A program made the position numbers and the translations under genes. A stretch of DNA of 64,000 nt from a virus (taxonomy: Duplodnaviria > Heunggongvirae > Uroviricota > Caudoviricetes): positions 131,216 through 195,215 of the IMG/VR virus record IMGVR_UViG_3300049049_000146. The stretch is one strand, 5' to 3'. Shown here piece by piece: positions 1 through 64,000 of this stretch. The notes beneath the pieces were generated by a model. It made no database searches and was not told where the DNA came from. It saw only the letters and a list, made by a program, of their open reading frames with translations. The number at the start of each line of letters is the position of its first letter. Position 1 is the stretch's first letter.

Positions 1-298
1 TCGGCTCCTTCAGGAGCACGCGAATCACGATGCAGTTGATGTCTTTGGTCTGAGTGTCTTCCCAGACCTTCGACTTCACTTTACACTTGTACCCAGCAGC
101 GAGAATTTCCTTCTTGATGCGGGCACGAAGCGCAGTGTTCTCCTCGGGAGTCAGAGGCTTCTTTCCGAGCTTCTGGTAGGGCCACATCGTCCCGATGACG
201 CAGACCCTACCCTCCTTCGCGTAGCCTCCGCTGTAGATCAGTAGGTCAGCCTCCTCTATGATGTCAACGACATCCGGAGGGATAATCGCTTCGAGCAT
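1..298 (-). CDS. hypothetical protein, partial (runs off window start)
   Basis: Open frame MLEAIIPPDVVDII...; ATG overlaps the TGA of the upstream gene (ATGA). Confidence 0.6.
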   Translation of the reverse strand, partial: MLEAIIPPDVVDIIEEADLLIYSGGYAKEGRVCVIGTMWPYQKLGKKPLTPEENTALRARIKKEILAAGYKCKVKSKVWEDTQTKDINCIVIRVLLKEP

Positions 299-570
299 CA
301 GTCGGCCAGCTGTTCAGTCAGCACAAACCTACGTGAAATCAGGTCTTCCTGCTCGGTCGTGAGTTCGTCACTCATCTGACAGATGCAGCCATACCTATTC
401 ACAAGAACGTACTCGGCACCGAGTGCTTCACACGATTCGCGACATTCCGCTACAGTCCGGTCAGGCTCGTCAGCGTAGTGGTCACCGATGACCACCGCGG
501 CAGCTACTAGCGATGCCAGCCCAACCATAACAGAAATGATCACGAGACGTTCTTTTTCCATCGAGCGCAT
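298..570 (-). CDS. small membrane protein with Cys-rich periplasmic domain
   Basis: Hydrophobic N-terminus LVIISVMVGLASLVAAAVV, then CxxxC...GCIC. Confidence 0.6.
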   Translation of the reverse strand: MRSMEKERLVIISVMVGLASLVAAAVVIGDHYADEPDRTVAECRESCEALGAEYVLVNRYGCICQMSDELTTEQEDLISRRFVLTEQLAD

Positions 571-581
571 TTTACAGTCGC

Positions 582-1370
582 TTACTCGTCCTCGTATCGA
601 CGCCGCGTGGCGTACGCACAATACGAGATGATTTCCTCGTCGGAAAGCAAATCACCGTAGAACGTCTTCAGGAATTTCGAGGCACGCTCGAAGCTGACCT
701 TCTGATAGATCTGGTGACCGAAGCGAGCGTCGAGCGCAGCTTCGACGATGTAACGTCGATCGTGCTTGACCGGGGGAACCGGGGTGCCCGTGCAGGGCTT
801 CGGGTTGTTGTACCGGCCGTACCCGTATTCCTTCTCCGGAACAAGCTCACCGCGCAGGAGCTTTTTGTGCTTCTCGACCTGCTCCTCGATGTACTCGGCG
901 GTCTTCTCGCTGTACTCGTCGGTGTCGCGCCACTCGTGGTGGCGGTCGTTCTCGAACGAATCAGGGTTCATTCCGATGGCCTTCAGCAGGCCATGGAAGT
1001 ACGCGAAGAAGGTGCGGGCATCCTCCTTACCCAGAAGCGGGTAAATCCAGGACTGGCTGCCGAAGAACGGATTTTTCTCGTTGCCGGGCTCGTACCAATG
1101 CTCGTTCGCCTTCATCGCTTCGATGGTCTCTTCGGGAACCATCTCAGGAACCCAGCGCATCATCTTGCGAACGATCTTCTTCGCCTCCTCGGATCCGTGA
1201 TCGGCCGAGTGATACGAGAGACTACGCACCGCTTCCGTGACTGCTCGAACCAGCTGCTCGTTGCGCTGCTCAGCGCCGGCCAGGCGCCCCTCAAGTTCCG
1301 CCAGCGTTGCCGGCTTCACTTCCTTCGGAAGCTTCGGCTGCGGCTTCGTCTTTCGTTCCTTCATCGCCAT
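582..1370 (-). CDS. hypothetical protein
   Basis: Long ORF with phage-like codon use; GAGG RBS before MAMKERK. Confidence 0.7.
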   Translation of the reverse strand: MAMKERKTKPQPKLPKEVKPATLAELEGRLAGAEQRNEQLVRAVTEAVRSLSYHSADHGSEEAKKIVRKMMRWVPEMVPEETIEAMKANEHWYEPGNEKNPFFGSQSWIYPLLGKEDARTFFAYFHGLLKAIGMNPDSFENDRHHEWRDTDEYSEKTAEYIEEQVEKHKKLLRGELVPEKEYGYGRYNNPKPCTGTPVPPVKHDRRYIVEAALDARFGHQIYQKVSFERASKFLKTFYGDLLSDEEIISYCAYATRRRYEDE

Positions 1371-1542
1371 GTGCCCACCTCTCATCGAATTCCGGCTGCT
1401 TCCAGTATTTGCAGTACATTATCGCCTTACCGAGCAGCCGAGCATCCTCGACGGTCAGGCGTTCTCCCAGCTGTCTTTCAAGCTCACACAGCACATCGTA
1501 GGTGGCGCCAAGAGCACGCTCCCACTTGTTCTCAGCACTCAC
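1291..1542 (-). CDS. hypothetical protein
   Basis: ATGA-coupled to the Nudix gene; overlaps the next gene by about 80 nt. Confidence 0.5.
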   Translation of the reverse strand: MSAENKWERALGATYDVLCELERQLGERLTVEDARLLGKAIMYCKYWKQPEFDERWAHGDEGTKDEAAAEASEGSEAGNAGGT

Positions 1543-1952
1543 GGAATCATGCCCCGGTCACGAGCATCCTTGATGATTCGAGCATGGTCGAAGCAAAGTA
1601 CGTGGGTCGCAAGCACGACGTCAGGATAGACGAGGGTCACGGTCTTCGCGTCATCTCCCGCCCGGGGAATCTCACGGCAGATTCCAACGAAGGCAAACGA
1701 GATTACGTGCTTACGGGGATCGCGTGCCGGGTCGTCGTAATACCCGAGGAACTGAAGCGTATCGAGCTTCACGTTCAATTCCTCACGAATCTCGCGGTGA
1801 GCGGCGTGCTCAACCTGCTCACCCACATCGATGAATCCACCAGGGAGCGCGTAACCCAAGGGAGGATACTTTCGCTCGATGACTGCAATTCGTGAAGTCG
1901 GTGCGTGATATACGACGACATCGACTGCGACCTTAGGAGTCTCTGCGTTCAC
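1539..1952 (-). CDS. Nudix hydrolase (ADP-ribose pyrophosphatase-like)
   Basis: Nudix box ALPGGFIDVGEQVEHAAHREIREE; P.RDPR.H motif and AGDDA typical of ADPRase/NrtR-type Nudix. Confidence 0.9.
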   Translation of the reverse strand: MNAETPKVAVDVVVYHAPTSRIAVIERKYPPLGYALPGGFIDVGEQVEHAAHREIREELNVKLDTLQFLGYYDDPARDPRKHVISFAFVGICREIPRAGDDAKTVTLVYPDVVLATHVLCFDHARIIKDARDRGMIP

Positions 1953-2161
1953 GACGTCTCTCCAGAATTCTCAGGGGTCTCCGACTCGACACCAGAAACC
2001 CACGCTTCGGTGTTGTCGTCGAATAGCACTCGGTATCTCATCCCGAGCGACATTCTGAGCGCGGTGTCTCGAAGCACTCCGACCTTACCGACCAGGTTAG
2101 CGGCCCGCGGAGACCCGGCATTCGTAACCCGAACGCGGGAACCTACTGCGTAGGTCTTCAC
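1949..2161 (-). CDS. small hypothetical protein (SH3/KOW-like beta barrel)
   Basis: VGSRVRV...VGKVGV...YRVLFDD pattern; tiling. Confidence 0.55.
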   Translation of the reverse strand: MKTYAVGSRVRVTNAGSPRAANLVGKVGVLRDTALRMSLGMRYRVLFDDNTEAWVSGVESETPENSGETS

Positions 2162-2343
2162 GACAATCTCCAGAACTGGAATGCGCGACCGAACAGGTGA
2201 AGGGTGATCGTGAGGAGCTTGTCACCCTGCGGGTCGTCGTGGTCGATCCGAAACAGGAACATCCTAGCAGGCGTCCACGTCTTGATCTGATATCCGGTCT
2301 TGCGCCAAATCCAGTGCTTGTACCAGAGAGTCTCTTTCGCCAT
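2158..2343 (-). CDS. hypothetical protein
   Basis: GTGA-coupled to the next ORF. Confidence 0.55.
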   Translation of the reverse strand: MAKETLWYKHWIWRKTGYQIKTWTPARMFLFRIDHDDPQGDKLLTITLHLFGRAFQFWRLS

Positions 2344-2354
2344 TCGCCCCTCTT

Positions 2355-2390
2355 AAAACGAGAAAGGGCGACGAGTTTCCCCGCCGCCCT
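2355..2390 (-). terminator. intrinsic terminator after rIIB
   Basis: Minus strand AGGGCGGCG-GGGAAAC-TCGTCGCCCT followed by TTCTCGTTTT. Confidence 0.7.
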
Positions 2391-2395
2391 CTCAA

Positions 2396-3586
2396 TCAGT
2401 CGTCCGACGCTTCGTTGCCGATCAGCTTGCGATTCTCGGCGTCCTCCTGGATAAGCTCGTGAAGCTCATCCTTGGTCATCCGAGAGCCGCGCTTCTCGTT
2501 CTCCAGGATGCCGCGACGCACGGCCAGGCCGATGAGCGTCTCCTTGCTCATCTCATCGAAGGGCACACGCTGGAGAGCCATCGTGCGCACCACGATATCC
2601 TTGCCGAGGAATCGCGCCTCGTTCGTCGAGAGGAAGAATCCGGCGTACGTCGCCTCGCGGCAGATATCGTCACGATTCATCGCAGCGAACTTCTCCATTC
2701 GCGCTTCGAGCGTGCCGTGCTCCTGCCGGATGATGTACTCCTTCTCCTCCTCGCGATAATCGCTCTCGACCTCCTCGAAATCGTCCTCGCCGGTCATCTC
2801 CGAATCGTCGTAGACCGGACGTGACAGATCCTCGGTGCCGCTGTAGACCGAGACGACCTCGTACTGGCAGGTACGAAGCTTCTGCGCGTCGTGATTCGGG
2901 ACCGAGACGGCGTCTCGCGGATTCACCTTGAGCAGCACGACGACGCCGTCCGAGCCAGCCCAGTTACGGGCGTAGCTCAGCGTGCCGACGTGGAGACCAG
3001 CACCGCAGCTGTTGCTGCGATTGTCGTCCACCTGCTCACGCGGCATCGAGACGGTCGTACCGACCTTCTGAAGCACGGTGCCGGTGTGCTTGTCGTAGAA
3101 ATCCCTGCGGAGACCCTTGTACCCGAGGAAGCACCCGTCGTTGGTCAGCGGGAACTTACCCTTGTCAAGGAAATCGAAAAGCGCCTTCGCGCTCTCGATG
3201 CTCGGATTCTCCGACAGGTTCACCGCAAATCGAACGAAGCCCTCGTACGGAAGGTTTCGCTCGTACAGCTGAACGATGCGGTCGGTCAACGAGTTGTGCA
3301 TCGGACGGCCCTTCACGAGCACCTGGCCGTCCTTCACCTCGATATCGCGGATGCCGAACTTGTCCAGCGTCTTGTTGAGCACATTGACACGTGTCTCGCT
3401 GACGAGGCGCTCAAGCTCGGCGCAGCGCGCCTCTTCCTGTTCGTCGGTCTCGTTCTCCGGCGAACGCATCAGCTTGCTGATCTGTGCGTAATTCCGGTGG
3501 TCATCAGTGACCGCGTGGTGCTTACCGCGAAGGACGAGAGAAATCATCCCTCCGGCGAAATGGAAACCTACCAAGCCCTTAGCCAT
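2396..3586 (-). CDS. rIIB: rIIB-like protector from prophage-induced early lysis
   Basis: FLGYKG...VSMPREQVDDNRSNSCGAGLHVG...VNPRDAVSVP..QKLRTCQYEV core; directly downstream of rIIA. Confidence 0.9.
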   Translation of the reverse strand: MAKGLVGFHFAGGMISLVLRGKHHAVTDDHRNYAQISKLMRSPENETDEQEEARCAELERLVSETRVNVLNKTLDKFGIRDIEVKDGQVLVKGRPMHNSLTDRIVQLYERNLPYEGFVRFAVNLSENPSIESAKALFDFLDKGKFPLTNDGCFLGYKGLRRDFYDKHTGTVLQKVGTTVSMPREQVDDNRSNSCGAGLHVGTLSYARNWAGSDGVVVLLKVNPRDAVSVPNHDAQKLRTCQYEVVSVYSGTEDLSRPVYDDSEMTGEDDFEEVESDYREEEKEYIIRQEHGTLEARMEKFAAMNRDDICREATYAGFFLSTNEARFLGKDIVVRTMALQRVPFDEMSKETLIGLAVRRGILENEKRGSRMTKDELHELIQEDAENRKLIGNEASDD

Positions 3587-3596
3587 TCGATCCTCC

Positions 3597-5837
3597 TCAC
3601 ACGGCCTTCTTCTTGACGATTGCGTAGCCTTCGGCCTTCAGCATGTGCATCTTGTCCATGAACGTGACGTACTTGATGATCTTTTCCTGAGCGTGCTTCT
3701 TCTCGACGTGCTCAAGCGAGAACACGAGCATCGGATAACGCTCGATGATCGGCAGGAAGATATCGTGCTTCAGATCGACCGGTCGATCCCACGTGAGAGT
3801 GAAGTGATTGACGTGCCACTGCTTCAGCGCTGCGAGGTAACCAAGCTTCGCCTTCTTCAGCGCCAGGCGATTCAGCTGGTCCATGTACTTCGTGATGAAC
3901 GAATCCTTCGGCAGCTTCTTCGCCAACGACACGAGAGCGTCGAAGGCACGCGTCGGGAAATTGTACATCACGTCGCTGTACGGACGAACAATCGCGTCGG
4001 TGTCGTAACGATCCAGGTCGTGCTTATAGAAGCGGTGCGCCCGGCGCAGGTCAGCGTCCTCTTCCCACGTCTCCCAGATCTGCTCGCGAATCCACTCGCC
4101 AAGCTCGTACCATTCACCGTGCTCACGGAACTTCTTCAGGTCGGCGGTCCTGATTCCGTAGACCGGCGTCGGGTCGTCGTCATCCATTTCACGAAGCTTA
4201 CGAAGCGCTTCGATATCGTGGCCGAGGGCATTCGCCTTGAGTTCGCCGACATGTCCGGTATTCACCGGATTCCAGTGGCGAAGCTCGACGTAGATACCAC
4301 CACCGTCGAGATCGATATCCACGGGCACCCAGGACTGATCGGACGAACCACCGCCACGCTTGTACTGGAAGCACTTCGCACGCACACCGGAGAGAGCGCT
4401 GCGGCGGCCACCGGGACCACCACCGCCACCGATGCGCTTGTAGACGAGCTTCGGAATCTGCGACGCCGGCTTGAGGTAGGTCTCATCGAAGCCCATCGCC
4501 TCGATGAAATCCTTCTTCAATTCGTCACTCTGGCACGAGACCAGGTAAACGTAATCGTCGTCCTGGTAGACGAGCGACGAAGCGTCGTCGTCAACACTGC
4601 GCAGATTCTTGATGTACGTGGAAATCCGCTGCTCAGCGCCAGGGAAATCCGCGTAGTAGAGAGCGACGCCGTCCTCGGGGACGATCTTATCGACCTGCTG
4701 GTACGAAACCTTGCGCTTCGTCGAGGAGCTACGACGACGGCCCGCCTTTTCGGTGACCGTCATCTTCTTGATCACGGTACCCTTCGGCACCGAAATCTGC
4801 GGCGTGACCTTCTGCCCGTTCCACTCGGGAACGATCTTCAGGTCCTTCAGCGACGTGGTCGAAATGAGCGACCACATCTTCATGCGAGCGTCCCAGAGAT
4901 TCTTCGCTCCGGTGATCTGCGACGTAACGTGATCCACGATTTCGTCGTAGATCTGGTCGAGGCGCTCGGAGATCGACTGAATCGAATACTTCGTCCAGCT
5001 GATCGACTCACGAGACGGCGTCATCTGGAATGCCCCGAGCGGGAATTCCACGTGGACGCACAGCTTCATCACCTGACGAGCGTTCTCCGAGAACTGCTCC
5101 TGGTCGACCAGGGGATACTCGACGTTCCCCATGATCGCGAGCGACTCGTGAGAGCCGCGGTCTCGGATGATTCGCCAGCCCTTACCTTCCAGGTAAGCCT
5201 CGGGAGGCTCACGCCAGGTGAAGTCCCCGATACCGCCCTTGACGATCGGGCGAACAGCGAAGGGGGCGAGCGCCGCCTCAGCCGCATTCTGGAACTTCCG
5301 GAAATCGGCCGGCTTGACCGCGAAGAAAACTTCGAGGCCATTCGCCTCGTCCGTCTCCTCCTGGGCCACACGAACGAAGTCGGGTGTGCCGTCCTCGTCG
5401 ACGACGTTTGCGTACGTCGTCTTCATCCCGTCGAAATACGAGATGACCGTCCAGCTTTGCGTGTAAGCGAACGGCGTCTTCGAGCCGAGACCGAAACAAC
5501 CGGTCTGCGTATTCGTGTTACGCTTGGTCGACTTGAAGTACGACTTGTAGATCCCGAACATGTCCTCGTCCGACAGTCCGGTTCCGAAATCGCGAATCCG
5601 GAAAGTCGGGTCGAGATGATTCGGTAGCTGCACGATGAACTGCGTTTCGGGATTTCCTGCAGCAACGTGCGAGTCAGCAGCGTTACACGCTAGCTCACGG
5701 ACAATGGCCTTTTCCTTGTCCGAGTACATTCCGGAGGACAGCGTGTCGAACGCGAACGCGTTCATCTCAGCGCTGTACGCTTCCTTCTTGAATCCACCGC
5801 TGGATTCGACCTTCGAACTATTGACCTTTACCTGCAT
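3597..5837 (-). CDS. rIIA: rIIA-like protein (GHKL/HATPase N-terminus)
   Basis: LSSGMYSDK..AIVRELACNAADSH, IRDFGTGL, STK, GCFGLGSKTPFAYT, NGLEV. Confidence 0.92.
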   Translation of the reverse strand: MQVKVNSSKVESSGGFKKEAYSAEMNAFAFDTLSSGMYSDKEKAIVRELACNAADSHVAAGNPETQFIVQLPNHLDPTFRIRDFGTGLSDEDMFGIYKSYFKSTKRNTNTQTGCFGLGSKTPFAYTQSWTVISYFDGMKTTYANVVDEDGTPDFVRVAQEETDEANGLEVFFAVKPADFRKFQNAAEAALAPFAVRPIVKGGIGDFTWREPPEAYLEGKGWRIIRDRGSHESLAIMGNVEYPLVDQEQFSENARQVMKLCVHVEFPLGAFQMTPSRESISWTKYSIQSISERLDQIYDEIVDHVTSQITGAKNLWDARMKMWSLISTTSLKDLKIVPEWNGQKVTPQISVPKGTVIKKMTVTEKAGRRRSSSTKRKVSYQQVDKIVPEDGVALYYADFPGAEQRISTYIKNLRSVDDDASSLVYQDDDYVYLVSCQSDELKKDFIEAMGFDETYLKPASQIPKLVYKRIGGGGGPGGRRSALSGVRAKCFQYKRGGGSSDQSWVPVDIDLDGGGIYVELRHWNPVNTGHVGELKANALGHDIEALRKLREMDDDDPTPVYGIRTADLKKFREHGEWYELGEWIREQIWETWEEDADLRRAHRFYKHDLDRYDTDAIVRPYSDVMYNFPTRAFDALVSLAKKLPKDSFITKYMDQLNRLALKKAKLGYLAALKQWHVNHFTLTWDRPVDLKHDIFLPIIERYPMLVFSLEHVEKKHAQEKIIKYVTFMDKMHMLKAEGYAIVKKKAV

Positions 5838-5881
5838 CGTAGCCTGTCCCTACCCGGCGAAGCTGCCGGAAGCTCCCTAAC

Positions 5882-5898
5882 TAGTATCGTTGGACTTT
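5882..5898 (-). promoter_or_regulatory. class A promoter-like motif (AAAGTCYRHCGATRVTA), copy 1
   Basis: Minus strand AAAGTCCAACGATACTA, intergenic, upstream of rIIA. Confidence 0.75.
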
Positions 5899-5921
5899 GG
5901 CCTATGTATCGAGCACGCAGG

Positions 5922-6161
5922 TCACGTCACCTCGATAACAGTTACACGCGTACCTCTGCGCTTCGGGCGCATCTCCCGAACACGCTTGGCGGCGTTCTTC
6001 GCGCCTTCCTTGGTCTGGAACCAGAAGGTTACGTCGCGGGTGCCATCGAAGCAGTAGCCGTGGCCGTCAGCGCTACGACGAACGACCTTGGCAATTCGGT
6101 CGTCATAGCTGTGATCGTAACCTGGGTACGTGACTGAGACGGTGTAGTACGGGTATTTCAC
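5922..6161 (-). CDS. hypothetical protein
   Basis: GTG start overlapping the upstream TGA. Confidence 0.6.
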   Translation of the reverse strand: MKYPYYTVSVTYPGYDHSYDDRIAKVVRRSADGHGYCFDGTRDVTFWFQTKEGAKNAAKRVREMRPKRRGTRVTVIEVT

Positions 6162-6406
6162 TTGACTTCCTCCACTGCAACGGCCTCCCACACGTGGGTG
6201 CGCAATTCCACACGGTGCTTCTTGCCGTCAGGACCCTTGACAAAAAGAATGAGCGGATCAGGCGTTGCGTCGTCGGCCCATTGCTCCGCAACAGTCGTTA
6301 CGAGACTGAGCAACCACGTCTTCGGCGGCGCGACATTCGGCTTCTCAGGCTCAGCGTCCTTTGCCTGCCAGACCTTCCAGGTCTTCTTGCGCGTGGTCTT
6401 CTTCAT
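6158..6406 (-). CDS. hypothetical protein
   Basis: ATGA tiling. Confidence 0.6.
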   Translation of the reverse strand: MKKTTRKKTWKVWQAKDAEPEKPNVAPPKTWLLSLVTTVAEQWADDATPDPLILFVKGPDGKKHRVELRTHVWEAVAVEEVK

Positions 6407-6678
6407 CGCAGTTCCTTCGTGCTGTCGAAGATCATCACGCCCTCGCCTTCGACCTCAAATCCAATGAGCGTCGAGCAGGGGTCAACCGTCTTCTCCCCGA
6501 TGACAGTATCGTTGAACGTCTCGCAGAAGCGGAACTTGTCGGACATCTTGAACGGTTCATTTCGAACGATTCGGACGTCGCGCCACTCACGCAGCTGTGA
6601 TTCCTCAGGGCAATAGTAAACCTGGTCCTCGTGACGGAACCAGTACCAGCCCTGCTTGAAGTCGATGTCTATGGCCAT
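6403..6678 (-). CDS. hypothetical protein
   Basis: Tiling. Confidence 0.6.
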   Translation of the reverse strand: MAIDIDFKQGWYWFRHEDQVYYCPEESQLREWRDVRIVRNEPFKMSDKFRFCETFNDTVIGEKTVDPCSTLIGFEVEGEGVMIFDSTKELR

Positions 6679-6903
6679 TTAACACCCCAGCGGGACCCAG
6701 CACCAGTCGTCAGCAGCAAGGTCCTCTTCGGTCAGCTGCATTGGGAGGGGAGCCCCGTTATCCTTTGCGGTGAGGTCCCACTTCTGAATGACGTACGAAT
6801 TGTCTGCGCGCAGGTAGACCAATCGCTTGCCCTCCCAGGCCCTGCGCGTCCACATCATGTAGCCGTCCGCAAGGCACTGAGCCCACGTGAGATTGTTCAT
6901 CAC
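6679..6903 (-). CDS. DUF2829 / Tad2-like (Thoeris anti-defence 2-like) protein
   Basis: L.DG....RRAWEGKRLVYL N-terminus and EDLAADDWCWV C-terminus match the recalled family pattern R.GWNGK...YL / D..A.DW. Confidence 0.55.
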   Translation of the reverse strand: MMNNLTWAQCLADGYMMWTRRAWEGKRLVYLRADNSYVIQKWDLTAKDNGAPLPMQLTEEDLAADDWCWVPLGC

Positions 6904-7088
6904 AGGGCCCGTACCTTTCCGATGATTTCAATCTCCACAGGCAGATCGAGAATCTTCGACGGGATTTCTGCCCGCTGGCTCGCGTTTTCGAGACCGATGA
7001 TGACCTTATCATCGAGTCGTTCGACCGATACGATCGTATCCACGCGATCGAACAGCAGACCAAGCTCTACGTCGACTTCGTCACCCAT
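6900..7088 (-). CDS. hypothetical protein
   Basis: Tiling. Confidence 0.55.
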   Translation of the reverse strand: MGDEVDVELGLLFDRVDTIVSVERLDDKVIIGLENASQRAEIPSKILDLPVEIEIIGKVRAL

Positions 7089-7563
7089 TTCGCTTCTCCT
7101 TGAGGAATTCCTTCACAGCAGTCACTGCGGCAGCCAAATCCTGGCCACCCTTGATTCTGCCCTGCAATTCCCTAAGCTCGCCGATCTTGTCTCCGGGAGC
7201 GGTCGTATAGGGCGCTCGGTGGCGATCGTGGGCGTCCACGACCTGGTCGAGTAGCATCTTCATGATGCGATTCTCCCAGGCGAGGGAGCCGTCGAATGCA
7301 TCATCCTTCGCTACATCAAGCTCGGTCGAGAGACCGATGACAGCGTCCACGAGATTCGTAGGCGTGGGAAGCTGACCTCCCGAAATGTCGATCCAGAGAT
7401 CGAGCTTCTCGGGCGAAAGGTTAACAGGCTCCTCGCCGAGCAAGGGCCCCTCGATCACGCAGTTATTGTCGAGGGCAGCGCGAGCCATTGCAGCAAGCGC
7501 CTGCTTACGCGATTCGTGAGCAAAGGCGCGCAGCCTGTACGCACGGTAACTGCTGGGCTTCAT
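7081..7563 (-). CDS. hypothetical protein
   Basis: Tiling. Confidence 0.6.
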   Translation of the reverse strand: MKPSSYRAYRLRAFAHESRKQALAAMARAALDNNCVIEGPLLGEEPVNLSPEKLDLWIDISGGQLPTPTNLVDAVIGLSTELDVAKDDAFDGSLAWENRIMKMLLDQVVDAHDRHRAPYTTAPGDKIGELRELQGRIKGGQDLAAAVTAVKEFLKEKRNG

Positions 7564-7967
7564 CGCATCTGCTCCGGGCCCGACGACCCTTGCCGAACAA
7601 TCAATGCCCAGTAAGCACGGTCGAGCTTTGCGTACTTCTCGACCAGAGCGCGAAGGCCCTCAGGAAGCTGAATCGGGTCGACCTTCACGAGCCAGCGAAA
7701 CATCAGGTGAATCTGGCGGTCGCCATCTTCCATCAGATGCTTCATCCCGTAATGGTCGGAATCCCAGCGCTTCTCGATTTCGTCCTCAGCGCCTTCCGGT
7801 GCTACCTGGCCGAACTCATATCCATGATAGGCAGCGTAGATGCGCTTGTACGCCCGGACATGCGCCAGGACCGAATTCGGAAGCAGTTCCTCATTCATGT
7901 TCAGAATGAGGTCCTTGATGGTAGAGCGCACCTCAGAACGTTCACTGGCGATGTTAGCGTTGGTCAC
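7560..7967 (-). CDS. hypothetical protein
   Basis: GTGA tiling. Confidence 0.6.
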   Translation of the reverse strand: MTNANIASERSEVRSTIKDLILNMNEELLPNSVLAHVRAYKRIYAAYHGYEFGQVAPEGAEDEIEKRWDSDHYGMKHLMEDGDRQIHLMFRWLVKVDPIQLPEGLRALVEKYAKLDRAYWALIVRQGSSGPEQMR

Positions 7968-8716
7968 TGCGCCACCATTTCCCGAAGCTGCTCGACGCCG
8001 ATCTTCGCGGCGTGAGACTTTACAGAAATGACACCGAGCCGAACCGCAAGCTCCGCGAGTTCCTTCTTCTTGAGCTTCTTCACGTCGATCTGCTCGATGC
8101 GCGGCGTCTCCACCGGGGGCAAGTCAAACAGCTGACACGCACGCTTGTACATTTCCTCATCAGCGAAGAAGAGGAAATCGTGCTGGACGTCAAGCCAGCC
8201 ACAGTAGCGTGCGTCGATGTCGTCACCGAGCTTGTCGAATCCCTCGACGACGTGAGGGTCACGCTTGCAGTTCCCGCCGAACTGGTGGGACATGAGCGAG
8301 CGAATCATTTCCTCGACCTTCGCCTCGGCACCAGTCGGCGCGATGACGAAGACAGGAACCGTCTTCGCCGGAGGAAGCATCTTGCGCTCTGCACCGCGGC
8401 GCATGTGCGACTGACGCAGGTAGTGGAGTTTGCGCTCCATCGGCGAAAGCGTGAACACGAACGTGCTCAGCTGACCGTCCTGACGCATCAGCGCCATATT
8501 GTGGAATGCGATATTGAGGGCGCCGCCCTCGTATTCGGCAGCCCCCATGTAGACAGGCACTCCGAGGAATTCGATGATCTCCCACTGCTTGGAGTTCAAC
8601 CCCAGCTGCCCTCCGCCGAACACGCGGTGCGCAGGAATAGCTCCGACGTTGACCTTCTCACTCGGGGGCTGGAACGTCTGAAGGAGATAGCACTTCGATT
8701 CCGGAAAGATGCGCAT
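7964..8716 (-). CDS. hypothetical protein with C-terminal Rho_N/HeH-like module
   Basis: C-terminus VKKLKKKELAELAVRLGV...KIGVEQLREMV. Confidence 0.65.
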   Translation of the reverse strand: MRIFPESKCYLLQTFQPPSEKVNVGAIPAHRVFGGGQLGLNSKQWEIIEFLGVPVYMGAAEYEGGALNIAFHNMALMRQDGQLSTFVFTLSPMERKLHYLRQSHMRRGAERKMLPPAKTVPVFVIAPTGAEAKVEEMIRSLMSHQFGGNCKRDPHVVEGFDKLGDDIDARYCGWLDVQHDFLFFADEEMYKRACQLFDLPPVETPRIEQIDVKKLKKKELAELAVRLGVISVKSHAAKIGVEQLREMVAQ

Positions 8717-8758
8717 TGTAAACACCTGCGTATGAGACTTGGGAAGTACGGGAAATTG

Positions 8759-9145
8759 ATGCACCTAGACCGAGTCGCGCTCGGCAAGGGCTACGTCGAC
8801 CGATTCACTTTCTTCGAGTTCAAGCCAATCGGCGGCGTGATCTTGAACATCTTCAACACCGTCGAACAGGACCGTTTCCACACGCATGCATTCGATGCGA
8901 TTTCGGTCATGCTGCGCGGCGAATACTTGGAAGAAATACAGGACGAGGCAGGAACGCGTACCCGATTGAGGAAATCAGATATCACATTCCTGCCTCGCGA
9001 GTTGAATCACCGTTTGATGAGGTCCACCCCGAACGCAGTGTCCATCACGTTCATGGGTCCGTGGAAATCCACGTGGACTGAATGGTTCCCTGGAGGGAAG
9101 AGGCGAACACTCAGCTGGGGACGCCAGGCTTCCCGCGCCGCTTGA
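8759..9145 (+). CDS. cupin-fold protein
   Basis: DRFHTHAFDAISVMLRGEYLEE ... FLPRELNHRL (H-x-H, E, H metal ligands); fills the gap between minus-strand genes. Confidence 0.75.
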   Translation: MHLDRVALGKGYVDRFTFFEFKPIGGVILNIFNTVEQDRFHTHAFDAISVMLRGEYLEEIQDEAGTRTRLRKSDITFLPRELNHRLMRSTPNAVSITFMGPWKSTWTEWFPGGKRRTLSWGRQASRAA

Positions 9146-9407
9146 GTCGCTTCTGCTCCTCCGTCGTCGGCGGTCTCGGTCCTGCCTGTTCGGTGGGATC
9201 GATGACGGCGACGCTGTCGCCTACCATCGCCATCTGCTTATCGAACTGCTTTTCGATTTGACTGAGCAGTTCCTTGTTCGGCTTCTTACCATTCTCGCCG
9301 AACACGCAGCCCGCACAGAGATCGGCACCGTTCGGCCCGTAAGGGCGCAGTTCACGGCTACCCTTCCCTCCGGGCTGCTTGCACTTACAGCAGTGCCTCT
9401 CAGACAT
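9111..9407 (-). CDS. small Zn-finger-like protein
   Basis: HCCKCK...LRPYGPNGADLCAGC. Confidence 0.6.
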   Translation of the reverse strand: MSERHCCKCKQPGGKGSRELRPYGPNGADLCAGCVFGENGKKPNKELLSQIEKQFDKQMAMVGDSVAVIDPTEQAGPRPPTTEEQKRLKRRGKPGVPS

Positions 9408-10533
9408 ACTCCGTGGCCCCCTTGCGGAGGAGGTACTCCTCGCTGACGCTCTTCAGCTGCACACGCCCACCGCAGCAAAGAGCGCTGCCGCTGACCGGAG
9501 AAATCGCGAAATCCTCCCGCTCGAAGATGGGGCGGAACACGATTCCCTCACGCATGTGCGCCTCCTTGCCGGAGACCGTCTCCTTGCCGCTCGTGTACTC
9601 CTCGATGACTTCCTTCGAGTACGGGCCCCGGTAGAGCACCGGCACACGGGGAATGTCGAGGTCACGGCAATACGAAGTGAGCGTCGCGTCGTTGCAGAAC
9701 TTCCCGGAACCAGGCTCTCCAACGTAGATGTCGAAGATCCGGAATCCGATCGTCTCGTTCTTGCCGACGTTCGCTCCGTAGTTGAGATCCTGGCAGCCAG
9801 CGCCGAAGATTTCCCCGCAGATGAATACGGGAAGGTTGCCCTCGTCTCCGACCAGATTCCAGAATACCCGGTCCATACGCTCTTCGAGCTTGAGCGCCTT
9901 CGCCGTACGGACGTAGAGATTCTTCTCGTTCTCCGGCGCGTCCATCTTGAAGGCAAGGCCCTTCCAGGCCATTCCCTTCGACGACACGACGAGACGACTC
10001 TCATCCTGAGGCTGAAGGCTCTTCGGCATGAGCCCGAAGATTGCGAACGTGCCGTGCACCTTCTCGGTGATGACGATGATTTCGTCGTCCTTGAAGGTGT
10101 CCGGGAAATTCTTCCAGTTCTCCACGTCGTAACGGAGGAGACGACGACCAGTCGCATTGTAGACTGCACCGCTGAAGCCAGCAGGAATGGGCGGCTCGTA
10201 CTTCGTCACTCCAAGAATCTCGGTGACGTCGTCGCCTTCCTTCCAGCCCTCGCGCGCCGGGTAGCAGATTCCCTGACTGAGAACGCCGCGCAGGCGCACC
10301 GCCTTGACGCGATTGAACTCAGGTCCGGCGAGCTTCCCCCCAAGCCCAAGCTCCTCGATGAGAGGCTTAGGACAGAGTGCGCCCTCGGGAATGTACGCAA
10401 CTAGGTCGCCGGTCTTGTAGAGTCCCTTACCGACAACAGCGCGGTACCCGCCGACCTTGGCGCACTCCAGCTTGTCAGCATTCTCATGCGGTCCGATTTC
10501 GATCGGAACCACGCGCACACCGAACGTCGACAT
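9400..10533 (-). CDS. RNA ligase, DRB0094/Rnl5-like family with N-terminal OB fold
   Basis: HENADKLECAKVGGYRAVVGKG OB domain; motif I TEKVHGT; GEIFG, FDI, REGIVFRP, LKSVSEEYLL. Confidence 0.9.
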   Translation of the reverse strand: MSTFGVRVVPIEIGPHENADKLECAKVGGYRAVVGKGLYKTGDLVAYIPEGALCPKPLIEELGLGGKLAGPEFNRVKAVRLRGVLSQGICYPAREGWKEGDDVTEILGVTKYEPPIPAGFSGAVYNATGRRLLRYDVENWKNFPDTFKDDEIIVITEKVHGTFAIFGLMPKSLQPQDESRLVVSSKGMAWKGLAFKMDAPENEKNLYVRTAKALKLEERMDRVFWNLVGDEGNLPVFICGEIFGAGCQDLNYGANVGKNETIGFRIFDIYVGEPGSGKFCNDATLTSYCRDLDIPRVPVLYRGPYSKEVIEEYTSGKETVSGKEAHMREGIVFRPIFEREDFAISPVSGSALCCGGRVQLKSVSEEYLLRKGATEYV

Positions 10534-10814
10534 CAGCGACTCTCCACGAAATAGACGGTGCCTTCCATCATCCCCCACGAGGACGATTCCTGGAACGTGT
10601 ACGTCACCGGCTCCTCGCCTTCCTGAAGCGGACGAGTGAGGTACCAGAGGTCGTCGTCCTTCCAGGTCGCCAGAATGATGTGCTGACCGCGAGGAAGATT
10701 CACCGTCGTCTCACCGCCCCACGTACGGGCCGACTGGTTGTCGGTGCACGACACCAGCAGACTCACCGTGAGCACTGAAAGAACGAATCCGAGAATACCT
10801 ACCTTGAGCTTCAT
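10533..10814 (-). CDS. conserved phage lipoprotein
   Basis: Lipobox LVSC then ARTWGGETTVNLP.GQ....TWKDDDLWYLTRP. Confidence 0.7.
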   Translation of the reverse strand: MKLKVGILGFVLSVLTVSLLVSCTDNQSARTWGGETTVNLPRGQHIILATWKDDDLWYLTRPLQEGEEPVTYTFQESSSWGMMEGTVYFVESR

Positions 10815-11065
10815 TAGTTGATCTCCCTCGACTTCGCGTAATCCCAGAGTGCCATCAATTCGAGGTACTTCGGATACGCTTCATTCTGCGACGGCACTGT
10901 GCCCCGCTCGACAGTTCCCTTCAGTCCATCGATGATGTAGTCCGCGATCTTGATGGCGATGTACGCCTCAGAATTCGCAATACGATGGTTCGCAGCGGCA
11001 TCAACGATGTCAGCCACCGCACGGAGCATGTCGGTCGGAGTGAACTCGAACGCGGGCTTCTTCAT
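10814..11065 (-). CDS. hypothetical protein
   Basis: Tiling. Confidence 0.55.
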   Translation of the reverse strand: MKKPAFEFTPTDMLRAVADIVDAAANHRIANSEAYIAIKIADYIIDGLKGTVERGTVPSQNEAYPKYLELMALWDYAKSREIN

Positions 11066-11081
11066 GCAGAAGCGTTTACAG

Positions 11082-12137
11082 TCAGCGGTACTGTTGTGCC
11101 GCTGCCTTCAGGCGCCTCTCCCGCTCGAATCGAGCGCGCATCCGTCGACGTGCGACGGACTTCTTCCCCTGGTGGGTGTCGTGCATCTTCTTGAAATGCT
11201 GAAGAGCCTCGATGAGGGCCTCTACGTGTCCAGGGTAGAGGAAGAACTCGATCGGCTTCTCACCCGAGCATTGCGCGATGAACGTCGCCGACGTGCCCAT
11301 GAAATAATACTCAGGGTCCTCGTGGGCGATCAGCACGAGCGACGACGAAGAGAAATGATCGTCATCGACACCGACCACTCGAACCGCATCCGGATGCTTC
11401 TCAGCGAATTTGTCGGCAACTTCCATCGCATCGTAGCCGACTTTGTCGCCCATCTTTTTGGCGAATGCATGAGACACGTCGTGAATCTTGGTGTCCCACG
11501 ACTTCTGTCCTTCGGTCTGCTCCTCCTTCGTTGCAGGGCGCTTGCGCTCCTTGCGGCAAAGACGGCAGCGGTCCGTCATGATCATCTTCTTGCCCGTATA
11601 CTGCGACGAGAAGCAATCCCACTTGTGGCGGTGGGGCTTGCTCGGGTCGACGAGCGGGGGCCTATTCCGGTCCCACGCTCTGTCTTGCCGTGCGAGCTTT
11701 GACTCCCGGGCGAGCAGAACCATGATGGCGACCGAAGCACGCTGACGGGCCTCCTCGCTCTCATCTCTCTTACTCGCAATCGAGATGAGGCGGTCCGTGT
11801 TCAGCCTCGTGAAATCACGAAGCTGGAGCTTCTGCTGCTTCTTGCGCACGCCGGGCCCGAGACAATCCTCGATTACCACGTTCGCGGCCCACTCAACCTT
11901 TCCAAACGAAAGAGTCTGACCATGGTCGATAGGCTGGACCTTCTTGAGGTCCGCGACGGGAATCTTCGCCTTCTTCAGGTAATCGCTGGGGATCGTGAAG
12001 AATCGAGTGTCGCCTGTCATGCAGACAACATTCCCGTCCGAATAGCGTGCTCCGATAATGAGCAGCTTGCGGTTCTTCGCGGAGATTACCTCCAACATCT
12101 CCTCCTTCGGGAGGAAATTCATCTGCGTACTCGTCAT
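11082..12137 (-). CDS. hypothetical protein
   Basis: 351-aa ORF, ATGA-coupled. Confidence 0.7.
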   Translation of the reverse strand: MTSTQMNFLPKEEMLEVISAKNRKLLIIGARYSDGNVVCMTGDTRFFTIPSDYLKKAKIPVADLKKVQPIDHGQTLSFGKVEWAANVVIEDCLGPGVRKKQQKLQLRDFTRLNTDRLISIASKRDESEEARQRASVAIMVLLARESKLARQDRAWDRNRPPLVDPSKPHRHKWDCFSSQYTGKKMIMTDRCRLCRKERKRPATKEEQTEGQKSWDTKIHDVSHAFAKKMGDKVGYDAMEVADKFAEKHPDAVRVVGVDDDHFSSSSLVLIAHEDPEYYFMGTSATFIAQCSGEKPIEFFLYPGHVEALIEALQHFKKMHDTHQGKKSVARRRMRARFERERRLKAAAQQYR

Positions 12138-12424
12138 ACGTTCTCCAGAGTCAGGTCGCCACGAAGCGGCTTGGACGCAAGCTCGGCTTCAAGCACCGAG
12201 GCATCCTGGCGGAGCCTATGCCAGTTGCGGAATGCGTCGTAGTACATTTGCATGTACGTAGCACGCTCTTCTTCGGGTGCCGTCCGCGCAGCCTCGTGCG
12301 CATCGACGGTCTCTTTCTCCCAATGAGCAATTCCCAGGGCGACGATCTTCCGAACGACCGCGGAGATATCCTGGGGCGGACGCTTGGCGAGCTTTTCGAC
12401 AAGGGCCTTTTCCTGGTCGTTCAT
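12134..12424 (-). CDS. hypothetical protein
   Basis: Tiling. Confidence 0.6.
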   Translation of the reverse strand: MNDQEKALVEKLAKRPPQDISAVVRKIVALGIAHWEKETVDAHEAARTAPEEERATYMQMYYDAFRNWHRLRQDASVLEAELASKPLRGDLTLENV

Positions 12425-12744
12425 CAGAACGTCCTCTTTTCCTTCGTCAACGCGAAGCGCAGCCGAGCCACCTCGTGGTGGTTCTCGAACGCCTCGTTGT
12501 ACCGGGCCCTCGTCTTCTTCAGCGTCTCCGGGTCGAGGTCTCCGCGCTTGAGATCTTCGAGCGCGTCATGATAGATCTTCGCCCAGTTGTTCTTGGAGAC
12601 GTCGAGCAGGTGGACGAGCACCTTTTCGATTTCATGGGCATGGCGCTTCGACAGAGCCTTGAGAAAGGTCTGCATCGCGTCCTTGGTCTCGGTCTTAGCT
12701 GCGGTCGACATAGAGCCTCCTCTGCCGTCACGTTGACGGCTCAT
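12424..12744 (-). CDS. hypothetical protein
   Basis: Directly downstream of a class A motif. Confidence 0.6.
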   Translation of the reverse strand: MSRQRDGRGGSMSTAAKTETKDAMQTFLKALSKRHAHEIEKVLVHLLDVSKNNWAKIYHDALEDLKRGDLDPETLKKTRARYNEAFENHHEVARLRFALTKEKRTF

Positions 12745-12754
12745 CTCGTTGCTC

Positions 12755-12771
12755 TACTATCGACGGACTTT
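12755..12771 (-). promoter_or_regulatory. class A promoter-like motif, copy 2
   Basis: AAAGTCCGTCGATAGTA. Confidence 0.75.
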
Positions 12772-12773
12772 TG

Positions 12774-13172
12774 CTAAGTATTGCCTATGCCTGGGTCCGT
12801 ACGTCTGCGCTTGGGCGTACGGACCTCGTCGCGAATCTCTTGAAGAACCTGACGCCACTGATAGCCTTCCTGGAAGGCTACGTTCAGGGCATTCTCAATC
12901 AACTCAAGAAAGCGCACATAGTCATCTGGGTCGATGTCCGCCCCGACCATCTGGTGCAAGACCTCCTGGGCCTTGCGCCTATACGATGGGATTTCGAGCG
13001 TAATCTCATCATCCCATTCGTGGCGGTACTTCTTGTCCACAATCCTAAATACCGCCAAAGCACTGCGTATCGTTCTCGATGTCGACGATACGTCAGCGGT
13101 TGAAATATCGCAGCGCGTTGTAAAGCCGACGATTGTAGTCGGCGAAAGTATTGTACCCGTCCAGAAGCTCAT
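12774..13172 (-). CDS. hypothetical protein (true start probably near 13096)
   Basis: ORF track; tiling. Confidence 0.55.
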   Translation of the reverse strand: MSFWTGTILSPTTIVGFTTRCDISTADVSSTSRTIRSALAVFRIVDKKYRHEWDDEITLEIPSYRRKAQEVLHQMVGADIDPDDYVRFLELIENALNVAFQEGYQWRQVLQEIRDEVRTPKRRRTDPGIGNT

Positions 13173-13473
13173 CCCACGTGAGCCACTTCACGTCACCCTC
13201 GTCCACGTCGGGATGAATCTCACCCGTGAATTCGGCAGCAAAGGTCGAGCACACAGTGGTGCGGCACACAGCCTGGAAGACGAGCTTGAGGTTCGAGACT
13301 TCAAGGCCCGTCTCTTCCTTCGCCTCGCGTGCAGCCGCCTGTTCAAGACTCTCGCCGGGCTCGACCTTCCCACCAGGAAGGCCCCAATCCCCGCGGTCAT
13401 CCCGACGCGAAACAGCCAGGACCTTTCCGTCCTTCACGAGGAGAACGCATGCACTCTGAGGCATCTTAGACAT
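13093..13473 (-). CDS. Nudix hydrolase (MutT-like)
   Basis: WGLPGGKVEPGESLEQAAAREAKEETGL. Confidence 0.9.
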   Translation of the reverse strand: MSKMPQSACVLLVKDGKVLAVSRRDDRGDWGLPGGKVEPGESLEQAAAREAKEETGLEVSNLKLVFQAVCRTTVCSTFAAEFTGEIHPDVDEGDVKWLTWDELLDGYNTFADYNRRLYNALRYFNR

Positions 13474-13945
13474 CAGACTCTTCCTTGATGATCTTGTCTC
13501 GAAGTTCCATCCAAAGCTGGCCCAGGCGATTCTTGCCGGACCCATCAGCACCACAGCCCCAGTAATAGTCGGAGGGCGAGTCCTCGACGATCTTCTCACC
13601 CACCGTAGCCATGAGGGCTTCCTTGACTTCCGGATGCTGCTCGGCCTTTGCGGCGAGCGCCTGACGCATCACGTTGTCCTTGATCTTTTCCCAATCCCGA
13701 CGCAGCGGCTTCTTCTTATCCCTGCCCAGCTGTGCTGCGATCTTCGGGTTGTTCGTCTTCCTGATCTCTTCGGCGTAAGCCGGTTCGGTCGTGATGAATT
13801 TCTGCGCCTGGTAGTAAGCTTCCGTAGTCGGGTATCGCTTACCGCCGATTACGACAGCATGACGCGAGAAATTCGAAAAGCAACCGTATTCGCCACGAGT
13901 CGAGTAGAACTTGACCGTCATGCGAGTCTGGGCTGTCCCTTCCAC
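13466..13945 (-). CDS. NADAR/YbiA family protein
   Basis: FYST..EYGCFSNFS, YPTTEAYYQAQKF, DWEKIKDNVM, KAEQH, EDSPSDYYWGCGADGSGKNRLGQLWMELR. Confidence 0.92.
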   Translation of the reverse strand: MEGTAQTRMTVKFYSTRGEYGCFSNFSRHAVVIGGKRYPTTEAYYQAQKFITTEPAYAEEIRKTNNPKIAAQLGRDKKKPLRRDWEKIKDNVMRQALAAKAEQHPEVKEALMATVGEKIVEDSPSDYYWGCGADGSGKNRLGQLWMELRDKIIKEESDV

Positions 13946-14232
13946 ACCTCGGGCTCAGGCTCATCGTCGAGCAGAATTCGGTACAGGTGGTTCACCCCAC
14001 AGGTGACTTCCTCTTTACCGACTCTGACGATGTACGTGCCCTCCGAAGGTGCCTCAAGGATCGTCACGATGGCGAAACCACGCGCCTCGTAAAGACCCTT
14101 CGAGTTCAATCTGACGTATTCGATGTGATGAGCCGGCACGTTCGTCATGTCCGAGTAGCTTACGGACACACGTAGAAGTGCCTTCTTACCGATGTAATCC
14201 GACTTCCAATCCACAGCTGCCATGATCTCCAT
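13918..14232 (-). CDS. hypothetical protein
   Basis: Tiling. Confidence 0.55.
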   Translation of the reverse strand: MEIMAAVDWKSDYIGKKALLRVSVSYSDMTNVPAHHIEYVRLNSKGLYEARGFAIVTILEAPSEGTYIVRVGKEEVTCGVNHLYRILLDDEPEPEVWKGQPRLA

Positions 14233-14233
14233 C

Positions 14234-15001
14234 TCAAACTCCTACCATCTGCTTCCACCGAGCTTCGATCATTTGAACATAGAGGTGCGACGGGAGTCCG
14301 TACGACCCCAAGGAAAAAGCATCGTTAGCTTCAACAAGCAAAGTCGGGTTGCGAATCTTCTCCGGACGCTCCGGGAATTCCGCTACGCCTACGTCAAGCG
14401 AATACGCGGCCTGCTCCATGACCTTCGCCTTACGCACCATGCGCTTGATCGTGTCCCCGTTCGGAAACACGAGGGGGTCTCCCGCATAGTGCCGGACACC
14501 TACGACATCGCCCTTCAGAATGAACACTCTGTATTCCGAAAGGAACTTGATCGCAGAGAGTGCCCACACCTTGAATTCCGGAGGAAGACTGGATGTAGGC
14601 AGCAGGTCCTTGAACTCTCGAATGACACGACCCGTGAAGGCTTTGTGCTCCTCCACAGGCTTGATGAATACCGGACGGAAATCCTTCGACGCGATAGCGT
14701 CGTGGATAGCCTGGAGTGTAGTCTGCCTCGGCGGATGATCCATGAAGTCCTGCCGCAGACAGTACGGGTAGTCGAAGTTCTCCGGAGACCTCACGCCCAG
14801 CTGGTTCAGCGCCTCGCGCACACAGCCGATGCCCCCGGCAACAATGGTCTCCTTCGAGAGTGGGACGGCCCGGCTACGAAGCTCGTTCTCGGTGAACGAG
14901 AGAACTTCATAGCCGCGCATGCGGAATCCGTGAGCGGCAGAGAACGTGTTTTCGTTCAGCCACTCACCGGATTCATTCTTCTGTACGAAGACAGTAGTCA
15001 T
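14234..15001 (-). CDS. ATP-grasp domain protein (DUF4343/R2K-like)
   Basis: PVFIKP...K.FTGRV, SEYRVFI, RHYAGD, AYSLDVG, LVEANDAFSLGSYGL. Confidence 0.85.
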   Translation of the reverse strand: MTTVFVQKNESGEWLNENTFSAAHGFRMRGYEVLSFTENELRSRAVPLSKETIVAGGIGCVREALNQLGVRSPENFDYPYCLRQDFMDHPPRQTTLQAIHDAIASKDFRPVFIKPVEEHKAFTGRVIREFKDLLPTSSLPPEFKVWALSAIKFLSEYRVFILKGDVVGVRHYAGDPLVFPNGDTIKRMVRKAKVMEQAAYSLDVGVAEFPERPEKIRNPTLLVEANDAFSLGSYGLPSHLYVQMIEARWKQMVGV

Positions 15002-15411
15002 TCACCCTGAGCGAGGAAGAACCAGATATCGTTGTCCGTACCGTTCTCAGGAACGATCTCGGTGCGCTCGATGAGTCGAGCAAGCTCGGTCATGAGGATG
15101 TGGTTCGGGATGTTGTACTTCTTGAGGTACTCGCCCTTCAGAAGCTTGAGACTGCACGCCTCGTTGCGCAGCGCAGTCTTGATGGCAATGCGAACAAAGG
15201 CCGGGTCCTGCCCCGGAGCGATAAGACGATCGGCCAGATGCTGAGCATCTTCGAACGTCTTGTACGGACCGTACTCCTTCACCTTGTAGGTGTCCACGTC
15301 AGTCTCTACGGTATCAGCGAGCGTCACCCAGTAAATCTCACCGGCGCGCTCAATGTAAGCCTTACCGTTCGCCCACATTCCATCCATTACCGAAATCCAC
15401 TGCGAAGTCAT
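14998..15411 (-). CDS. hypothetical protein
   Basis: Start moved to MTSQWIS, downstream of a TCTGTAAA motif. Confidence 0.55.
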   Translation of the reverse strand: MTSQWISVMDGMWANGKAYIERAGEIYWVTLADTVETDVDTYKVKEYGPYKTFEDAQHLADRLIAPGQDPAFVRIAIKTALRNEACSLKLLKGEYLKKYNIPNHILMTELARLIERTEIVPENGTDNDIWFFLAQGE

Positions 15412-15481
15412 GAGCCTGAACTGAACTCCTCTCGTGCATTTCTCTTTACAGAGTCGCGAATTCAGGCTATTTACCTCGTAG

Positions 15482-16042
15482 ATGCCTACATACATCTGCG
15501 GGTACGAAGTCACAGATACAGCCTACTCTTATCGGCTGCGTCGGTGGGAATGTCGCCTCACGATCGTCAAAGACCCAATCGGCGACCCGGGCGAAGTCGT
15601 TAGAATTCACGGATTCGGAAGAACGCCAAGCTTGGCTTTCGACCTCGCGTGTGAAGTCCTTCGAGCCCAGGGAAATAGAGCGGGCCTCGACGACGCGAAT
15701 AACAACGTCGCCGAACACCACCCTGAACCCGCTCAGCAGCCCCCAGAGCCGCCGAAGAATCGGCACAGGCTCGATGGGCTAAAAACCAGAGAGCCGTTGA
15801 GGCAGCCTCGATTCACATCCGACGGAGAGCCCGTCGATGACGTTTTCGAGAAGCACTCAATCGACGCCTTCGACAAGATGACCCAGGAGGTCACCTACGA
15901 TAAGAAGACGCGTCGGCGTTCTGGTTCAGTTCCCGAGAAGCACGGGCGCCAGCAGGGTAGCGGACCTAACGGGAAGCGCCGCAGGCGCAAGAAGAAAGGT
16001 CACGGGAAGAAGGGCTACCACAACATGCCGGTGCGCCGCTGA
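15482..16042 (+). CDS. hypothetical protein, possible dsRBD-like N-terminus and basic tail
   Basis: WECRLTI...IHGFGRTPSLAFDLACEVL; C-terminal RRRRKKKGHGKK; occupies a gap between minus-strand genes. Confidence 0.55.
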   Translation: MPTYICGYEVTDTAYSYRLRRWECRLTIVKDPIGDPGEVVRIHGFGRTPSLAFDLACEVLRAQGNRAGLDDANNNVAEHHPEPAQQPPEPPKNRHRLDGLKTREPLRQPRFTSDGEPVDDVFEKHSIDAFDKMTQEVTYDKKTRRRSGSVPEKHGRQQGSGPNGKRRRRKKKGHGKKGYHNMPVRR

Positions 16043-16460
16043 CCTCGCGGAGTCGCTGTTCGATGACGTCAGCGATTGTCCTGAGCCGCTTCATGTCTTC
16101 ACGAAGCTGGTCAAGTGTGATCGTCAGGTCGGTGCGCGGCCCAGGGATCTTGCTCGCTGCTTCGATGATCGCAGAGACCTGGCGCACCTTGGCCTTCTCG
16201 CGGTAATTCCCGCGATGCGGCTCAAACACCTCAACGGCAGGAGGCGGAGGAGGCGGCCCCTTCCAGAAGTTGGAGGCAATCTTCTTGATGCCGGACCAGG
16301 CCCAATTGATCATGTACGCCCAGTACAAGATCGCAAATCCAATCCCGAACGGGTTGTTCAGGAGGACAATCAACGGCCTTCCCAGGTCCACCCAAAGGAT
16401 GAACGTTGAGAGCAGCAACGACCACCCTACCAAGTTGGTAGCTTTCTGCATCGTCGACAT
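15966..16460 (-). CDS. membrane protein
   Basis: Two TM segments, polyproline linker, coiled-coil end. Confidence 0.65.
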   Translation of the reverse strand: MSTMQKATNLVGWSLLLSTFILWVDLGRPLIVLLNNPFGIGFAILYWAYMINWAWSGIKKIASNFWKGPPPPPPAVEVFEPHRGNYREKAKVRQVSAIIEAASKIPGPRTDLTITLDQLREDMKRLRTIADVIEQRLREVSGAPACCGSPSSRDLSSCACGASR

Positions 16461-16476
16461 ATTATCGTCAGACTTT
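16460..16476 (-). promoter_or_regulatory. class A promoter-like motif, copy 3
   Basis: AAAGTCTGACGATAATA abutting the ATG. Confidence 0.65.
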
Positions 16477-16764
16477 GGTAGCGGTCGCTCTCAAGTTACG
16501 CAGGACATCCTGAAGACCTGCGCGCCATCCCTTAGCAAACTCTTCCGACTCGAATGGTAGGTCGTTCTGGAGCATCTGCTCCACCTCTTCAATCGCTCGG
16601 TTGAGTCCGTTCGTATAACCCTCGGCACGTCCGTAGAGCTTCGCTCGCGCCCAATCCATATCCTGGCGGGAGCGAGCGAAGTCCTCGAACGTCTCGCCGC
16701 GGCCGAGAGCTTCGATCATATCATCGAGCGAAAGCTCGGGGCCCTTGGCGTGAGACGACATCAC
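16468..16764 (-). CDS. hypothetical protein
   Basis: ATGA-coupled to the Thg1 gene. Confidence 0.6.
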   Translation of the reverse strand: MMSSHAKGPELSLDDMIEALGRGETFEDFARSRQDMDWARAKLYGRAEGYTNGLNRAIEEVEQMLQNDLPFESEEFAKGWRAGLQDVLRNLRATATKV

Positions 16765-17510
16765 TCCTCCTCAACTTCGAGGTAGCGGTTGACGTACTCG
16801 CGGTTCTCCGTGAAGATCGGAGGATTGTTATCCACGACCCAACGGGTGCGCGAAACCTTCCCCTCACTACCCACGCCGTCGACTTCGTACGTCTCCTTCA
16901 CGATGCAGCGACCACGCTTGAGGTGCGCGGGCAAATCGTTCCAGTTACGTCCCTTCTGGAAGCACATCTCCTGAAGCTGCGGGTTGTTCTTCAGGTGACA
17001 TTCCTTGTGCGAATACAAGGAACGGGCGAGCATCTGGACCGAGTTGCGGGTCCAGTCCTGCTGCCTCCAGATGAAGTAGTTGCAAACCTCGGCCTCCGGC
17101 AGCACGAATACACGGCTGTCGAAGGTCGCGATGCGGGTCTCACCGAACAGCTTCGCAGACCCGTCGGTGAACACAGTCGACGCAACAGCGGCGCTGATGC
17201 TGACCATCTTCTGGATCTGGTTGTCGAACCACGCCTGGGTCGAGAACTTCTTGTACGGGTGCAGAAGGATGCTGATTTCGTCACTCTGGACGAAAGCAAA
17301 CTGCGCGGTCTGAAGCTCCTTACAGAGAGCCAGCGCAGTAACGTTCATGACGTCCTGCAATTCCTCGCTGAACGGCTGCAGGCCGCGGGTGTACGTGTGG
17401 AAAGCTCGGCCGTCCACGCGAATGATCGTGGGCATGCGCCCAGGAAGAACCGAGCGGAACGCCCGCTCGTATCCCTTCATACGATCGCCGAGAGAATCCT
17501 TTTCAGTCAT
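16761..17510 (-). CDS. thg1: tRNA(His) guanylyltransferase / Thg1-like protein (3'-5' polymerase)
   Basis: LGDRMKGYE, IIRVDGRAFHTYT, FVQSDEISILL, FDSRVF, YFIWRQQDWTRNS. Confidence 0.93.
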   Translation of the reverse strand: MTEKDSLGDRMKGYERAFRSVLPGRMPTIIRVDGRAFHTYTRGLQPFSEELQDVMNVTALALCKELQTAQFAFVQSDEISILLHPYKKFSTQAWFDNQIQKMVSISAAVASTVFTDGSAKLFGETRIATFDSRVFVLPEAEVCNYFIWRQQDWTRNSVQMLARSLYSHKECHLKNNPQLQEMCFQKGRNWNDLPAHLKRGRCIVKETYEVDGVGSEGKVSRTRWVVDNNPPIFTENREYVNRYLEVEEE

Positions 17511-18481
17511 ACGAACTCCCAGTGCCTAATGAGTTGGGGTTGAGCCAAAACCATCGACTCGCAAAGATACGTCACGATTTGAGTCGAAGCAAAGTAACTA
17601 ACAGCGTGCCGTACTTCGTACTTTCGCTCGAAGATAGAAACCAGGTTCTGACCGCGAAGAGCGAAGAACTCCATCGGAGCGAGGGTATCGGTGAAGTAGA
17701 TCATCCGCCCCTCGAACATGACCTGCATCTTGTTCTCGTCGTGGACAAGCTCCTTATGGATGCCCATCCCTGCTACGACGCAGGCGACATTGGTCGCCTG
17801 AGACAGAAGCTTCGCCATCAAATGAGCGAAGCCACGCGGGCGCGCAGTGTCCGTTGTATGCTGCGTGCTTAGGCCGAAGTTAGTAGCTCCGGCACGAAGA
17901 AGAGAGACGAAGATCTTGTCTTCCTTCTTCGCAAGCTCCTGGTTGTTATTGTGGAGCGCGAGGTACAGAGCCTCTGTTGGGTTAAACCCATACGCCAGTA
18001 TCTCGCGGTCGTCCATGAAGGATTCGACGTAGATCATGAACTCGTCCGGGTACACTGAACCGGCTGTGTAATTCGGACGAATCGTAGGAGTGCCGTCAAC
18101 GTGCGCGACTATAGTCGACGACACAGTATCCAGCCCTCGCAGAGGAACAGCGCCGATCTCACCCTTTGTCAGGGCACGGACGTACGAAAGTGCTCGTGCA
18201 ACACCACCCGTGTACTTCGCGTAACGACATGCGTTATCGAACGCCTCGATGCGACGGGAAGCCAATGTGGTCTGGTAATCAGGAACATACCTAACCGCAT
18301 CGCCGCCACACGTGCACGTACGCCCGGTACGACTTCCTTCAGCCGGAATTGAGCACGCCCGACACACGTCAAGCGCTACCCATTCATTGCCGTCACCACA
18401 GTTCGGATTTGCACACGAAGGCCCCATGACGCCTTCGTAGAAATCCGGGTGCTTACATACTGGGCACTGCATTCTCTTCAA
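17507..18481 (-). CDS. hypothetical protein with N-terminal Zn ribbon
   Basis: CPVC...YEG..GPSCANPNC; second CxxC...CxC cluster. Confidence 0.65.
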   Translation of the reverse strand: MKRMQCPVCKHPDFYEGVMGPSCANPNCGDGNEWVALDVCRACSIPAEGSRTGRTCTCGGDAVRYVPDYQTTLASRRIEAFDNACRYAKYTGGVARALSYVRALTKGEIGAVPLRGLDTVSSTIVAHVDGTPTIRPNYTAGSVYPDEFMIYVESFMDDREILAYGFNPTEALYLALHNNNQELAKKEDKIFVSLLRAGATNFGLSTQHTTDTARPRGFAHLMAKLLSQATNVACVVAGMGIHKELVHDENKMQVMFEGRMIYFTDTLAPMEFFALRGQNLVSIFERKYEVRHAVSYFASTQIVTYLCESMVLAQPQLIRHWEFV

Positions 18482-18719
18482 GCTCCTGCCTGAGGCGACG
18501 AATTTCAGCGATTAGCGCTGCAATATCCTCAGGAGCACTGGCAATGAGGTTTGCCATACCTGCTCCATGCACAAGGTCGGTACTGGTACAGTAAGTGAGA
18601 GCAATCGCTTCACCACCGTTGTCTCGGACAGCACCGCTGTGTTGAGTGCGCTTCTCCGCTACCCAGGGTAATCCGATGCCCACCGTCCATCGAGCTTCAA
18701 TGTCGTCGATGTCGAGCAT
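18453..18719 (-). CDS. hypothetical protein (Ead/Ea22-like tail)
   Basis: ANLIASAPEDIAALIAEIRRLR common phage motif. Confidence 0.6.
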   Translation of the reverse strand: MLDIDDIEARWTVGIGLPWVAEKRTQHSGAVRDNGGEAIALTYCTSTDLVHGAGMANLIASAPEDIAALIAEIRRLRQELEENAVPSM

Positions 18720-18720
18720 G

Positions 18721-18921
18721 TCACACCCTGTCGTAATCCAAGCCAAGGTCGTTGAGAATGTCCTCGAACTCTTCATCGGACACACCGTGCGGCCAAACGA
18801 CGATGCTGTCCGCGCTCACATTATTGGCGGAGTAATCAAAGCCAATAGTGTTTGCGTTCTCTTCGGCCCAGATAGCTGGGTCCTCGCCGTGAGTCCATAT
18901 GCAGTACATCGAAGACATCAT
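18721..18921 (-). CDS. hypothetical acidic protein
   Basis: Tiling. Confidence 0.5.
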   Translation of the reverse strand: MMSSMYCIWTHGEDPAIWAEENANTIGFDYSANNVSADSIVVWPHGVSDEEFEDILNDLGLDYDRV

Positions 18922-19202
18922 TTCCCCTGAGACTGAGAGTACACGCTGTCGCCCACGTGTGCAGTAGCTCTTACAGAGTCGACCTGATTCTGAGCCGCAG
19001 AATCCACTGCGGCTCGCCAAGAGTCGTAGCAGTCGGAGACGAAACGGCACACGAGATCCGTGGCTTCGTGTTCGCTCATCGAATAATGAGAGGCGACGTA
19101 CGCAACGACGTCGTCAATCTTCACTCGAAACGGCCTCCGTTCGCTCACTGTTCTCAGCCTCCGAGCTTCTGAAGGTGGGCGGTCACGGTCGCCATGATCC
19201 AC
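18918..19202 (-). CDS. hypothetical protein
   Basis: Tiling; start uncertain. Confidence 0.45.
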   Translation of the reverse strand: MDHGDRDRPPSEARRLRTVSERRPFRVKIDDVVAYVASHYSMSEHEATDLVCRFVSDCYDSWRAAVDSAAQNQVDSVRATAHVGDSVYSQSQGK

Positions 19203-19396
19203 GCCTCACGAATCTTCGCCGGCAAGTCCTGCCACTCAGGCATCGGATTCCCCTGGAAATTCTTACCCGCCGTCACCGACGCGTAAGCGTAGTACAGGTC
19301 GCGGGCCTGAGTGTTAATAGACGTTGGCTCGCTCGGCGCCTCGGCGATGTGAGCGAAACGACCATCATACGCTGGGAGACTATTCATCGACTTCAT
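19154..19396 (-). CDS. hypothetical protein
   Basis: Y..Y...TAGKNFQGNPMPEWQDLPAKIREAW pattern seen in phage proteins. Confidence 0.6.
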   Translation of the reverse strand: MKSMNSLPAYDGRFAHIAEAPSEPTSINTQARDLYYAYASVTAGKNFQGNPMPEWQDLPAKIREAWIMATVTAHLQKLGG

Positions 19397-19890
19397 GTGA
19401 ACTCCGGGGAATTTCGGTACTCAAGCCGAAGGGCTCGAATGTAGAGTGCGAGTCTTGCGCGAACGTACCGCATTGTCAAAGCATTACGTGCCATTTGACC
19501 TACGGTTTCGTCCCTGTTCTTCCTAAGGTCGTACTCAGCGACCTCAGCGTAGTGAATTGCTACACCGTATGAAGGCGAAGAGAAGTAGTCGGAACGACTG
19601 ATTGGCGTAAATGCCTCGCTGACGAGTTCGCGACAGGTGCGCCAATTCCCGCGTGCAGCAAAGTACGTAGCGATGCGCATCATGGAATCGAACATCTCCC
19701 GGCTGATAGCGAGAGGATGCGCAGATTCATCGATCGTAGCCACACGGGGCTTCAGTTTGTGTCTCGGCAACTTTCCCGTGAACATGAACTTGAAGAGGAT
19801 GGTCTTCTGCTCTTCAGTCAGATTACGGAAATCGATAGCCGGGGCTTCTTCCTTGGCCACCGGAACCGACAATGACTTCTTACGCGCCAT
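19393..19890 (-). CDS. hypothetical protein
   Basis: Tiling. Confidence 0.6.
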   Translation of the reverse strand: MARKKSLSVPVAKEEAPAIDFRNLTEEQKTILFKFMFTGKLPRHKLKPRVATIDESAHPLAISREMFDSMMRIATYFAARGNWRTCRELVSEAFTPISRSDYFSSPSYGVAIHYAEVAEYDLRKNRDETVGQMARNALTMRYVRARLALYIRALRLEYRNSPEFT

Positions 19891-19892
19891 GC

Positions 19893-20201
19893 TCAATCCA
19901 TCTGGTAGAAGACGGTCGCGTCCCAGCCCCGGGCGCGAAGCAGGTCGCACATCGCCTCAGCGCACCGGAGGCGCTTAGAGGCCATACCCACGGGAGGAGT
20001 GATCTTGATGCACTTACGACCAAGCCATTTGCTGGAGTGGGCGTCAGGAAGGAGGCGTTCGACCTTCTTACTCCAGCGAATGCCGGAGAGGACGACGTAA
20101 TCTGCGCTACACGACCCGCCGTCAGGAACCTGCTCGGCAGCTGCCTTACCGGCCGCAACGGCGTCCCTCATGTCCATCGCCAACTTATCGTAGTCAATCA
20201 T
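19893..20201 (-). CDS. hypothetical protein
   Basis: DGGSCSADY...YQMD; ATGA tiling. Confidence 0.6.
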   Translation of the reverse strand: MIDYDKLAMDMRDAVAAGKAAAEQVPDGGSCSADYVVLSGIRWSKKVERLLPDAHSSKWLGRKCIKITPPVGMASKRLRCAEAMCDLLRARGWDATVFYQMD

Positions 20202-20464
20202 CGCGCAAGCCTCGGGTTCATCGGCACGTCGCCGCCGCGACGGCTGATCGTGACCTTGTTCGACTTCTCATTGTAGGTGAGGAGCACCCGACCACCACGG
20301 GGCCCGTACGCTACGTACAGGCACCCCTTGGTGTCCTCCATCCAATCAAGGTCGCTCTTCGGGCGCGAGCGCGAGAGGGACTTCGACTCAGCGGCCTTCG
20401 GGAATTCCTGGAAGATCCGGTCGAACACGTCGGCGATCTTCATCGTCTTGATCTTCTTGGCCAT
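20198..20464 (-). CDS. hypothetical protein
   Basis: Starts 10 nt after a TCTGTAAA motif. Confidence 0.55.
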   Translation of the reverse strand: MAKKIKTMKIADVFDRIFQEFPKAAESKSLSRSRPKSDLDWMEDTKGCLYVAYGPRGGRVLLTYNEKSNKVTISRRGGDVPMNPRLAR

Positions 20465-20489
20465 AAGCCGTCCTTTACAGAAAAAGGGC

Positions 20490-20525
20490 AAAAGAAAAGG
20501 CTGGTCGCCGTCAGACGCCAGCCTT
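20490..20525 (-). terminator. intrinsic terminator
   Basis: AAGGCTGG...CCAGCCTT followed by TTCTTTT. Confidence 0.7.
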
Positions 20526-20534
20526 GTCTAGGAC

Positions 20535-20921
20535 TCAGTTGTAGTCGATGCGGCCAACAGGCAGGCCCATGCGCTCCGCAGCGTTGCGAAGCAGATGAGC
20601 CAATTCCATCGAGATGTCGCTGTACTCGTCCCCGTACACCGCGACGACGTTGTCTTCATCGACATTGAAGACGGGCTCTTTGCTGTTTCGGTACTCGGTG
20701 TCGGTAAGCTCGCGGTTGATTCGCTCGCGCTGCTCTCTGGTCACAGCGAAGCTTCCGCAGCTACCACGACTCCAAAGCTCATCGCCTATGTAGCCGTCCT
20801 GAAGCTCGTACTTCGAGATGAAGGCAGCGACCTGAGCGTCCTCAAGGACCTGGCGCGGAATCCAGTAGACGACGCTGCTACTGTTGGTGATGAATCCGAT
20901 GTTGATGGTGACTCGCTTCAT
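20535..20921 (-). CDS. conserved phage protein with ITNSSS motif
   Basis: IGFITNSSS resembles the (R)xxFVTNSSS family N-terminus. Confidence 0.65.
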   Translation of the reverse strand: MKRVTINIGFITNSSSVVYWIPRQVLEDAQVAAFISKYELQDGYIGDELWSRGSCGSFAVTREQRERINRELTDTEYRNSKEPVFNVDEDNVVAVYGDEYSDISMELAHLLRNAAERMGLPVGRIDYN

Positions 20922-21106
20922 TTGTCATCCTCCTCGTCGGACCTAGCATCGGCGGACTTTGCAAAGGAATCCGTAGTTGGCTTCATGACCCAACTATCTC
21001 CGTGATCCTTGCAACCGAAAGTCACCCAGGCAGCGCCGACCTCAGTCAGCCAGCAACCGCAGGGGTAATACTCGCCTTCCATCTCAAGAGGCTTCGGCTT
21101 AGGCAC
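20918..21106 (-). CDS. hypothetical protein
   Basis: Tiling. Confidence 0.5.
   Translation of the reverse strand: MPKPKPLEMEGEYYPCGCWLTEVGAAWVTFGCKDHGDSWVMKPTTDSFAKSADARSDEEDDK
20944..20960 (-). promoter_or_regulatory. class A promoter-like motif, copy 4
   Basis: AAAGTCCGCCGATGCTA followed by GAGGAGG RBS of the 20921 gene. Confidence 0.75.
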
Positions 21107-21323
21107 TGACCGTCTCCACGGGCTGAGCAGTCCTGAACCAGAGCTTGCCGTCGCGCTCCATCAAATCGCCAATGACTCTACGGTTCCCCTTCATCGTGCG
21201 CTCGATATTGCCGTAGTAGCCCGCGATATGAAGAATCACCTCGCCCTTCAAGGTGTTCACAATAGCAACACCCCTTACTGGGTCGTACGATTCGATGTAT
21301 CCCTCAACGACTTCTTGGCTCAT
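21099..21323 (-). CDS. small OB/cold-shock-like protein
   Basis: GYIESYDPVRGVAIV...VILHI pattern. Confidence 0.5.
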   Translation of the reverse strand: MSQEVVEGYIESYDPVRGVAIVNTLKGEVILHIAGYYGNIERTMKGNRRVIGDLMERDGKLWFRTAQPVETVSA

Positions 21324-22012
21324 GGCTGAAACTCCTCGAATTCCTTCAGGGCGGCCTCAAGCTCAGCGGGGGCTTCCCTGAGCTTCTTCTTGCGGGACTT
21401 GAGATGCTCTTCCTGAGCAGCCGCGTAAGCGACCTCGGTTTCAGCATTAGACGCGTCAACGGCCTCCTGGAAGGCCGGGACCTCGTTGCCCCAGCTGGTC
21501 CAGCCCTCGCGCAACGAGCGGGCAAAGAATTCGACGTACGGGCCCTTCGAGCGCGCCTCAATCAAGTCATAGAAGCACGCTGGCTTCCCCGAGTGCTTGA
21601 TTTTGCCGTCGTCCTTCTTGACGTGCTCTGCATCGAGATGGCTCGGAAGGTTTCTCAGGTCCGTGTAGACGGACGGATCCTTCCCCTTTCCGCGGACGCC
21701 GAAGAGCATAAGCTCGTGCTTGCCGCGGAAGTATTGGCCGATGCCGATCTTGGGCTTCGTCCAGACGACGTTGGTCACGTATCTGAAGCCCAGCTGGTCG
21801 AGGAGCCAAAGACCGTGCTGGAGGAACGTGTTGGTCACCCACATGTAACAGTGGGCGTTCTCCGCTGGCGTCCACAAACCGGAGCCGCGGATAACGTCTG
21901 GCATATCCTGCGTCTTCAGAAGAGGATAGTGCCTATCCGCTCCGCGCTTGATTTTGCCACCGCCCCGCTCGTTCCACGGCGGGTCCAGCATTAGAGTGCG
22001 AAATTCAGTCAT
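21320..22012 (-). CDS. MT-A70 family N6-adenine methyltransferase
   Basis: FRTLMLDPPW, CYMWVTN, GFRY...VWTK, G.GQYFRG.HE..LFG..G, HSGKP..FYDLIE, YVEFFAR. Confidence 0.92.
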   Translation of the reverse strand: MTEFRTLMLDPPWNERGGGKIKRGADRHYPLLKTQDMPDVIRGSGLWTPAENAHCYMWVTNTFLQHGLWLLDQLGFRYVTNVVWTKPKIGIGQYFRGKHELMLFGVRGKGKDPSVYTDLRNLPSHLDAEHVKKDDGKIKHSGKPACFYDLIEARSKGPYVEFFARSLREGWTSWGNEVPAFQEAVDASNAETEVAYAAAQEEHLKSRKKKLREAPAELEAALKEFEEFQP

Positions 22013-22782
22013 ACACGCACCGCTTTCACGAATGCGCTTTTACAGACAACAAAGAAGTCCGTACTGACCGAATCACGGTGTTGGAACAGCGGAGTGGTCT
22101 CAACGAAATAACCCATGTCCGCTGGTCGCCCGACCATGTAGATCTCGTCAGCGTCAAGCACCTGCGTGCCTGGGGCTCGATAGAAATCGGAGTACACAGG
22201 GATCCTACCTGCGTACCCATCGAACATCGTTCCCAGATGACCCTGCTCGATCTCATCGGGGTCGGTCGGCGCAACATAGCTGAATTCGCTACGCTTATCC
22301 TGAAGGATGTCCGAACCGACCGAAGAGACAATCAACGCGCCAGGGAGTGCCCCGAGATCGTTGATCAGATGCTCAGCCATCGCAGTGAGCACCGGAACGT
22401 TAAAAGGTTCAGGGTGCATCACGATCGTGTTCATGCCAGCAAGCTTACGAATCTCGCGAATCGCCACTTCGTCTTCGGCGTAAACAAGAGACGAAAGAAC
22501 AAGGTCGAATTCGCGTGAGTTCCTTGGCGCCATGCTCTTGAAGAAAGCACTGGCTGGCCACGAGATCTTCGGAGCGATTCTCGCGTACGTATGCGAAGTG
22601 TACGTCGAGAATATCTTCCGAGCGAGGCTCGTTTCCTGCGCCTGCTTCTGCAAGCGAATGACTGACCACGGATTGTCGTCGTAGTAGTCGCCAGCGAACT
22701 GACAGGAGGGGTTGGAGCACCCCTCCACGTGCGTCATACCCACATAGTTACATGGGCTTCCACAGGAAGTACAGGTTGGCAT
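22009..22782 (-). CDS. Zn-ribbon protein with possible major-capsid (gp23-like) C-terminal fragment
   Basis: LIVSS...GHLGTMFDGYAGRIPVYSDFY...EIYMVG resembles the T4-like capsid G.L.G...VY.D.Y...VG segment. Confidence 0.5.
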   Translation of the reverse strand: MPTCTSCGSPCNYVGMTHVEGCSNPSCQFAGDYYDDNPWSVIRLQKQAQETSLARKIFSTYTSHTYARIAPKISWPASAFFKSMAPRNSREFDLVLSSLVYAEDEVAIREIRKLAGMNTIVMHPEPFNVPVLTAMAEHLINDLGALPGALIVSSVGSDILQDKRSEFSYVAPTDPDEIEQGHLGTMFDGYAGRIPVYSDFYRAPGTQVLDADEIYMVGRPADMGYFVETTPLFQHRDSVSTDFFVVCKSAFVKAVRV

Positions 22783-23052
22783 TTAGTAACTCGTCCAGTG
22801 GTGGTCTGGGTTCAGCAAAAGAAAGCGCATGAGACTCATCTCATGCCCAAGAATCCAAAGCGTGTCCTCACGCTTCGAATACTGCTTCTTCACCTCATCC
22901 ATGTACGCATCCATCACGTACACGGTGTAGCGGTGAGCGTGAGGTTCCGCCGCGGAAAGGATCCGCCTCGTCTGCTCCGTGTTCATCTGGAACAAACTGA
23001 ATTCCTGAGACGAACGGTCACCCGAGGCGAATAGATGGAGGTTCGTGCTCAC
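22783..23052 (-). CDS. hypothetical protein
   Basis: Tiling. Confidence 0.55.
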   Translation of the reverse strand: MSTNLHLFASGDRSSQEFSLFQMNTEQTRRILSAAEPHAHRYTVYVMDAYMDEVKKQYSKREDTLWILGHEMSLMRFLLLNPDHHWTSY

Positions 23053-23435
23053 TTCTTACTCCGAGCGTAGGCAAGGGCGTCCTTCCAGCCCTCCGCAGAC
23101 GCAGGGAAGCGGGCAGACGGGCTCGGTGCGTATTCGTCAGAGATCGGCTTCTTGTCCGTGAAATGCGGGTCGATGTTCTTCCACTTCACCGCTGCAATGG
23201 CCGGGACGTGGAGGTACACGAGAACCTTCGTGCCCTCGTACGCGCAGCGCGAACAATTCGGGTACCGCACCTTCATGATGAGGTGGTAGCCCTCCTGGAC
23301 GACGTCGAGAACCTTGTAGTTCTTCGCGTCAGGAGTCTCAGGCGTATAGCTATAGCTTGAGGTGTGCCAGGCGCTGCCCTTAGTCGCCTTACCACTGGTG
23401 CAGTTCGGGTCGCCGTCCTTATGATGACAGGTCAT
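23049..23435 (-). CDS. hypothetical protein
   Basis: YPNCSRCAYEGTKVLVY, DPHF, SPSARFP..EGW. Confidence 0.65.
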   Translation of the reverse strand: MTCHHKDGDPNCTSGKATKGSAWHTSSYSYTPETPDAKNYKVLDVVQEGYHLIMKVRYPNCSRCAYEGTKVLVYLHVPAIAAVKWKNIDPHFTDKKPISDEYAPSPSARFPASAEGWKDALAYARSKK

Positions 23436-23602
23436 TACCACTTCTCCCCGCGGTAGCCGCCGATGCTGAAGAACACGATGCCGCCCACCATCAGGCCGCC
23501 TGCCATCACCCACATGGGGTGGTGAACATCCAGATGTCCAATCCAGCCGATGACGGCCAGAAGAACGCCAGAGCCCAGAATGTACTGTCCCACACGCAGC
23601 AT
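23435..23602 (-). CDS. small two-TM membrane protein (not in ORF track)
   Basis: MLRVGQYILGSGVLLAVIGW...GGIVFFSIGGYRGEKW*, TAATG overlap with the next gene. Confidence 0.6.
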   Translation of the reverse strand: MLRVGQYILGSGVLLAVIGWIGHLDVHHPMWVMAGGLMVGGIVFFSIGGYRGEKW

Positions 23603-23610
23603 CGCAAACC

Positions 23611-25296
23611 TCACTTCATCGTCAGAGTACAGACTCCGAGACCACGAACGTAACCCAGCTTACCAGCAATACGGGTAAGCTTCATGTCATCCGACAATGC
23701 CTTGTCCTCGACGACCTTCATCTGCGCCGAACCGATCTTCGAGGAGAAAAGCTCCAGCTTCTCGTCCTCAACCATCGACACGCAGACACCCGAATCGAGC
23801 ACCACGAAATTGATCGTGGGGATCGTAATGTCGTTCGTCACGCGGATGTCGTACTTCAAGTAATCCTGGTCGAAGCGGAAGACGAAGCGATCGTACTTGC
23901 CCTGCTTCGCGCCGATTACCATCAGCACACCACGGTCGAACTTGGCGTCGGTAATCTTGTAGCCGTCAAGCTCGGGGATACGAACCTGATAGCTCGCTTT
24001 CGAGCGAGGGAACACAGAGATGTACGTCGAGCCCAGCATGTTCTGGGTGACCACCCCCTGCCAGAGGTGCGACGAGTTCTCCATGACCGAAGCCACGACG
24101 TGCGTGCCTACGATCACCTCATTCGTCTCGGTGAGCACAAGCTCAAGAATGTTGTCACGGTTACGAAGGTACACACGACCCTCGTACTCCATGATTTCAT
24201 CCGCACGCAGCGAATGCTTGAGCCCCTTCCGCGCCAGCGCATCATCGATCATGACGACGTCGCCCTGGAGCCAGCACACGATCGGCTTCTGGCCAATCGG
24301 AGTTCTAGCGACGCTCACGAGCGGGCGGATCGCACCGATATAGTTCTGCCCATTCGGGGAGAAAACCCCATCGTCGGTCTGGACGATATCGCCGTGGGCG
24401 CTGTAGTGGTAGCCACGAATCACTGCGGCCATCGTGAACAGCACCTTGACGTCGAGCGACGCGCTGACCGCGCTGCGCACCGTCGGGGCGATGATGTTCG
24501 CCTTCGCCTGAAGGTCGGTCGGCGGAGCGAGGCGCTTGCCGTCTTCAAGTACCGCACGGTACCAGTCGCGGTAAACCTGGGGAATCACGTCGACAGGGTA
24601 CGCAGCGGAAGGTACGCCGACGTCTTTGTTGAAGACGGAAATGCCCTTCTGCATGCGCTCGTCGAGCGTCTTCACCTGAGGGTGCTTGCCCTTGTACGGG
24701 TGAATTCCGACGAACATCTGGAAGGAAATGATCGCGAAGGAGAACCAGTCAGAAAGCTCGCTGAAGTCTCCGATCGCCGTCTTCCAGTCTCGAACCGACG
24801 GCATGATAGCCGTCGCAGGGAAATGCTTCGTCTGGTACGAATCGACGTCGATGAAATACGCCTCGTCAAATCGCTTGCTGACAAGGCAGTTCATCTCGTT
24901 CATGTCGACGACAAGCACCTGAGAGCGATGAATGTTCTTCACGCTCTCCTGCATTCGGCGCACGAGATTCAGGATGGTCGAGTGGTCCAGACCTTCACGC
25001 TCGCGAAATGCCCGAGGAAACAGCTGGCACAGCGTGTACGTGTCGGTGACAAAGCGCATCGCATACCCGACGGCCTTGCCCTTCTCGTCGAGGAGAATCT
25101 CCTGAGGACGGATGACGTTCTGATCCTGGATTGCGGCGAGTTCGTTGAACTTCGCCTCCGGGATCATCTTCTTCGGGTCGTTGTAGATCTTGTACGCCTT
25201 ACCGCCCTTGCGATAGACGTCGCCCTCACCACCGGAAGCAACGAAATCAGTCTTGCCTAGACTGACCGTGCCTCCGCCCTTCACGGTGACCTTCAT
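23611..25296 (-). CDS. Ser/Thr protein kinase-like protein (YegI/TerY-P-associated type)
   Basis: GGEGDVY, AYKIY, VVDMNEMNCLV, FIDVDSYQ, SDWFSFAIISFQMFVGIHPYKG; beta-rich C-terminal domain. Confidence 0.88.
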   Translation of the reverse strand: MKVTVKGGGTVSLGKTDFVASGGEGDVYRKGGKAYKIYNDPKKMIPEAKFNELAAIQDQNVIRPQEILLDEKGKAVGYAMRFVTDTYTLCQLFPRAFREREGLDHSTILNLVRRMQESVKNIHRSQVLVVDMNEMNCLVSKRFDEAYFIDVDSYQTKHFPATAIMPSVRDWKTAIGDFSELSDWFSFAIISFQMFVGIHPYKGKHPQVKTLDERMQKGISVFNKDVGVPSAAYPVDVIPQVYRDWYRAVLEDGKRLAPPTDLQAKANIIAPTVRSAVSASLDVKVLFTMAAVIRGYHYSAHGDIVQTDDGVFSPNGQNYIGAIRPLVSVARTPIGQKPIVCWLQGDVVMIDDALARKGLKHSLRADEIMEYEGRVYLRNRDNILELVLTETNEVIVGTHVVASVMENSSHLWQGVVTQNMLGSTYISVFPRSKASYQVRIPELDGYKITDAKFDRGVLMVIGAKQGKYDRFVFRFDQDYLKYDIRVTNDITIPTINFVVLDSGVCVSMVEDEKLELFSSKIGSAQMKVVEDKALSDDMKLTRIAGKLGYVRGLGVCTLTMK

Positions 25297-25299
25297 AGA

Positions 25300-26376
25300 T
25301 CAACCTCCGACGACACTGGCCGCGTGGTCGAGAGCCTTGGTCATACCTTCGACCGAGTGCTCGTACCACGTCGTCTCAACTTGCTTTCCGTCCTTGTGAA
25401 TGACGAGCTTCACCGGAGCATGATTGCGTCCCCACTCCACATCGACAGACCACCCGGTGTCCTGCATCCGGCCCTTCTCGTTGCGAGGACGCTCCAAGAG
25501 CCTCTTGCAGACCCTACCATCATCGAACTTTTCGGTGGGGTGCCAGGTATCGTGGCACTGGCCAATGCTCAAGCTGTACTCTTCATGCTTGAACGGAGCG
25601 ACATTCGCACGCTGCATCACGTACAAGAAGATGGGATTGGTCTCCTTGTACTCCTGCCACTTCCGTTCCCACTCGTCCTGACGCGCCTTGTGTTCAGCAC
25701 GGCGTTTGGCTTCCGCCTCGTCAATCCATTCGCCGATCTTCACGAACTTACCGCCTTCGAGACGGAAAGTCTTCGTCGCCACGACGACCTTCTCTTCGTC
25801 TTCGTCGGTAAATTCCGTGTAATCCTTGCCGGCGATATCTCCCTTGGAGCGCGCCTCGGACGTGGTAATCGTGCCGTCCCGCCGAACGTAAGGACGCACC
25901 CCGTCCGAGTCGATGAATTCATCACCCTCGAATTCGACCTGAGGCCAGCACTTCCCCATCGGGTCGGAGAAGTCGTAGAATCGGAACTCGTAGGGACAGG
26001 CCCAAATGCAACCGTCCACAACGAGCAGCTGGTGTTCCTCCTCGAAAGAGTAATCGACCCAGCAGAAACCGACGCCGTCCTCTGCCTCCTTCGGGAGGTG
26101 GTCTCGACGCTTGCCCGTGTCAAGCTCAATGACCGTCTGGCCCTGGTAATCAGCGCCGCAGACCAGGTAGTCGTGGCCGTTCGGATGGCCCTCGATGAAA
26201 AGGAAAGGGAACGACGAATAGTTCCGCTGTACCTCAGCGATAACCCGGTCACCCTCCTTCACCACACCCTTGGTGTAATTCCAGCAGCCAGGCTTCGTCG
26301 CGATTGACGTTACGGACAGCGTGTACTTCCCGCTGTCGCTCGTCTCGGTCTTATAGGGCTTTTCTTCAGACATCAC
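25300..26376 (-). CDS. hypothetical protein between PP2C and kinase
   Basis: 358-aa ORF; DGCIWACPYEFRFYDFSDP. Confidence 0.7.
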   Translation of the reverse strand: MMSEEKPYKTETSDSGKYTLSVTSIATKPGCWNYTKGVVKEGDRVIAEVQRNYSSFPFLFIEGHPNGHDYLVCGADYQGQTVIELDTGKRRDHLPKEAEDGVGFCWVDYSFEEEHQLLVVDGCIWACPYEFRFYDFSDPMGKCWPQVEFEGDEFIDSDGVRPYVRRDGTITTSEARSKGDIAGKDYTEFTDEDEEKVVVATKTFRLEGGKFVKIGEWIDEAEAKRRAEHKARQDEWERKWQEYKETNPIFLYVMQRANVAPFKHEEYSLSIGQCHDTWHPTEKFDDGRVCKRLLERPRNEKGRMQDTGWSVDVEWGRNHAPVKLVIHKDGKQVETTWYEHSVEGMTKALDHAASVVGG

Positions 26377-27243
26377 TCACCCACCCAGGTAAATCGCTGC
26401 GACCGAGAAATCGTCCGTGTGAATCCACCCCTGCTCCTCGCACTCCTTCGTCAGGAAGCGCTTGGCGCGGCGGACCATGAATTCACCAGTCGGATTCTTC
26501 ACGTCCATAAGGCGGTCGATGACCTTATGAACAACGACCGGGTCCTTCGTCTCTTTCATCTGAAAAGACTCGGCGCCATCGGAACACGCAAGCGCCAGGT
26601 CGTAATCATTCTTGTCGAATTCGAAAGCCAAGGGCTTCGTCCCGACCTCCATCGTGACAGTGTTCCACTGCCCCGATTCGCTTCCGTAGAAGGACACGTC
26701 ACGCCGCCCGTTCTCGCTGAAAGCGAGGTACGAAGCGCGTCGGCCTTCATGGAGGGAATAGCTGGCGTACGCCGGAGCGCCCATCATGAACTGGACGGCG
26801 AGCAGGTCGAAATCGCGCGTCTTCTTATTCCGAAGGGCGATGACACCGTCCCCGGAAATCCAGGCGCGGATGACCTTCTCAGACGAGTCGTGCATGAGGG
26901 CCACGACAGTCGCATCGAGGCAATTCGGACGGTCAACGCTAGCGTACGGGAACATCTGGCTGGCCCGGACCGCCATTTCGTTGAGAGTGCGCTCTGCATC
27001 CTCGGTCATACGGAGCCCGCCTGAGGCGCGGAAGCTCGGCATGTAATCGACCAGAGCATGAGCCAGCAAGCGGGCACCGATGTCAGTATTCGGCGAGCCC
27101 GAGCATCCGTCGCAGACGACCGCAATCTCGATCTCGCGGTCAGCCAACTTGGACGTACCCGTAAGGGCGTAATCCTGGCAGTAGTTGTGAGTAGCACCAA
27201 TCTGGTAGAAGCTATCGACGCCCATATCAATCCTCGTCATCAA
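26377..27243 (-). CDS. PP2C-like phosphatase (YegK type)
   Basis: HNYCQDYA, VVCDGCSG, GARL, DATVV, GDG, CSDG, DDFSVA. Confidence 0.88.
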   Translation of the reverse strand: MMTRIDMGVDSFYQIGATHNYCQDYALTGTSKLADREIEIAVVCDGCSGSPNTDIGARLLAHALVDYMPSFRASGGLRMTEDAERTLNEMAVRASQMFPYASVDRPNCLDATVVALMHDSSEKVIRAWISGDGVIALRNKKTRDFDLLAVQFMMGAPAYASYSLHEGRRASYLAFSENGRRDVSFYGSESGQWNTVTMEVGTKPLAFEFDKNDYDLALACSDGAESFQMKETKDPVVVHKVIDRLMDVKNPTGEFMVRRAKRFLTKECEEQGWIHTDDFSVAAIYLGG

Positions 27244-27538
27244 GAAGAGCAGTCGTCTGACGCATCATCGTCCAGCGAGTATTGCCGTTCTTGTCAACGA
27301 CACGGGTTCCCTTGACGAATTCGACGCCGGGAACTTCCTTGTACTTGCGGCTCTGGAATTGTTCCTGGTCAATGACCAGGTAGCCGTGCTCGTCGATCGT
27401 GAGGCCGGCTGCACGTGCCTTATCAAGCTCACGCTGCCGGTGACGCTCATCGAGCTTCTCGGCGTACCGAATAACCTTCGCGCCTGCCTTCCGAAGCTTG
27501 TACCCGAACTTCCGAAGCTCCTCCGTTAAAAGGCTCAT
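27227..27538 (-). CDS. hypothetical protein
   Basis: Tiling. Confidence 0.55.
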   Translation of the reverse strand: MSLLTEELRKFGYKLRKAGAKVIRYAEKLDERHRQRELDKARAAGLTIDEHGYLVIDQEQFQSRKYKEVPGVEFVKGTRVVDKNGNTRWTMMRQTTALLDDED

Positions 27539-27963
27539 CGGTCAACCCACTCGTAACCCTTCGGGGGCTTCGGCCAGGGCTTTTCGAGATGCGTACCAGC
27601 GAGACGAACGCTGGACCAATCATGCAGGTCGAACAGCGGCTTGATCGGAAGAACGCCGATGAGAGGGTGAATCACGCAGTTATGCAGGAGCCACCACGAC
27701 ATGTGACGAACCTGATTCAGGCCCTTCGCTCGAAGCCGCCACGCCTCGGTACGGTATCGAAACCGCTCGTACGACGTCTTCTGATTGAACTTCTTGGGAT
27801 CAGGCCACCACTGCTTCCTGCCGGCGTCGCGTGCTGCGAAGAACTTCCGAAGCTCTTCCTTGTCCTGATCCTTCAACTGCCTGAAGGACTGCGCGGCCGT
27901 CTTCGGATCCTTGAGCGTCTCGGCCTTGCGATCGAACTCGCCCTCATCCGGATCAAGGAACAT
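27535..27963 (-). CDS. hypothetical protein
   Basis: WWLLHNCVIHPLIGVLP...HDWS motif. Confidence 0.6.
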   Translation of the reverse strand: MFLDPDEGEFDRKAETLKDPKTAAQSFRQLKDQDKEELRKFFAARDAGRKQWWPDPKKFNQKTSYERFRYRTEAWRLRAKGLNQVRHMSWWLLHNCVIHPLIGVLPIKPLFDLHDWSSVRLAGTHLEKPWPKPPKGYEWVDR

Positions 27964-28207
27964 TTCCGCCTCCCATCTTCTTGCGAACTTCCTCTAGACG
28001 TTCCTGAACGGTAGGATCGTCGAGAACAGCAAACACATTCGTCGTTCTGATGTAGTAGAGCGCGTCTTCCGTATTGAGGTAGCCCTTGTTGTCGTCGAGC
28101 ATCCTAAGCTTTCGCTCAAGGATATCCAGCAACGATGAACAGGCACGAATTACCGCACGCTCAGGCGAATCATCTTCTTCAGGCATGCAACTCCGAGATG
28201 ACATCAA
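27953..28207 (-). CDS. hypothetical protein
   Basis: Tiling. Confidence 0.5.
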   Translation of the reverse strand: MMSSRSCMPEEDDSPERAVIRACSSLLDILERKLRMLDDNKGYLNTEDALYYIRTTNVFAVLDDPTVQERLEEVRKKMGGGNVP

Positions 28208-28499
28208 TTGCCATCACGACAACCCCAGCTGGTAGGCCGAATGGCGATGGGCCGCGAAGCAAGTAAGTCACGCGAACGACGAACCAACGTCCGGTGTACT
28301 GTTGAGTATCTGGGTCGAATTCGTCGAGAGCCAGACACTGACCCACCGCGTATGGTGGGTCCTTATCGTCGGCCCGAATCTCGAACTTCTTCTCACCAGA
28401 CCAAACAGCATTGAAGAATTGTGGCCAGGTCTTCAATTCGTGGGTGGTGATTGCGTTGTCGACCCACTTACGGCGTGATGTTGGGCAAGCGAACGTCAT
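28179..28499 (-). CDS. DUF3850 / ASCH-like domain protein
   Basis: HELKTWPQFFNAVWSGEKKFEIR.DD..YAVGQ.L.L.E..P....YTGR. Confidence 0.8.
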   Translation of the reverse strand: MTFACPTSRRKWVDNAITTHELKTWPQFFNAVWSGEKKFEIRADDKDPPYAVGQCLALDEFDPDTQQYTGRWFVVRVTYLLRGPSPFGLPAGVVVMAIDVISELHA

Positions 28500-28756
28500 T
28501 TCTTCTTGTTCCAGGATTCGAGGTAGAACTTCTTGTCCCGCTCCGGGCAGTGCTCGTCGCAGTACGCGAACATATCGTCCGGGTGCCACCACGTGGCAGG
28601 CTTGCCGCAGCTGGGCTCATGGACGCGGTGCCCGCCAGAGCCACACTTCCAGTGGCCGGCGCAGGTCGGCGGGAAGTATTCCCCGTCATCGCCGTAGTCA
28701 TACTCCTTCCGGATTTCCTCAGGAGCATCATCGAAGGCCGGGCAACGGTCCATCAT
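28496..28756 (-). CDS. small Cys-rich protein
   Basis: CAG...C...CGKPA...YCDEHCP. Confidence 0.55.
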   Translation of the reverse strand: MMDRCPAFDDAPEEIRKEYDYGDDGEYFPPTCAGHWKCGSGGHRVHEPSCGKPATWWHPDDMFAYCDEHCPERDKKFYLESWNKKK

Positions 28757-29295
28757 TTCTTGACCTTCTTCTCTTTCTTCGCACGCATCGTAGCGAGACG
28801 CTTCATTTCGGAAGGGTACTTAGCTGCGAGATTGCGAAGCTCGTTGATTTCCTTCGCTGCCTGCTCGTCACGCTTCTTCTTGTAGGCGTCCTTGCGCTTC
28901 TTCTTGGCGACGGCTTCGGCTTCAAGCTCCTCGGCCGTCATATCCCGAAAGCCGTGGATGCTGAGCCGGATGCGGGAACTCGCATTGCAGCTACAATCGT
29001 TGTCTCCGTAGCCGGAGTCAAGCTCACAGGAGAACAGCAGCGCGGCATCAACAGTGACGTTGCTGATGGGGTACTTACGACCCTTCACCCATTCACGAAT
29101 CTCGGCAACAGCTTCTGCAAGCTCATCCTCAACACTATCACTGAACGCGAGCGCATTGAGGATAGTCGAAGCCAAGAACTGCTCATCGACAGTGTAGACA
29201 CGGATGTCAATCCGCTCCGGAATCTGCACATACCAGGTACGGCAGTAATTGACCGTGTTTCCTGTTCTCGACGTCACTTCTCGATCGCTGTACAT
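28753..29295 (-). CDS. hypothetical protein
   Basis: Tiling; basic coiled-coil tail. Confidence 0.6.
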   Translation of the reverse strand: MYSDREVTSRTGNTVNYCRTWYVQIPERIDIRVYTVDEQFLASTILNALAFSDSVEDELAEAVAEIREWVKGRKYPISNVTVDAALLFSCELDSGYGDNDCSCNASSRIRLSIHGFRDMTAEELEAEAVAKKKRKDAYKKKRDEQAAKEINELRNLAAKYPSEMKRLATMRAKKEKKVKK

Positions 29296-29304
29296 ACCGT
29301 CCTC

Positions 29305-29343
29305 AAAACAAGAAAGGCCCGCCAGGTTTCCCTGACGAGCCTC
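29305..29343 (-). terminator. intrinsic terminator
   Basis: AGGCTCGTCAGG-GAAA-CCTGGCGGGCCT followed by TTCTTGTTTT. Confidence 0.75.
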
Positions 29344-29354
29344 TCTTTACCGAA

Positions 29355-29501
29355 TCACTTCTTCTCGCGCAGCTTGATTTCGAGTTCCTTGTCGCCCAGC
29401 TGCGCCTTCACTGCCCCTCGGCTACTCGAAAACCTGAGGTGTCCGAAGTACCAGGCAGCGACCAGTCCTACGACGACGAGGATTCCGATAAGCTCGAACA
29501 T
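29355..29501 (-). CDS. 48-aa single-TM protein coupled to the vWA gene (not in ORF track)
   Basis: MFELIGILVVVGLVAAWYFG...; ATGA overlap. Confidence 0.55.
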   Translation of the reverse strand: MFELIGILVVVGLVAAWYFGHLRFSSSRGAVKAQLGDKELEIKLREKK

Positions 29502-30244
29502 CAGAAGCTCAGCGACTGCGAGGGGCCACCGGTTCCGAGCGCCTGCGACTGTGCCGAGATCGACTTGCTGACGAACTCAGCGAGCTTCGCCAGGGTCTTC
29601 GAATCGGCCTTGTCGATCTCCACGTACTGCGTGAAGCCTGCCTCGCTCTTGAACGCCTGGAGGTACGACGACAGCTTCGGGTCCTGGACGTTCACGCCGA
29701 TGAGCACCGACACGACCGACTCGACCACCTCGGACTGCGTCAGGTCCTTCAGGGCGCGAGCGACCGACTGCGCGTTCATCGTCGAGCGATTGTCGTCACC
29801 GTCGGTCACGACGAACAGAATCGCGTTGACGCTGTAGTCGTTGTCGGTGAGATCCTTCGCGTAGTGGCGAATCGACTCGATCATGTTGTGAGCGCCGTCG
29901 AACATCGCCGTCATGCCGCCGACCGAGAGGGCGGAGGCATACGAATCGACGTTGCACTCAGAGAGCGGCTTGAACCCGTGAATCTCCTTGACGTCGTTGG
30001 CGAACTGCGCACAACGCATCATCAGGTTGTCAGCACGAGGGCTGTGGCGGCAGGAGCGCACGATCTCCTGAGTTGCCTTGTTGATGTCACTCTCGAACGG
30101 GGTGACCGAACTGGACGCGTCCAGCGAAATTCCGACGAGCGTGTACTCACTCGCCTGGAGGTCGTTGATGCGAGTCGCAGAGAATCCATAGGGCGAGCCC
30201 TGGATCTTGCGCTCTTCAAGGGAATCATCATTCAACAGCGGCAT
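29501..30244 (-). CDS. vWA domain protein (TerY/YegL-like)
   Basis: MIDAS LDASSSV, GGMTAMFDG, FVVTDGDDNRS. Confidence 0.85.
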   Translation of the reverse strand: MPLLNDDSLEERKIQGSPYGFSATRINDLQASEYTLVGISLDASSSVTPFESDINKATQEIVRSCRHSPRADNLMMRCAQFANDVKEIHGFKPLSECNVDSYASALSVGGMTAMFDGAHNMIESIRHYAKDLTDNDYSVNAILFVVTDGDDNRSTMNAQSVARALKDLTQSEVVESVVSVLIGVNVQDPKLSSYLQAFKSEAGFTQYVEIDKADSKTLAKLAEFVSKSISAQSQALGTGGPSQSLSF

Positions 30245-30264
30245 TCGTATCTCCTCTTCTCGAA

Positions 30265-30588
30265 CTAATTGACGTCTTCAGGCTTCTTTGCCTTGAACAT
30301 TGCCTCGGTCAGTTCACGATTTAGTTGCAGGGAAGCGTCCGTGAACGCCTTTGCGACTTCTGGATTCTCGAACGCGATTTCAAGAATCGCGGCGGCGGCA
30401 GAAATCACGGCCAAGCAATGGCCGTCCTTCCCCTTTCTCGCGAACCTCTCCATGAGATCGTCGACCAGCTGAATTGCTGCGTCGATAATCTCTTTGTCCT
30501 CTTCGGGGCTGAGGCCGCCCTTCCAGTCGTCGAACTTGCGGCTCTTCATCTCACGCTCCCTGAGAATGGGGTGCTGACCGGCCCGCAT
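30265..30588 (-). CDS. hypothetical protein
   Basis: Between pncA and vWA. Confidence 0.55.
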   Translation of the reverse strand: MRAGQHPILREREMKSRKFDDWKGGLSPEEDKEIIDAAIQLVDDLMERFARKGKDGHCLAVISAAAAILEIAFENPEVAKAFTDASLQLNRELTEAMFKAKKPEDVN

Positions 30589-30607
30589 CAGTCAGCACCC
30601 CTCCCCG

Positions 30608-31414
30608 TTACGCCAGGAAATCGGTCGTCGTGGTCGTCTTCATGCCCTGCTTGGTCAGGTCACGGACGAATGCCTCACCGTACTGCTCGAAGCTACCCAC
30701 GTTGCTCGACGCGTCGGTCAGCAGGTGGATCTTCTCGACGTACTGAGGCTTCGAGAAGTTGCTGACGATATCACGGACGGTGTTCGCCAGGCAGTGCGAA
30801 AGCGCCTCGCCAGCGACGAGGATGACGTCCGCGTTCTCCAGCGTGTTGATGAACCGCGTGTTCACCTGCGTCGCGGGGTCCTCCGGGTCCGGAACCTCCG
30901 CCTTGACCGCCGAGAAGTGCTCGGTCCAGGGATTCGAGCCCTTGGTGACGAAATCGGCCAGAGCGTAGCGCTCCTCCCATGCGTGCACCGCCGCCGAGAA
31001 CTCCGGGAACACGTTGTGGCCCTCGTCGCCGATGAGGCAGTGGTACGGCCAGATCACGTGCGGGTAGCGGTTCGTCGCCTCCAGGGCTCGAAGGTACGAA
31101 AGCGAGCGCTTGTACGCGCCGGGCTGCGTCGTCGTCCAGGCTCCCGCCTCGACGTCCTTCGCGGTGATCATCGTGAACGGATTCGGGTGACGACCACTCG
31201 AATCCTTCCACCACATCGGGTGCGAGATGTCCACCTTGCGGTGCGAATCCAGCGTGATGTGAATGTCGTTCAGCTTGTTCTTGAGGCGATGAACCATCTT
31301 CGCCAGACGCTTCATGTCCTCCTCGGCGCCCTTCACGTAGAGCGAGCCGTTCGGATTGCAGAAGTCGTTCTGCGGGTCGATGACAACGAGTTCAATCTTA
31401 GCAGCCATTCTCAA
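30608..31414 (-). CDS. pncA: nicotinamidase / cysteine hydrolase (PncA)
   Basis: VIDPQNDFC..GSLYV.GA, TLDSH...ISH, WPYHC..G..G, KG, GEALSHCLANT (catalytic Cys). Confidence 0.85.
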   Translation of the reverse strand: MRMAAKIELVVIDPQNDFCNPNGSLYVKGAEEDMKRLAKMVHRLKNKLNDIHITLDSHRKVDISHPMWWKDSSGRHPNPFTMITAKDVEAGAWTTTQPGAYKRSLSYLRALEATNRYPHVIWPYHCLIGDEGHNVFPEFSAAVHAWEERYALADFVTKGSNPWTEHFSAVKAEVPDPEDPATQVNTRFINTLENADVILVAGEALSHCLANTVRDIVSNFSKPQYVEKIHLLTDASSNVGSFEQYGEAFVRDLTKQGMKTTTTTDFLA

Positions 31415-31905
31415 CCTTCCTTCATTCTGAGCCAGACACCTTCGTAGCTCACGATCTGTTTGACGAGCCTCGAACCCTGCACCTCGAAAGAGGGCACGTA
31501 CTCATTGCAGCCATACTCCTGAGGATCCTTGCCGAATCGAAGTGCACGCTCGTGCCACCGATTCAGGTACTCCTCAGGAGGGGCTTCGCTCAGGAACACG
31601 GCAACAGAATCGTATGCCGGGTATTCCCTACCATCCGCAGTAGTCCGCATGCGCCCAGGAGTCACCCAGATCGAAGCGGGGCGGAACGTCCCGTGGTCAT
31701 CGGGCTTCTGGACGACCGCCCGTTCGACGAATTCCTTCTCAGCGTCGTCTGCCTCATCCAGAAAGTAGTCGAGGCATTCGAAGCCGACAGAGCATTCACC
31801 GATCTGCCCGGTCATGAATGCAACGAGATTACGCTCGAAATTCCCTGCGTACTCACTCGTGTCGACGATGAAAATGAATTCGTCGGCGGGCGGCTTATAC
31901 ATCAC
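31411..31905 (-). CDS. hypothetical protein
   Basis: IVDTSEYAGNFERNLVAFMTG; tiling. Confidence 0.6.
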   Translation of the reverse strand: MMYKPPADEFIFIVDTSEYAGNFERNLVAFMTGQIGECSVGFECLDYFLDEADDAEKEFVERAVVQKPDDHGTFRPASIWVTPGRMRTTADGREYPAYDSVAVFLSEAPPEEYLNRWHERALRFGKDPQEYGCNEYVPSFEVQGSRLVKQIVSYEGVWLRMKEG

Positions 31906-32138
31906 GCACCATCAACGTCGTTGAGGTGAATCTCCGTGCTGCCAGCGGCGACGCGAACACCATCAGTGCCGACGTGGCGGACGTCGATGCGGTCGACACC
32001 GGACATGATCCGGATATCGCCTGCCGTCGACACGTGCACCTCGCAACGGCGTCCGTCACGTGCGCACCAACTGATGATGGCGATATCGCCCTTCTGATTC
32101 TTGTCGCGATTGATTTCCATGCTTCCCTTAAAGGACAC
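31902..32138 (-). CDS. hypothetical protein
   Basis: Tiling. Confidence 0.5.
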   Translation of the reverse strand: MSFKGSMEINRDKNQKGDIAIISWCARDGRRCEVHVSTAGDIRIMSGVDRIDVRHVGTDGVRVAAGSTEIHLNDVDGA

Positions 32139-33507
32139 GAAGAATGACGCGGTCCTTCTTCGTCTTTACATAGTTGTGGTCCGCGAACGCGCACTGGAGG
32201 TAGTGCGAATCGTGGGGCACAGCGCACTGCGTGAGGTACTTGCAATTGTTCATGCAAGCCTTGTGGTGCGGGTAAGCCGCCCCATCGAGCTTCGTCCAGA
32301 CGTACTGGAAGTCAGACTCGAAGATGCTGTGCTCCCGCTTGTACTTCAGCGCACGCTCAAGCGAGTCCTTGACGGAACTCGCAACGTGCTCCTCGATTTC
32401 CTCAGCGGAGAGATCGACGCGGTCCTTCCAATACGAACGCGTCTCCTCTACGATTTCCGCCTCCGACCGATTGTCCGGCTCGAACGGCTCGAAGGAGCTA
32501 TGCGAAACATAGCCCTTGTCGTCGACGTAACAGGAGAAGAGCCCTTCCTGACGTACGGCGTACCGCGTGTCAACGCCAGGGATCTTCATGCTGAGGAAAT
32601 AGGGCAGGAGCCCCTCCGAGAAGGCGAAACGAAATCCCGCCTTCTGCTGCGCCGACATGATTGCGTAGGGCAGGGCACTCTGGTACGTGTGCTTCGACAT
32701 CACGCCAGAGAATCCACCACGACCGACGGGGTAGTAAGCGAGAAGCACGATGTTCAGATCGCGCAGACCCACAGACGCTAGCTCGTCGAGCGACTGAGCC
32801 ACCCGGTCGTCGGCAATCACGTGCACGTTCATGAGGACGTGCTTTGCGAGCTTCGCCCGCCACGTATCGTAGACCTCACGGAAATACGCGGGGCCCTTGA
32901 ATGCATGGTACGTCAACGCAACGCCGCCACAATATTCGTTGGTCGCCTTGATGACGTCCTCCCGAACAATGTGGCCCGCGGTCGTGTAGTTCGGGACGGT
33001 GCCCTTCTCACGGGTGTAGGAAAGGAACCACGGGAAATCAGGGTGCGCGGTCGGCTCGCCGCCGCCGAACGCAATCTGATACGGCGCGTGCTTCAGCGTG
33101 AAGATGCGCTCCAGAAGTTCACGGGAAGCGTGCTTCCCCGCAGTCGTCGAAGACTGGTAGCAGTAGTCGCAGCCGAAATTGCACCAGTCCGTGATCTTCA
33201 CGTCCACGGTCTCGGGGCTCGGCGACCAAGCGAAATGACGACGAGCACCCCAGTGGACGTACTCGTCGTCACCCGCACCGCGAAGCTCACGGTCCCAACG
33301 CTTCTCGAACTCTTCCCACCCCTTGGCGTACTCCCGAATACCATGAAGCTTCATGGCAATCATTTCGGGAAGCGTGTCCAAGCCATAGCCGTGACGCCCC
33401 TTCTCAGGAACGTCGGTCACGCGGACCAGGGTCCCGCTCTTCGGGTCGAACGTCGACTGGTAGAATACGTACCCGTCGAATTCATTCTTCATCTGTCGCA
33501 TGTTCAA
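32128..33507 (-). CDS. radical SAM protein
   Basis: VKITDWCNFGCDYCYQ (CxxxCxxC), QIAFGGGEPT.HP, PNYTT.G, PVGRG. Confidence 0.9.
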   Translation of the reverse strand: MNMRQMKNEFDGYVFYQSTFDPKSGTLVRVTDVPEKGRHGYGLDTLPEMIAMKLHGIREYAKGWEEFEKRWDRELRGAGDDEYVHWGARRHFAWSPSPETVDVKITDWCNFGCDYCYQSSTTAGKHASRELLERIFTLKHAPYQIAFGGGEPTAHPDFPWFLSYTREKGTVPNYTTAGHIVREDVIKATNEYCGGVALTYHAFKGPAYFREVYDTWRAKLAKHVLMNVHVIADDRVAQSLDELASVGLRDLNIVLLAYYPVGRGGFSGVMSKHTYQSALPYAIMSAQQKAGFRFAFSEGLLPYFLSMKIPGVDTRYAVRQEGLFSCYVDDKGYVSHSSFEPFEPDNRSEAEIVEETRSYWKDRVDLSAEEIEEHVASSVKDSLERALKYKREHSIFESDFQYVWTKLDGAAYPHHKACMNNCKYLTQCAVPHDSHYLQCAFADHNYVKTKKDRVILRVL

Positions 33508-34013
33508 CCTGCAGGGCCATCGACGCCGCAGACACGATCACTGAGACCGAAATCGAAGCGGCACGAATAGCGGTAGCGCCCGTCCGTCGGGCAATCACTG
33601 TCATCCTCGCAGTGCGCCGTGCAGCCCGACACGGTGATGCAGATCGTGGAATCGCACTGCGGACCGGACGTGCAGCTATTGCCAACCTCGTAGCACTGAC
33701 CCATCCAGCAAGCGTGGCTCGCCGGACAATCCGCAGCGACGCTGCACCCGGCGTCGGTCGTCCCGGCGTCCGTGCCGGCGTCGACCATTTCAACCATTCC
33801 CGAATCGGTACCGGCATCCTCGGTACCCGAGTCCTGACCGCCATCCTCCTCGATCACCGCGTCAGGGACGTCCACCTGGGCGTCGTCCAGCGGCATCGCC
33901 GCGTCGTCCGTACCGCCATCAGCGGTCGTCAGGTCGGGCCCAAGGGCCGAGAGATCGTACATGCAGCCGACACAGAAGACGGCCACCAAAAGGCTTAGCC
34001 TCGTCATTTTCAC
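33504..34013 (-). CDS. myxobacterial-type lipoprotein with DAG repeats and Cys-rich domain
   Basis: Lipobox VGC; repeated DGG/DAG/DSG; C...ADC.....C..GQC repeats. Confidence 0.75.
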   Translation of the reverse strand: MKMTRLSLLVAVFCVGCMYDLSALGPDLTTADGGTDDAAMPLDDAQVDVPDAVIEEDGGQDSGTEDAGTDSGMVEMVDAGTDAGTTDAGCSVAADCPASHACWMGQCYEVGNSCTSGPQCDSTICITVSGCTAHCEDDSDCPTDGRYRYSCRFDFGLSDRVCGVDGPAG

Positions 34014-34765
34014 AGCCCTCCAAACTCGAAGGCGAAGGAGACACCGGCAGCGACTGCCAGAGCACTCGTGACACCGATCATCACGTTCGTTGCGAGAGAC
34101 AGCGAATCGACGTTGCTGATTTCACCAGGCGTGCATCCCGAAGGCGTCAGACCACAACCCGAAGCCAGCTGATGGTACTGTGCATCCGCAACAGCACCCA
34201 GCGAAATCGTGGTGACGAGGGAAAGAATCGTCGCGACACCAAAGGACGTCGTCCAGACGAACTGAAATCCCTGGGGAGGCGGCGGAGGAATTTCCTCGAC
34301 AGGCGGCTCCGGATCCGGCACGACCTCCGGCTCAGGCTCAGGAGCCACCTCGGGCTCCGGTTCCGGCTCGGGCTGCGTCTCGGGAGGCGGAGCCAGACTC
34401 TCCAGGAGCGACGTCATCGTTCCGATTCGCGTCTGGACATCGACGCGGTCATCGGAATTCGGAAGCTCACGGAGATAGCGACGGAAAGCAGCCACACCGC
34501 GGTGAAGATTATCGACATCGTGCGTCGTATCGTACGCTCGCTGGTAGCAGAGACCGATGTTGTACAGAAGCTCGGGAGCGAAGACGAGAGTGAAGCTTCG
34601 CTCGAAGTGCTGAGCGCAGTCGAGCCAGCGGCTCGTACGGAACGCCAGAGCGCCCTGCTCGTAGTGCAATCGAGCTTCCTCGATGCTCGCATCATCAGTC
34701 GCCTGCTGTGCCAGGGCTGTGCACGGCAGCAAGAACAGAACGAACACGAAAACTAGAGAACGCAT
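34010..34765 (-). CDS. myxobacterial-type TPR membrane protein
   Basis: Signal peptide; EEAR.HYEQG..AF; PELLYNIGLCY; A..AFRRYL; PE-rich linker; C-terminal TMs with GC...GC. Confidence 0.8.
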   Translation of the reverse strand: MRSLVFVFVLFLLPCTALAQQATDDASIEEARLHYEQGALAFRTSRWLDCAQHFERSFTLVFAPELLYNIGLCYQRAYDTTHDVDNLHRGVAAFRRYLRELPNSDDRVDVQTRIGTMTSLLESLAPPPETQPEPEPEPEVAPEPEPEVVPDPEPPVEEIPPPPPQGFQFVWTTSFGVATILSLVTTISLGAVADAQYHQLASGCGLTPSGCTPGEISNVDSLSLATNVMIGVTSALAVAAGVSFAFEFGGL

Positions 34766-34803
34766 AGGGACCTCCTGAGGCCACCCGGCCTCCTCATGAA
34801 CCC

Positions 34804-34820
34804 TAGCATCGTTGGACTTT
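34804..34820 (-). promoter_or_regulatory. class A promoter-like motif, copy 5
   Basis: AAAGTCCAACGATGCTA upstream of the TPR gene. Confidence 0.75.
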
Positions 34821-34830
34821 GCCCTATGTT

Positions 34831-35217
34831 TCAGCGCACACCGCGATGGTGTAAACACACCCACCCGTTACGGCCGCCTTGCACGAGAACAACAACGCCA
34901 CCTTCAACTTCGCACTCAGACTTTCGGATCTCGTCGAACAGAATCAGGCCGAAGAAAACGATGAGCGTCGCAATGAGCAAGAACATAGCCGAAGCAATCT
35001 TCGCCCGCTGCGTGCGGGAAGTGCTGTCGACCCCAATCTGCTCGATTGCACTGTCGATCTCAGCCTTCTCTGCTGAAGGTTGAGTCCACTTCTGCTTGGA
35101 TTCTCCGAGCGGGTGCACGACGCGCAGGGCGCGCTTACTTGCCTTGCGATACATTGGCGCTCCTAATTGCCGTCGAGGAAACCGCCAGCAGTTCAGCGCG
35201 GGTCTGCGGCACCGCAA
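34831..35217 (-). CDS. small membrane protein
   Basis: TM then ECEVEGGVVV....GWVC. Confidence 0.55.
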   Translation of the reverse strand: MRCRRPALNCWRFPRRQLGAPMYRKASKRALRVVHPLGESKQKWTQPSAEKAEIDSAIEQIGVDSTSRTQRAKIASAMFLLIATLIVFFGLILFDEIRKSECEVEGGVVVLVQGGRNGWVCLHHRGVR

Positions 35218-35725
35218 CGACGTTCACCGGCCTCACAGGAACCGACTGAAGGTCCTGAAGAACGCCCTTGTGAATTCGCGGCCAGACGTGAAACTTCGCG
35301 TCGAGAGCCTCGATACCATCAATACCGTAATTGTCGACGGCACGCTGGTACGTATCGATGCCCATGTGGAAGTGCAGCTGAGAAACGCAGCAGCGACGGA
35401 GGAGCTTGATTTTGTCGATGAATAAGCTCTCCTTCGTCACGATGACAGGAGCGTACCCACGGAACTGATCGAGGCGCTGGAAAATCTCGTCCTTCGTCAG
35501 ATCCTCCTTGTCGACACGCGACGCAGAGATTTCGAAGAACTTCGCGCTGCCCCAGCGATCGATCTGAATCGAATCGTAGATGTGACGGTGACCGTCGTGG
35601 AGTGGATTGAACGACCCGGGCACCACATGCAGGTCGAAGAACGCGGTGTCGTTCAGCGGGTGCAAATCGTACCCACCGACCCAAATTCCTGTATCAGACA
35701 AGGTAGCCTCCTTCGACAAGCTCAA
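35135..35725 (-). CDS. HxGH nucleotidyltransferase, NMN/NaMN adenylyltransferase-like (NadD/Pof1-like)
   Basis: PGSFNPLHDGH, FEIS...VDK, LFIDK, MGIDTYQR, VSSTAIR. Confidence 0.8.
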   Translation of the reverse strand: MSLSKEATLSDTGIWVGGYDLHPLNDTAFFDLHVVPGSFNPLHDGHRHIYDSIQIDRWGSAKFFEISASRVDKEDLTKDEIFQRLDQFRGYAPVIVTKESLFIDKIKLLRRCCVSQLHFHMGIDTYQRAVDNYGIDGIEALDAKFHVWPRIHKGVLQDLQSVPVRPVNVVAVPQTRAELLAVSSTAIRSANVSQGK

Positions 35726-36287
35726 GGCAGAGCTTACTAGGAATACCGGTGACCAGACTCAACGCAACCTCACTGACCATGCGGTCTTGAGCGAGGCGGT
35801 TGCGAAAAACATTCGGGGCCGTGTGCTCGTGCTCTTCGAGCTTGTCAAGACGAAGCTGCCACGCCTTGTCTGCCGTGGCGATCCATGCACGATTACCACC
35901 TCTGCGGTACCGAGCAGACGTGATTGCGCCGGTTACTGCCACCAGACTCACGTCGCGTCCAGCCGTGGCCTTCGACAAGGCACGGAGCATGAACTTGACA
36001 CGCTCAGGAGAAACGGCAGGAGCCATCTCCGCCTCGACGTAGGTGTCATGGTCCAGGTTTGCCTTGAGGAAGCGAAACATCGCCTCCTCTGAGTAAAGAA
36101 CCTGGATCTCGTCCACCACACGGCTCGCGCCTGGAGCAGAAATGAGGCTCGTGAACCATGCACCACAGCCGGTGATGACCGCGCTAATCTTCGGCCCCTT
36201 GTAATTCGCAACCACACGAGCGTGGCTGAAATCGTGAGGGTCGTTAGCGAGGTCAGCTAGGATCTCATCCTCGGTCATCGTCGTCAT
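35694..36287 (-). CDS. CinA C-terminal / PncC-like (NMN deamidase fold) protein
   Basis: ITGCG...LISAPGASR.....V.YS.EA...FL, AVSPE....M, VAVTG, RG.NRAWIA; adjacent to the NadD-like gene. Confidence 0.65.
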   Translation of the reverse strand: MTTMTEDEILADLANDPHDFSHARVVANYKGPKISAVITGCGAWFTSLISAPGASRVVDEIQVLYSEEAMFRFLKANLDHDTYVEAEMAPAVSPERVKFMLRALSKATAGRDVSLVAVTGAITSARYRRGGNRAWIATADKAWQLRLDKLEEHEHTAPNVFRNRLAQDRMVSEVALSLVTGIPSKLCLELVEGGYLV

Positions 36288-36657
36288 GGCTATTAGTATC
36301 GACGGACTTTTCAGGACGGGCCATATCCCACAGTGGGAAACCCGCGTCAGCGAACTGCTTCTGAAGCTCGTGGAACTTCTTTACCTGCTCACAGTGCTCA
36401 AGAGAGAAAGCTGAATGCCACAACCGAGCGTATTCAGACGCCATGCCCGCGAGCATAGTCGTCAGGAATTGAAGCTGTCGATGATCAAGCTTCATCGCTG
36501 CTTCCATCGCGGCGTTCGTCGCCTTCGCGTAGTTGCCTGCCTTCAGACCTTCACGGAAGTCGTTGAACGTGCTGTCCACCGCGTCCATGTCGATCGTCTC
36601 GGTCTCCCCGTCAGCGTTGCGCTGGATGAGGATCTTGTTCCCGGTCACGTTGAACAT
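36265..36657 (-). CDS. hypothetical protein
   Basis: Tiling. Confidence 0.6.
   Translation of the reverse strand: MFNVTGNKILIQRNADGETETIDMDAVDSTFNDFREGLKAGNYAKATNAAMEAAMKLDHRQLQFLTTMLAGMASEYARLWHSAFSLEHCEQVKKFHELQKQFADAGFPLWDMARPEKSVDTNSHDDDDRG
36294..36310 (-). promoter_or_regulatory. class A promoter-like motif, copy 6
   Basis: AAAGTCCGTCGATACTA, 6 nt before the ATG at 36287. Confidence 0.75.
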
Positions 36658-36658
36658 G

Positions 36659-37186
36659 TTACCGCCTCTTGTAGTGAGTCACAGTGAGGCCAGGCTGATA
36701 CGGATGCTTATCCGTGCTGGCGACCATGAAGCGAAGAAACGAAATCTCGGGAAAGCGCACTAACGTTCCGTCGTCCGGCACGTCATCAGGTACGTTCGTG
36801 AGCCAGATCTCGTCGGCGATCCTCATCGCCTCGGCGTACATCCGAGCGCCACCAATAACCCACGCCGTGTCGTAGAACGCGCCGGGGGTGCTGGTGGTCA
36901 TATTGTACCCGCGGGCGGCTTTCAGGGCCTCGTCGAGGGTGCGTACGGCGCACACGGTCTTGTAGTTCTCGGGCTTGGACGTAACGACGATCGGGTATCG
37001 ATACGGAAGCGGGCTCTTGATCGACTCCCAGGTATTTCGCCCCATGATGATGGGCGAATACATCGTCTTCTCCTTGAAGAACTTCAGATCTCCAGGATAG
37101 CGCCAGGGCAGATCGTTCCCCTTACCGATCACCCTATTACGGCCGACAGCCGCGATCAGCTTAACGGTTAGAGGGTTGCTAAACAT
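36659..37186 (-). CDS. folA: dihydrofolate reductase
   Basis: LIAAVGRNRVIGKGNDLPWRYPGDLKFFKEKT, IMGRNTWES, WVIGGARMY. Confidence 0.93.
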   Translation of the reverse strand: MFSNPLTVKLIAAVGRNRVIGKGNDLPWRYPGDLKFFKEKTMYSPIIMGRNTWESIKSPLPYRYPIVVTSKPENYKTVCAVRTLDEALKAARGYNMTTSTPGAFYDTAWVIGGARMYAEAMRIADEIWLTNVPDDVPDDGTLVRFPEISFLRFMVASTDKHPYQPGLTVTHYKRR

Positions 37187-37541
37187 CGGTCTTCGTCGCC
37201 GCATGAATGAGGTCGAGCATCTTCTGCGCGTCCTCACGAGCTTTCTGAAGAGTCTCGGGAGGAATTGTTGCAGCGTGCCCCAGCGCGAAACCACGCTGGC
37301 TCAGAATCATGAGCGTAATGTGATTCAGCACGTTCTGCTCAAGGAACGCCACCTTGTGGCGAAGATCCTCATGCGCAAGCCGAAGAGACTCATGGCTGTC
37401 GCAAAGGCCACGCACTTCCCAGTAATCCCACGTCTTCTTCCCACGCAGGCGGCTGACGTAGTCCCGTCCGTACGTGCGATCGATCGGGATGATCGTGAAC
37501 GTCGAATATCTGCTCTTCTCGTCGTCGATTCCGTTGCCCAT
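37179..37541 (-). CDS. hypothetical protein
   Basis: Tiling. Confidence 0.55.
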   Translation of the reverse strand: MGNGIDDEKSRYSTFTIIPIDRTYGRDYVSRLRGKKTWDYWEVRGLCDSHESLRLAHEDLRHKVAFLEQNVLNHITLMILSQRGFALGHAATIPPETLQKAREDAQKMLDLIHAATKTDV

Positions 37542-38156
37542 TCAATCCATGCCCTTCGTGCGCTGAGTCATTGCCTCGCCCCATTCCTGCATCCTCTTCG
37601 CGACTTCATCGATCTCTTCGTCGGAAAGAGTTCTCACCTGCGAGGGTTTGCTGGCGAGGACGGGTTTCTTCAGGTCTTCCTGCTCTTCGCGTATGCGCGC
37701 TCGTCCTTTGGCGTACGATTCCCAGCGCGCAGTCTCGTGGTCGAATTGCACGCCAAGGTGCGCCCGCTGCACAGCGGAGACAAGAAGCTGAATCTCCTGA
37801 TTCACAGCGCGGTCGTTACGATGCTCCGCGTCACGTACGATGAAAACGCGGGCACCACGTACCTCCGCAAGTCCGTAACCGGGCGGAAGGTCATCAACCT
37901 TGAGCAAGCCAGGAGGCGTCAAGTACCACCTAAACTGCCCCATCGATTGCCCCGCCCTCACGTGAATCTTCCCACGGTCACGGTGAAAGTCGGAGCGAGA
38001 TACCTTCACTTCCACTACATGTGAATTGAAACGGTACCACCCAATCACATCAGGCGTCTCGTGAAGAGCAGTTGTCATCTCCGCGAAAACGACAGAACAA
38101 GAATGCCGGCTGCGGAGCCAACGCACAGCGCGGTCAACGAGATCCTTGTGGTTCAT
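37542..38156 (-). CDS. PD-(D/E)xK nuclease-like protein (MmcB-related)
   Basis: PDVIG...VVEVKVSRSDF.RD..K, WYLTPPGLL....LP.GYGL. Confidence 0.75.
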   Translation of the reverse strand: MNHKDLVDRAVRWLRSRHSCSVVFAEMTTALHETPDVIGWYRFNSHVVEVKVSRSDFHRDRGKIHVRAGQSMGQFRWYLTPPGLLKVDDLPPGYGLAEVRGARVFIVRDAEHRNDRAVNQEIQLLVSAVQRAHLGVQFDHETARWESYAKGRARIREEQEDLKKPVLASKPSQVRTLSDEEIDEVAKRMQEWGEAMTQRTKGMD

Positions 38157-39052
38157 ACCGCGACGTCAGCCTTGATTGCCGGGTGAGGATCGTACCCCAC
38201 CAGCTTGAAATCCTTGTGCGTCAGGTTCTCGATGAATTCATCGATCGTGCAGGTAAGCTGACCAGGATCAAACGGCACCGCAATCTCAAGCCGCGGTGCG
38301 GGGCGCAATGGTCGCATGATCTGCTCGATGGCTGGCTTCATGTGATTCGAATAGAGGTGGACAGACGCCCCGAAGAACACAAGCATTCCCGGCTCGTATC
38401 CAGTCAGGCGGGCCATGATGTGCGTCAACGTCGCGTAACTCGCGATGTTAAATGGCAGCCCAAGGAACACGTCGCAGCTGCGCATGTTGAAGAGCGCATC
38501 GATGTAGGTCTTTCCATCAACCTCACGGGTCGAGAACTGGAAAGAATAGTGGCAAGGCGGCAGCGCCACGTCGGCAACATGTGCGGGGTCCCACGCGTTC
38601 ACAAGAATGCGACGAGACATGCGGTTGTGCCGAAGGAGTTCGAGAGCAGCCGAAATCTGGTCAGTCCCGTCCTTACGAGGAGAGCCGTACAAGCCACCAA
38701 AGTTGCGCCAATTGTGGCCGTACACAGGCCCTAAATCGCCCTCTGGTCGGCCGTACTTGTCGCACTGTTCCTTGGTAGCCCACTCGTCCCAGATGGTCAC
38801 GCCACGAGCCTGAAGATCCTTCACGTTCGTCGAGCCACGGAGCATCCAAAGCAACTCCTCGACGACTCCCTTGAAGAAAACCTTCTTCGTGGTGAGAAGC
38901 GGGAATCCCTTCTGAAGGTCAACCTTGATCATCTGACCCCAGGTGTCGTAAGTACCGACCCCCGTACGGTCCTTCTTCTCCACGCCGAAGTTCAAGCAAG
39001 AACGAACGACGTCGATGTACTGCGTCTCCCAGGTCTCAAAATCATCACTCAT
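38153..39052 (-). CDS. thyA: thymidylate synthase
   Basis: DRTGVGT, FPLLTTKKV, ELLWMLRG, IWDEW, LGPVYG, ALPPCH, RSCDVFLGLPFNIASY, HLYSNH; no intron seen. Confidence 0.95.
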   Translation of the reverse strand: MSDDFETWETQYIDVVRSCLNFGVEKKDRTGVGTYDTWGQMIKVDLQKGFPLLTTKKVFFKGVVEELLWMLRGSTNVKDLQARGVTIWDEWATKEQCDKYGRPEGDLGPVYGHNWRNFGGLYGSPRKDGTDQISAALELLRHNRMSRRILVNAWDPAHVADVALPPCHYSFQFSTREVDGKTYIDALFNMRSCDVFLGLPFNIASYATLTHIMARLTGYEPGMLVFFGASVHLYSNHMKPAIEQIMRPLRPAPRLEIAVPFDPGQLTCTIDEFIENLTHKDFKLVGYDPHPAIKADVAV

Positions 39053-39711
39053 TGCATTCCTCTTACTTGGCTGAGTCGGGGCTCGGCAACACCAGTACCG
39101 TACACCCACGTGAAAACGTCTAGAGTCGTTCCGGGAAGTTGGCAGACCCTGATCCCGTACGACCCAAGCTCTACACCGTTCCCCATGATGTCCCACCCTT
39201 CACGAGTGGACACAACCTCAAGATTCTCGACAGGGATATACTTCAAGAAGAAGTCCCGCGCCTTCCGAATCACACGCCGCAAACGATCGTTAAGGAACGC
39301 TTCAGAAGCTTCAAGGTGGTACGGCTCGAACAACTCCACCTTCATGAATTGCTTCTGATGGACTTGGTCAATGGCGTCATCCCGGAAACAGGGCGAGATT
39401 GCCACGTACGATCGCGGAGTGCTCTCCGTCCCAAGGCCCAGAATACCTCGCAGGGTCACGTGCAGGAATGACTGCTCAGCAGATCCCACAAGCGCGTTCT
39501 GAAAGTTGCGGCCGTCCTCAATCACCCCGTACGGGGCCCTGGTTGCCGGCAGCGTGATAGCGACGACATTCGTCGGTACAGCCCAAGGAACCTCTACGTA
39601 TTCGAAGCCTTCGCTCGTATACCATTCGAGCGCGGCCGAGAGCGTGCTCCAGTCAATCGGATGAAGCGGGGCATTCGCGAGCGGATTACGCTTAACCGCG
39701 CGTTCCGTCAC
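39049..39711 (-). CDS. class II aminoacyl-tRNA synthetase-like minimal catalytic core (SerRS-like)
   Basis: Motif 1 GFEYVEVPW; SAEQ (TxE-like); motif 2 SPCFRDD...HQKQFMKVEL; ELGSY; motif 3 YGTGVAEPR; no N-terminal coiled-coil arm. Confidence 0.78.
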   Translation of the reverse strand: MTERAVKRNPLANAPLHPIDWSTLSAALEWYTSEGFEYVEVPWAVPTNVVAITLPATRAPYGVIEDGRNFQNALVGSAEQSFLHVTLRGILGLGTESTPRSYVAISPCFRDDAIDQVHQKQFMKVELFEPYHLEASEAFLNDRLRRVIRKARDFFLKYIPVENLEVVSTREGWDIMGNGVELGSYGIRVCQLPGTTLDVFTWVYGTGVAEPRLSQVRGMQ

Positions 39712-39937
39712 GGAACGCCTCCTTGGTAAGGTCGCTCATCTTCTTGAGGTCCTCCATCGAAACTCCGTACTTCAGCTGAGCGCAGTGCTCAAGCGCGCCG
39801 TACAGGTCTGCAAGTTCGCAAAGCGCGAGAATCGTAACTCCCTGCTGCTCGGCGTCCTCAAGCTCTTCAAGTTCCTCGCGAATCTTGGACGATTGCCCGA
39901 GCACGCCTTTTGGGATCTGTCGAGTGTGGTAACCCAT
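39692..39937 (-). CDS. MazG-like / all-alpha NTP pyrophosphohydrolase-like protein
   Basis: KIREELEELEDA...CELADLYGALE. Confidence 0.65.
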   Translation of the reverse strand: MGYHTRQIPKGVLGQSSKIREELEELEDAEQQGVTILALCELADLYGALEHCAQLKYGVSMEDLKKMSDLTKEAFRDGTRG

Positions 39938-39943
39938 GATTCC

Positions 39944-40243
39944 TCACTTGTGGTCGGAAGTACAGTCTTTACGGTTGCAGTAGACACAAACGCCGTTGAT
40001 CTGGTCCTCCCAGAACGAAGGCATCACGGACTTCATGTGCCTACTAATTGCCTTGAACTGCTCGTTGACCTCTAGTGCCTCGGCAACTCCGGCGTCGTAC
40101 CCCTGCTGGTAGACATTCTCCAACACATCGGCGAGCATGTTGATCCACTGCTCTGTGCGCTGGTCGTTGCCTGTGTGGCAGACGTGCTCGAATTCCTCTA
40201 GGTAGGCGCGTGCAATTTGCACGAAGTGTTCACGCGTGACCAT
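39944..40243 (-). CDS. hypothetical protein
   Basis: Tiling. Confidence 0.55.
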   Translation of the reverse strand: MVTREHFVQIARAYLEEFEHVCHTGNDQRTEQWINMLADVLENVYQQGYDAGVAEALEVNEQFKAISRHMKSVMPSFWEDQINGVCVYCNRKDCTSDHK

Positions 40244-40745
40244 TGTCCTTCATCTCCTTGACGGCTGCGACCTTCTTCTTGAGCATCGCAACGACTGCCG
40301 GAACGACGACATTCGAGATGTCCGCGCCGCCCTCCAGAAGCTGCTTCACCTGACTGCTGCTCAGGTCGGAAAGGGAGGGGTCCGCAGGAAGGAAAACGGT
40401 CTGGATCTCGGGAGCGAGCTTCTTGTTTTCCTCAGCAAGCTTCAGTTCGTAGGCAGCATCAGTGACGTTGCGGATTCCACGGATGAGCACGGACGCACCG
40501 ATCTCCTGGGCGTAGCGCACCACGTACCCGTCAGTGCTATCGACGGTAACGTTCGGCATCCCTGCAAGGGAGACATTTGCCGAAGTAATGCGCTCGGTCT
40601 CCGAGAATAGCGTCTTCTTGTTCGGATTCGTCGCGACCAGTACACGGACGTGCGAGTACATGCGAGCGCCGATCTTCACGATCGACTTGTGGCCCAGCGT
40701 AAACGGATCGAACGTACCAGCATAGATCGCGATCGACATAGTCAA
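40230..40745 (-). CDS. coaD: phosphopantetheine adenylyltransferase
   Basis: AIYAGTFDPFTLGH, NPNKKTLFS..ER, IRGIRNVTD..YE..LA..N..L...IQTVFL, LSSSQVK. Confidence 0.9.
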   Translation of the reverse strand: MTMSIAIYAGTFDPFTLGHKSIVKIGARMYSHVRVLVATNPNKKTLFSETERITSANVSLAGMPNVTVDSTDGYVVRYAQEIGASVLIRGIRNVTDAAYELKLAEENKKLAPEIQTVFLPADPSLSDLSSSQVKQLLEGGADISNVVVPAVVAMLKKKVAAVKEMKDNGHA

Positions 40746-40975
40746 CTCCTTACATCAAAGAATGAGTCCTGGATGGACTTCAACATCTCAGTCGCTTCTT
40801 CGTCGGAGAAACCGGCCAGAAGCTTCTTGAGTCTCGCGTTCACCTGACGCGTAGAGAATCCCTGCTGCCGCAAACGGTGGCGAAGAAACTCAACCTCGCT
40901 TGGTTCGAGCTTCTCCCTTCCGGTCAGCATCTCGACAAACATCAGCGCTACAAGATGGCGCGTGTCGTGATTCAT
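40742..40975 (-). CDS. hypothetical protein
   Basis: ATGA tiling. Confidence 0.55.
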   Translation of the reverse strand: MNHDTRHLVALMFVEMLTGREKLEPSEVEFLRHRLRQQGFSTRQVNARLKKLLAGFSDEEATEMLKSIQDSFFDVRS

Positions 40976-40992
40976 TTAGCCCTGAAAAGGTT

Positions 40993-41020
40993 GAGGCCCC
41001 GAGATTTCTCTAGGGGCCTC
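40993..41020. terminator. hairpin terminator
   Basis: GAGGCCCC...GGGGCCTC with T tracts nearby on both strands. Confidence 0.6.
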
Positions 41021-41038
41021 TTCCTTTTACAGTTGCTG

Positions 41039-41437
41039 TCACTCAGCGGCGTCAGGTTCGTCCTTCTTGTCACCACCAAGAGGGTCAAGCCAGTGCGTCG
41101 TTGCGGCAAGCTCCTTCAAGACTTCGAATAGATTCTGGAACTGCTTGTCTGCTTCGAGCGTCGACCCCTCAGGTGGGCTGAAGTGATTGTTCGGCAGGTG
41201 CAGGACCTTCGCGAGGTAATCGATCTCCTCGTGCAGGCTCACGTCGTCAAAGACGCGCATGTCAGGGACAGACTTCTGGACACGATTCGCGAGTTGGCGA
41301 GCTTTCTTGGCGAGGCGCTTACGAGCGTTGCGGTACTGTTCGAATTCTTCATAGATCTGCGATGCCTCCCGTTTGATAGTTTCGATCTCATGTACCCGAC
41401 GGAGTCGGGACGCCTTGATCGGAGCACGGCTACCCAT
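41039..41437 (-). CDS. hypothetical protein
   Basis: ORF track. Confidence 0.6.
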   Translation of the reverse strand: MGSRAPIKASRLRRVHEIETIKREASQIYEEFEQYRNARKRLAKKARQLANRVQKSVPDMRVFDDVSLHEEIDYLAKVLHLPNNHFSPPEGSTLEADKQFQNLFEVLKELAATTHWLDPLGGDKKDEPDAAE

Positions 41438-41479
41438 GCTACTAAAATAACGGGTGCGAAACCTATAGCGAATTCGCCG

Positions 41480-41971
41480 CTACTGTTTTCGGAGGAAATG
41501 CCAGTACGCGTCGTCACCGAGCAGCTGGTCGAGTTCGTCGTCCGACAAGTTCACGATCTTGTAGTCTTCCATCACACCAGGGAGACGAGGTACAAGCGTC
41601 GGAGCGAAGCGGTAAATCCGACGTCGGTGCCCACCTACAGTGCGCGCCCAAGCATACTCAGCGTTCAAGCCAGAAGTGAGTAGCAGAGCGCGATCAATCT
41701 TCCAGAAGATGCTGGTCTTCGTTTCGTCGACAATGACGTAACGATATCGTTTCTCTCTGATGTCTCGGATGTCTGGCAGCGCAGGAAGGCCCCGAGCAAC
41801 GGCTTCGGCCTTAGCCGCCTTCATCGCCGACTTAGCGGTAACACCGTGAGCCTCACAATTTGCCCTAGCACTCGCGATAGCGCAGCGAACCGAGCAAGGG
41901 TTCGACCCGTCCGTAAACCTCGAAGAGAATCCACAGACAGGGCACGTGGGCACTGCGCGTGGGGAAGGCAC
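41480..41971 (-). CDS. hypothetical protein with N-terminal CxxC...CxxxC
   Basis: ORF track. Confidence 0.55.
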   Translation of the reverse strand: MPSPRAVPTCPVCGFSSRFTDGSNPCSVRCAIASARANCEAHGVTAKSAMKAAKAEAVARGLPALPDIRDIREKRYRYVIVDETKTSIFWKIDRALLLTSGLNAEYAWARTVGGHRRRIYRFAPTLVPRLPGVMEDYKIVNLSDDELDQLLGDDAYWHFLRKQ

Positions 41972-42123
41972 GTCAGGCGCTCCCTCCGGGGGTCTCCGGG
42001 TGCAGCTTGATTTTTCGGCAGGTGTATCGCCAGTACATCGCCTGCGTGAAACGCGCGACGACCGTGACCGGGAAGATTGCCATGTGAAACAAGAAACGCA
42101 TCATGTCTCGATCCTAATATAAC

Positions 42124-42564
42124 TCAGTTGTGTCCATCGGCTTTCGCGTCGCGAAGCATGAGTATGTGCGCGTCAGCGAGAGCATTCTGCACTTCGCGAG
42201 GAAGCGGGGCAGGCGGAGGAAGCAACTGAGAAAGCTGGTCGTCAAGCAGGCGAAGGAGCGTTAACTCCTTCTCGGTCAGTGCCTCTCCACGAATCTTTCT
42301 GAAATGGAGCGCATCCCGAACCTCGCCGTAACGGTCCATCCATTCCTGGAGTTCCGTACGCTTGTCCTTACGCTTCGGGGCCCGGATGATGTCACGAGAC
42401 ACCCGGAGCGTGTCAAGGATATACGTCTCTGCCTCTACCGTCCTGGCCGTGAAGTGCTCGCGCATTTCCTTGACGGTGTAGACCTTGTCAGCTGTGCGCC
42501 AAAGAGGCGAGTCGTCAGGAAGGTCGGACAGAAACTCAGTGAAGACTGCGAATAAGTCGTTCAT
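42124..42564 (-). CDS. hypothetical protein
   Basis: ORF track. Confidence 0.6.
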   Translation of the reverse strand: MNDLFAVFTEFLSDLPDDSPLWRTADKVYTVKEMREHFTARTVEAETYILDTLRVSRDIIRAPKRKDKRTELQEWMDRYGEVRDALHFRKIRGEALTEKELTLLRLLDDQLSQLLPPPAPLPREVQNALADAHILMLRDAKADGHN

Positions 42565-42580
42565 TGCCAGAATCTCGAAG

Positions 42581-42661
42581 TAGGGACGGAGGGACTCGAA
42601 CCCTCAAAGGTGCGGGGTTTAAATCCGCTGGCTGTGCCTTTCGCCGTTAACCCACGTCCCC
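42581..42661 (-). tRNA. tRNA-Leu(TAA), atypical: short variable loop, enlarged D-loop
   Basis: GGGGACG/CGTCCCT acceptor, A73, loop TTTAAAC, T-arm GAGGG-TTCGAGT-CCCTC. Confidence 0.75.
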
Positions 42662-42665
42662 GTAA

Positions 42666-42971
42666 TTACTGCTTCGCCTTCTCTCGCTTCACAATGACGT
42701 ACGTTCCAAGCCAGGAACCAATCGCCAATGGGATTAGATAAAGCGGATTGTTGACGTAACTCATCACACCCAGCGCCGACAGGAAGTACATCGACGCTGC
42801 GGTATTGGCCGCCTTTACCGGGTTCAACTTCGTAACGTACAGCGTATACAAGGCGTACAGAGCATCCAGAATGATGTACAGAAACATCACCCCGACAGCA
42901 ATGTCAAACCGGAAGGTGGACAACCAAGTCTCTACGAGAGTCCCCATCGCTCCATCAGCACTTTCTGCCAC
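42666..42971 (-). CDS. small multi-TM membrane protein
   Basis: Three hydrophobic segments ending GSWLGTY. Confidence 0.7.
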   Translation of the reverse strand: MAESADGAMGTLVETWLSTFRFDIAVGVMFLYIILDALYALYTLYVTKLNPVKAANTAASMYFLSALGVMSYVNNPLYLIPLAIGSWLGTYVIVKREKAKQ

Positions 42972-43324
42972 AAGCGCTGCGTTTCAGTCTTCGATGGTGG
43001 AACCAACAGCTGAATTACATCGCTCGGCGTAAGCGGGAATTTGAAGCGAATCACGCCGCGGCTTTGCTCTTCACGGTCCAAGGACGTCGAGCAGTCGTAC
43101 TGCAGCCCTGGGCCGTGGATTAAAAGGCTATTCCCCAGCAAGACCTGGATCTCGTCGGAACTACAATGGCTGTAGTCCAGACCCAGTCCTACCGGGGAAT
43201 GCGCGGGGATAGGCTTTACGACAGTGACGGCGACCCGATGCGCAGTGTAGAGCGTAGCCGGGTAGTAATGGACCAACTTGAGTCCATCATACAGGCTGCG
43301 AATACGCTCGGGCACGCCGTCCAT
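42932..43324 (-). CDS. hypothetical protein
   Basis: Tiling. Confidence 0.5.
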   Translation of the reverse strand: MDGVPERIRSLYDGLKLVHYYPATLYTAHRVAVTVVKPIPAHSPVGLGLDYSHCSSDEIQVLLGNSLLIHGPGLQYDCSTSLDREEQSRGVIRFKFPLTPSDVIQLLVPPSKTETQRLWQKVLMERWGLS

Positions 43325-43345
43325 GTCTCTTAGATTAGCTGAGGC

Positions 43346-43534
43346 TCAGCGGAAATCAAACCCACGGAGCGTCGAACGCTCCTTCTTCGCCAGAGACATG
43401 CGGAGCTTTCGCACCGAAGTCTTCCGCGCCGTCGGACGGCAATCACCACCCCAGGGAGGGAGAGCCCCGAATCGAGTCTCGTGCTCGATTGCCTCAGGCA
43501 CGTCCTCATCGTTCTTTTTCTTCTTGTCGCTCAT
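43346..43534 (-). CDS. hypothetical protein
   Basis: ATGA-coupled to pncB. Confidence 0.5.
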   Translation of the reverse strand: MSDKKKKNDEDVPEAIEHETRFGALPPWGGDCRPTARKTSVRKLRMSLAKKERSTLRGFDFR

Positions 43535-44877
43535 ACGCTGTTCTCGATGTCGGATGCGGCTTCGCGAAGATAGTAACTGACGTTCTGAGCGTAGCTCTTG
43601 AACTCAGAAACCCTCTTTACAGCATGCGAGCGGGTATCCTGAAGAGAAGTTCGGTCGATGCTGGGCCTCGGAAGACGATCGCTCATGATCGTGTAGGTCT
43701 TCCCGCTGTTCCTGTACTCGTGAGCGATCGGGTCTCGCTCCGTGTAGTGAAAGAGCGTGTCGGTGACCTTGCCGTCCTCCACGCGCCGAACGACGACCTT
43801 CTCGCCCGGCAAATTCGACTTGCCTCCCTGCTGCACCTTCATCACGGGACGCGAGGGGGCGTTGTCTTCGCCGAATACCTCGACGATCTTGTAGACGAAT
43901 CCGGGGCTGTGGTGCGACGCGACCACCTTCGTGCCCACGCCATACCCGTCGACCGGAACATTCTTCTGCGTGTACAGACGAATCGTCTGCTCGTCCATCT
44001 CGTTCGAGACGAAGATTTTCGTCTCCGAGAATCCCATGATGTCCAGTTGACGCCGGGCAGCGAACACCGTATTCGCGTCCCCGGAATCGATCCGGATAGC
44101 GGACAGCGGAATCCGAAGCTCAAGCGAAGCACGCATCGCATTCGCGACACCCTGCTCGATGTTGTAGGTATCGACGAGGAGCGTGTGCTTCTCGGGGAAC
44201 GCTTGGATGAAATCCTTGAAGGCGTGAAGCTCGCCCTTGACGCCGTCGCCGTAGCTGAGGACGTAGGCGTGAGCCATCGTGCCGGAGATCGGAATTCCGT
44301 AACGACGACCCGCTTCGACGTTCGAAGTAGCGTCGAAGCCACCGATGTACGCCGCGAGAGCGGCATGCACAGCGGCCTCGGGGTCAAGACGTCGCGACCC
44401 GAACTCGATCAGCGTCTTGCGGGGAACCTCGCGACGAATACGCGAAGCAACCGTCGCAACTCGACACATGTGATTCAGCATTCCGCAGATCGGCGTCTCG
44501 ATGAGCTTCACGAGAGCGGCGGGGCCGCGAACCTGCACGGCGGGCACGTTCGGAAGCAGAAGCTCACCGTCCGGAACGACGTGAATATCGAGGTCCGAAA
44601 GACGTGCGTCGTTCCGCAGCCACACCAGGAAGTCAGTGTCAACAATGCGGAAAGCATCCGAAATGTAGTCGACCTCTTCCTTCGTGAAGAGCTTGTCCTG
44701 GTGCCTCGCCACGAAATCGTGGATGGGATTGAACCCGCCCATCAGGATGTAGTTCCACCCCTCAGGGAGCTTCCGGAAAAAGGCTTCCGCAGTAACCTTC
44801 CGGTTGATGTTCCCAGACTTCCAGTGCGCATAGGCCATGGAAATCTGGTACGCATCCGTGTGCAGCGCGCCAATCAT
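43531..44877 (-). CDS. pncB: nicotinate phosphoribosyltransferase
   Basis: LHTDAYQISM, EAFFRKLP, IETP, EFGSRR, GFDATSNV, GTMAH, LVDTY, IRIDSGD, YGVGT, VYK (NAPRTase-type, not NadV SEHS-type). Confidence 0.92.
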   Translation of the reverse strand: MIGALHTDAYQISMAYAHWKSGNINRKVTAEAFFRKLPEGWNYILMGGFNPIHDFVARHQDKLFTKEEVDYISDAFRIVDTDFLVWLRNDARLSDLDIHVVPDGELLLPNVPAVQVRGPAALVKLIETPICGMLNHMCRVATVASRIRREVPRKTLIEFGSRRLDPEAAVHAALAAYIGGFDATSNVEAGRRYGIPISGTMAHAYVLSYGDGVKGELHAFKDFIQAFPEKHTLLVDTYNIEQGVANAMRASLELRIPLSAIRIDSGDANTVFAARRQLDIMGFSETKIFVSNEMDEQTIRLYTQKNVPVDGYGVGTKVVASHHSPGFVYKIVEVFGEDNAPSRPVMKVQQGGKSNLPGEKVVVRRVEDGKVTDTLFHYTERDPIAHEYRNSGKTYTIMSDRLPRPSIDRTSLQDTRSHAVKRVSEFKSYAQNVSYYLREAASDIENSV

Positions 44878-44886
44878 GATGACCTC

Positions 44887-45762
44887 TCAGAAGAACGAAC
44901 GAACCGAATCACGCGACGGGCCCGGAGGGGGCGACGCCTTGTGACGCGAAACACGCTCAGCGTGGTAGGTCTTCTCGATGACCTCCAGCTGGCGCTTCGT
45001 GAACGCCGTGTACCGATCAGCGAATACGGCGAACGAGCCGCATTCCTCACGAGCCGCGAGGACGTTCGACGAATCGTTCAGTTGGGTCACCCACTCGATT
45101 TCCTGGTAGGTGATTCCAAGCTCGCCTTCGTCGGTCTGGCCTGCATCGGGGCCCCAGAGATCGGCCGTGGGGACCGCCTTCACGATCGACTGAGGCACGC
45201 CGAGGTAATCCGAAAGTGCCCAGACCTCGCTCTTGTGGAGGCACACGATCGGGTTGTTGTCGACGGCTCCGTCTCCGCGCTTCTGGTAATATCTGAAAAG
45301 CGCGTCCTCGTCGCGATTGCCGGTGCCGTACACCAGGCCGCTGTGCTTCTTGCCGAAGTAATCGAGAACAGGGGCGCGGAGACAGCTGCGAAGAGCGCCC
45401 TCCTCCGCCCGCTGCTGACTCACACCGGCGAACCTTCCGTTGCCCCACTGCTGCGCGGCCTGCCCGACGATCGACTTGAACGCGTCCTGAAGGTCGATCT
45501 CGTACTCGATGAACTTGAAGCCCTTCGAGCGCATCGCCTCGAAAAGCTCATTCGCACGATCGATCGAATCGCGGCTCGATCCGCAGGGCATCTTTACGCC
45601 TACGGTCAGCGGGAGAGCACGAACGCAGAGCGCAAAGACGAGTGCGCTGTCGACGCCGCCGCTGATTCCAACGACGCCATGCGGGAGGCCAGACGCCTTC
45701 GCCTGGTCCTGAATCCAGCCGACCAGGTGCTGTGTAAGACCCTCGTAATCCTTGATTTCCAT
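44887..45762 (-). CDS. nadE: NH3-dependent NAD+ synthetase
   Basis: VVGISGGVDSA, GTGNRDE, Y.K.GDG..D..PI..LHKSEV..L..YLGVP..I....PTADLW...QTDE.ELG.TY. Confidence 0.93.
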   Translation of the reverse strand: MEIKDYEGLTQHLVGWIQDQAKASGLPHGVVGISGGVDSALVFALCVRALPLTVGVKMPCGSSRDSIDRANELFEAMRSKGFKFIEYEIDLQDAFKSIVGQAAQQWGNGRFAGVSQQRAEEGALRSCLRAPVLDYFGKKHSGLVYGTGNRDEDALFRYYQKRGDGAVDNNPIVCLHKSEVWALSDYLGVPQSIVKAVPTADLWGPDAGQTDEGELGITYQEIEWVTQLNDSSNVLAAREECGSFAVFADRYTAFTKRQLEVIEKTYHAERVSRHKASPPPGPSRDSVRSFF

Positions 45763-45763
45763 C

Positions 45764-46099
45764 TCACTCCTCCTTCTTATCGACGAGCAACGTAGCGTGG
45801 TCCGTTCTAATCATCCCGATCTCGCGCACTCCACACTTCTCACAGATCGGAATGTCGTCGCCGGCACCGTCGGGCGCGACCCACAACCGAACGTCCGTCG
45901 GAGTCAGCGGGTGATTGCCCCGAATGTGGCGAACAGTTCCAGTGAATTCGACGAAGCTGCCGACGACCTTCGGCTGCACTCCGGCGATCGAATACGTTCC
46001 AGGCTCCTGCGCCTTGAAGAACTTCACGTAGACGCGGCTGCCCTTCTGGATATAGTCGGACGGAGGCGTCTCGCCCTTCGGGGTGACGTTGATCGTCAT
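45764..46099 (-). CDS. hypothetical protein
   Basis: Tiling. Confidence 0.55.
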   Translation of the reverse strand: MTINVTPKGETPPSDYIQKGSRVYVKFFKAQEPGTYSIAGVQPKVVGSFVEFTGTVRHIRGNHPLTPTDVRLWVAPDGAGDDIPICEKCGVREIGMIRTDHATLLVDKKEE

Positions 46100-46620
46100 C
46101 ACCAGTCTCCCATGAGGTAGTGCATCGTGCTGGCGTAGCCAATCATCGTCACGCCGCAGTCGGGGCAGGGCCCGTGATATCGAGGCCAACGCTTCCGGAT
46201 CTCGCTAACATCGAGACCCTTGGCGGCCTCTTCGTCGAACTTCACGGGAAGGTTGGCGTGCTTGCAGAATTTCGATTTGTCGACGAGGCCGCGCTTCGCC
46301 AACCAATCGATGACGGCAACCTTCTGCTCGCCGTTGAGAACACGGGGAGGCGGCTCACGATAGCTAGCGGAAAAGCTACCACCACGAATAGTGATGAGGT
46401 CGGCGGGGTCAGCGAAGCACATCAAATTCAACCATCCGACCCACATCTCCTTGATTCGAGGATCGATCGCCGTCGCTTCGTACAGTGCGTCAAGCTCCTC
46501 GTACGTAGGACAGGGAATGTCCATCAGAAGCTGAGAACAGTCGTACTCAAACCAGATGCGACTGATTTCGTCGGCCATCCACTGCTTCTTGAGACCTTCG
46601 AGCTTTTCCTGAAGAGACAT
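46099..46620 (-). CDS. hypothetical protein
   Basis: Ends LDVSEIRKRWPRYHGPCPDCG....YAS..HYLMGDW. Confidence 0.65.
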   Translation of the reverse strand: MSLQEKLEGLKKQWMADEISRIWFEYDCSQLLMDIPCPTYEELDALYEATAIDPRIKEMWVGWLNLMCFADPADLITIRGGSFSASYREPPPRVLNGEQKVAVIDWLAKRGLVDKSKFCKHANLPVKFDEEAAKGLDVSEIRKRWPRYHGPCPDCGVTMIGYASTMHYLMGDW

Positions 46621-47207
46621 CACGATTCCTTTACGGTCTCCTTCGCGGCCCTCACGTCCATCTCGTCGCACCAATCGAACACTTCCTGAGAAGCGTTCCA
46701 GAACGCCGAGATGAGGGCCTGAGGAAGCTCGTTCGCCGAATTCAGCGCCTGCACGACGGCACGGCCCTGTTCTGCGTACTTGCGAATCTTCCAGGTCTCC
46801 CACCCCGGAGGGCAGCGGACCAGGTCACGCATGTTGTCGGTCTTATCTGCGCACTTCACGAGCTTCGCAGGGTAGCTCTTATGCGGTGCACTCTTGACCT
46901 GCATGAGGCGCTGGGCCTCGCGGTCGAGGGTGGGGTCGTCCGTGCATTCCTGGACGATTCCAAGAACACGATCGCCGAACTTGAAACGAAGCTCCTCGGG
47001 AGTCGTCTTCGTGTCTTCGAGAGTATCGTGAAGCACCGCTGCGATCAGGACGTCTTCGTCGTTGATGCCGATCTCGCAGAGAATCTGCGCTACCGCCAAC
47101 GGGTGAACGACATACGGGATCGTGGTGCGGTTCGCTGCCTTACGCTTCTGATCCTTATGCCGCAGCACAGCAAAAGAACAAGCACTGATGAATCGAGAAC
47201 TGGTCAT
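46620..47207 (-). CDS. HD-domain small alarmone hydrolase (Mesh1/SpoT-HD-like)
   Basis: H..QKRK...PYVVHP..VA.IL, AAVLHDTLEDT, IVQECTDD, AKLVK.ADK.DN.RD. Confidence 0.88.
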   Translation of the reverse strand: MTSSRFISACSFAVLRHKDQKRKAANRTTIPYVVHPLAVAQILCEIGINDEDVLIAAVLHDTLEDTKTTPEELRFKFGDRVLGIVQECTDDPTLDREAQRLMQVKSAPHKSYPAKLVKCADKTDNMRDLVRCPPGWETWKIRKYAEQGRAVVQALNSANELPQALISAFWNASQEVFDWCDEMDVRAAKETVKES

Positions 47208-47224
47208 TGTTTTCCTTTGCCCCT

Positions 47225-47241
47225 TAGCATCGGCGGACTTT
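47225..47241 (-). promoter_or_regulatory. class A promoter-like motif, copy 7
   Basis: AAAGTCCGCCGATGCTA upstream of the HD gene. Confidence 0.75.
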
Positions 47242-47257
47242 GGCCCTTAAAGCGAAC

Positions 47258-47285
47258 GAGCCCGCTGAACTCAATCAGCGGGCTC
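47258..47285. terminator. hairpin terminator after HNH
   Basis: 11-bp stem GAGCCCGCTGA/TCAGCGGGCTC. Confidence 0.6.
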
Positions 47286-47288
47286 ATT

Positions 47289-47876
47289 CTAGTAGCTGAC
47301 CTGTCCGGCTCCCGACCACTCGACCCACGGGATCCAGGGCTCAGGGAGACGTGTTGCCCAGATCACACGAGCGCCGATGGTTGGGAGATTCGTCGGGCGC
47401 GCAGGCTTACGTCGAAGCCTCATGCCCGCTTCCTCAGGCGTCCTGTCGCCCTTGCGTTCGTTGCAAGGGTAGCAAGACGTCACGATGTTTTCCCAAACCG
47501 TCTTACCGCCGTGTGATCGTGGCTTGACGTGGTCGTAGTTGAGCTTCGTCATCGGGAGCTTCGTGCCACAGTATTGGCACTCGAACCCGTCACGAGCCAT
47601 TACGTTGAATCGGCTGAACTTGATTCCATTCGACTTGGATGCAGCCTTCTTGATCGGATGCAGCAACCGAATGACTGCCGGCATCTTGATCGTCGTGCTG
47701 GGAGAGCGAATGTCGATGTCGTACTCAGACACGACTTCAGCCCTCTCATCGAAAACGAGGATGATTGCTCTCTTCCAGCTTACGATCCCGTGCGGTCGGT
47801 AAGAGCGGTCAAGAACCAACGTCCTCTGGTACACAGGTGCATTTGTTTCTGTGGCTTCCGAGGACATCATGACCAT
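47289..47876 (-). CDS. HNH endonuclease (McrA-like)
   Basis: LVLDRSY.P, FSRFNVMARDGFECQYCG, DHVKPRSHGG...WENIVTSCYPCNERKG.RTP. Confidence 0.9.
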   Translation of the reverse strand: MVMMSSEATETNAPVYQRTLVLDRSYRPHGIVSWKRAIILVFDERAEVVSEYDIDIRSPSTTIKMPAVIRLLHPIKKAASKSNGIKFSRFNVMARDGFECQYCGTKLPMTKLNYDHVKPRSHGGKTVWENIVTSCYPCNERKGDRTPEEAGMRLRRKPARPTNLPTIGARVIWATRLPEPWIPWVEWSGAGQVSY

Positions 47877-47885
47877 GCTCCTACA

Positions 47886-48305
47886 TCAGAGATATATCTT
47901 TGGCTTGTGCGTAATAAGGGTGATGAAATGGTACGCGGGCGTTTCTCCGAGCTTGCCCTCGTGAATTCGCTCGGAAGGCTCCAACCCGCGCAGGAAAAAA
48001 GTGGCTCGCGCCCGATTGATGTCAGACTCCTTGGGAGCCTGCATCTTCCCATCACTGTCCCGGAAGACAGCTACATGGTAGCTGACCTGCTTGTTGTCTT
48101 CAACGTCGCCCTTCACCTTGACGGGGTTGAGTGCAACCATGACGGTCGTCGGGTGCCCCTTCAGGCGGAACTTCGAGAAGATCTTCTCACGGACTTCCTG
48201 CTCGCCGAGCGGAAGCCATTCGTCGGTCAACTCAGCAGGCGCGAGCCCCTCAAGGCACTCGCCCACCCAGTCGCCATCAGCATCGATGGGCCAAAGTGCC
48301 GTCAT
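47886..48305 (-). CDS. hypothetical protein
   Basis: ORF track. Confidence 0.6.
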   Translation of the reverse strand: MTALWPIDADGDWVGECLEGLAPAELTDEWLPLGEQEVREKIFSKFRLKGHPTTVMVALNPVKVKGDVEDNKQVSYHVAVFRDSDGKMQAPKESDINRARATFFLRGLEPSERIHEGKLGETPAYHFITLITHKPKIYL

Positions 48306-48308
48306 GAC

Positions 48309-48596
48309 TCACTCCTCGTCGCCCTTCGTAAGCTCATCAATACGAACGATCGCCAGACCGTGCACACGAACAATCTTCGCCTTAGCGCGGTCACGAGCGT
48401 CGCGAAGAAGCTGCTTCGCCCACTTTGGTCCCAGCGTGCCGGTGTAGAACGGCTGCAGGTACGCAATGATCTCATCAACGTTACCCGCAAGAATCATGTC
48501 GGTAAGCTCGGTAACCGCCTGCTCGTCGCCAGGAATGCTCCCGCCGAGGCTAAGGCCATCACTACCAGTGCCCAGGGTGCGCTCTCCATCAGCCAT
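48309..48596 (-). CDS. hypothetical protein
   Basis: AAGGAG RBS before MADGE. Confidence 0.6.
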   Translation of the reverse strand: MADGERTLGTGSDGLSLGGSIPGDEQAVTELTDMILAGNVDEIIAYLQPFYTGTLGPKWAKQLLRDARDRAKAKIVRVHGLAIVRIDELTKGDEE

Positions 48597-48623
48597 TGAA
48601 TTTCTCCTTGAGACTACGAACCA

Positions 48624-48709
48624 TGGGAAAGGTGGGAATCGAACCCACACGCCCCTTCCGGGGCAACGGATTTTGAATCCGTCGCGTCTGCCTGTTCCGC
48701 CACGTTCCC
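48624..48709 (-). tRNA. tRNA-Leu(CAA)
   Basis: GGGAACG/CTTTCCC acceptor, ACGGA-TTCAAAA-TCCGT, long variable arm, canonical T-arm. Confidence 0.92.
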
Positions 48710-48762
48710 GAGGTGAAGGAATATGACCTATCCCATTGAAAGGTCAACCCTTCTTTACAGAC

Positions 48763-49332
48763 TTAGAAAGAGTCGTCGTCGTTTTGATCGTACGGACAAT
48801 GACGACCTGAATTTCTCGGCTCTCCGTCGCGAATCTGCGGACAGTGCTTCCAGAAGCATTCACCATCACGTCCAGCGTGACAGCGTGCTTCTACCGAGTC
48901 TTTCTTCACATGCGGGATCTTGCACTCGTTAAAAGACCTCAACCGCTGAATGGGCGCGGTTACAGGCGATTCACATGAGCGAAGCAATTCCTGGAGCGAC
49001 TGAAGGATCGTTTTGGAGACCGCACCATCTGCTGCTCGGATTACCCGACGCAGTTGCTCCGCGTACATGAATGCGTCGTCGCCACGAATGAATACGCCAG
49101 GCCAGTCGTCTCCGAAGGACATCACGCCGGTCTCGGGGCGGTTAGAAACGAATCCCTCAGGGGCTTCGCACTTCATGCCGCCGCAGCGACTACAGACGTC
49201 ACCGTATCCGGTGCCGTAGCCCGAGAATCCCGACCCCTGACATTCGATACAGGGATACATGTTCTCGTCGCAGAAATCACAGCCGACGAAGCGCTCAACG
49301 CCGTGATCCGGGCATTTCTTCTCGTCGCTCAT
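48763..49332 (-). CDS. hypothetical Cys-rich protein
   Basis: CxxC pairs; FGDDWPGVFIRGD.A motif. Confidence 0.6.
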   Translation of the reverse strand: MSDEKKCPDHGVERFVGCDFCDENMYPCIECQGSGFSGYGTGYGDVCSRCGGMKCEAPEGFVSNRPETGVMSFGDDWPGVFIRGDDAFMYAEQLRRVIRAADGAVSKTILQSLQELLRSCESPVTAPIQRLRSFNECKIPHVKKDSVEARCHAGRDGECFWKHCPQIRDGEPRNSGRHCPYDQNDDDSF

Positions 49333-49344
49333 ACGTGCCTTTTA

Positions 49345-49383
49345 CAAAACAGAAAAGGCGCCCCAGCTTTCGCCAGAGCGCCT
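49345..49383 (-). terminator. intrinsic terminator ending the TROVE unit
   Basis: AGGCGCTCTGGC-GAAA-GCTGGGGCGCCT followed by TTTCTGTTTT. Confidence 0.75.
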
Positions 49384-49392
49384 CTTCCTTGA

Positions 49393-49620
49393 TTAGTCGT
49401 CGTTCCGAAGAAGGCGGTCCGCCATCTCATCGGATATCTGAAAAGGATCAGAAGGAGCTTCGGGTTCCGAATTCCAATCGGGGCCTAACAGACTTTCCAT
49501 TCGACGGTAGAAGTCGCGCCGCGACTTATAGGCATGGTACCTAGTCAGGGCGGCGCGACAGAGCCATCCAAGAAGGAACGAAAGAACCAGCGCGAGACAC
49601 GCTACTGCGTTGCTACTCAC
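49393..49620 (-). CDS. small single-TM protein coupled to the TROVE gene
   Basis: N-terminal TM; GTGA overlap. Confidence 0.55.
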   Translation of the reverse strand: MSSNAVACLALVLSFLLGWLCRAALTRYHAYKSRRDFYRRMESLLGPDWNSEPEAPSDPFQISDEMADRLLRNDD

Positions 49621-51311
49621 TCAGCAGTCGCCTCTTCCTCCGCGGCCACCTTCATGACCGGAGGAGCAGAGAACTCGATCTTCTCGATCTCTTCGACCCA
49701 GAACTTCGCGTCCTTCTGCTTGACGAAATTCTCGATTACCGGCCACACGGCGTCGCTGAATCCGCCGATGTTCAGAATCGAGCCAGCCTGGTCGGCTGCC
49801 TGCGTAGTGGAGTTCGGGCTGATGTCGATGTTGATCAGCTTGGCGTTCGGGTTGCGGGAGCGGATCTGCTGCCAGAGCGCCTCCTTACCCGTCGTCAGCT
49901 GACGCTGACCGAAACCATAGCCCGTGTAGTACGAGCGATCTGCCCACGACTCGTTGTCCGAGATGAACAGAACGACGTCTGCCTTGTTGCCCGACTTCAC
50001 GATGTGGTCGAGAGCGAGCGACAGGTTCGTTCCACCGCCACCGAACTTACGAAGCTTGTTCGCGTTCGTCATGACGGAGTCACGCGGCTCCGGACGGTAA
50101 TTCGTGTGAAGCTGGGTATCCACAGGAATTACGTGAGCGTGACGGCTCGTACGGAGAATCGACGCCGCCACGAGGGCCGCGACATCCACGTACGTCATCT
50201 TCGAGGTCGCCGTACCACGGTTACCCGTGACCGGAGAACCCATCGAACCGGAGACGTCCGGGAAGACCCAAACCTCTCCATCGAGTGCCGGCACATTCTT
50301 CGTCGCGATTTCCATCGCGTCGTGGAGCGCGTCGATCAGCGGACGCGGAATATCCGCGCTGTCCTTCGTCATGGTGTACGCCATGAACAGCTGGTACGGG
50401 AACGCCTTGGCGCGGGCGATCTCCTCGGCGTTGCTGAGCTTCGCCGCCAGCTTCTTCACAACCTCCTTATCCTTCAGCACGCCGTGGCGCGCAAAGGTAT
50501 TGAGGTTCATCCTGACGAAGTGCCAGCCGCCATTCAGAGCGATCTCAGTCCACTGCGCAGTTCCGAGGTCCAGAGCCGTGAGCATCTGGAACGGCACCTT
50601 CGGAACAGGAGCGTTCTTCGGATCCTTCTTGAATGCCTCGAACTCGCGAACGAGGGGCGGCAGATTCTCGTTGGTCTCCCAACCCTTCTTCTCCAGAAGG
50701 TAATCGTAGAGCGCCGACTTCTGCTTATCCGAGCCGCTCTTCGGGTGCGCCAGCTTCATGAGGTCAACGAGCGAGGGGCTCTGACCCACGGAGCTACGGA
50801 AGATCGCGTGAGCGTTGTGCGACTCGAACCAGCTGGAGACGAGATTCTTGCCCGAGGTACCGAGGGACTTACGCCCCATCTGACCCGAGCGCACGATCTG
50901 GACGAAGTTCTTCACCATCTTCGCGTTGTCACACGCGATCGGGAAGACCGCCTGGAGCGTACGACGAGCGACCTCGTCGCCTGCACCCGCGCGAGCGAAA
51001 AGCATCGCGCAGAGCATGGCCGGCGTATCCTTCATGAAGGCGCTCTGACGAGCGTAGACCGCAAGCTTTCCGAGGAAAGCCGAGTCCACCTTCTGAGCGT
51101 GCTCCATGACCTGCTTCAGCTGGTCTTCAGCCGAGGTGTAGAACGTATTCGAGAACGTGCCGGTGCACGCCAGCTGCGCGAGCGCAGCCTTGCTCTCGAA
51201 CTTGAACGCTACACCACCCGCAGCGTTGCGAGTGACAGCGCCGCTCGCATCCACAGCCGCACGCGGCTTCTTCCCACGACCCGCTGAACCGAACAGATTC
51301 TTGTTTGCCAT
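49617..51311 (-). CDS. rsr: Ro60/Rsr (TROVE + vWA) RNA-binding protein
   Basis: N.AGG.AF, LAQLACTG.F..TFY, KLAVYAR, KDTP, RSGQMGRKSLG, FVRMNLNTFARHG, FPYQL, PDVSGSM, VL.ISDNESW; AGGAGG RBS at true start MANKNLF. Confidence 0.93.
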   Translation of the reverse strand: MANKNLFGSAGRGKKPRAAVDASGAVTRNAAGGVAFKFESKAALAQLACTGTFSNTFYTSAEDQLKQVMEHAQKVDSAFLGKLAVYARQSAFMKDTPAMLCAMLFARAGAGDEVARRTLQAVFPIACDNAKMVKNFVQIVRSGQMGRKSLGTSGKNLVSSWFESHNAHAIFRSSVGQSPSLVDLMKLAHPKSGSDKQKSALYDYLLEKKGWETNENLPPLVREFEAFKKDPKNAPVPKVPFQMLTALDLGTAQWTEIALNGGWHFVRMNLNTFARHGVLKDKEVVKKLAAKLSNAEEIARAKAFPYQLFMAYTMTKDSADIPRPLIDALHDAMEIATKNVPALDGEVWVFPDVSGSMGSPVTGNRGTATSKMTYVDVAALVAASILRTSRHAHVIPVDTQLHTNYRPEPRDSVMTNANKLRKFGGGGTNLSLALDHIVKSGNKADVVLFISDNESWADRSYYTGYGFGQRQLTTGKEALWQQIRSRNPNAKLINIDISPNSTTQAADQAGSILNIGGFSDAVWPVIENFVKQKDAKFWVEEIEKIEFSAPPVMKVAAEEEATAE

Positions 51312-51350
51312 AACGAACCTCCTGACAGAGACATTCAGGTAAGAGAATTT

Positions 51351-51451
51351 GAAGGGCACGCCCCTAGTGGGATTCGAACCCACACCACTCGTACTAAGCT
51401 CTCTTGTTAGAGAACGCGCTTCCCTAGCGACCCGGGGCCTCCGTGCCATTC
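51351..51451 (-). ncRNA. anticodon-less tRNA-like RNA with extended acceptor helix (Y-RNA candidate)
   Basis: GAATGGCAC..GCCCC/GGGGC-GTGCCCTTC; D-like CGCT-AGGGA-AGCG; GTTCTCT-AACA-AGAGAGC; T-arm GTGGG-TTCGAAT-CCCAC. Confidence 0.65.
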
Positions 51452-51482
51452 GGTGCATCCGCAACCTGCGAGAGCGACCCAC

Positions 51483-51579
51483 ACCCCTACTTGAATTCGT
51501 TCGGGTAGCAGGTGTACTGAGTGCCTTTTACGGTGATCGGCTCCGTTTTTCCGATGTTCTGCCCTTGAACTATAGGGGC
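51483..51579 (-). ncRNA. degenerate tRNA-like element
   Basis: GCCCCTA/TAGGGGT, TA, D-arm GTTC-AAGGGCA-GAAC, ATCGG/CCGAT stem with 10-nt loop; no recognisable T-arm. Confidence 0.4.
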
Positions 51580-51588
51580 TGAGAAAGC

Positions 51589-51653
51589 CTGGCGACAGAA
51601 AATGATGTGAGGGGTATCGGTTGCAGTGATGTACTCACATCGGCATTCGCCAG
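51589..51653 (-). ncRNA. minimal Y RNA (YrlB-like)
   Basis: CTGGCGA/TCGCCAG and GATGTGAG/CTCACATC stems; GGCGAATG matches the recalled Rsr-binding GNCGAAN0-1G motif; internal loop resembles that of the YrlA candidate. Confidence 0.75.
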
Positions 51654-51662
51654 AGAAAAAGT

Positions 51663-51798
51663 GCGGCAACAGAAGGTGATGAGTTTAGTTTTACGCGCTC
51701 TACCAGGCTGAGCTATCCCCTGATAAAGCCAGGGGAGCAGGATTTGAACCTGCGACCTCGTCCTCCCAATGGATGTAAACCCATCGAGCATTTGCCGC
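51663..51798 (-). ncRNA. yrlA: YrlA-type Y RNA (circularly permuted tRNA mimic)
   Basis: Terminal stems GCGGCAA/TTGCCGC and GATGGGTTTA/TAAACTCATC enclose T-arm (GCAGG-TTCAAAT-CCTGC), loop-closed acceptor (TCCCCTG-GCTTTAT-CAGGGGA) and D-arm (GCTC-AGCCTGGTA-GAGC), in T-AS-D order. Confidence 0.88.
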
Positions 51799-51804
51799 GA
51801 AGCC

Positions 51805-51821
51805 TACTATCGTCGGACTTT
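51805..51821 (-). promoter_or_regulatory. class A promoter-like motif, copy 8
   Basis: AAAGTCCGACGATAGTA, 6 nt before the YrlA 5' stem. Confidence 0.8.
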
Positions 51822-51908
51822 GCAGTCGACGTGCCACCAAGAAACGCAGGCGTTTCGTGGAAGGCGGGGAGTGTAGCCTATCTTCTTGGATAGGCAAGCG
51901 GATAAACA

Positions 51909-52208
51909 CTATCCGCTAGTATCAATGCGCTCGACGACGTCTTCGTAGAGAGCGCGCACCGTGAGGGCACCGAGGGTTAGATCGTCCGGAGACGACTCGA
52001 CCAGGCCACGATACTGGTGGTCGAAGAAGCCGTAGAACGCGTCGCGTGCCTCCTCGTACGTCTTGCCGTACGTAAAGATGCTGTAGCGCGAAGCAGTGAG
52101 GATGTGGTCGCCCTCACCCGTGACCTCGTATCGAGCGACTAGCTTGCCGGATACGAGCACGTATACACGGTCCCCGTATGGGATCCTATCGAACGAAACA
52201 CTGTCCAT
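51909..52208 (-). CDS. hypothetical protein (HicB-like TYGKTYEEA segment)
   Basis: IFTYGKTYEEARDAF. Confidence 0.55.
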   Translation of the reverse strand: MDSVSFDRIPYGDRVYVLVSGKLVARYEVTGEGDHILTASRYSIFTYGKTYEEARDAFYGFFDHQYRGLVESSPDDLTLGALTVRALYEDVVERIDTSG

Positions 52209-52212
52209 CGGA

Positions 52213-52281
52213 TTTGGGGCGCGGGATTCGAACCCGCATTTGCGTGCATGCAGCGCCGTCCTACCGTTGAACGAGCCCCGA
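52213..52281 (-). pseudogene. degenerate tRNA-like element (possible Cys GCA)
   Basis: Good D-arm GTTC/GGAC and T-arm GCGGG-TTCGAAT-CCCGC; anticodon arm only 3 bp around CTGCATGCA; acceptor mismatch. Confidence 0.5.
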
Positions 52282-52408
52282 CAGATGAGCCGCTAAGCAC
52301 ATCTGCTTGCTTTCTTTCCCGCCGTCAGTGGTCTTCCCCACAGCCAACCTCACATTCGGGTGAGGTGCCCTATCCCGTACGTCCGGCCGGGCCGCACAGG
52401 CAGGTTAG

Positions 52409-52482
52409 CGTCCCCGGGAGGATTTGAACCTCCGACCTGCGGTTTAGGAAACCGCTGCTCTATCCTGCTGAGCTACGGGAAC
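52409..52482 (-). tRNA. tRNA-Arg(CCT)
   Basis: GCGGT-TTCCTAA-ACCGC, canonical cloverleaf. Confidence 0.93.
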
Positions 52483-52489
52483 ACTGCGG

Positions 52490-52960
52490 TCACGTCGCAA
52501 TCTGGTACACGTGCAACGTGTGTGCGTGAAGACGCCTACCGCCATGAAGCCTAATGGCCAGCGCAGCCGTAGAAGGAATCAACGCCACACTGAAGCACCG
52601 CTGGAAACGCCCATCGAACATTCGAACACCTACAGGGATGTAAGACGTACCTCTAGAAGAGGTAATCTCCAGTACGGTGGGCTCTGCGTCACCAGTCAGT
52701 GTCTCGAACAACTCGATCAGGTAGGGTCCGCCGTCAGTATGCACAAATTCGGTTTCATGCGTACTCACGCAGAGTAGATCCAGATCCTCATCTCTATAAC
52801 CATTAAGATGGAGTAAGGATCGCGTTGCCGCTCGCGTGCGCGAGACAAAGTCACTCTGTGCCGGAAGAGTAGAGGCAAACGCAAGAGAAGGCGTAGCTAC
52901 CGTGAAAGGCAGAAGGGCCAGGACCCGATTGAACGTTGAACGCTTCATGGAGACTCCCAT
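52490..52960 (-). CDS. hypothetical protein with Tat-like N-terminus
   Basis: MKRSTFNRVLALLPFTVATPSLAFA. Confidence 0.5.
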   Translation of the reverse strand: MGVSMKRSTFNRVLALLPFTVATPSLAFASTLPAQSDFVSRTRAATRSLLHLNGYRDEDLDLLCVSTHETEFVHTDGGPYLIELFETLTGDAEPTVLEITSSRGTSYIPVGVRMFDGRFQRCFSVALIPSTAALAIRLHGGRRLHAHTLHVYQIAT

Positions 52961-52970
52961 TCAAATTCAG

Positions 52971-53270
52971 TTACCATGCTAGACCATCCTTCAACCGATC
53001 TAGCGTCTTCTTCGAGTAGGTGAATTTGTCTCGCGACCAACCTTCACTTGCCGGGTACTCTCGGATGAATCGAATGATCTGATTCTCCTCAAAGGTGAAT
53101 CGGGTCTCACGATTCCTTCCGTACCTGACCCAGGAGTTGTCTTCCTGATTGAAGCCGTTCAGGGCCCACAACCGGGAAAGCTCGGCCTTGATTTTCGTCT
53201 TGAACGCTTCGGTGCGAAACGCCATGTGAACCTCAGAGCAAGGGCAGGTGCCCGACGAAGGGGGCAGCAA
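52971..53270 (-). CDS. hypothetical protein (start probably near 53225)
   Basis: ORF track. Confidence 0.5.
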   Translation of the reverse strand: MLPPSSGTCPCSEVHMAFRTEAFKTKIKAELSRLWALNGFNQEDNSWVRYGRNRETRFTFEENQIIRFIREYPASEGWSRDKFTYSKKTLDRLKDGLAW

Positions 53271-53601
53271 CGTCCTTAGGCATCGGCTGAAGCCCGAGTA
53301 CCGTTACAGTGTTCGGCTCTACGTGATTTCTACCTTCGTCGACTACCACGGAGGCAAAGTACCAGTGCTTATCAAGCTGGTCTTTTACCGCGAGTAGCTC
53401 TTCGAGGTTCTTAGCCTTCAACACGATCTTGGCGTAGCTGGTGACCTCCCATTCCTCTACCCACTTGACGTGGTCCGTCGACCCTTTCTTGTCGACGAGG
53501 CGTAGAGCGAGGTGCACTCCGTGACCGACCTGCGCCGCAATCTTTCCCTTCGGCATACCTAGATCGGTACGCACGATGATGTATTGAACGATTTCGGACA
53601 T
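53233..53601 (-). CDS. pth2: peptidyl-tRNA hydrolase type 2
   Basis: QYIIVRTDLGMPKGKIAAQVGH, KIVLK, V.DEGRN.V.PNTVTVLG. Confidence 0.92.
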   Translation of the reverse strand: MSEIVQYIIVRTDLGMPKGKIAAQVGHGVHLALRLVDKKGSTDHVKWVEEWEVTSYAKIVLKAKNLEELLAVKDQLDKHWYFASVVVDEGRNHVEPNTVTVLGLQPMPKDVAAPFVGHLPLL

Positions 53602-53604
53602 AGC

Positions 53605-53970
53605 TCAGCAGTTCGTCAGCTTCGGTCCCTGCTCGCGCAGGCGACGAGGTTCCCACTTCTCACGAAGTTCAAGGTACCTCTTGTACTCGCGCTGCTCTTC
53701 CTCGCGGTCGGCTTCGCGCTTGTCCGCGTACCACTCGTCGACCCACTCCTGGAAAGGAAGATCGAGCTTCCTCATTTCCTGGAGATCGAAGACGTGGACA
53801 TCGAGGCTTGCCTTGTCCTCCGCATTGAGCTTCTTCGGCAGGTCGTGCCGCCAGAAATCGCAGATGTACTGGTTACAGTGCATCTCGGCCTCGGCCATAA
53901 TCGTCTCCTCATCATCAGAAGAGACAGCAAATTCACCGTGGGTGAACATGATGAAACGGGAGTGACCCAT
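53605..53970 (-). CDS. hypothetical protein
   Basis: Ends with the EYKRYLELREKWE phage motif. Confidence 0.6.
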   Translation of the reverse strand: MGHSRFIMFTHGEFAVSSDDEETIMAEAEMHCNQYICDFWRHDLPKKLNAEDKASLDVHVFDLQEMRKLDLPFQEWVDEWYADKREADREEEQREYKRYLELREKWEPRRLREQGPKLTNC

Positions 53971-54074
53971 AGCTATTACCTCCGGAAAAACTCAAACAAG
54001 GTCCAGGCAACGTAGGCTGTGATTGTCAAAGTCATGCCGACTAGACCGGCAGCCAACGCTAATGTCTCGACCAT

Positions 54075-54147
54075 TGGACGCGACAGGATTTGAACCTGCG
54101 ACCCCCGGCTTGCAAAGCCAGTGCTCTCCCAGCTGAGCTACGCGCCC
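54075..54147 (-). tRNA. tRNA-Ala(TGC)
   Basis: Canonical, G3:U70, A73. Confidence 0.94.
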
Positions 54148-54341
54148 TTAGACTTCCACTTCTGTGCGAGTTCCTTGAGAGGCTTTGTGAGCCTGTGCTC
54201 TTCAAGCATCTTTACAATGTGGCCCATACCCTTCGAATGCTTATTCGCTTCCGAGTAAGCCTTCTGAAGGCTCCCGTGTCTTTTCTTCGACCGGGCGCCG
54301 CACATCGCGGCTGTACAGTACCAAACCCACATCTCACGCAC
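54138..54341 (-). CDS. hypothetical protein
   Basis: Tiling. Confidence 0.5.
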   Translation of the reverse strand: MREMWVWYCTAAMCGARSKKRHGSLQKAYSEANKHSKGMGHIVKMLEEHRLTKPLKELAQKWKSKGA

Positions 54342-54603
54342 CCATTATCGTCTTTACAATCTGTCTCCACTCCTCCATCGACACGAAGATTAGGTCTCCT
54401 TCTTCATGTCTTACCCAACCACCGGCCTCGCGAGCCAGGGCTAGGAGAGAAGCCATTTCCGGATAGCCGATGTTTTGTAGCATGGCCTTTCCGGTAATGC
54501 AACGCCACAAAGCGAATTCCCACCCCATGACCCAATCTTCATTGTGGACACGGCGGCAAAGGGAACGCACCTCAGACATCAAGGCTTCGCGTGGTGGCAA
54601 CAT
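54334..54603 (-). CDS. hypothetical protein
   Basis: WVMGWEFALW...LAREAGGWV. Confidence 0.6.
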   Translation of the reverse strand: MLPPREALMSEVRSLCRRVHNEDWVMGWEFALWRCITGKAMLQNIGYPEMASLLALAREAGGWVRHEEGDLIFVSMEEWRQIVKTIMGA

Positions 54604-54769
54604 TATTCTTCGGAAGCGTCAGAACGAAGCCTGCAGCGGCAGTAGTGACTGTCGAAGGTCTCATCGGGTGCACAATGAGAAATTGAGCAGGCAGGACGGG
54701 CAACAGGCGCCGGAGCGCATGCCGCGAGAGCTAGCACGAAAAGAATCACGTATCTCATGTCTATCCTCT

Positions 54770-55039
54770 TTACGCTTGATCGTCATCAGACGGACGTAAA
54801 CCTGAGGACAGACCTTTGAAACTTCCACCGATTGCGTCGGCAATCGCTTCCCACATCGACTCCATATCCCTGGCGTCGATGTCTACGAGAGTCTCGTCGT
54901 ACTCATGTACGTCGTCCTCTAGCCGAGCGACGACTTCGTCAAGCTGTGTTTGGTCAAAGTTCGAGCAATTCACATTCGGACACCAGACTGTGGTGAATCC
55001 GACTGATGCTTCTGGGTCTCCGCAGACTGGGCAACTCAT
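54770..55039 (-). CDS. hypothetical protein with N-terminal Zn ribbon
   Basis: CPVCG....SVGFTTVWCPNVNC. Confidence 0.6.
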   Translation of the reverse strand: MSCPVCGDPEASVGFTTVWCPNVNCSNFDQTQLDEVVARLEDDVHEYDETLVDIDARDMESMWEAIADAIGGSFKGLSSGLRPSDDDQA

Positions 55040-55368
55040 TGTAACAACTCGACTCGGTGATCTTCAGCGATAGGCCGAAGTTCGTTTCGGACGACTGCCG
55101 AAATAATCCGGTCGAAGGTGTCCTTTGAAAAATCGCCGTCAGGGAAATCCCTGTAGCTCGAACCTTCTAAGTTTCCTGCGTACCCTGCTAGGTACAGCGA
55201 GTTATCTGGGCGCGTCCGAGCGACGAGGATGTATTTGGCCGTCTGAGTGTTGAAACTGAGACGGACTATCGCATCCTCGTCGCTCCGGTACACATTGAGA
55301 AATCCTTGCGACGGCACGATCGGCCGAAGCCAATCGCGCAGGGTCATCTCAATCTGAGCGGAGATCAT
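55036..55368 (-). CDS. hypothetical protein
   Basis: YRDFPDGDFSKDTFDRI motif; ATGA tiling. Confidence 0.6.
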   Translation of the reverse strand: MISAQIEMTLRDWLRPIVPSQGFLNVYRSDEDAIVRLSFNTQTAKYILVARTRPDNSLYLAGYAGNLEGSSYRDFPDGDFSKDTFDRIISAVVRNELRPIAEDHRVELLQ

Positions 55369-55393
55369 CCACTCAGGTATAGCTCACGATTCG

Positions 55394-56653
55394 TCAGTGG
55401 AGAAGGCTCTTGATGTCGTCGTGCGAAGGAACGTGAGACACGTCGCCAACGACCGACACGACCATCGGTGCCGCAAGCGTGCGCTCGATGGCGTCCTTCA
55501 CCGCCCGCGACGTCACCTTGCGGATGTCACGAATAGCATCCTCGACGGGACGAACGTATCCATGTGCTCGGAAGCTGTGGGGCATTCTCTGCGCACGAAG
55601 CTGCGTCGACTCCATACCCATCAGGATTCGAGCACACAGCTGATTCTTGGCGCGGTCGATTTCCTTCTCGGTGAGGTCGTCCTTGAGTCGCTTCATCTGC
55701 GTCAGCGCCGCCTCGAAGAACTGTCCAGCGTTCTCAGGCGCCAGACCGCCAGTGATGTGAATCGCGCCAGCGTTGTACCCGGGCCAATAGCTGCTGCCCA
55801 CGTCGTAGACGAGACCACGACGCTCGCGGATTTCCATGAAGAGACGGGAAGTGAAGCCGCCACCGAGAATCGAATTCATGACGGTGGTCGAGTACAGGTC
55901 CGGATCCTTGACCGAAACCGACGGGAAACCGATGACGACGGCCAGCTGTTCGAGTTCCGGTCTGCTCTCCAGCACGAAGTCAGGACGAGCACTGGGAGGC
56001 ATGAAGCTCATGTCAGTCACGGGCTTCATGTCAGAGAATCGGGAGCGCACCATTGCGACGAACGCATCGTGCTCGATCTTTCCCGAAGCGGCGACGACGA
56101 AATTCTCGCTGCCGTAGTTGTCTCTCGTGAACTCGATCAGGTCCTCACGAGAGAGATTGAGCACCGTGTCTACGTCACCAAGCACCGAGCGGCCGATGGG
56201 GTGGCCATCGAACATCGTCTCGTGGCAATTAGCGTAGGCGACGTGGTGCGGCTGGTCGTTGTACTGACTGATCTCCTGAGCGACGACCTGGCGCTCCCTC
56301 TCAAGCTCTTCCTGAGGATACGTCGGGTTCAGGATGATGTCGGCCATGATATCGACGGCCAACTCAGCATCAGCAGCGAGGACCGAGTAGACGTACGCCG
56401 TCTCCTCCTCGGAGGTCATCGCGTTGAGGCTACCACCGACGTTCTCGATGGCCTCAGTGATCTGGTCGAACGTGCGCTTCGTCGTGCCCTTGTGGACCAT
56501 GTGCTCATTCAAATGAGCCACACCACTCTTGCCGGGCCTCTCATGCATCGTCCCGCGGTCGAACCACCCACCGATGAATACGCTCTCGACGTGAGGGATC
56601 GTATCGGTGAGGACGATGATGCCGTTATCAAGACGGGAAAGCTTGGTACTCAT
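55394..56653 (-). CDS. M16 family zinc metallopeptidase (pitrilysin/MPP-beta-like)
   Basis: GVAHLNEHMVHKGT (HxxEH), NAMTSEE, ERERQVVAQE, GGGFTSRLF.EIRERRGLVY. Confidence 0.93.
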   Translation of the reverse strand: MSTKLSRLDNGIIVLTDTIPHVESVFIGGWFDRGTMHERPGKSGVAHLNEHMVHKGTTKRTFDQITEAIENVGGSLNAMTSEEETAYVYSVLAADAELAVDIMADIILNPTYPQEELERERQVVAQEISQYNDQPHHVAYANCHETMFDGHPIGRSVLGDVDTVLNLSREDLIEFTRDNYGSENFVVAASGKIEHDAFVAMVRSRFSDMKPVTDMSFMPPSARPDFVLESRPELEQLAVVIGFPSVSVKDPDLYSTTVMNSILGGGFTSRLFMEIRERRGLVYDVGSSYWPGYNAGAIHITGGLAPENAGQFFEAALTQMKRLKDDLTEKEIDRAKNQLCARILMGMESTQLRAQRMPHSFRAHGYVRPVEDAIRDIRKVTSRAVKDAIERTLAAPMVVSVVGDVSHVPSHDDIKSLLH

Positions 56654-56704
56654 GTATCCTTTGCATCGAACGGAAAGGGGAGCCGAGTGCTCCGCTGGCC
56701 TTCT

Positions 56705-56721
56705 TAGTATCGACGGACTTT
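56705..56721 (-). promoter_or_regulatory. class A promoter-like motif, copy 9
   Basis: AAAGTCCGTCGATACTA upstream of the M16 gene. Confidence 0.75.
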
Positions 56722-56724
56722 TCC

Positions 56725-57015
56725 TCAGAAAGGCGCGTTCGTCGCGACCATGTGTTCGTGATCTTCCTCAAGGAAACACGCCCACAAGTCCTTTGACGTG
56801 CCGTCGTCTACGTCGGTAATGACGATCGCACGCGCTTCCTCTTCAGTTACGGGTGAGATTACGATGCCGTCCTCGGTTCCGTCGCCGAGGTCATCCATCG
56901 AGCACCCGTAGTCACGAAAGAGAACGGTCAAGACGACGTCAGGAGACGCCGCCTTGATCCACCACTCGTACGCTCCGTCATCGACTTTGAATAGGCTCAG
57001 GCTCGCCGTGGACAT
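56725..57015 (-). CDS. hypothetical acidic protein
   Basis: Tiling. Confidence 0.55.
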   Translation of the reverse strand: MSTASLSLFKVDDGAYEWWIKAASPDVVLTVLFRDYGCSMDDLGDGTEDGIVISPVTEEEARAIVITDVDDGTSKDLWACFLEEDHEHMVATNAPF

Positions 57016-57286
57016 CGACTTCTCCTGCAAGGAAGCGTTTCATGCGCTGAAGATGCTCATTCAGCGCGATGACGTTCTTTACAGAAGCGCAGGCAGCCCC
57101 GAGGGGCTCGGCACGCTCGGCGTACAGGACAAGCGTCTCAGGAGGGGAAACCTCTCCGGTTTCCTCATCGAAATCCGCAGTCACGTCAGCGGTAATGGAA
57201 ACGTAACGTGAAGGACGCGAATCACTGAAAACAAGAAGAGAGGTCCCGTCGGGACCTTCCGAGATCGAACACTTGAATTCAGACAT
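56978..57286 (-). CDS. hypothetical protein
   Basis: Start moved to MSEFKCS, just after the tRNA-like RNA. Confidence 0.55.
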   Translation of the reverse strand: MSEFKCSISEGPDGTSLLVFSDSRPSRYVSITADVTADFDEETGEVSPPETLVLYAERAEPLGAACASVKNVIALNEHLQRMKRFLAGEVDVHGEPEPIQSR

Positions 57287-57289
57287 TGA

Positions 57290-57405
57290 GGCCGACTCCT
57301 TGGATTCGAACCAAGCCCATCTTCCGGTTCGTAACAAACGGTCCTAAGTTCTAGGCAGCCAGCATGGCTGGCTCTTCGGAAGTGCTCACCTGGAGCCGAG
57401 TCGGC
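57290..57405 (-). ncRNA. 116-nt multi-hairpin tRNA-like RNA
   Basis: 8-bp GCCGACTC/GAGTCGGC, D-like GCTC-CAGGT-GAGC, T-arm CTTGG-TTCGAAT-CCAAG, several short hairpins between them, no 7-nt U33 anticodon loop. Confidence 0.7.
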
Positions 57406-57408
57406 ACG

Positions 57409-57834
57409 TTACACTTCCCACATACGCTCGCGGACGATCTCGATTAAGTCATCGAGAATTTCCGTGTGCGCCTGGGCCTTGATTGCCTCTTCAAACTTCC
57501 GGGAGCCAACTGCACGCTGCTCCTGCTTCTGCGCCGTCTTCTTCATCTTCTGAAGACGAGTGAGGAACTCCTTACGCATGCGTGTCGTTGCGAAGAAGTC
57601 GATCTCGAACTCGTGCGCAACGACCGCACGAACCAGCACGAGATTGTCCTTCGAGAAGATGACACTGACATGGTCGCCTCGCTGAGGGGGACGACGCAGA
57701 CCGTCTGAATGCCAAACGGTCCCGTCAAAGTCGAACTTCTCCATTCCGATACGAACAACGCCACGAAGCGTAGCGGAGTTGTATTTCGAAACGATGCCCT
57801 TCTTCGCGATCGTCTTCACATCGATGTGGTTCAC
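57409..57834 (-). CDS. hypothetical protein with OB/cold-shock-like N-terminus
   Basis: GIVSKYNS...GVVRI...P.RGDHVSV. Confidence 0.6.
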   Translation of the reverse strand: MNHIDVKTIAKKGIVSKYNSATLRGVVRIGMEKFDFDGTVWHSDGLRRPPQRGDHVSVIFSKDNLVLVRAVVAHEFEIDFFATTRMRKEFLTRLQKMKKTAQKQEQRAVGSRKFEEAIKAQAHTEILDDLIEIVRERMWEV

Positions 57835-58421
57835 AGGAATTCCTCCGCCTTATCGCCGTAACGCTCCTTCACCTTCGCTACCCAAGCCTGATTCTTGACC
57901 TTGAACATGAAGGGAGGAGTCCATTTCTTGTTCGAGGGGATCTTGCAGACAACACCCTCGAACGTCTGCCCGGGAAACTCACCAGATCGGATCTGGGACT
58001 CGATCTCCTTGTTGAAGTTCCCCTGGTGGATGAGCTTAGCCGCGTCAGGAAACAGATCGATGAAATCGCGCACATCAAGCAGACCCTGCTTGTACACGTC
58101 GACATCGATCAGCTTGACCACGTGGGGCTCATCCTCGTGCAGACCCGCAAACGAATTCGGTCCGTAGAATTCGAAGAAACAGGTGACCTTCTGCCACCGC
58201 TGCTTTTCGAAAATCGGCGCAAGCGCATCCGTCTGTTCGTGGATGAGCTTGATTGCCTCTCCGAGCAGACTATCGGGGCCGATCAGAACCTTACGCGACC
58301 CGAATTTGTCGAACCCCTTCTTGCGGGTCCACTCAGCACGAATATTTGAACCGTCGAGCTTTTCGAACATGTAGCAGGGGCCGTAGCGGCAATCCCTACT
58401 AATCGTCGGATACTGCTTCAT
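57831..58421 (-). CDS. minimal ATP-dependent RNA ligase (Rnl2-like adenylation domain)
   Basis: Motif I FEKLDGSNIR; FGSR; FFEFYG; IDV; EGVVCK; FKVK. Confidence 0.8.
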   Translation of the reverse strand: MKQYPTISRDCRYGPCYMFEKLDGSNIRAEWTRKKGFDKFGSRKVLIGPDSLLGEAIKLIHEQTDALAPIFEKQRWQKVTCFFEFYGPNSFAGLHEDEPHVVKLIDVDVYKQGLLDVRDFIDLFPDAAKLIHQGNFNKEIESQIRSGEFPGQTFEGVVCKIPSNKKWTPPFMFKVKNQAWVAKVKERYGDKAEEFL

Positions 58422-58800
58422 CTGAACTCACTGACGGATCGCCATTCTCAGCGATCCACTTCTCTTCTGCCCGAGCACAGTATTGTGAGCAGCCGCGGTC
58501 GCAGACCGCGCCTTCATTCGGGCACTCAGATTCCAGGTCAGGACGAGTGGGCGGGATCTTGAACGTCGCAATAAACTCATCGAAGCAACGCTCACAGATG
58601 TCGAACTCCCACTTCGTCATATCACGGGGCGAGGGCCAACCCCACGTCTTACGTACCGCGAGGTACGAGTAATCGCTGGCGTGCGGCTTATACCCCTCTG
58701 CCATCTCGTAAGGGTTACAGGGCTTAGCGCAGCGATTGCAGATGACCTCGTCGATGACCGTCTCCTCAACGGTCTTCGTAACCTTGTGCGTCTTCAGCAT
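58399..58800 (-). CDS. hypothetical Zn-binding protein
   Basis: ICNRC...FDICERCF. Confidence 0.6.
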   Translation of the reverse strand: MLKTHKVTKTVEETVIDEVICNRCAKPCNPYEMAEGYKPHASDYSYLAVRKTWGWPSPRDMTKWEFDICERCFDEFIATFKIPPTRPDLESECPNEGAVCDRGCSQYCARAEEKWIAENGDPSVSSDEAVSDD

Positions 58801-58801
58801 C

Positions 58802-59233
58802 TCACATCTCCTTCAGGCGATCGTCGATCTCGACCCGAAGCTGCGGAATGCAAACATACGGGTCGGATTCATTGTGGTCCATGATGATCCACTTGATATC
58901 GGCTTTCTTGTTACGCCGATAGAAGCGAACCGCCTCGTGAGAGGTCGGACGGATCAAGGGACCTTTGGCACGATGTTGAAATTGAGATGCGGTTACATCG
59001 ACGATATGCCCTTCATACTCGCACCAGTAGTGACACCACCACCTGCGCTTGTAGAATACCTGACCTTCTACGGCAGAAAGCCGCAGACCGTGGTGACGGC
59101 GTGCGGCATCCTTGAGGAGAAACGAGCCGATGCCGCAGGCACCAGAAAGGTTACTGCGGCATACGTACTCGATCTCAATGTCCCAGAGGGTCTGGTTGAC
59201 GGCTCGGGCGACCCGAGCCACCTGATCAATCAC
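58802..59233 (-). CDS. hypothetical protein (transglutaminase-like C/H/D triad possible)
   Basis: GACGIGS...CHYWCE...IVDVTASQF. Confidence 0.55.
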   Translation of the reverse strand: MIDQVARVARAVNQTLWDIEIEYVCRSNLSGACGIGSFLLKDAARRHHGLRLSAVEGQVFYKRRWWCHYWCEYEGHIVDVTASQFQHRAKGPLIRPTSHEAVRFYRRNKKADIKWIIMDHNESDPYVCIPQLRVEIDDRLKEM

Positions 59234-60300
59234 GAGCGTTCGACCTCATAGAGGAATTTCGTGCCGCCGATGAGCTTACGATTGCTCGACGTGCTCTGGA
59301 TGAACACATCGAAATCAGCGATGGAGCCCTCACCCGGCTTCACATCACCGCGGCTGCCGTAGGGCAGGCCAATCATATCTCGCGCCTTGTCACCCGAGAA
59401 CATGTCTCCGGTGCGCTTGTTCACGAGAATGACTTCCTTGCGCTCCTGCACAGTCTCACGCTTGGTGAACTGGTAAAAGCCGCGCCCCTTCTGGAAGCGA
59501 GCGCCATTGGCCTCAACGAAATCCTTGATCGAGCAGTCCTTGTCGACTTCGAGGACCTGGAATCGACCCGGAGGAACAGCTGCAAGGTCGCTGGGCTTGA
59601 AGTCAACGAGCGGCTTGTCAGAGCCGAGCAGCGTCCCGTACATCTCCACGAGCGAACGGGAAACACGGCCGCTCTCAAGCACGTGGTCCACGTGCTTCTT
59701 GAACTGCTCAGGCGTCGTCTGCTTGTAGACGACAGCCATGATCAGCTGAACGACATCGGCGAACTGATTCAGCCGGAGATGGAAGCCGCCAGTGCGCTTC
59801 GCACACTCACGGTAGAAATTCGTCGACTCGTGGTAGTTCAACGCCTGAACGGCGTAAACCTGGATCTTCGACTCGGTGAGGAGATCCAGTTCATTTCGCC
59901 AGTCGAGGCGCTTGTCGTTCTGCGGGTACGACGGGCCGTGCGGATTCGAGTCGCCGATCATCACGAGGACGCGAGGAACACCTGCACGCCACGTGAGACG
60001 ACGAGCCTCGTGAAGCACAAGCTCGTAGCACTCATCCATGTCGCCGCCCGAAGTATTCGGGGTGTCCCGAATAAACTTGGCAATCTGGTCAACGTTGCTC
60101 GACAGATCGAGCATGCGGATGACGTAATTGCCCCGCGGCGGGGCATCGCAATAATCGCCGTGGGCGATGACACCGATGCGGAGGTCCGGGACGTCCTTGA
60201 AAAGGCGCCTGGTTGTCTCTTCGACCGTGCGGCGAACCTGCGCAATGCAGGCGCTCATCGAGCCAGTCGTATCGAACGAGAAGACGATGTCAGCTGCCAT
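59230..60300 (-). CDS. vWA domain protein with conserved C-terminal domain
   Basis: DIVFSFDTTGSM, GVIAHGDYCD, GGD.DECYELVL, VMIGD..PH; C-terminal KGRGFYQFTK.E.VQ..KEV, VFIQSTS.NRKL. Confidence 0.85.
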   Translation of the reverse strand: MAADIVFSFDTTGSMSACIAQVRRTVEETTRRLFKDVPDLRIGVIAHGDYCDAPPRGNYVIRMLDLSSNVDQIAKFIRDTPNTSGGDMDECYELVLHEARRLTWRAGVPRVLVMIGDSNPHGPSYPQNDKRLDWRNELDLLTESKIQVYAVQALNYHESTNFYRECAKRTGGFHLRLNQFADVVQLIMAVVYKQTTPEQFKKHVDHVLESGRVSRSLVEMYGTLLGSDKPLVDFKPSDLAAVPPGRFQVLEVDKDCSIKDFVEANGARFQKGRGFYQFTKRETVQERKEVILVNKRTGDMFSGDKARDMIGLPYGSRGDVKPGEGSIADFDVFIQSTSSNRKLIGGTKFLYEVERS

Positions 60301-60571
60301 GGACGGTCTCCTCAGAAGCCTCCGAGTCGGCCATCAAACCCGCTGCGCATTCCTGGCAGAGGTAAATGCAGTCCTCGTCGCCTCCGTAAACCGCCTTGTC
60401 GTGGTCGATGCGCTTCTCGCAGCACTCGCACGTAACGCGGTAAAGACCCTTCTCTTCTTCAAGAATGTCGCGGAGACGATGGAAGATGTAATCAGGGCCA
60501 TACTCAAAAGCATAGCCAATGATGCGGGAGATGTAGTATTGCTTCGTGTGCTTAACGGGTCGACGTGCCAT
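60290..60571 (-). CDS. hypothetical protein
   Basis: CECC...LCQEC; tiling. Confidence 0.55.
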   Translation of the reverse strand: MARRPVKHTKQYYISRIIGYAFEYGPDYIFHRLRDILEEEKGLYRVTCECCEKRIDHDKAVYGGDEDCIYLCQECAAGLMADSEASEETVHGS

Positions 60572-60584
60572 TGGAGAACCTCCA

Positions 60585-60656
60585 AGCCCTTGCCGGGATT
60601 TGAACCCGGGGCCTCTCCCTTACCAAGGGAGTGCTCTACCCCTGAGCTACAAGGGC
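60585..60656 (-). tRNA. tRNA-Thr(GGT)
   Basis: CTCCC-TTGGTAA-GGGAG, canonical. Confidence 0.93.
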
Positions 60657-60839
60657 GTGTTCGCTATTTTCTTCGCGCCACCAAATCGCGTTCTTCCAGT
60701 CTTCGCCCTGAGCGTCGAGGAAGTTGCCGATGTAGCGCTGGAGTTCTTTCTTGTTCTCTGCGATGCTCGCGGGGACGGTTGTAGTTGTGTGCTTCTTACG
60801 GTCGTAGTAATCGGTGAATTCCACCGTAAATGTCAGCAT
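60636..60839 (-). CDS. hypothetical protein
   Basis: RBS GGAG; 3' end overlaps the tRNA-Thr 5' end. Confidence 0.5.
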   Translation of the reverse strand: MLTFTVEFTDYYDRKKHTTTTVPASIAENKKELQRYIGNFLDAQGEDWKNAIWWREENSEHALVAQG

Positions 60840-60882
60840 AAGTCTGCATCTCCTAGATAACAGCTGAGTATGAGAACTTTCA

Positions 60883-60971
<89 letters not shown>

Positions 60972-60981
60972 CGGCTCCAAC

Positions 60982-60998
60982 TACTATCGTCGGACTTT
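60982..60998 (-). promoter_or_regulatory. class A promoter-like motif, copy 10
   Basis: AAAGTCCGACGATAGTA, 10 nt before tRNA-Ser(GCT). Confidence 0.78.
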
Positions 60999-61004
60999 CA
61001 GACA

Positions 61005-61091
61005 CAGAGGGAGTGGGATTCGAACCCACGGTACTCGGGAGAGTACGCCGCACTTCCAATGCGGTGCCTTAGACCACTCGGCCACCCCTCT
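61005..61091 (-). tRNA. tRNA-Ser(GGA)
   Basis: CCGCA-TTGGAAG-TGCGG, long variable arm, G73. Confidence 0.93.
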
Positions 61092-61097
61092 AGAGAA

Positions 61098-61325
61098 CTA
61101 CCTGCCGCGCTTGGAAGGCATGTTTGCCTGCCACTGACTCGGCGTAACGTGAACCACACCCGTGTTCGTGTCTAGAATTTCGACACGCCCTGTCTTCCGA
61201 TCGTTGCGGTAAACAACAACGTAACCCTTATCAGAGTCCGCCTCTTCGATGGTCTTTGCGACCTTCTCTCCATTGAGGTAGACGACGTAACGATCCATCT
61301 TGTCTTTACCGGAGTTGATCTTCAT
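61098..61325 (-). CDS. hypothetical protein
   Basis: VYLNGEKV...IEEADSDKGYVV..R. Confidence 0.6.
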   Translation of the reverse strand: MKINSGKDKMDRYVVYLNGEKVAKTIEEADSDKGYVVVYRNDRKTGRVEILDTNTGVVHVTPSQWQANMPSKRGR

Positions 61326-61389
61326 CTCAGGGCCCTCCCGGATTACATAGTCGTTTACAGAACGGGTTATCTACCGACACAGGTCGAAA

Positions 61390-62556
61390 ATGCGCACAGA
61401 CATTCAACTCAGACTTCTGCGAGTAGCGAAGAAGATTGAACTTCTTCGTCGAATTGCGCTCACGACGAAGGAGCCCGAAGGATTTGGGGATGTCGCAAAG
61501 CGAGTCGGTCTTGAGCCGACGCTCCTCAAGCTTCGTGGCGAAATCTTCAAGGCCCTGAAGCAGACGTTTGCGGGCGAAGATGAAAGCAAGAAGCAGGTTT
61601 TCGACACGGCCGTTGACCTTCTGCGTAAGGTCGTGGACGACCGTGGAAACTTGAAGGACCCGAACGCCCCTCGTCAGCTTCAGCAGCTGGTAAAGGGCAC
61701 GGGCGGCCAGGCGCTAGACCCAGCTGTACGAAATGCCCTTCTGGCATTTGCCATCGCCTCGTTCCGCGCGATGCTGATGACCGGCCTTATGCGCGGTCAG
61801 CCTAGCGAGGAAAACAAGGAGGCGATCGAGCAGCACAGGCAGGGCTTCGGGGATGCCATGAAGGTCATCCTGAAGAACATCAGCCAGGCGAAGAAAGCCC
61901 CTCCCGTAGGTGCTCCTAGCGGCACGTTCAGCGAGCCGGGGAAGGCGGCCCCAGAGAAGCCGAAGGACAGCACCCAGAACGAAGCAGTGAAGAATCAGAT
62001 CGGTGAGCTTGAGTCGAGCATGAAGGGAATCATGCTGGAGCTTGAGCGCATCCTTCTCGACCGCGCCCAGAAGGCATTCGGTGCGGACCCGTTCACTGCC
62101 GCCCTGAAGTCGAATATCAAGGCGTTCCTCGCAAAGGGAACCGTGCACCAAGCACTCAACCGCGACAACGACTTCTATCAGGACGCTCTTCACATGAGCC
62201 ACGGAGATCAGGAATTCGATCTCGGCTCGATGCTCGGGGACGCCAACAAGAAGAAGGTCTACGCCGCGTACCGCTCATTCATCATGGCGGCACGTGCGCT
62301 TGGAATGGTGCAGTACCTCTACCGCAACCCCAAGCTCGTGGTGCTCTCCCCTGAGAAGTCGAAGGAAATCCTCGACAAGGCGGAGATGATTCTGAAGAAT
62401 CGTCGAGAGAAGGTAATCTCGTCGCTTCAGGGAATCGCACCAAGCGCACCAAAGAAGAAGCCTGTGCCCCAGGCTCCGACTGAGCAGCCGAAGCCAAAGA
62501 GCACAGGCCCGTCGCCCGCGGTCGCGCCTCCGGTTCCGAAGGGCGTATTCAGCTAA
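61390..62556 (+). CDS. helical hypothetical protein, possibly virion-internal/late
   Basis: 388-aa plus-strand ORF with strong codon bias; N-terminus LLRVAKKI; Pro/Lys-rich linkers. Confidence 0.75.
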   Translation: MRTDIQLRLLRVAKKIELLRRIALTTKEPEGFGDVAKRVGLEPTLLKLRGEIFKALKQTFAGEDESKKQVFDTAVDLLRKVVDDRGNLKDPNAPRQLQQLVKGTGGQALDPAVRNALLAFAIASFRAMLMTGLMRGQPSEENKEAIEQHRQGFGDAMKVILKNISQAKKAPPVGAPSGTFSEPGKAAPEKPKDSTQNEAVKNQIGELESSMKGIMLELERILLDRAQKAFGADPFTAALKSNIKAFLAKGTVHQALNRDNDFYQDALHMSHGDQEFDLGSMLGDANKKKVYAAYRSFIMAARALGMVQYLYRNPKLVVLSPEKSKEILDKAEMILKNRREKVISSLQGIAPSAPKKKPVPQAPTEQPKPKSTGPSPAVAPPVPKGVFS

Positions 62557-62591
62557 CAGATACTCGAATGAGTATTTGAGCCCTACTAGGG

Positions 62592-62960
62592 CTAGCGTGC
62601 CTTCGTAAACCGCTCTTCAATGGAGATTTCGCGCATCTTCTTGATGCGCTCCTCCAACTCGGCGCGGCACTTCCTACCCTCCTCCAGGAGGGCACGTGCC
62701 TCCTCGCGGGTGAGAATTCTCGGCTTCCAGTCCGGATCCCGCTGCTCTTTCTTGGGAGCGACCGGTCGTGAAGGCGAAAGCCGCTTCGCGCCCAGCTTCG
62801 ACAGCGACTTACGAAGGTGCTCTTCGTAGTAGTACGCCATGTCGTGAAGCTGCTGAGGGGAAAGCGCGTCTCCGTCAGTTCTATCGACCGCTGCAATCAG
62901 CTGGTCGAAGAGCTTCATGATCCGAGAGTAGCGCTTGAATCCGTCTTGCTTGCCTGCCAT
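62592..62960 (-). CDS. hypothetical protein
   Basis: Starts about 8 nt after TCTGTAAA. Confidence 0.6.
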   Translation of the reverse strand: MAGKQDGFKRYSRIMKLFDQLIAAVDRTDGDALSPQQLHDMAYYYEEHLRKSLSKLGAKRLSPSRPVAPKKEQRDPDWKPRILTREEARALLEEGRKCRAELEERIKKMREISIEERFTKAR

Positions 62961-62975
62961 GCAGGCATTTTACAG

Positions 62976-63047
62976 AGCGGCTGGTGGGACTTGAACCCAC
63001 GACATTCTCGTTGGCAACGAGATGTTCTACCACTGAACTACAGCCGC
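62976..63047 (-). tRNA. tRNA-Gly(GCC)
   Basis: TCTCG-TTGCCAA-CGAGA, U73. Confidence 0.94.
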
Positions 63048-63144
63048 GAATCGCCAGTGAGTTCCTAGCCTACTGTGTTCCCACTTTTCGGTGGAGTAGG
63101 GGTCTCTATTTCCCGATCCCTCCCTGGCGAAAACGGAGGGGAGA

Positions 63145-63217
63145 TGGACGCGAGCGGGATCGAACCGCTGACCCCCTCGATGCCATCGAGGTGCTCTCCC
63201 AGCTGAGCTACGCGCCC
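63145..63217 (-). tRNA. tRNA-Ala(GGC)
   Basis: Canonical, G3:U70. Confidence 0.94.
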
Positions 63218-63223
63218 GAACAT

Positions 63224-63535
63224 TCAATCGTGCTGCGGACTCCCGTGTGCACGCTTCCCAATGCCACAGACGAGGCAGCTGGGGTTTATCTCTCGGTTAT
63301 GCTCGTCAATCGCGAACACATGATCCGAAGCGTACGGTGCTCGGGTGCCGTGATAGCCACCGAGACTCTGCCCTCCGGTGCGGCGTTCCGCACGAGCACC
63401 GATGCGCTTCCACTTCTTCCTGGAGCGAGCAACGTGCGTCGAGTTACAGCCCGCACCTGGGTCTCTATTTTCCCAGGTGGGTCCGGTCTCCGTCCGCTTC
63501 TTCTCACCCCTACGGTGATTGTCGTGGTTGCTCAA
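63224..63535 (-). CDS. hypothetical protein
   Basis: ORF track. Confidence 0.5.
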   Translation of the reverse strand: MSNHDNHRRGEKKRTETGPTWENRDPGAGCNSTHVARSRKKWKRIGARAERRTGGQSLGGYHGTRAPYASDHVFAIDEHNREINPSCLVCGIGKRAHGSPQHD

Positions 63536-63554
63536 GAGAACCTCCAGGGTCTAG

Positions 63555-63627
63555 AGTGCCAGACTGGAATCGAACCAGTGGAATAACGGGTTGCAACCGT
63601 TACCGATCACCAACGATCACCCGGCAC
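63555..63627 (-). tRNA. tRNA-Cys(GCA)
   Basis: GTGCCGG/CTGGCAC, AACGG-TTGCAAC-CCGTT, U73; slightly unusual D-arm. Confidence 0.8.
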
Positions 63628-63819
63628 ACGTCGGCGTACTGCGAGAGAAATTGTCCACAGGCCGATGGCGAAGCCTAGCGTCGACACAATCAAACACAGC
63701 ACGATAATGTAGGCAGGAACAGGAATCTCGGTCAGTAAATGACCCAACACAATCAGGAGGGCCCCAGCCAGCATCTCACAGCACGCGAGCGCGAAGGTCC
63801 AAGGGCGGATGATTTTCAC
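63607..63819 (-). CDS. small two-TM protein
   Basis: Hydrophobic; GTGA overlap. Confidence 0.55.
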   Translation of the reverse strand: MKIIRPWTFALACCEMLAGALLIVLGHLLTEIPVPAYIIVLCLIVSTLGFAIGLWTISLAVRRRVPGDRW

Positions 63820-64000
63820 TTGACGATGACCTCGTTCACGCGGTAGTCGATGACCGCCTTCTGAAAAGGCGTAGCATTCTCTCTGCGTGCGGAGACGAAT
63901 GCGTCGGCCTTCTCTCGCGAATCGAATGTATCGATCTTCGCGATCACGTCTGTCTGGTTGTTCGAGCGAGAAACAGCGAGAGCAACGACCTCATAGACCT
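63816..64000 (-). CDS. hypothetical protein, partial (5' end outside window)
   Basis: Open frame VYEVVALAVS...VNEVIVK*. Confidence 0.55.
   Translation of the reverse strand, partial: VYEVVALAVSRSNNQTDVIAKIDTFDSREKADAFVSARRENATPFQKAVIDYRVNEVIVK

What the first reader, a model, noticed from the sequence alone, without database searches (positions are those of the whole stretch)
57290..57405. 116-nt tRNA-like RNA with an 8/5 acceptor/T-stem and about four hairpins in place of the anticodon arm
Seen: perfect 8-bp closing stem GCCGACTC/GAGTCGGC, D-like arm GCTC-CAGGT-GAGC and canonical T-arm CTTGG-TTCGAAT-CCAAG. Between them lie CTT-CCG-AAG, GCCAGC-CAT-GCTGGC, CCTAG-AAC-TTAGG and a CCGTTTG-TTA-CGAACCGG hairpin. 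There is no 7-nt anticodon loop with U33. It fills the intergenic gap near the second RNA ligase gene. The 8/5 geometry recalls tRNA-Sec, but there is no UCA loop, and it is far too short for tmRNA. It could be an unknown tRNA-mimic ncRNA, an anticodon-nuclease decoy, or an intron-containing tRNA processed by a phage ligase.
Basis: seen in the sequence. Interest (0 to 1): 0.72.

Follow-up and report, generated by a model that had tools for sequence, protein, structure and literature searches.

The report
tRNA-shaped phage RNA antisense to ribosome
A giant phage carries a conserved gene for a tRNA-shaped RNA that has no anticodon; in its place is a short sequence complementary to helix 69 of the large ribosomal RNA, which suggests an unreported kind of phage RNA aimed at the host ribosome.

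Summary
On the minus strand at 57405..57290 lies a 116-nt RNA gene with an 8-bp acceptor stem, a small D arm and a canonical T arm. It has no anticodon loop. It is not a decoding tRNA, tRNA-Sec, tmRNA, YrlA-type Y RNA or an intron-bearing tRNA: each failed a defining test.

It is under strong selection. It is 96-97% identical in two relatives whose flanking genes differ at 20-50% of third codon positions. Three more distant jumbo-phage homologues keep the fold, with compensatory changes in 20 of 37 pairs.

All six copies follow a conserved pair of genes: a small Cys-rich protein and a minimal Rnl2-like RNA ligase.

The only invariant part of the inner domain is a 12-nt block plus a 6-nt block. 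These are antisense to 23S rRNA helix 69 and its 3' flank (about A1918-G1929 and C1909-A1913). The same module is the core of other small intergenic RNAs in unrelated phages, once per complete genome.

My best reading is a tRNA-scaffolded antisense or guide RNA against 23S rRNA. It may act as a splint for the neighbouring ligase or block subunit joining. Pairing in vivo is inferred, not shown. I found no Rfam family or paper describing this. The scan had noted one of the other carrier RNAs before (e1-1862816) without the rRNA link.

The parts
57290..57405 (-). whole 116-nt tRNA-shaped RNA gene (5' end at 57405)
   Evidence: Fold. Homologues. Covariation. Single copy in the genome.
57398..57405 (-). 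acceptor stem, 5' strand (8 nt); pairs with 57291-57298
   Evidence: 4 of 8 pairs have changes on both sides in the 6-sequence alignment. The eighth pair is kept in 5 of 6 sequences.
57384..57396 (-). reduced D arm (4-bp stem, 5-nt loop holding GG)
   Evidence: All 4 pairs covary. GG is present in the loop of every homologue (alignment A4).
57377..57382 (-). anticodon-like stem, 5' strand; pairs with 57321-57326
   Evidence: 5 of 6 pairs change on both sides.
57357..57373 (-). hairpin 1 of the inner domain (7 bp, variable loop)
   Evidence: The loop varies among close relatives. The stem position covaries, but the sequence is not conserved in distant homologues.
57337..57348 (-). 12-nt long arm of the conserved module, antisense to 23S rRNA about A1918-G1929 (3' strand of helix 69 plus linker)
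   Evidence: Invariant in all six homologues. It is an exact antisense match to the E. coli 23S gene. Numbering comes from the oligonucleotide in PMC3241648.
57329..57335 (-). short arm of the module, antisense to 23S about C1909-C1914; also to 16S about 1495-1503 when 57336-57337 are included
   Evidence: Invariant in the homologues. blastn-short matches.
57299..57315 (-). T arm (5 bp, 7-nt T loop with U54 U55 C56 R57 A58)
   Evidence: The only T-loop change among close relatives is purine to purine at position 57.
57296..57301 (-). Shine-Dalgarno-like hexamer of the downstream gene, buried in the T stem and acceptor 3' strand
   Evidence: Read from the sequence. It lies 9 nt before the ATG at 57286.
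57831..58421 (-). 196-aa minimal RNA ligase (adenylyltransferase domain only)
   Evidence: PF09414 at 24 bits and PHROG 548 at E 4e-13. The ligase motifs are invariant in 26 homologues. The AlphaFold model has pLDDT 92.5, and its best fold match is T4 Rnl2 bound to a nicked duplex.
58399..58800 (-). 133-aa Cys-rich (two CxxC) protein; its gene overlaps the ligase start
   Evidence: Homologous to the gene before the ligase in L025 and L033 (42% and 36% identity).
57409..57834 (-). 141-aa ORF of unknown function between the ligase and the RNA (present only in the window's own lineage)
   Evidence: It is not homologous to the genes after the RNA in L025 or L033.

Best explanation
This is a real gene for a stable, non-decoding, tRNA-shaped RNA. 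The acceptor stem, D arm and T arm form a tRNA-like L. That shape would let RNase P and the 3' tRNA-processing enzymes cut the RNA out of the polycistronic transcript, would stabilise it, and may dock it where tRNAs bind. The anticodon loop is replaced by a branched domain. The conserved working part of that domain is a two-armed sequence antisense to 23S rRNA helix 69: 12 nt against about A1918-G1929 and 5-6 nt against about C1909-C1914. A free spacer faces the modified loop residues 1914-1917. I propose that this module base-pairs with 23S rRNA, in free 50S subunits, immature particles or broken rRNA. Two outcomes seem most likely. (a) It holds the two sides of a break around helix 69 together as a splint, so that the Rnl2-like nick-sealing ligase encoded just upstream can reseal it. 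(b) It masks helix 69, which forms bridge B2a, and so controls subunit joining. Shown here: the fold, its selection, the ligase linkage, and the sequence complementarity with its recurrence in other phage RNAs. Inferred: expression, processing, pairing in vivo, and which outcome follows.
For: Selection: the RNA is 96-97% identical in L009 and L010, while third codon positions of flanking genes are only 0.47-0.81 identical. All changes among these close copies fall in loops or convert G-C to G-U.

Fold: across six sequences 98% of pair cells are paired and 20 of 37 pairs change on both sides. None of 500 shuffles reaches this, and slid controls give 31-45% pairing.

Core: the 12-nt and 6-nt blocks are invariant while every stem around them covaries.

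rRNA link: the core matches the E. coli 23S gene on the opposite strand (21 of 22 for the L035 version). The longest exact rRNA match of every carrier RNA is at this one site. By my estimate, a chance match of an 18-nt motif with this spacing to about 9 kb of rRNA (both strands) has a probability near 1e-6.

Recurrence: the module is found in 12 further IMG/VR contigs in about five other sequence contexts. Ten of 13 hits lie outside long open frames. A reversed-pattern control gave 4 hits, all inside open frames.

Extension: in several contexts complementarity extends beyond the searched pattern along the 23S sequence, to 15 and 17 nt.

Orientation and copy number: the module is antisense to rRNA in the local direction of transcription in all contexts. 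It occurs once per complete phage genome. The phage holds no complementary partner.

Ligase link: the order Cys-rich protein, ligase, RNA is kept in lineages whose ligases are only 59-61% identical and whose other neighbours are unrelated. The ligase fold is closest to T4 Rnl2, which seals nicks in duplex RNA (PMC3884662).

Precedent: a synthetic antisense PNA against helix 69 inhibits E. coli growth (Kulik 2017, as cited in PMC7038079).
Against: Pairing with rRNA is inferred from sequence only.

Mature helix 69 is a folded, modified hairpin at the subunit interface, so invasion by an RNA may be slow.

Part of the long arm is paired inside the RNA itself in the window's lineage (hairpin 2).

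The short arm ends in an A that mismatches 23S, and it fits 16S about 1494-1503 as well or better (8-9 nt), so the second target is ambiguous.

The other carrier RNAs have no ligase gene next to them.

The class I homologues were found by looking beside ligase genes, which biases the linkage. Three related ligase loci lack the RNA (L024, L028, L006-8).

The alignment used for pair counts was fitted to the model structure.

The control scan shows that about 4 of the 13 pattern hits could be chance.
Confidence: 0.5

Rival explanations
1. It is a protein-binding tRNA mimic or decoy. The conserved block is a recognition site for a phage or host protein (for example the neighbouring ligase or Cys-rich protein, or a tRNA- or ribosome-directed toxin), and the complementarity to rRNA is incidental.
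For: The fold is tRNA-like and lies in an RNA-repair and tRNA island with Ro60, Y RNAs, PTH2 and three ligases. The linkage to two protein genes is conserved. The block is partly structured.
Against: A protein site would not be expected to match 23S antisense over 12-17 nt, nor to extend along the rRNA sequence by different amounts in different scaffolds. The same block occurs in phages without the ligase next to it.
Confidence: 0.2
2. It is a cis-acting leader. The structure hides the ribosome-binding site of the downstream gene and opens on a signal, possibly on binding free 50S subunits, so it controls translation rather than acting in trans.
For: The Shine-Dalgarno-like hexamer at 57296-57301 lies inside the T stem and acceptor stem, 9 nt before the ATG. 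In the T4-like carrier RNAs the hairpin also sits just before a ribosome-binding site.
Against: The downstream gene is replaced or highly diverged in L010 (31% identity) and unrelated in L025, L032 and L033, while the RNA is kept. One carrier class ends in a terminator. A full tRNA-like T loop and D loop is not needed for simple sequestration.
Confidence: 0.1
3. It is a Ro60-associated Y RNA, one more of the many Y RNAs of this phage.
Against: The YrlA model RF02553 gives no match here even at E 10, while it finds the phage's real Y RNAs. The arm order is that of a normal tRNA, not permuted. The GNCGAA(N)G motif that all this phage's Y RNAs carry at their 5' end is absent.
Confidence: 0.05
4. 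It is an intron-containing tRNA that is cut and rejoined, perhaps by the phage ligase, into a decoding tRNA.
For: Huge phages have oversized tRNA genes with conserved inserts (Lak phages, 10.1101/356790). ARAGORN at a lowered threshold proposes a 43-nt intron. A ligase gene is adjacent.
Against: I enumerated every single-segment excision for a 5- or 6-bp stem. None gives U33 with a purine at 37. ARAGORN's own proposal has A33 and assigns Ser without a long variable arm. The 'intron' holds the most conserved bases. There is no bulge-helix-bulge. At about 50 nt it is too small for a group I intron and gives no Rfam hit. The phage already has tRNAs for all 20 amino acids.
Confidence: 0.03
5. It is a DNA-level relic: a captured piece of 23S rDNA or a homing-endonuclease target-like site. 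This rDNA region is the I-CeuI site and an intron hot spot.
For: The matched rDNA stretch overlaps the I-CeuI recognition sequence.
Against: Only the left half of the I-CeuI site is present. Orientation relative to transcription is the same in all contexts. The flanking helices covary at the RNA level. The jumbo-phage copies have no endonuclease gene beside them. The block stays invariant over lineages in which neutral sites are saturated.
Confidence: 0.05
6. It is a decayed tRNA pseudogene hit by an insertion.
For: It has a tRNA-like frame without an anticodon.
Against: Purifying selection is far stronger than on neighbouring synonymous sites. Compensatory changes are seen. The insert has no other copy in the genome.
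Confidence: 0.02

Closest known systems
YrlA-type bacterial and phage Y RNAs (Chen et al. 2014, PMC4201824; Rfam RF02553)
   Same: A non-decoding RNA that joins a tRNA-like D/T/acceptor module to a second functional module. They are encoded in phages with Ro60, among tRNA genes.
   Different: YrlA is circularly permuted: its ends form the Ro-binding stem and its acceptor is closed by a loop. Here the ends form the acceptor stem. There is no GNCGAA(N)G motif and no RF02553 match. The second module is antisense to rRNA, not a Ro60 site.
tmRNA
   Same: A tRNA-like domain whose anticodon arm is replaced by a functional domain that acts on the ribosome.
   Different: This RNA is 116 nt against about 260-400 nt. 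ARAGORN finds no tmRNA. The short reading frame ending Leu-Ala-Ala-stop in hairpins 1-2 is not kept in L009 or L010. No conserved G3-U70 or A73.
Oversized tRNA genes with 'enigmatic introns' in Lak megaphages (10.1101/356790)
   Same: tRNA-like genes in huge phages with highly conserved internal inserts.
   Different: There, excision was predicted to give a normal tRNA with an anticodon. Here no excision does, and the insert carries an rRNA-antisense block.
Guide or splint RNAs for Rnl2-family ligases (kinetoplastid editing ligase REL1 with guide RNAs; T4 Rnl2 on nicked duplex RNA, PMC3884662)
   Same: A nick-sealing RNA ligase of the Rnl2 fold next to an RNA that could supply the complementary strand. 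It would work like a splint.
   Different: No phage splint RNA is known, and the target here would be rRNA. The ligase is a bare adenylyltransferase domain of 196 aa. Nothing has been tested biochemically.
rRNA-directed guide RNAs (C/D and H/ACA snoRNAs) and synthetic anti-helix-69 PNA (Kulik 2017, cited in PMC7038079)
   Same: A short antisense to a conserved functional rRNA element. The PNA shows that helix 69 can be reached and that binding it is inhibitory.
   Different: snoRNAs are archaeal or eukaryotic and carry box motifs that are absent here. The PNA is artificial.
T4 stable RNAs species 1 and 2 (rnaC, rnaD) in the tRNA cluster (recalled from memory, not checked here)
   Same: Small stable RNAs of unknown function encoded among phage tRNA genes and processed with them.

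Membership tests
canonical tRNA (Rfam RF00005 / ARAGORN) | Cloverleaf with a 7-nt anticodon loop, U33 and a purine at 37 | tested here: not met
   No ARAGORN or RF00005 hit. None of the hairpin loops and no excision product has U33 and R37 (and my enumeration).
canonical tRNA (Rfam RF00005 / ARAGORN) | Acceptor stem, T arm with the U54 U55 C56 R57 A58 loop, and GG in the D loop | tested here: met
   These are conserved in all six homologues.
tRNA-Sec | UCA anticodon, long variable arm, 6-bp D stem, 8/5 acceptor/T geometry | tested here: not met
   No UCA loop. The variable loop is 5 nt (1-2 nt in homologues) and the D stem is 3-4 bp. The eighth acceptor pair is kept in only 5 of 6 sequences.
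tmRNA | Detected by ARAGORN; conserved tag reading frame; alanine identity pair G3-U70 | tested here: not met
   ARAGORN -m finds nothing. The short frame is not conserved. The G-U pair is present in L009 and L010 but not in the window or the distant homologues.
YrlA / Y RNA (RF02553) | Match to the covariance model; permuted order 5' motif-V-T-acceptor loop-D-3'; GNCGAA(N)G near the 5' end | tested here: not met
   No match at E 10, while the phage's own Y RNAs score 28-58 bits. The arm order is normal and the motif is absent.
intron-containing tRNA (archaeal/eukaryal type or group I) | Excision restores a canonical anticodon loop; bulge-helix-bulge or a group I core | tested here: not met
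   and my enumeration. No group I or other Rfam hit at E 10. The insert is only about 50 nt.
Rnl2-like RNA ligase (neighbouring gene) | Covalent nucleotidyltransferase motifs I, III, IV and V; Rnl2-type fold | tested here: met
   KxDG, FEFxG, EGVVxK and KxK are invariant in 26 homologues. The best fold match is T4 Rnl2 (2hvr, E 6e-8). The Pfam score of 24.1 bits is below the 27-bit cut-off.
Rnl2-like RNA ligase (neighbouring gene) | C-terminal domain needed by T4 Rnl2 to bind nicked duplex | tested here: not met
   The protein is 196 aa and covers only the adenylyltransferase domain. The family is about 200 aa throughout.
antisense or guide RNA to 23S rRNA helix 69 (proposed new kind) | Contiguous complementarity to a conserved rRNA site, kept while the scaffold varies | tested here: met
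antisense or guide RNA to 23S rRNA helix 69 (proposed new kind) | Physical pairing with rRNA in infected cells | not testable with these tools
   No read data were available.

The most novel reading that the evidence does not exclude
The RNA is the first natural guide for a phage nick-sealing RNA ligase. A tRNA-shaped splint docks on the 50S subunit, pairs with both sides of helix 69, and lets the adjacent minimal Rnl2-like enzyme (with its Cys-rich partner) reseal 23S rRNA cut by a host or rival nuclease. A variant is that its two arms pair with 23S about 1918-1929 and 16S about 1494-1503, the two sides of intersubunit bridge B2a. In that case it would be a phage RNA that directly governs subunit joining.
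Probability: 0.2. Interest if true: 0.95.

Novelty: categorically new. Interest (0 to 1): 0.8.

Why it matters
Phages are known to carry tRNAs, Y RNAs, tmRNAs and RNA-repair enzymes. I found no report of a phage RNA directed by base-pairing at ribosomal RNA, and no Rfam family for it. If the pairing is real, three things follow:
- It would reveal a new way for viruses to repair, protect or throttle host ribosomes.
- It would give the long-sought physiological partner for Rnl2-type nick-sealing ligases, whose natural substrates are uncharted (PMC5397189).
- It would explain why a 12-nt block is identical in phages of very different base composition: the target, helix 69, is nearly universal in bacteria.

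It also shows that 'anticodon-less tRNA-like' genes in huge phages can be carriers for other functional modules. The hypothesis is directly testable with standard RNA-RNA interaction and ligation assays.

Tried and rejected
1. tRNA, tmRNA and Rfam scans found nothing.
2. YrlA membership was rejected.
3. Intron excision was rejected (plus my enumeration).
4. A tmRNA-like tag ending Leu-Ala-Ala-stop across hairpins 1-2 was rejected. One-base loop changes in L009 and L010 move the stop and change the C-terminus.
5. There are no paralogues in the genome and no close paralogue among the 38 phage tRNAs.
6. BLAST of the element against GenBank phages found only T-arm matches to ordinary tRNAs, for example RsoM2USA.
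7. Pattern scans built on the anticodon-like stem and T loop gave only chance coding hits in viral, metagenome and genome collections.
8. The flanking 141-aa and 102-aa proteins have no family, PHROG or atlas lead.
9. No promoter or terminator adjoins the RNA.
10. Whole-RNA duplex energies against sliding rRNA windows were too noisy to discriminate. Helix 69 ranked first or second for 9 of 10 RNAs but not for the window's own copy. I rely on exact complementarity instead.
11. GenBank phage BLAST with the short module returned mostly contaminating 23S genes. Longer carrier RNAs gave no GenBank phage match.
13. The literature searches I ran turned up no description of a phage RNA antisense to 23S or helix 69.

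Full report
**What is there.** The window is part of a complete 423,825-bp phage genome with terminal repeats. It carries 38 tRNA genes, nearly all on the minus strand in a 30-kb island. It also carries Ro60, several YrlA-like Y RNAs, a PTH2 peptidyl-tRNA hydrolase and three PF09414-type RNA ligases. The finding lies in this island on the minus strand, 57405 down to 57290. The predicted fold has:
- an 8-bp acceptor stem and one linker base;
- a 4-bp D stem with a 5-nt loop that holds GG;
- a 6-bp anticodon-like stem;
- a 5-nt variable loop;
- a textbook T arm and one discriminator base.

In place of an anticodon loop, the 6-bp stem closes a junction of three hairpins. The RNA fills its intergenic gap to within 3 nt on each side. 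The Shine-Dalgarno-like hexamer of the next gene lies inside its 3' strand.

**What it is not.** ARAGORN and Rfam do not recognise it, even at E 10.
- Y RNA: the YrlA model finds the phage's real Y RNAs but not this RNA. Those Y RNAs share a 5' GNCGAA-type motif and a permuted arm order, and this RNA has neither.
- Intron-bearing tRNA: no removal of one internal segment gives a 7-nt loop with U33 and a purine at 37. ARAGORN's low-threshold 'intron' proposal has A33 and a Ser anticodon without a long variable arm.
- tmRNA: a short frame ending Leu-Ala-Ala-stop is broken by loop changes in relatives.
- Repeat or pseudogene: there is no second copy in the genome and no close tRNA paralogue.

**Selection and fold.** Homologues of the flanking 141-aa protein led to two syntenic contigs, L009 and L010. 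There the RNA is 96-97% identical, while third codon positions of six neighbouring genes are only 0.47-0.81 identical. The few changes lie in loops or turn G-C into G-U.

A covariance model built from these three sequences then found three distant homologues, L025, L033 and L032. They lie in other jumbo-phage contigs (the L025 record is 392 kb; L033 and L032 are known only from 17-39 kb fragments), each directly after a homologue of the 196-aa ligase. Over the six sequences 98% of pair cells are paired and 20 of 37 pairs change on both sides. No shuffle reaches this, and slid controls give 31-45%. The alignment was fitted to the model, so the counts lean towards it, but the margin is large. 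The acceptor stem, D stem, anticodon-like stem, hairpin 1 and T stem all covary. Hairpin 2 is not kept in the distant homologues. Hairpin 3 never varies.

**The conserved core.** Every stem changes, yet one stretch is invariant. It is a 12-nt block at 57348..57337, a spacer of 1-4 nt, and a 6-nt block ending at 57329.

A pattern scan for this core in IMG/VR returned 13 stretches. One is L025's record. The other 12 fall into about five unrelated sequence contexts, several of them AT-rich. Examples:
- In four T4-like freshwater phage contigs the core sits in a short hairpin, followed by a second covarying domain.
- In four other contigs it is followed by an intrinsic terminator.

Ten of the 13 hits lie outside any long open frame. 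A reversed-pattern control gave four hits, all inside open frames. So a few singletons may be chance, but the intergenic families are not. Each complete genome checked has exactly one copy. Rfam has no family for these loci.

**Link to rRNA.** A literature search for the core string returned papers on the I-CeuI site and on 23S rRNA around U1939. BLAST of one carrier RNA against E. coli genomes hit the 23S gene at 21 of 22 positions, on the strand opposite to the rRNA. Numbering follows a published oligonucleotide complementary to C1914-C1961 (PMC3241648):
- the 12-nt block pairs with A1918-G1929, which is the 3' strand of helix 69 plus the linker after it;
- the short block pairs with C1909-A1913 (to C1914 where a G precedes it), the 5' strand of helix 69;
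- the free spacer faces C1914 to U1917.

From general knowledge, these loop residues include m3-pseudouridine 1915, which cannot form a Watson-Crick pair. That would explain why the spacer is unconstrained.

In every carrier RNA the longest exact rRNA match is at this one site. In some contexts complementarity runs on along the 23S sequence beyond the searched pattern, to 15 and 17 nt. In all contexts the module is antisense to rRNA in the local direction of transcription. The target is nearly identical in Klebsiella, Listeria, Staphylococcus, Acinetobacter and Salmonella 23S genes. This can explain why phages of very different composition keep the same block. The phage itself has no complementary partner.

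One ambiguity remains. The short arm ends in an A that mismatches 23S. Together with the spacer it is complementary over 8-9 nt to 16S about 1494-1503 in the jumbo-phage copies. From general knowledge, that 16S segment lies next to helix 69 in the 70S ribosome, at bridge B2a. I cannot decide between the two targets for the short arm.

**Link to the ligase.** The window lineage and the L025 group share three features in the same order: a Cys-rich protein of about 125 aa with two CxxC pairs (42% and 36% identity), the ligase (59-61% identity), and the RNA. The genes on either side are unrelated, and the window lineage has one extra ORF between ligase and RNA.

The ligase keeps the lysine-adenylate motif and the other nucleotidyltransferase motifs. 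Its confident model (pLDDT 92.5) is closest to T4 Rnl2 bound to a nicked duplex, then to other RNA ligases. Rnl2-type enzymes seal nicks in duplex RNA, and their natural substrates are not known (PMC3884662, PMC5397189).

Caveats apply. I found the distant RNAs by looking beside ligase genes. Three related ligase loci lack the RNA. The other carrier RNAs have no ligase beside them.

**Reading.** Shown here:
- a conserved, covarying, single-copy tRNA-shaped RNA gene without an anticodon;
- an invariant core antisense to helix 69, shared with other phage RNAs;
- stable linkage to a minimal Rnl2-like ligase.

Inferred: the RNA is cut out by tRNA-processing enzymes, and its core pairs with 23S rRNA. 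Pairing would either splint a break for the ligase or mask helix 69 and so affect subunit joining. An artificial antisense to helix 69 inhibits E. coli growth (PMC7038079), so the site is reachable. I put about 0.5 on the rRNA-antisense reading as a whole and about 0.2 on the ligase-splint version. The main rival is a protein-binding tRNA mimic whose match to rRNA is incidental (0.2).

**Novelty.** The papers searched and Rfam 15 hold nothing that describes a phage RNA antisense to 23S rRNA, or a tRNA-like scaffold carrying such a module.

Noticed in passing
L038:2290-2405, L039, L040, L041 (alignment A3): T4-like freshwater phages carry a conserved RNA of about 105 nt. It has a hairpin with the same helix-69-antisense core (17 nt complementary to 23S) and a second domain with compensatory changes. 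There is one copy per complete genome, and the flanking genes differ.
   Followed up: partly
L035:5855-5945 (also L037, L043, L046): Another carrier of the module, in AT-rich phage contigs. The core matches 23S antisense at 21 of 22 positions, loop included. It follows a stop codon and ends in an intrinsic terminator.
   Followed up: partly
window 57329-57337 (minus strand): The short arm plus spacer is complementary over 9 nt to 16S rRNA about 1495-1503 (the 1492R primer site). L025 and L044 show the same match, and L033 has 8 nt shifted by one base. The true second target is therefore unclear.
   Followed up: partly
window 57296-57301 and 57284-57286: The ribosome-binding site of the downstream 102-aa gene is buried in the RNA's T stem and acceptor stem. 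Excising or folding the RNA must affect that gene's translation.
   Followed up: no
window 58399-58800 (minus strand): A small protein with two CxxC pairs overlaps the ligase start and is conserved before the ligase in L025 and L033. It has no Pfam family. It may be an RNA- or zinc-binding partner of the ligase.
   Followed up: partly
window 42581-42661 (minus strand): Rfam calls a tRNA here (42.7 bits) that ARAGORN does not report.
   Followed up: no
window 51359-51438 and 51660-51798 (minus strand): ARAGORN reports a 'tRNA-???' with a 4-nt anticodon, and there is a 50-bit YrlA-like match just upstream of Ro60. More YrlA-like matches lie among the tRNA genes at genome positions 196-203 kb. 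This was already covered by another report of this scan.
   Followed up: partly
window 53233-53601 (minus strand): A phage-encoded PTH2-type peptidyl-tRNA hydrolase (Pfam E 2e-31) lies in the tRNA island.
   Followed up: no
L025:5542-5615: The related 392-kb phage has a tRNA with a CUA anticodon (an amber suppressor, called 'Pyl' by ARAGORN) just upstream of the Cys-rich protein, ligase and RNA module.
   Followed up: no
L028:1405-3171 and 6001-6612: In another lineage the ligase homologue (62% identity) lies 3 kb from a Ro60 gene but has no helix-69-antisense RNA in the 9 kb fetched.
   Followed up: partly
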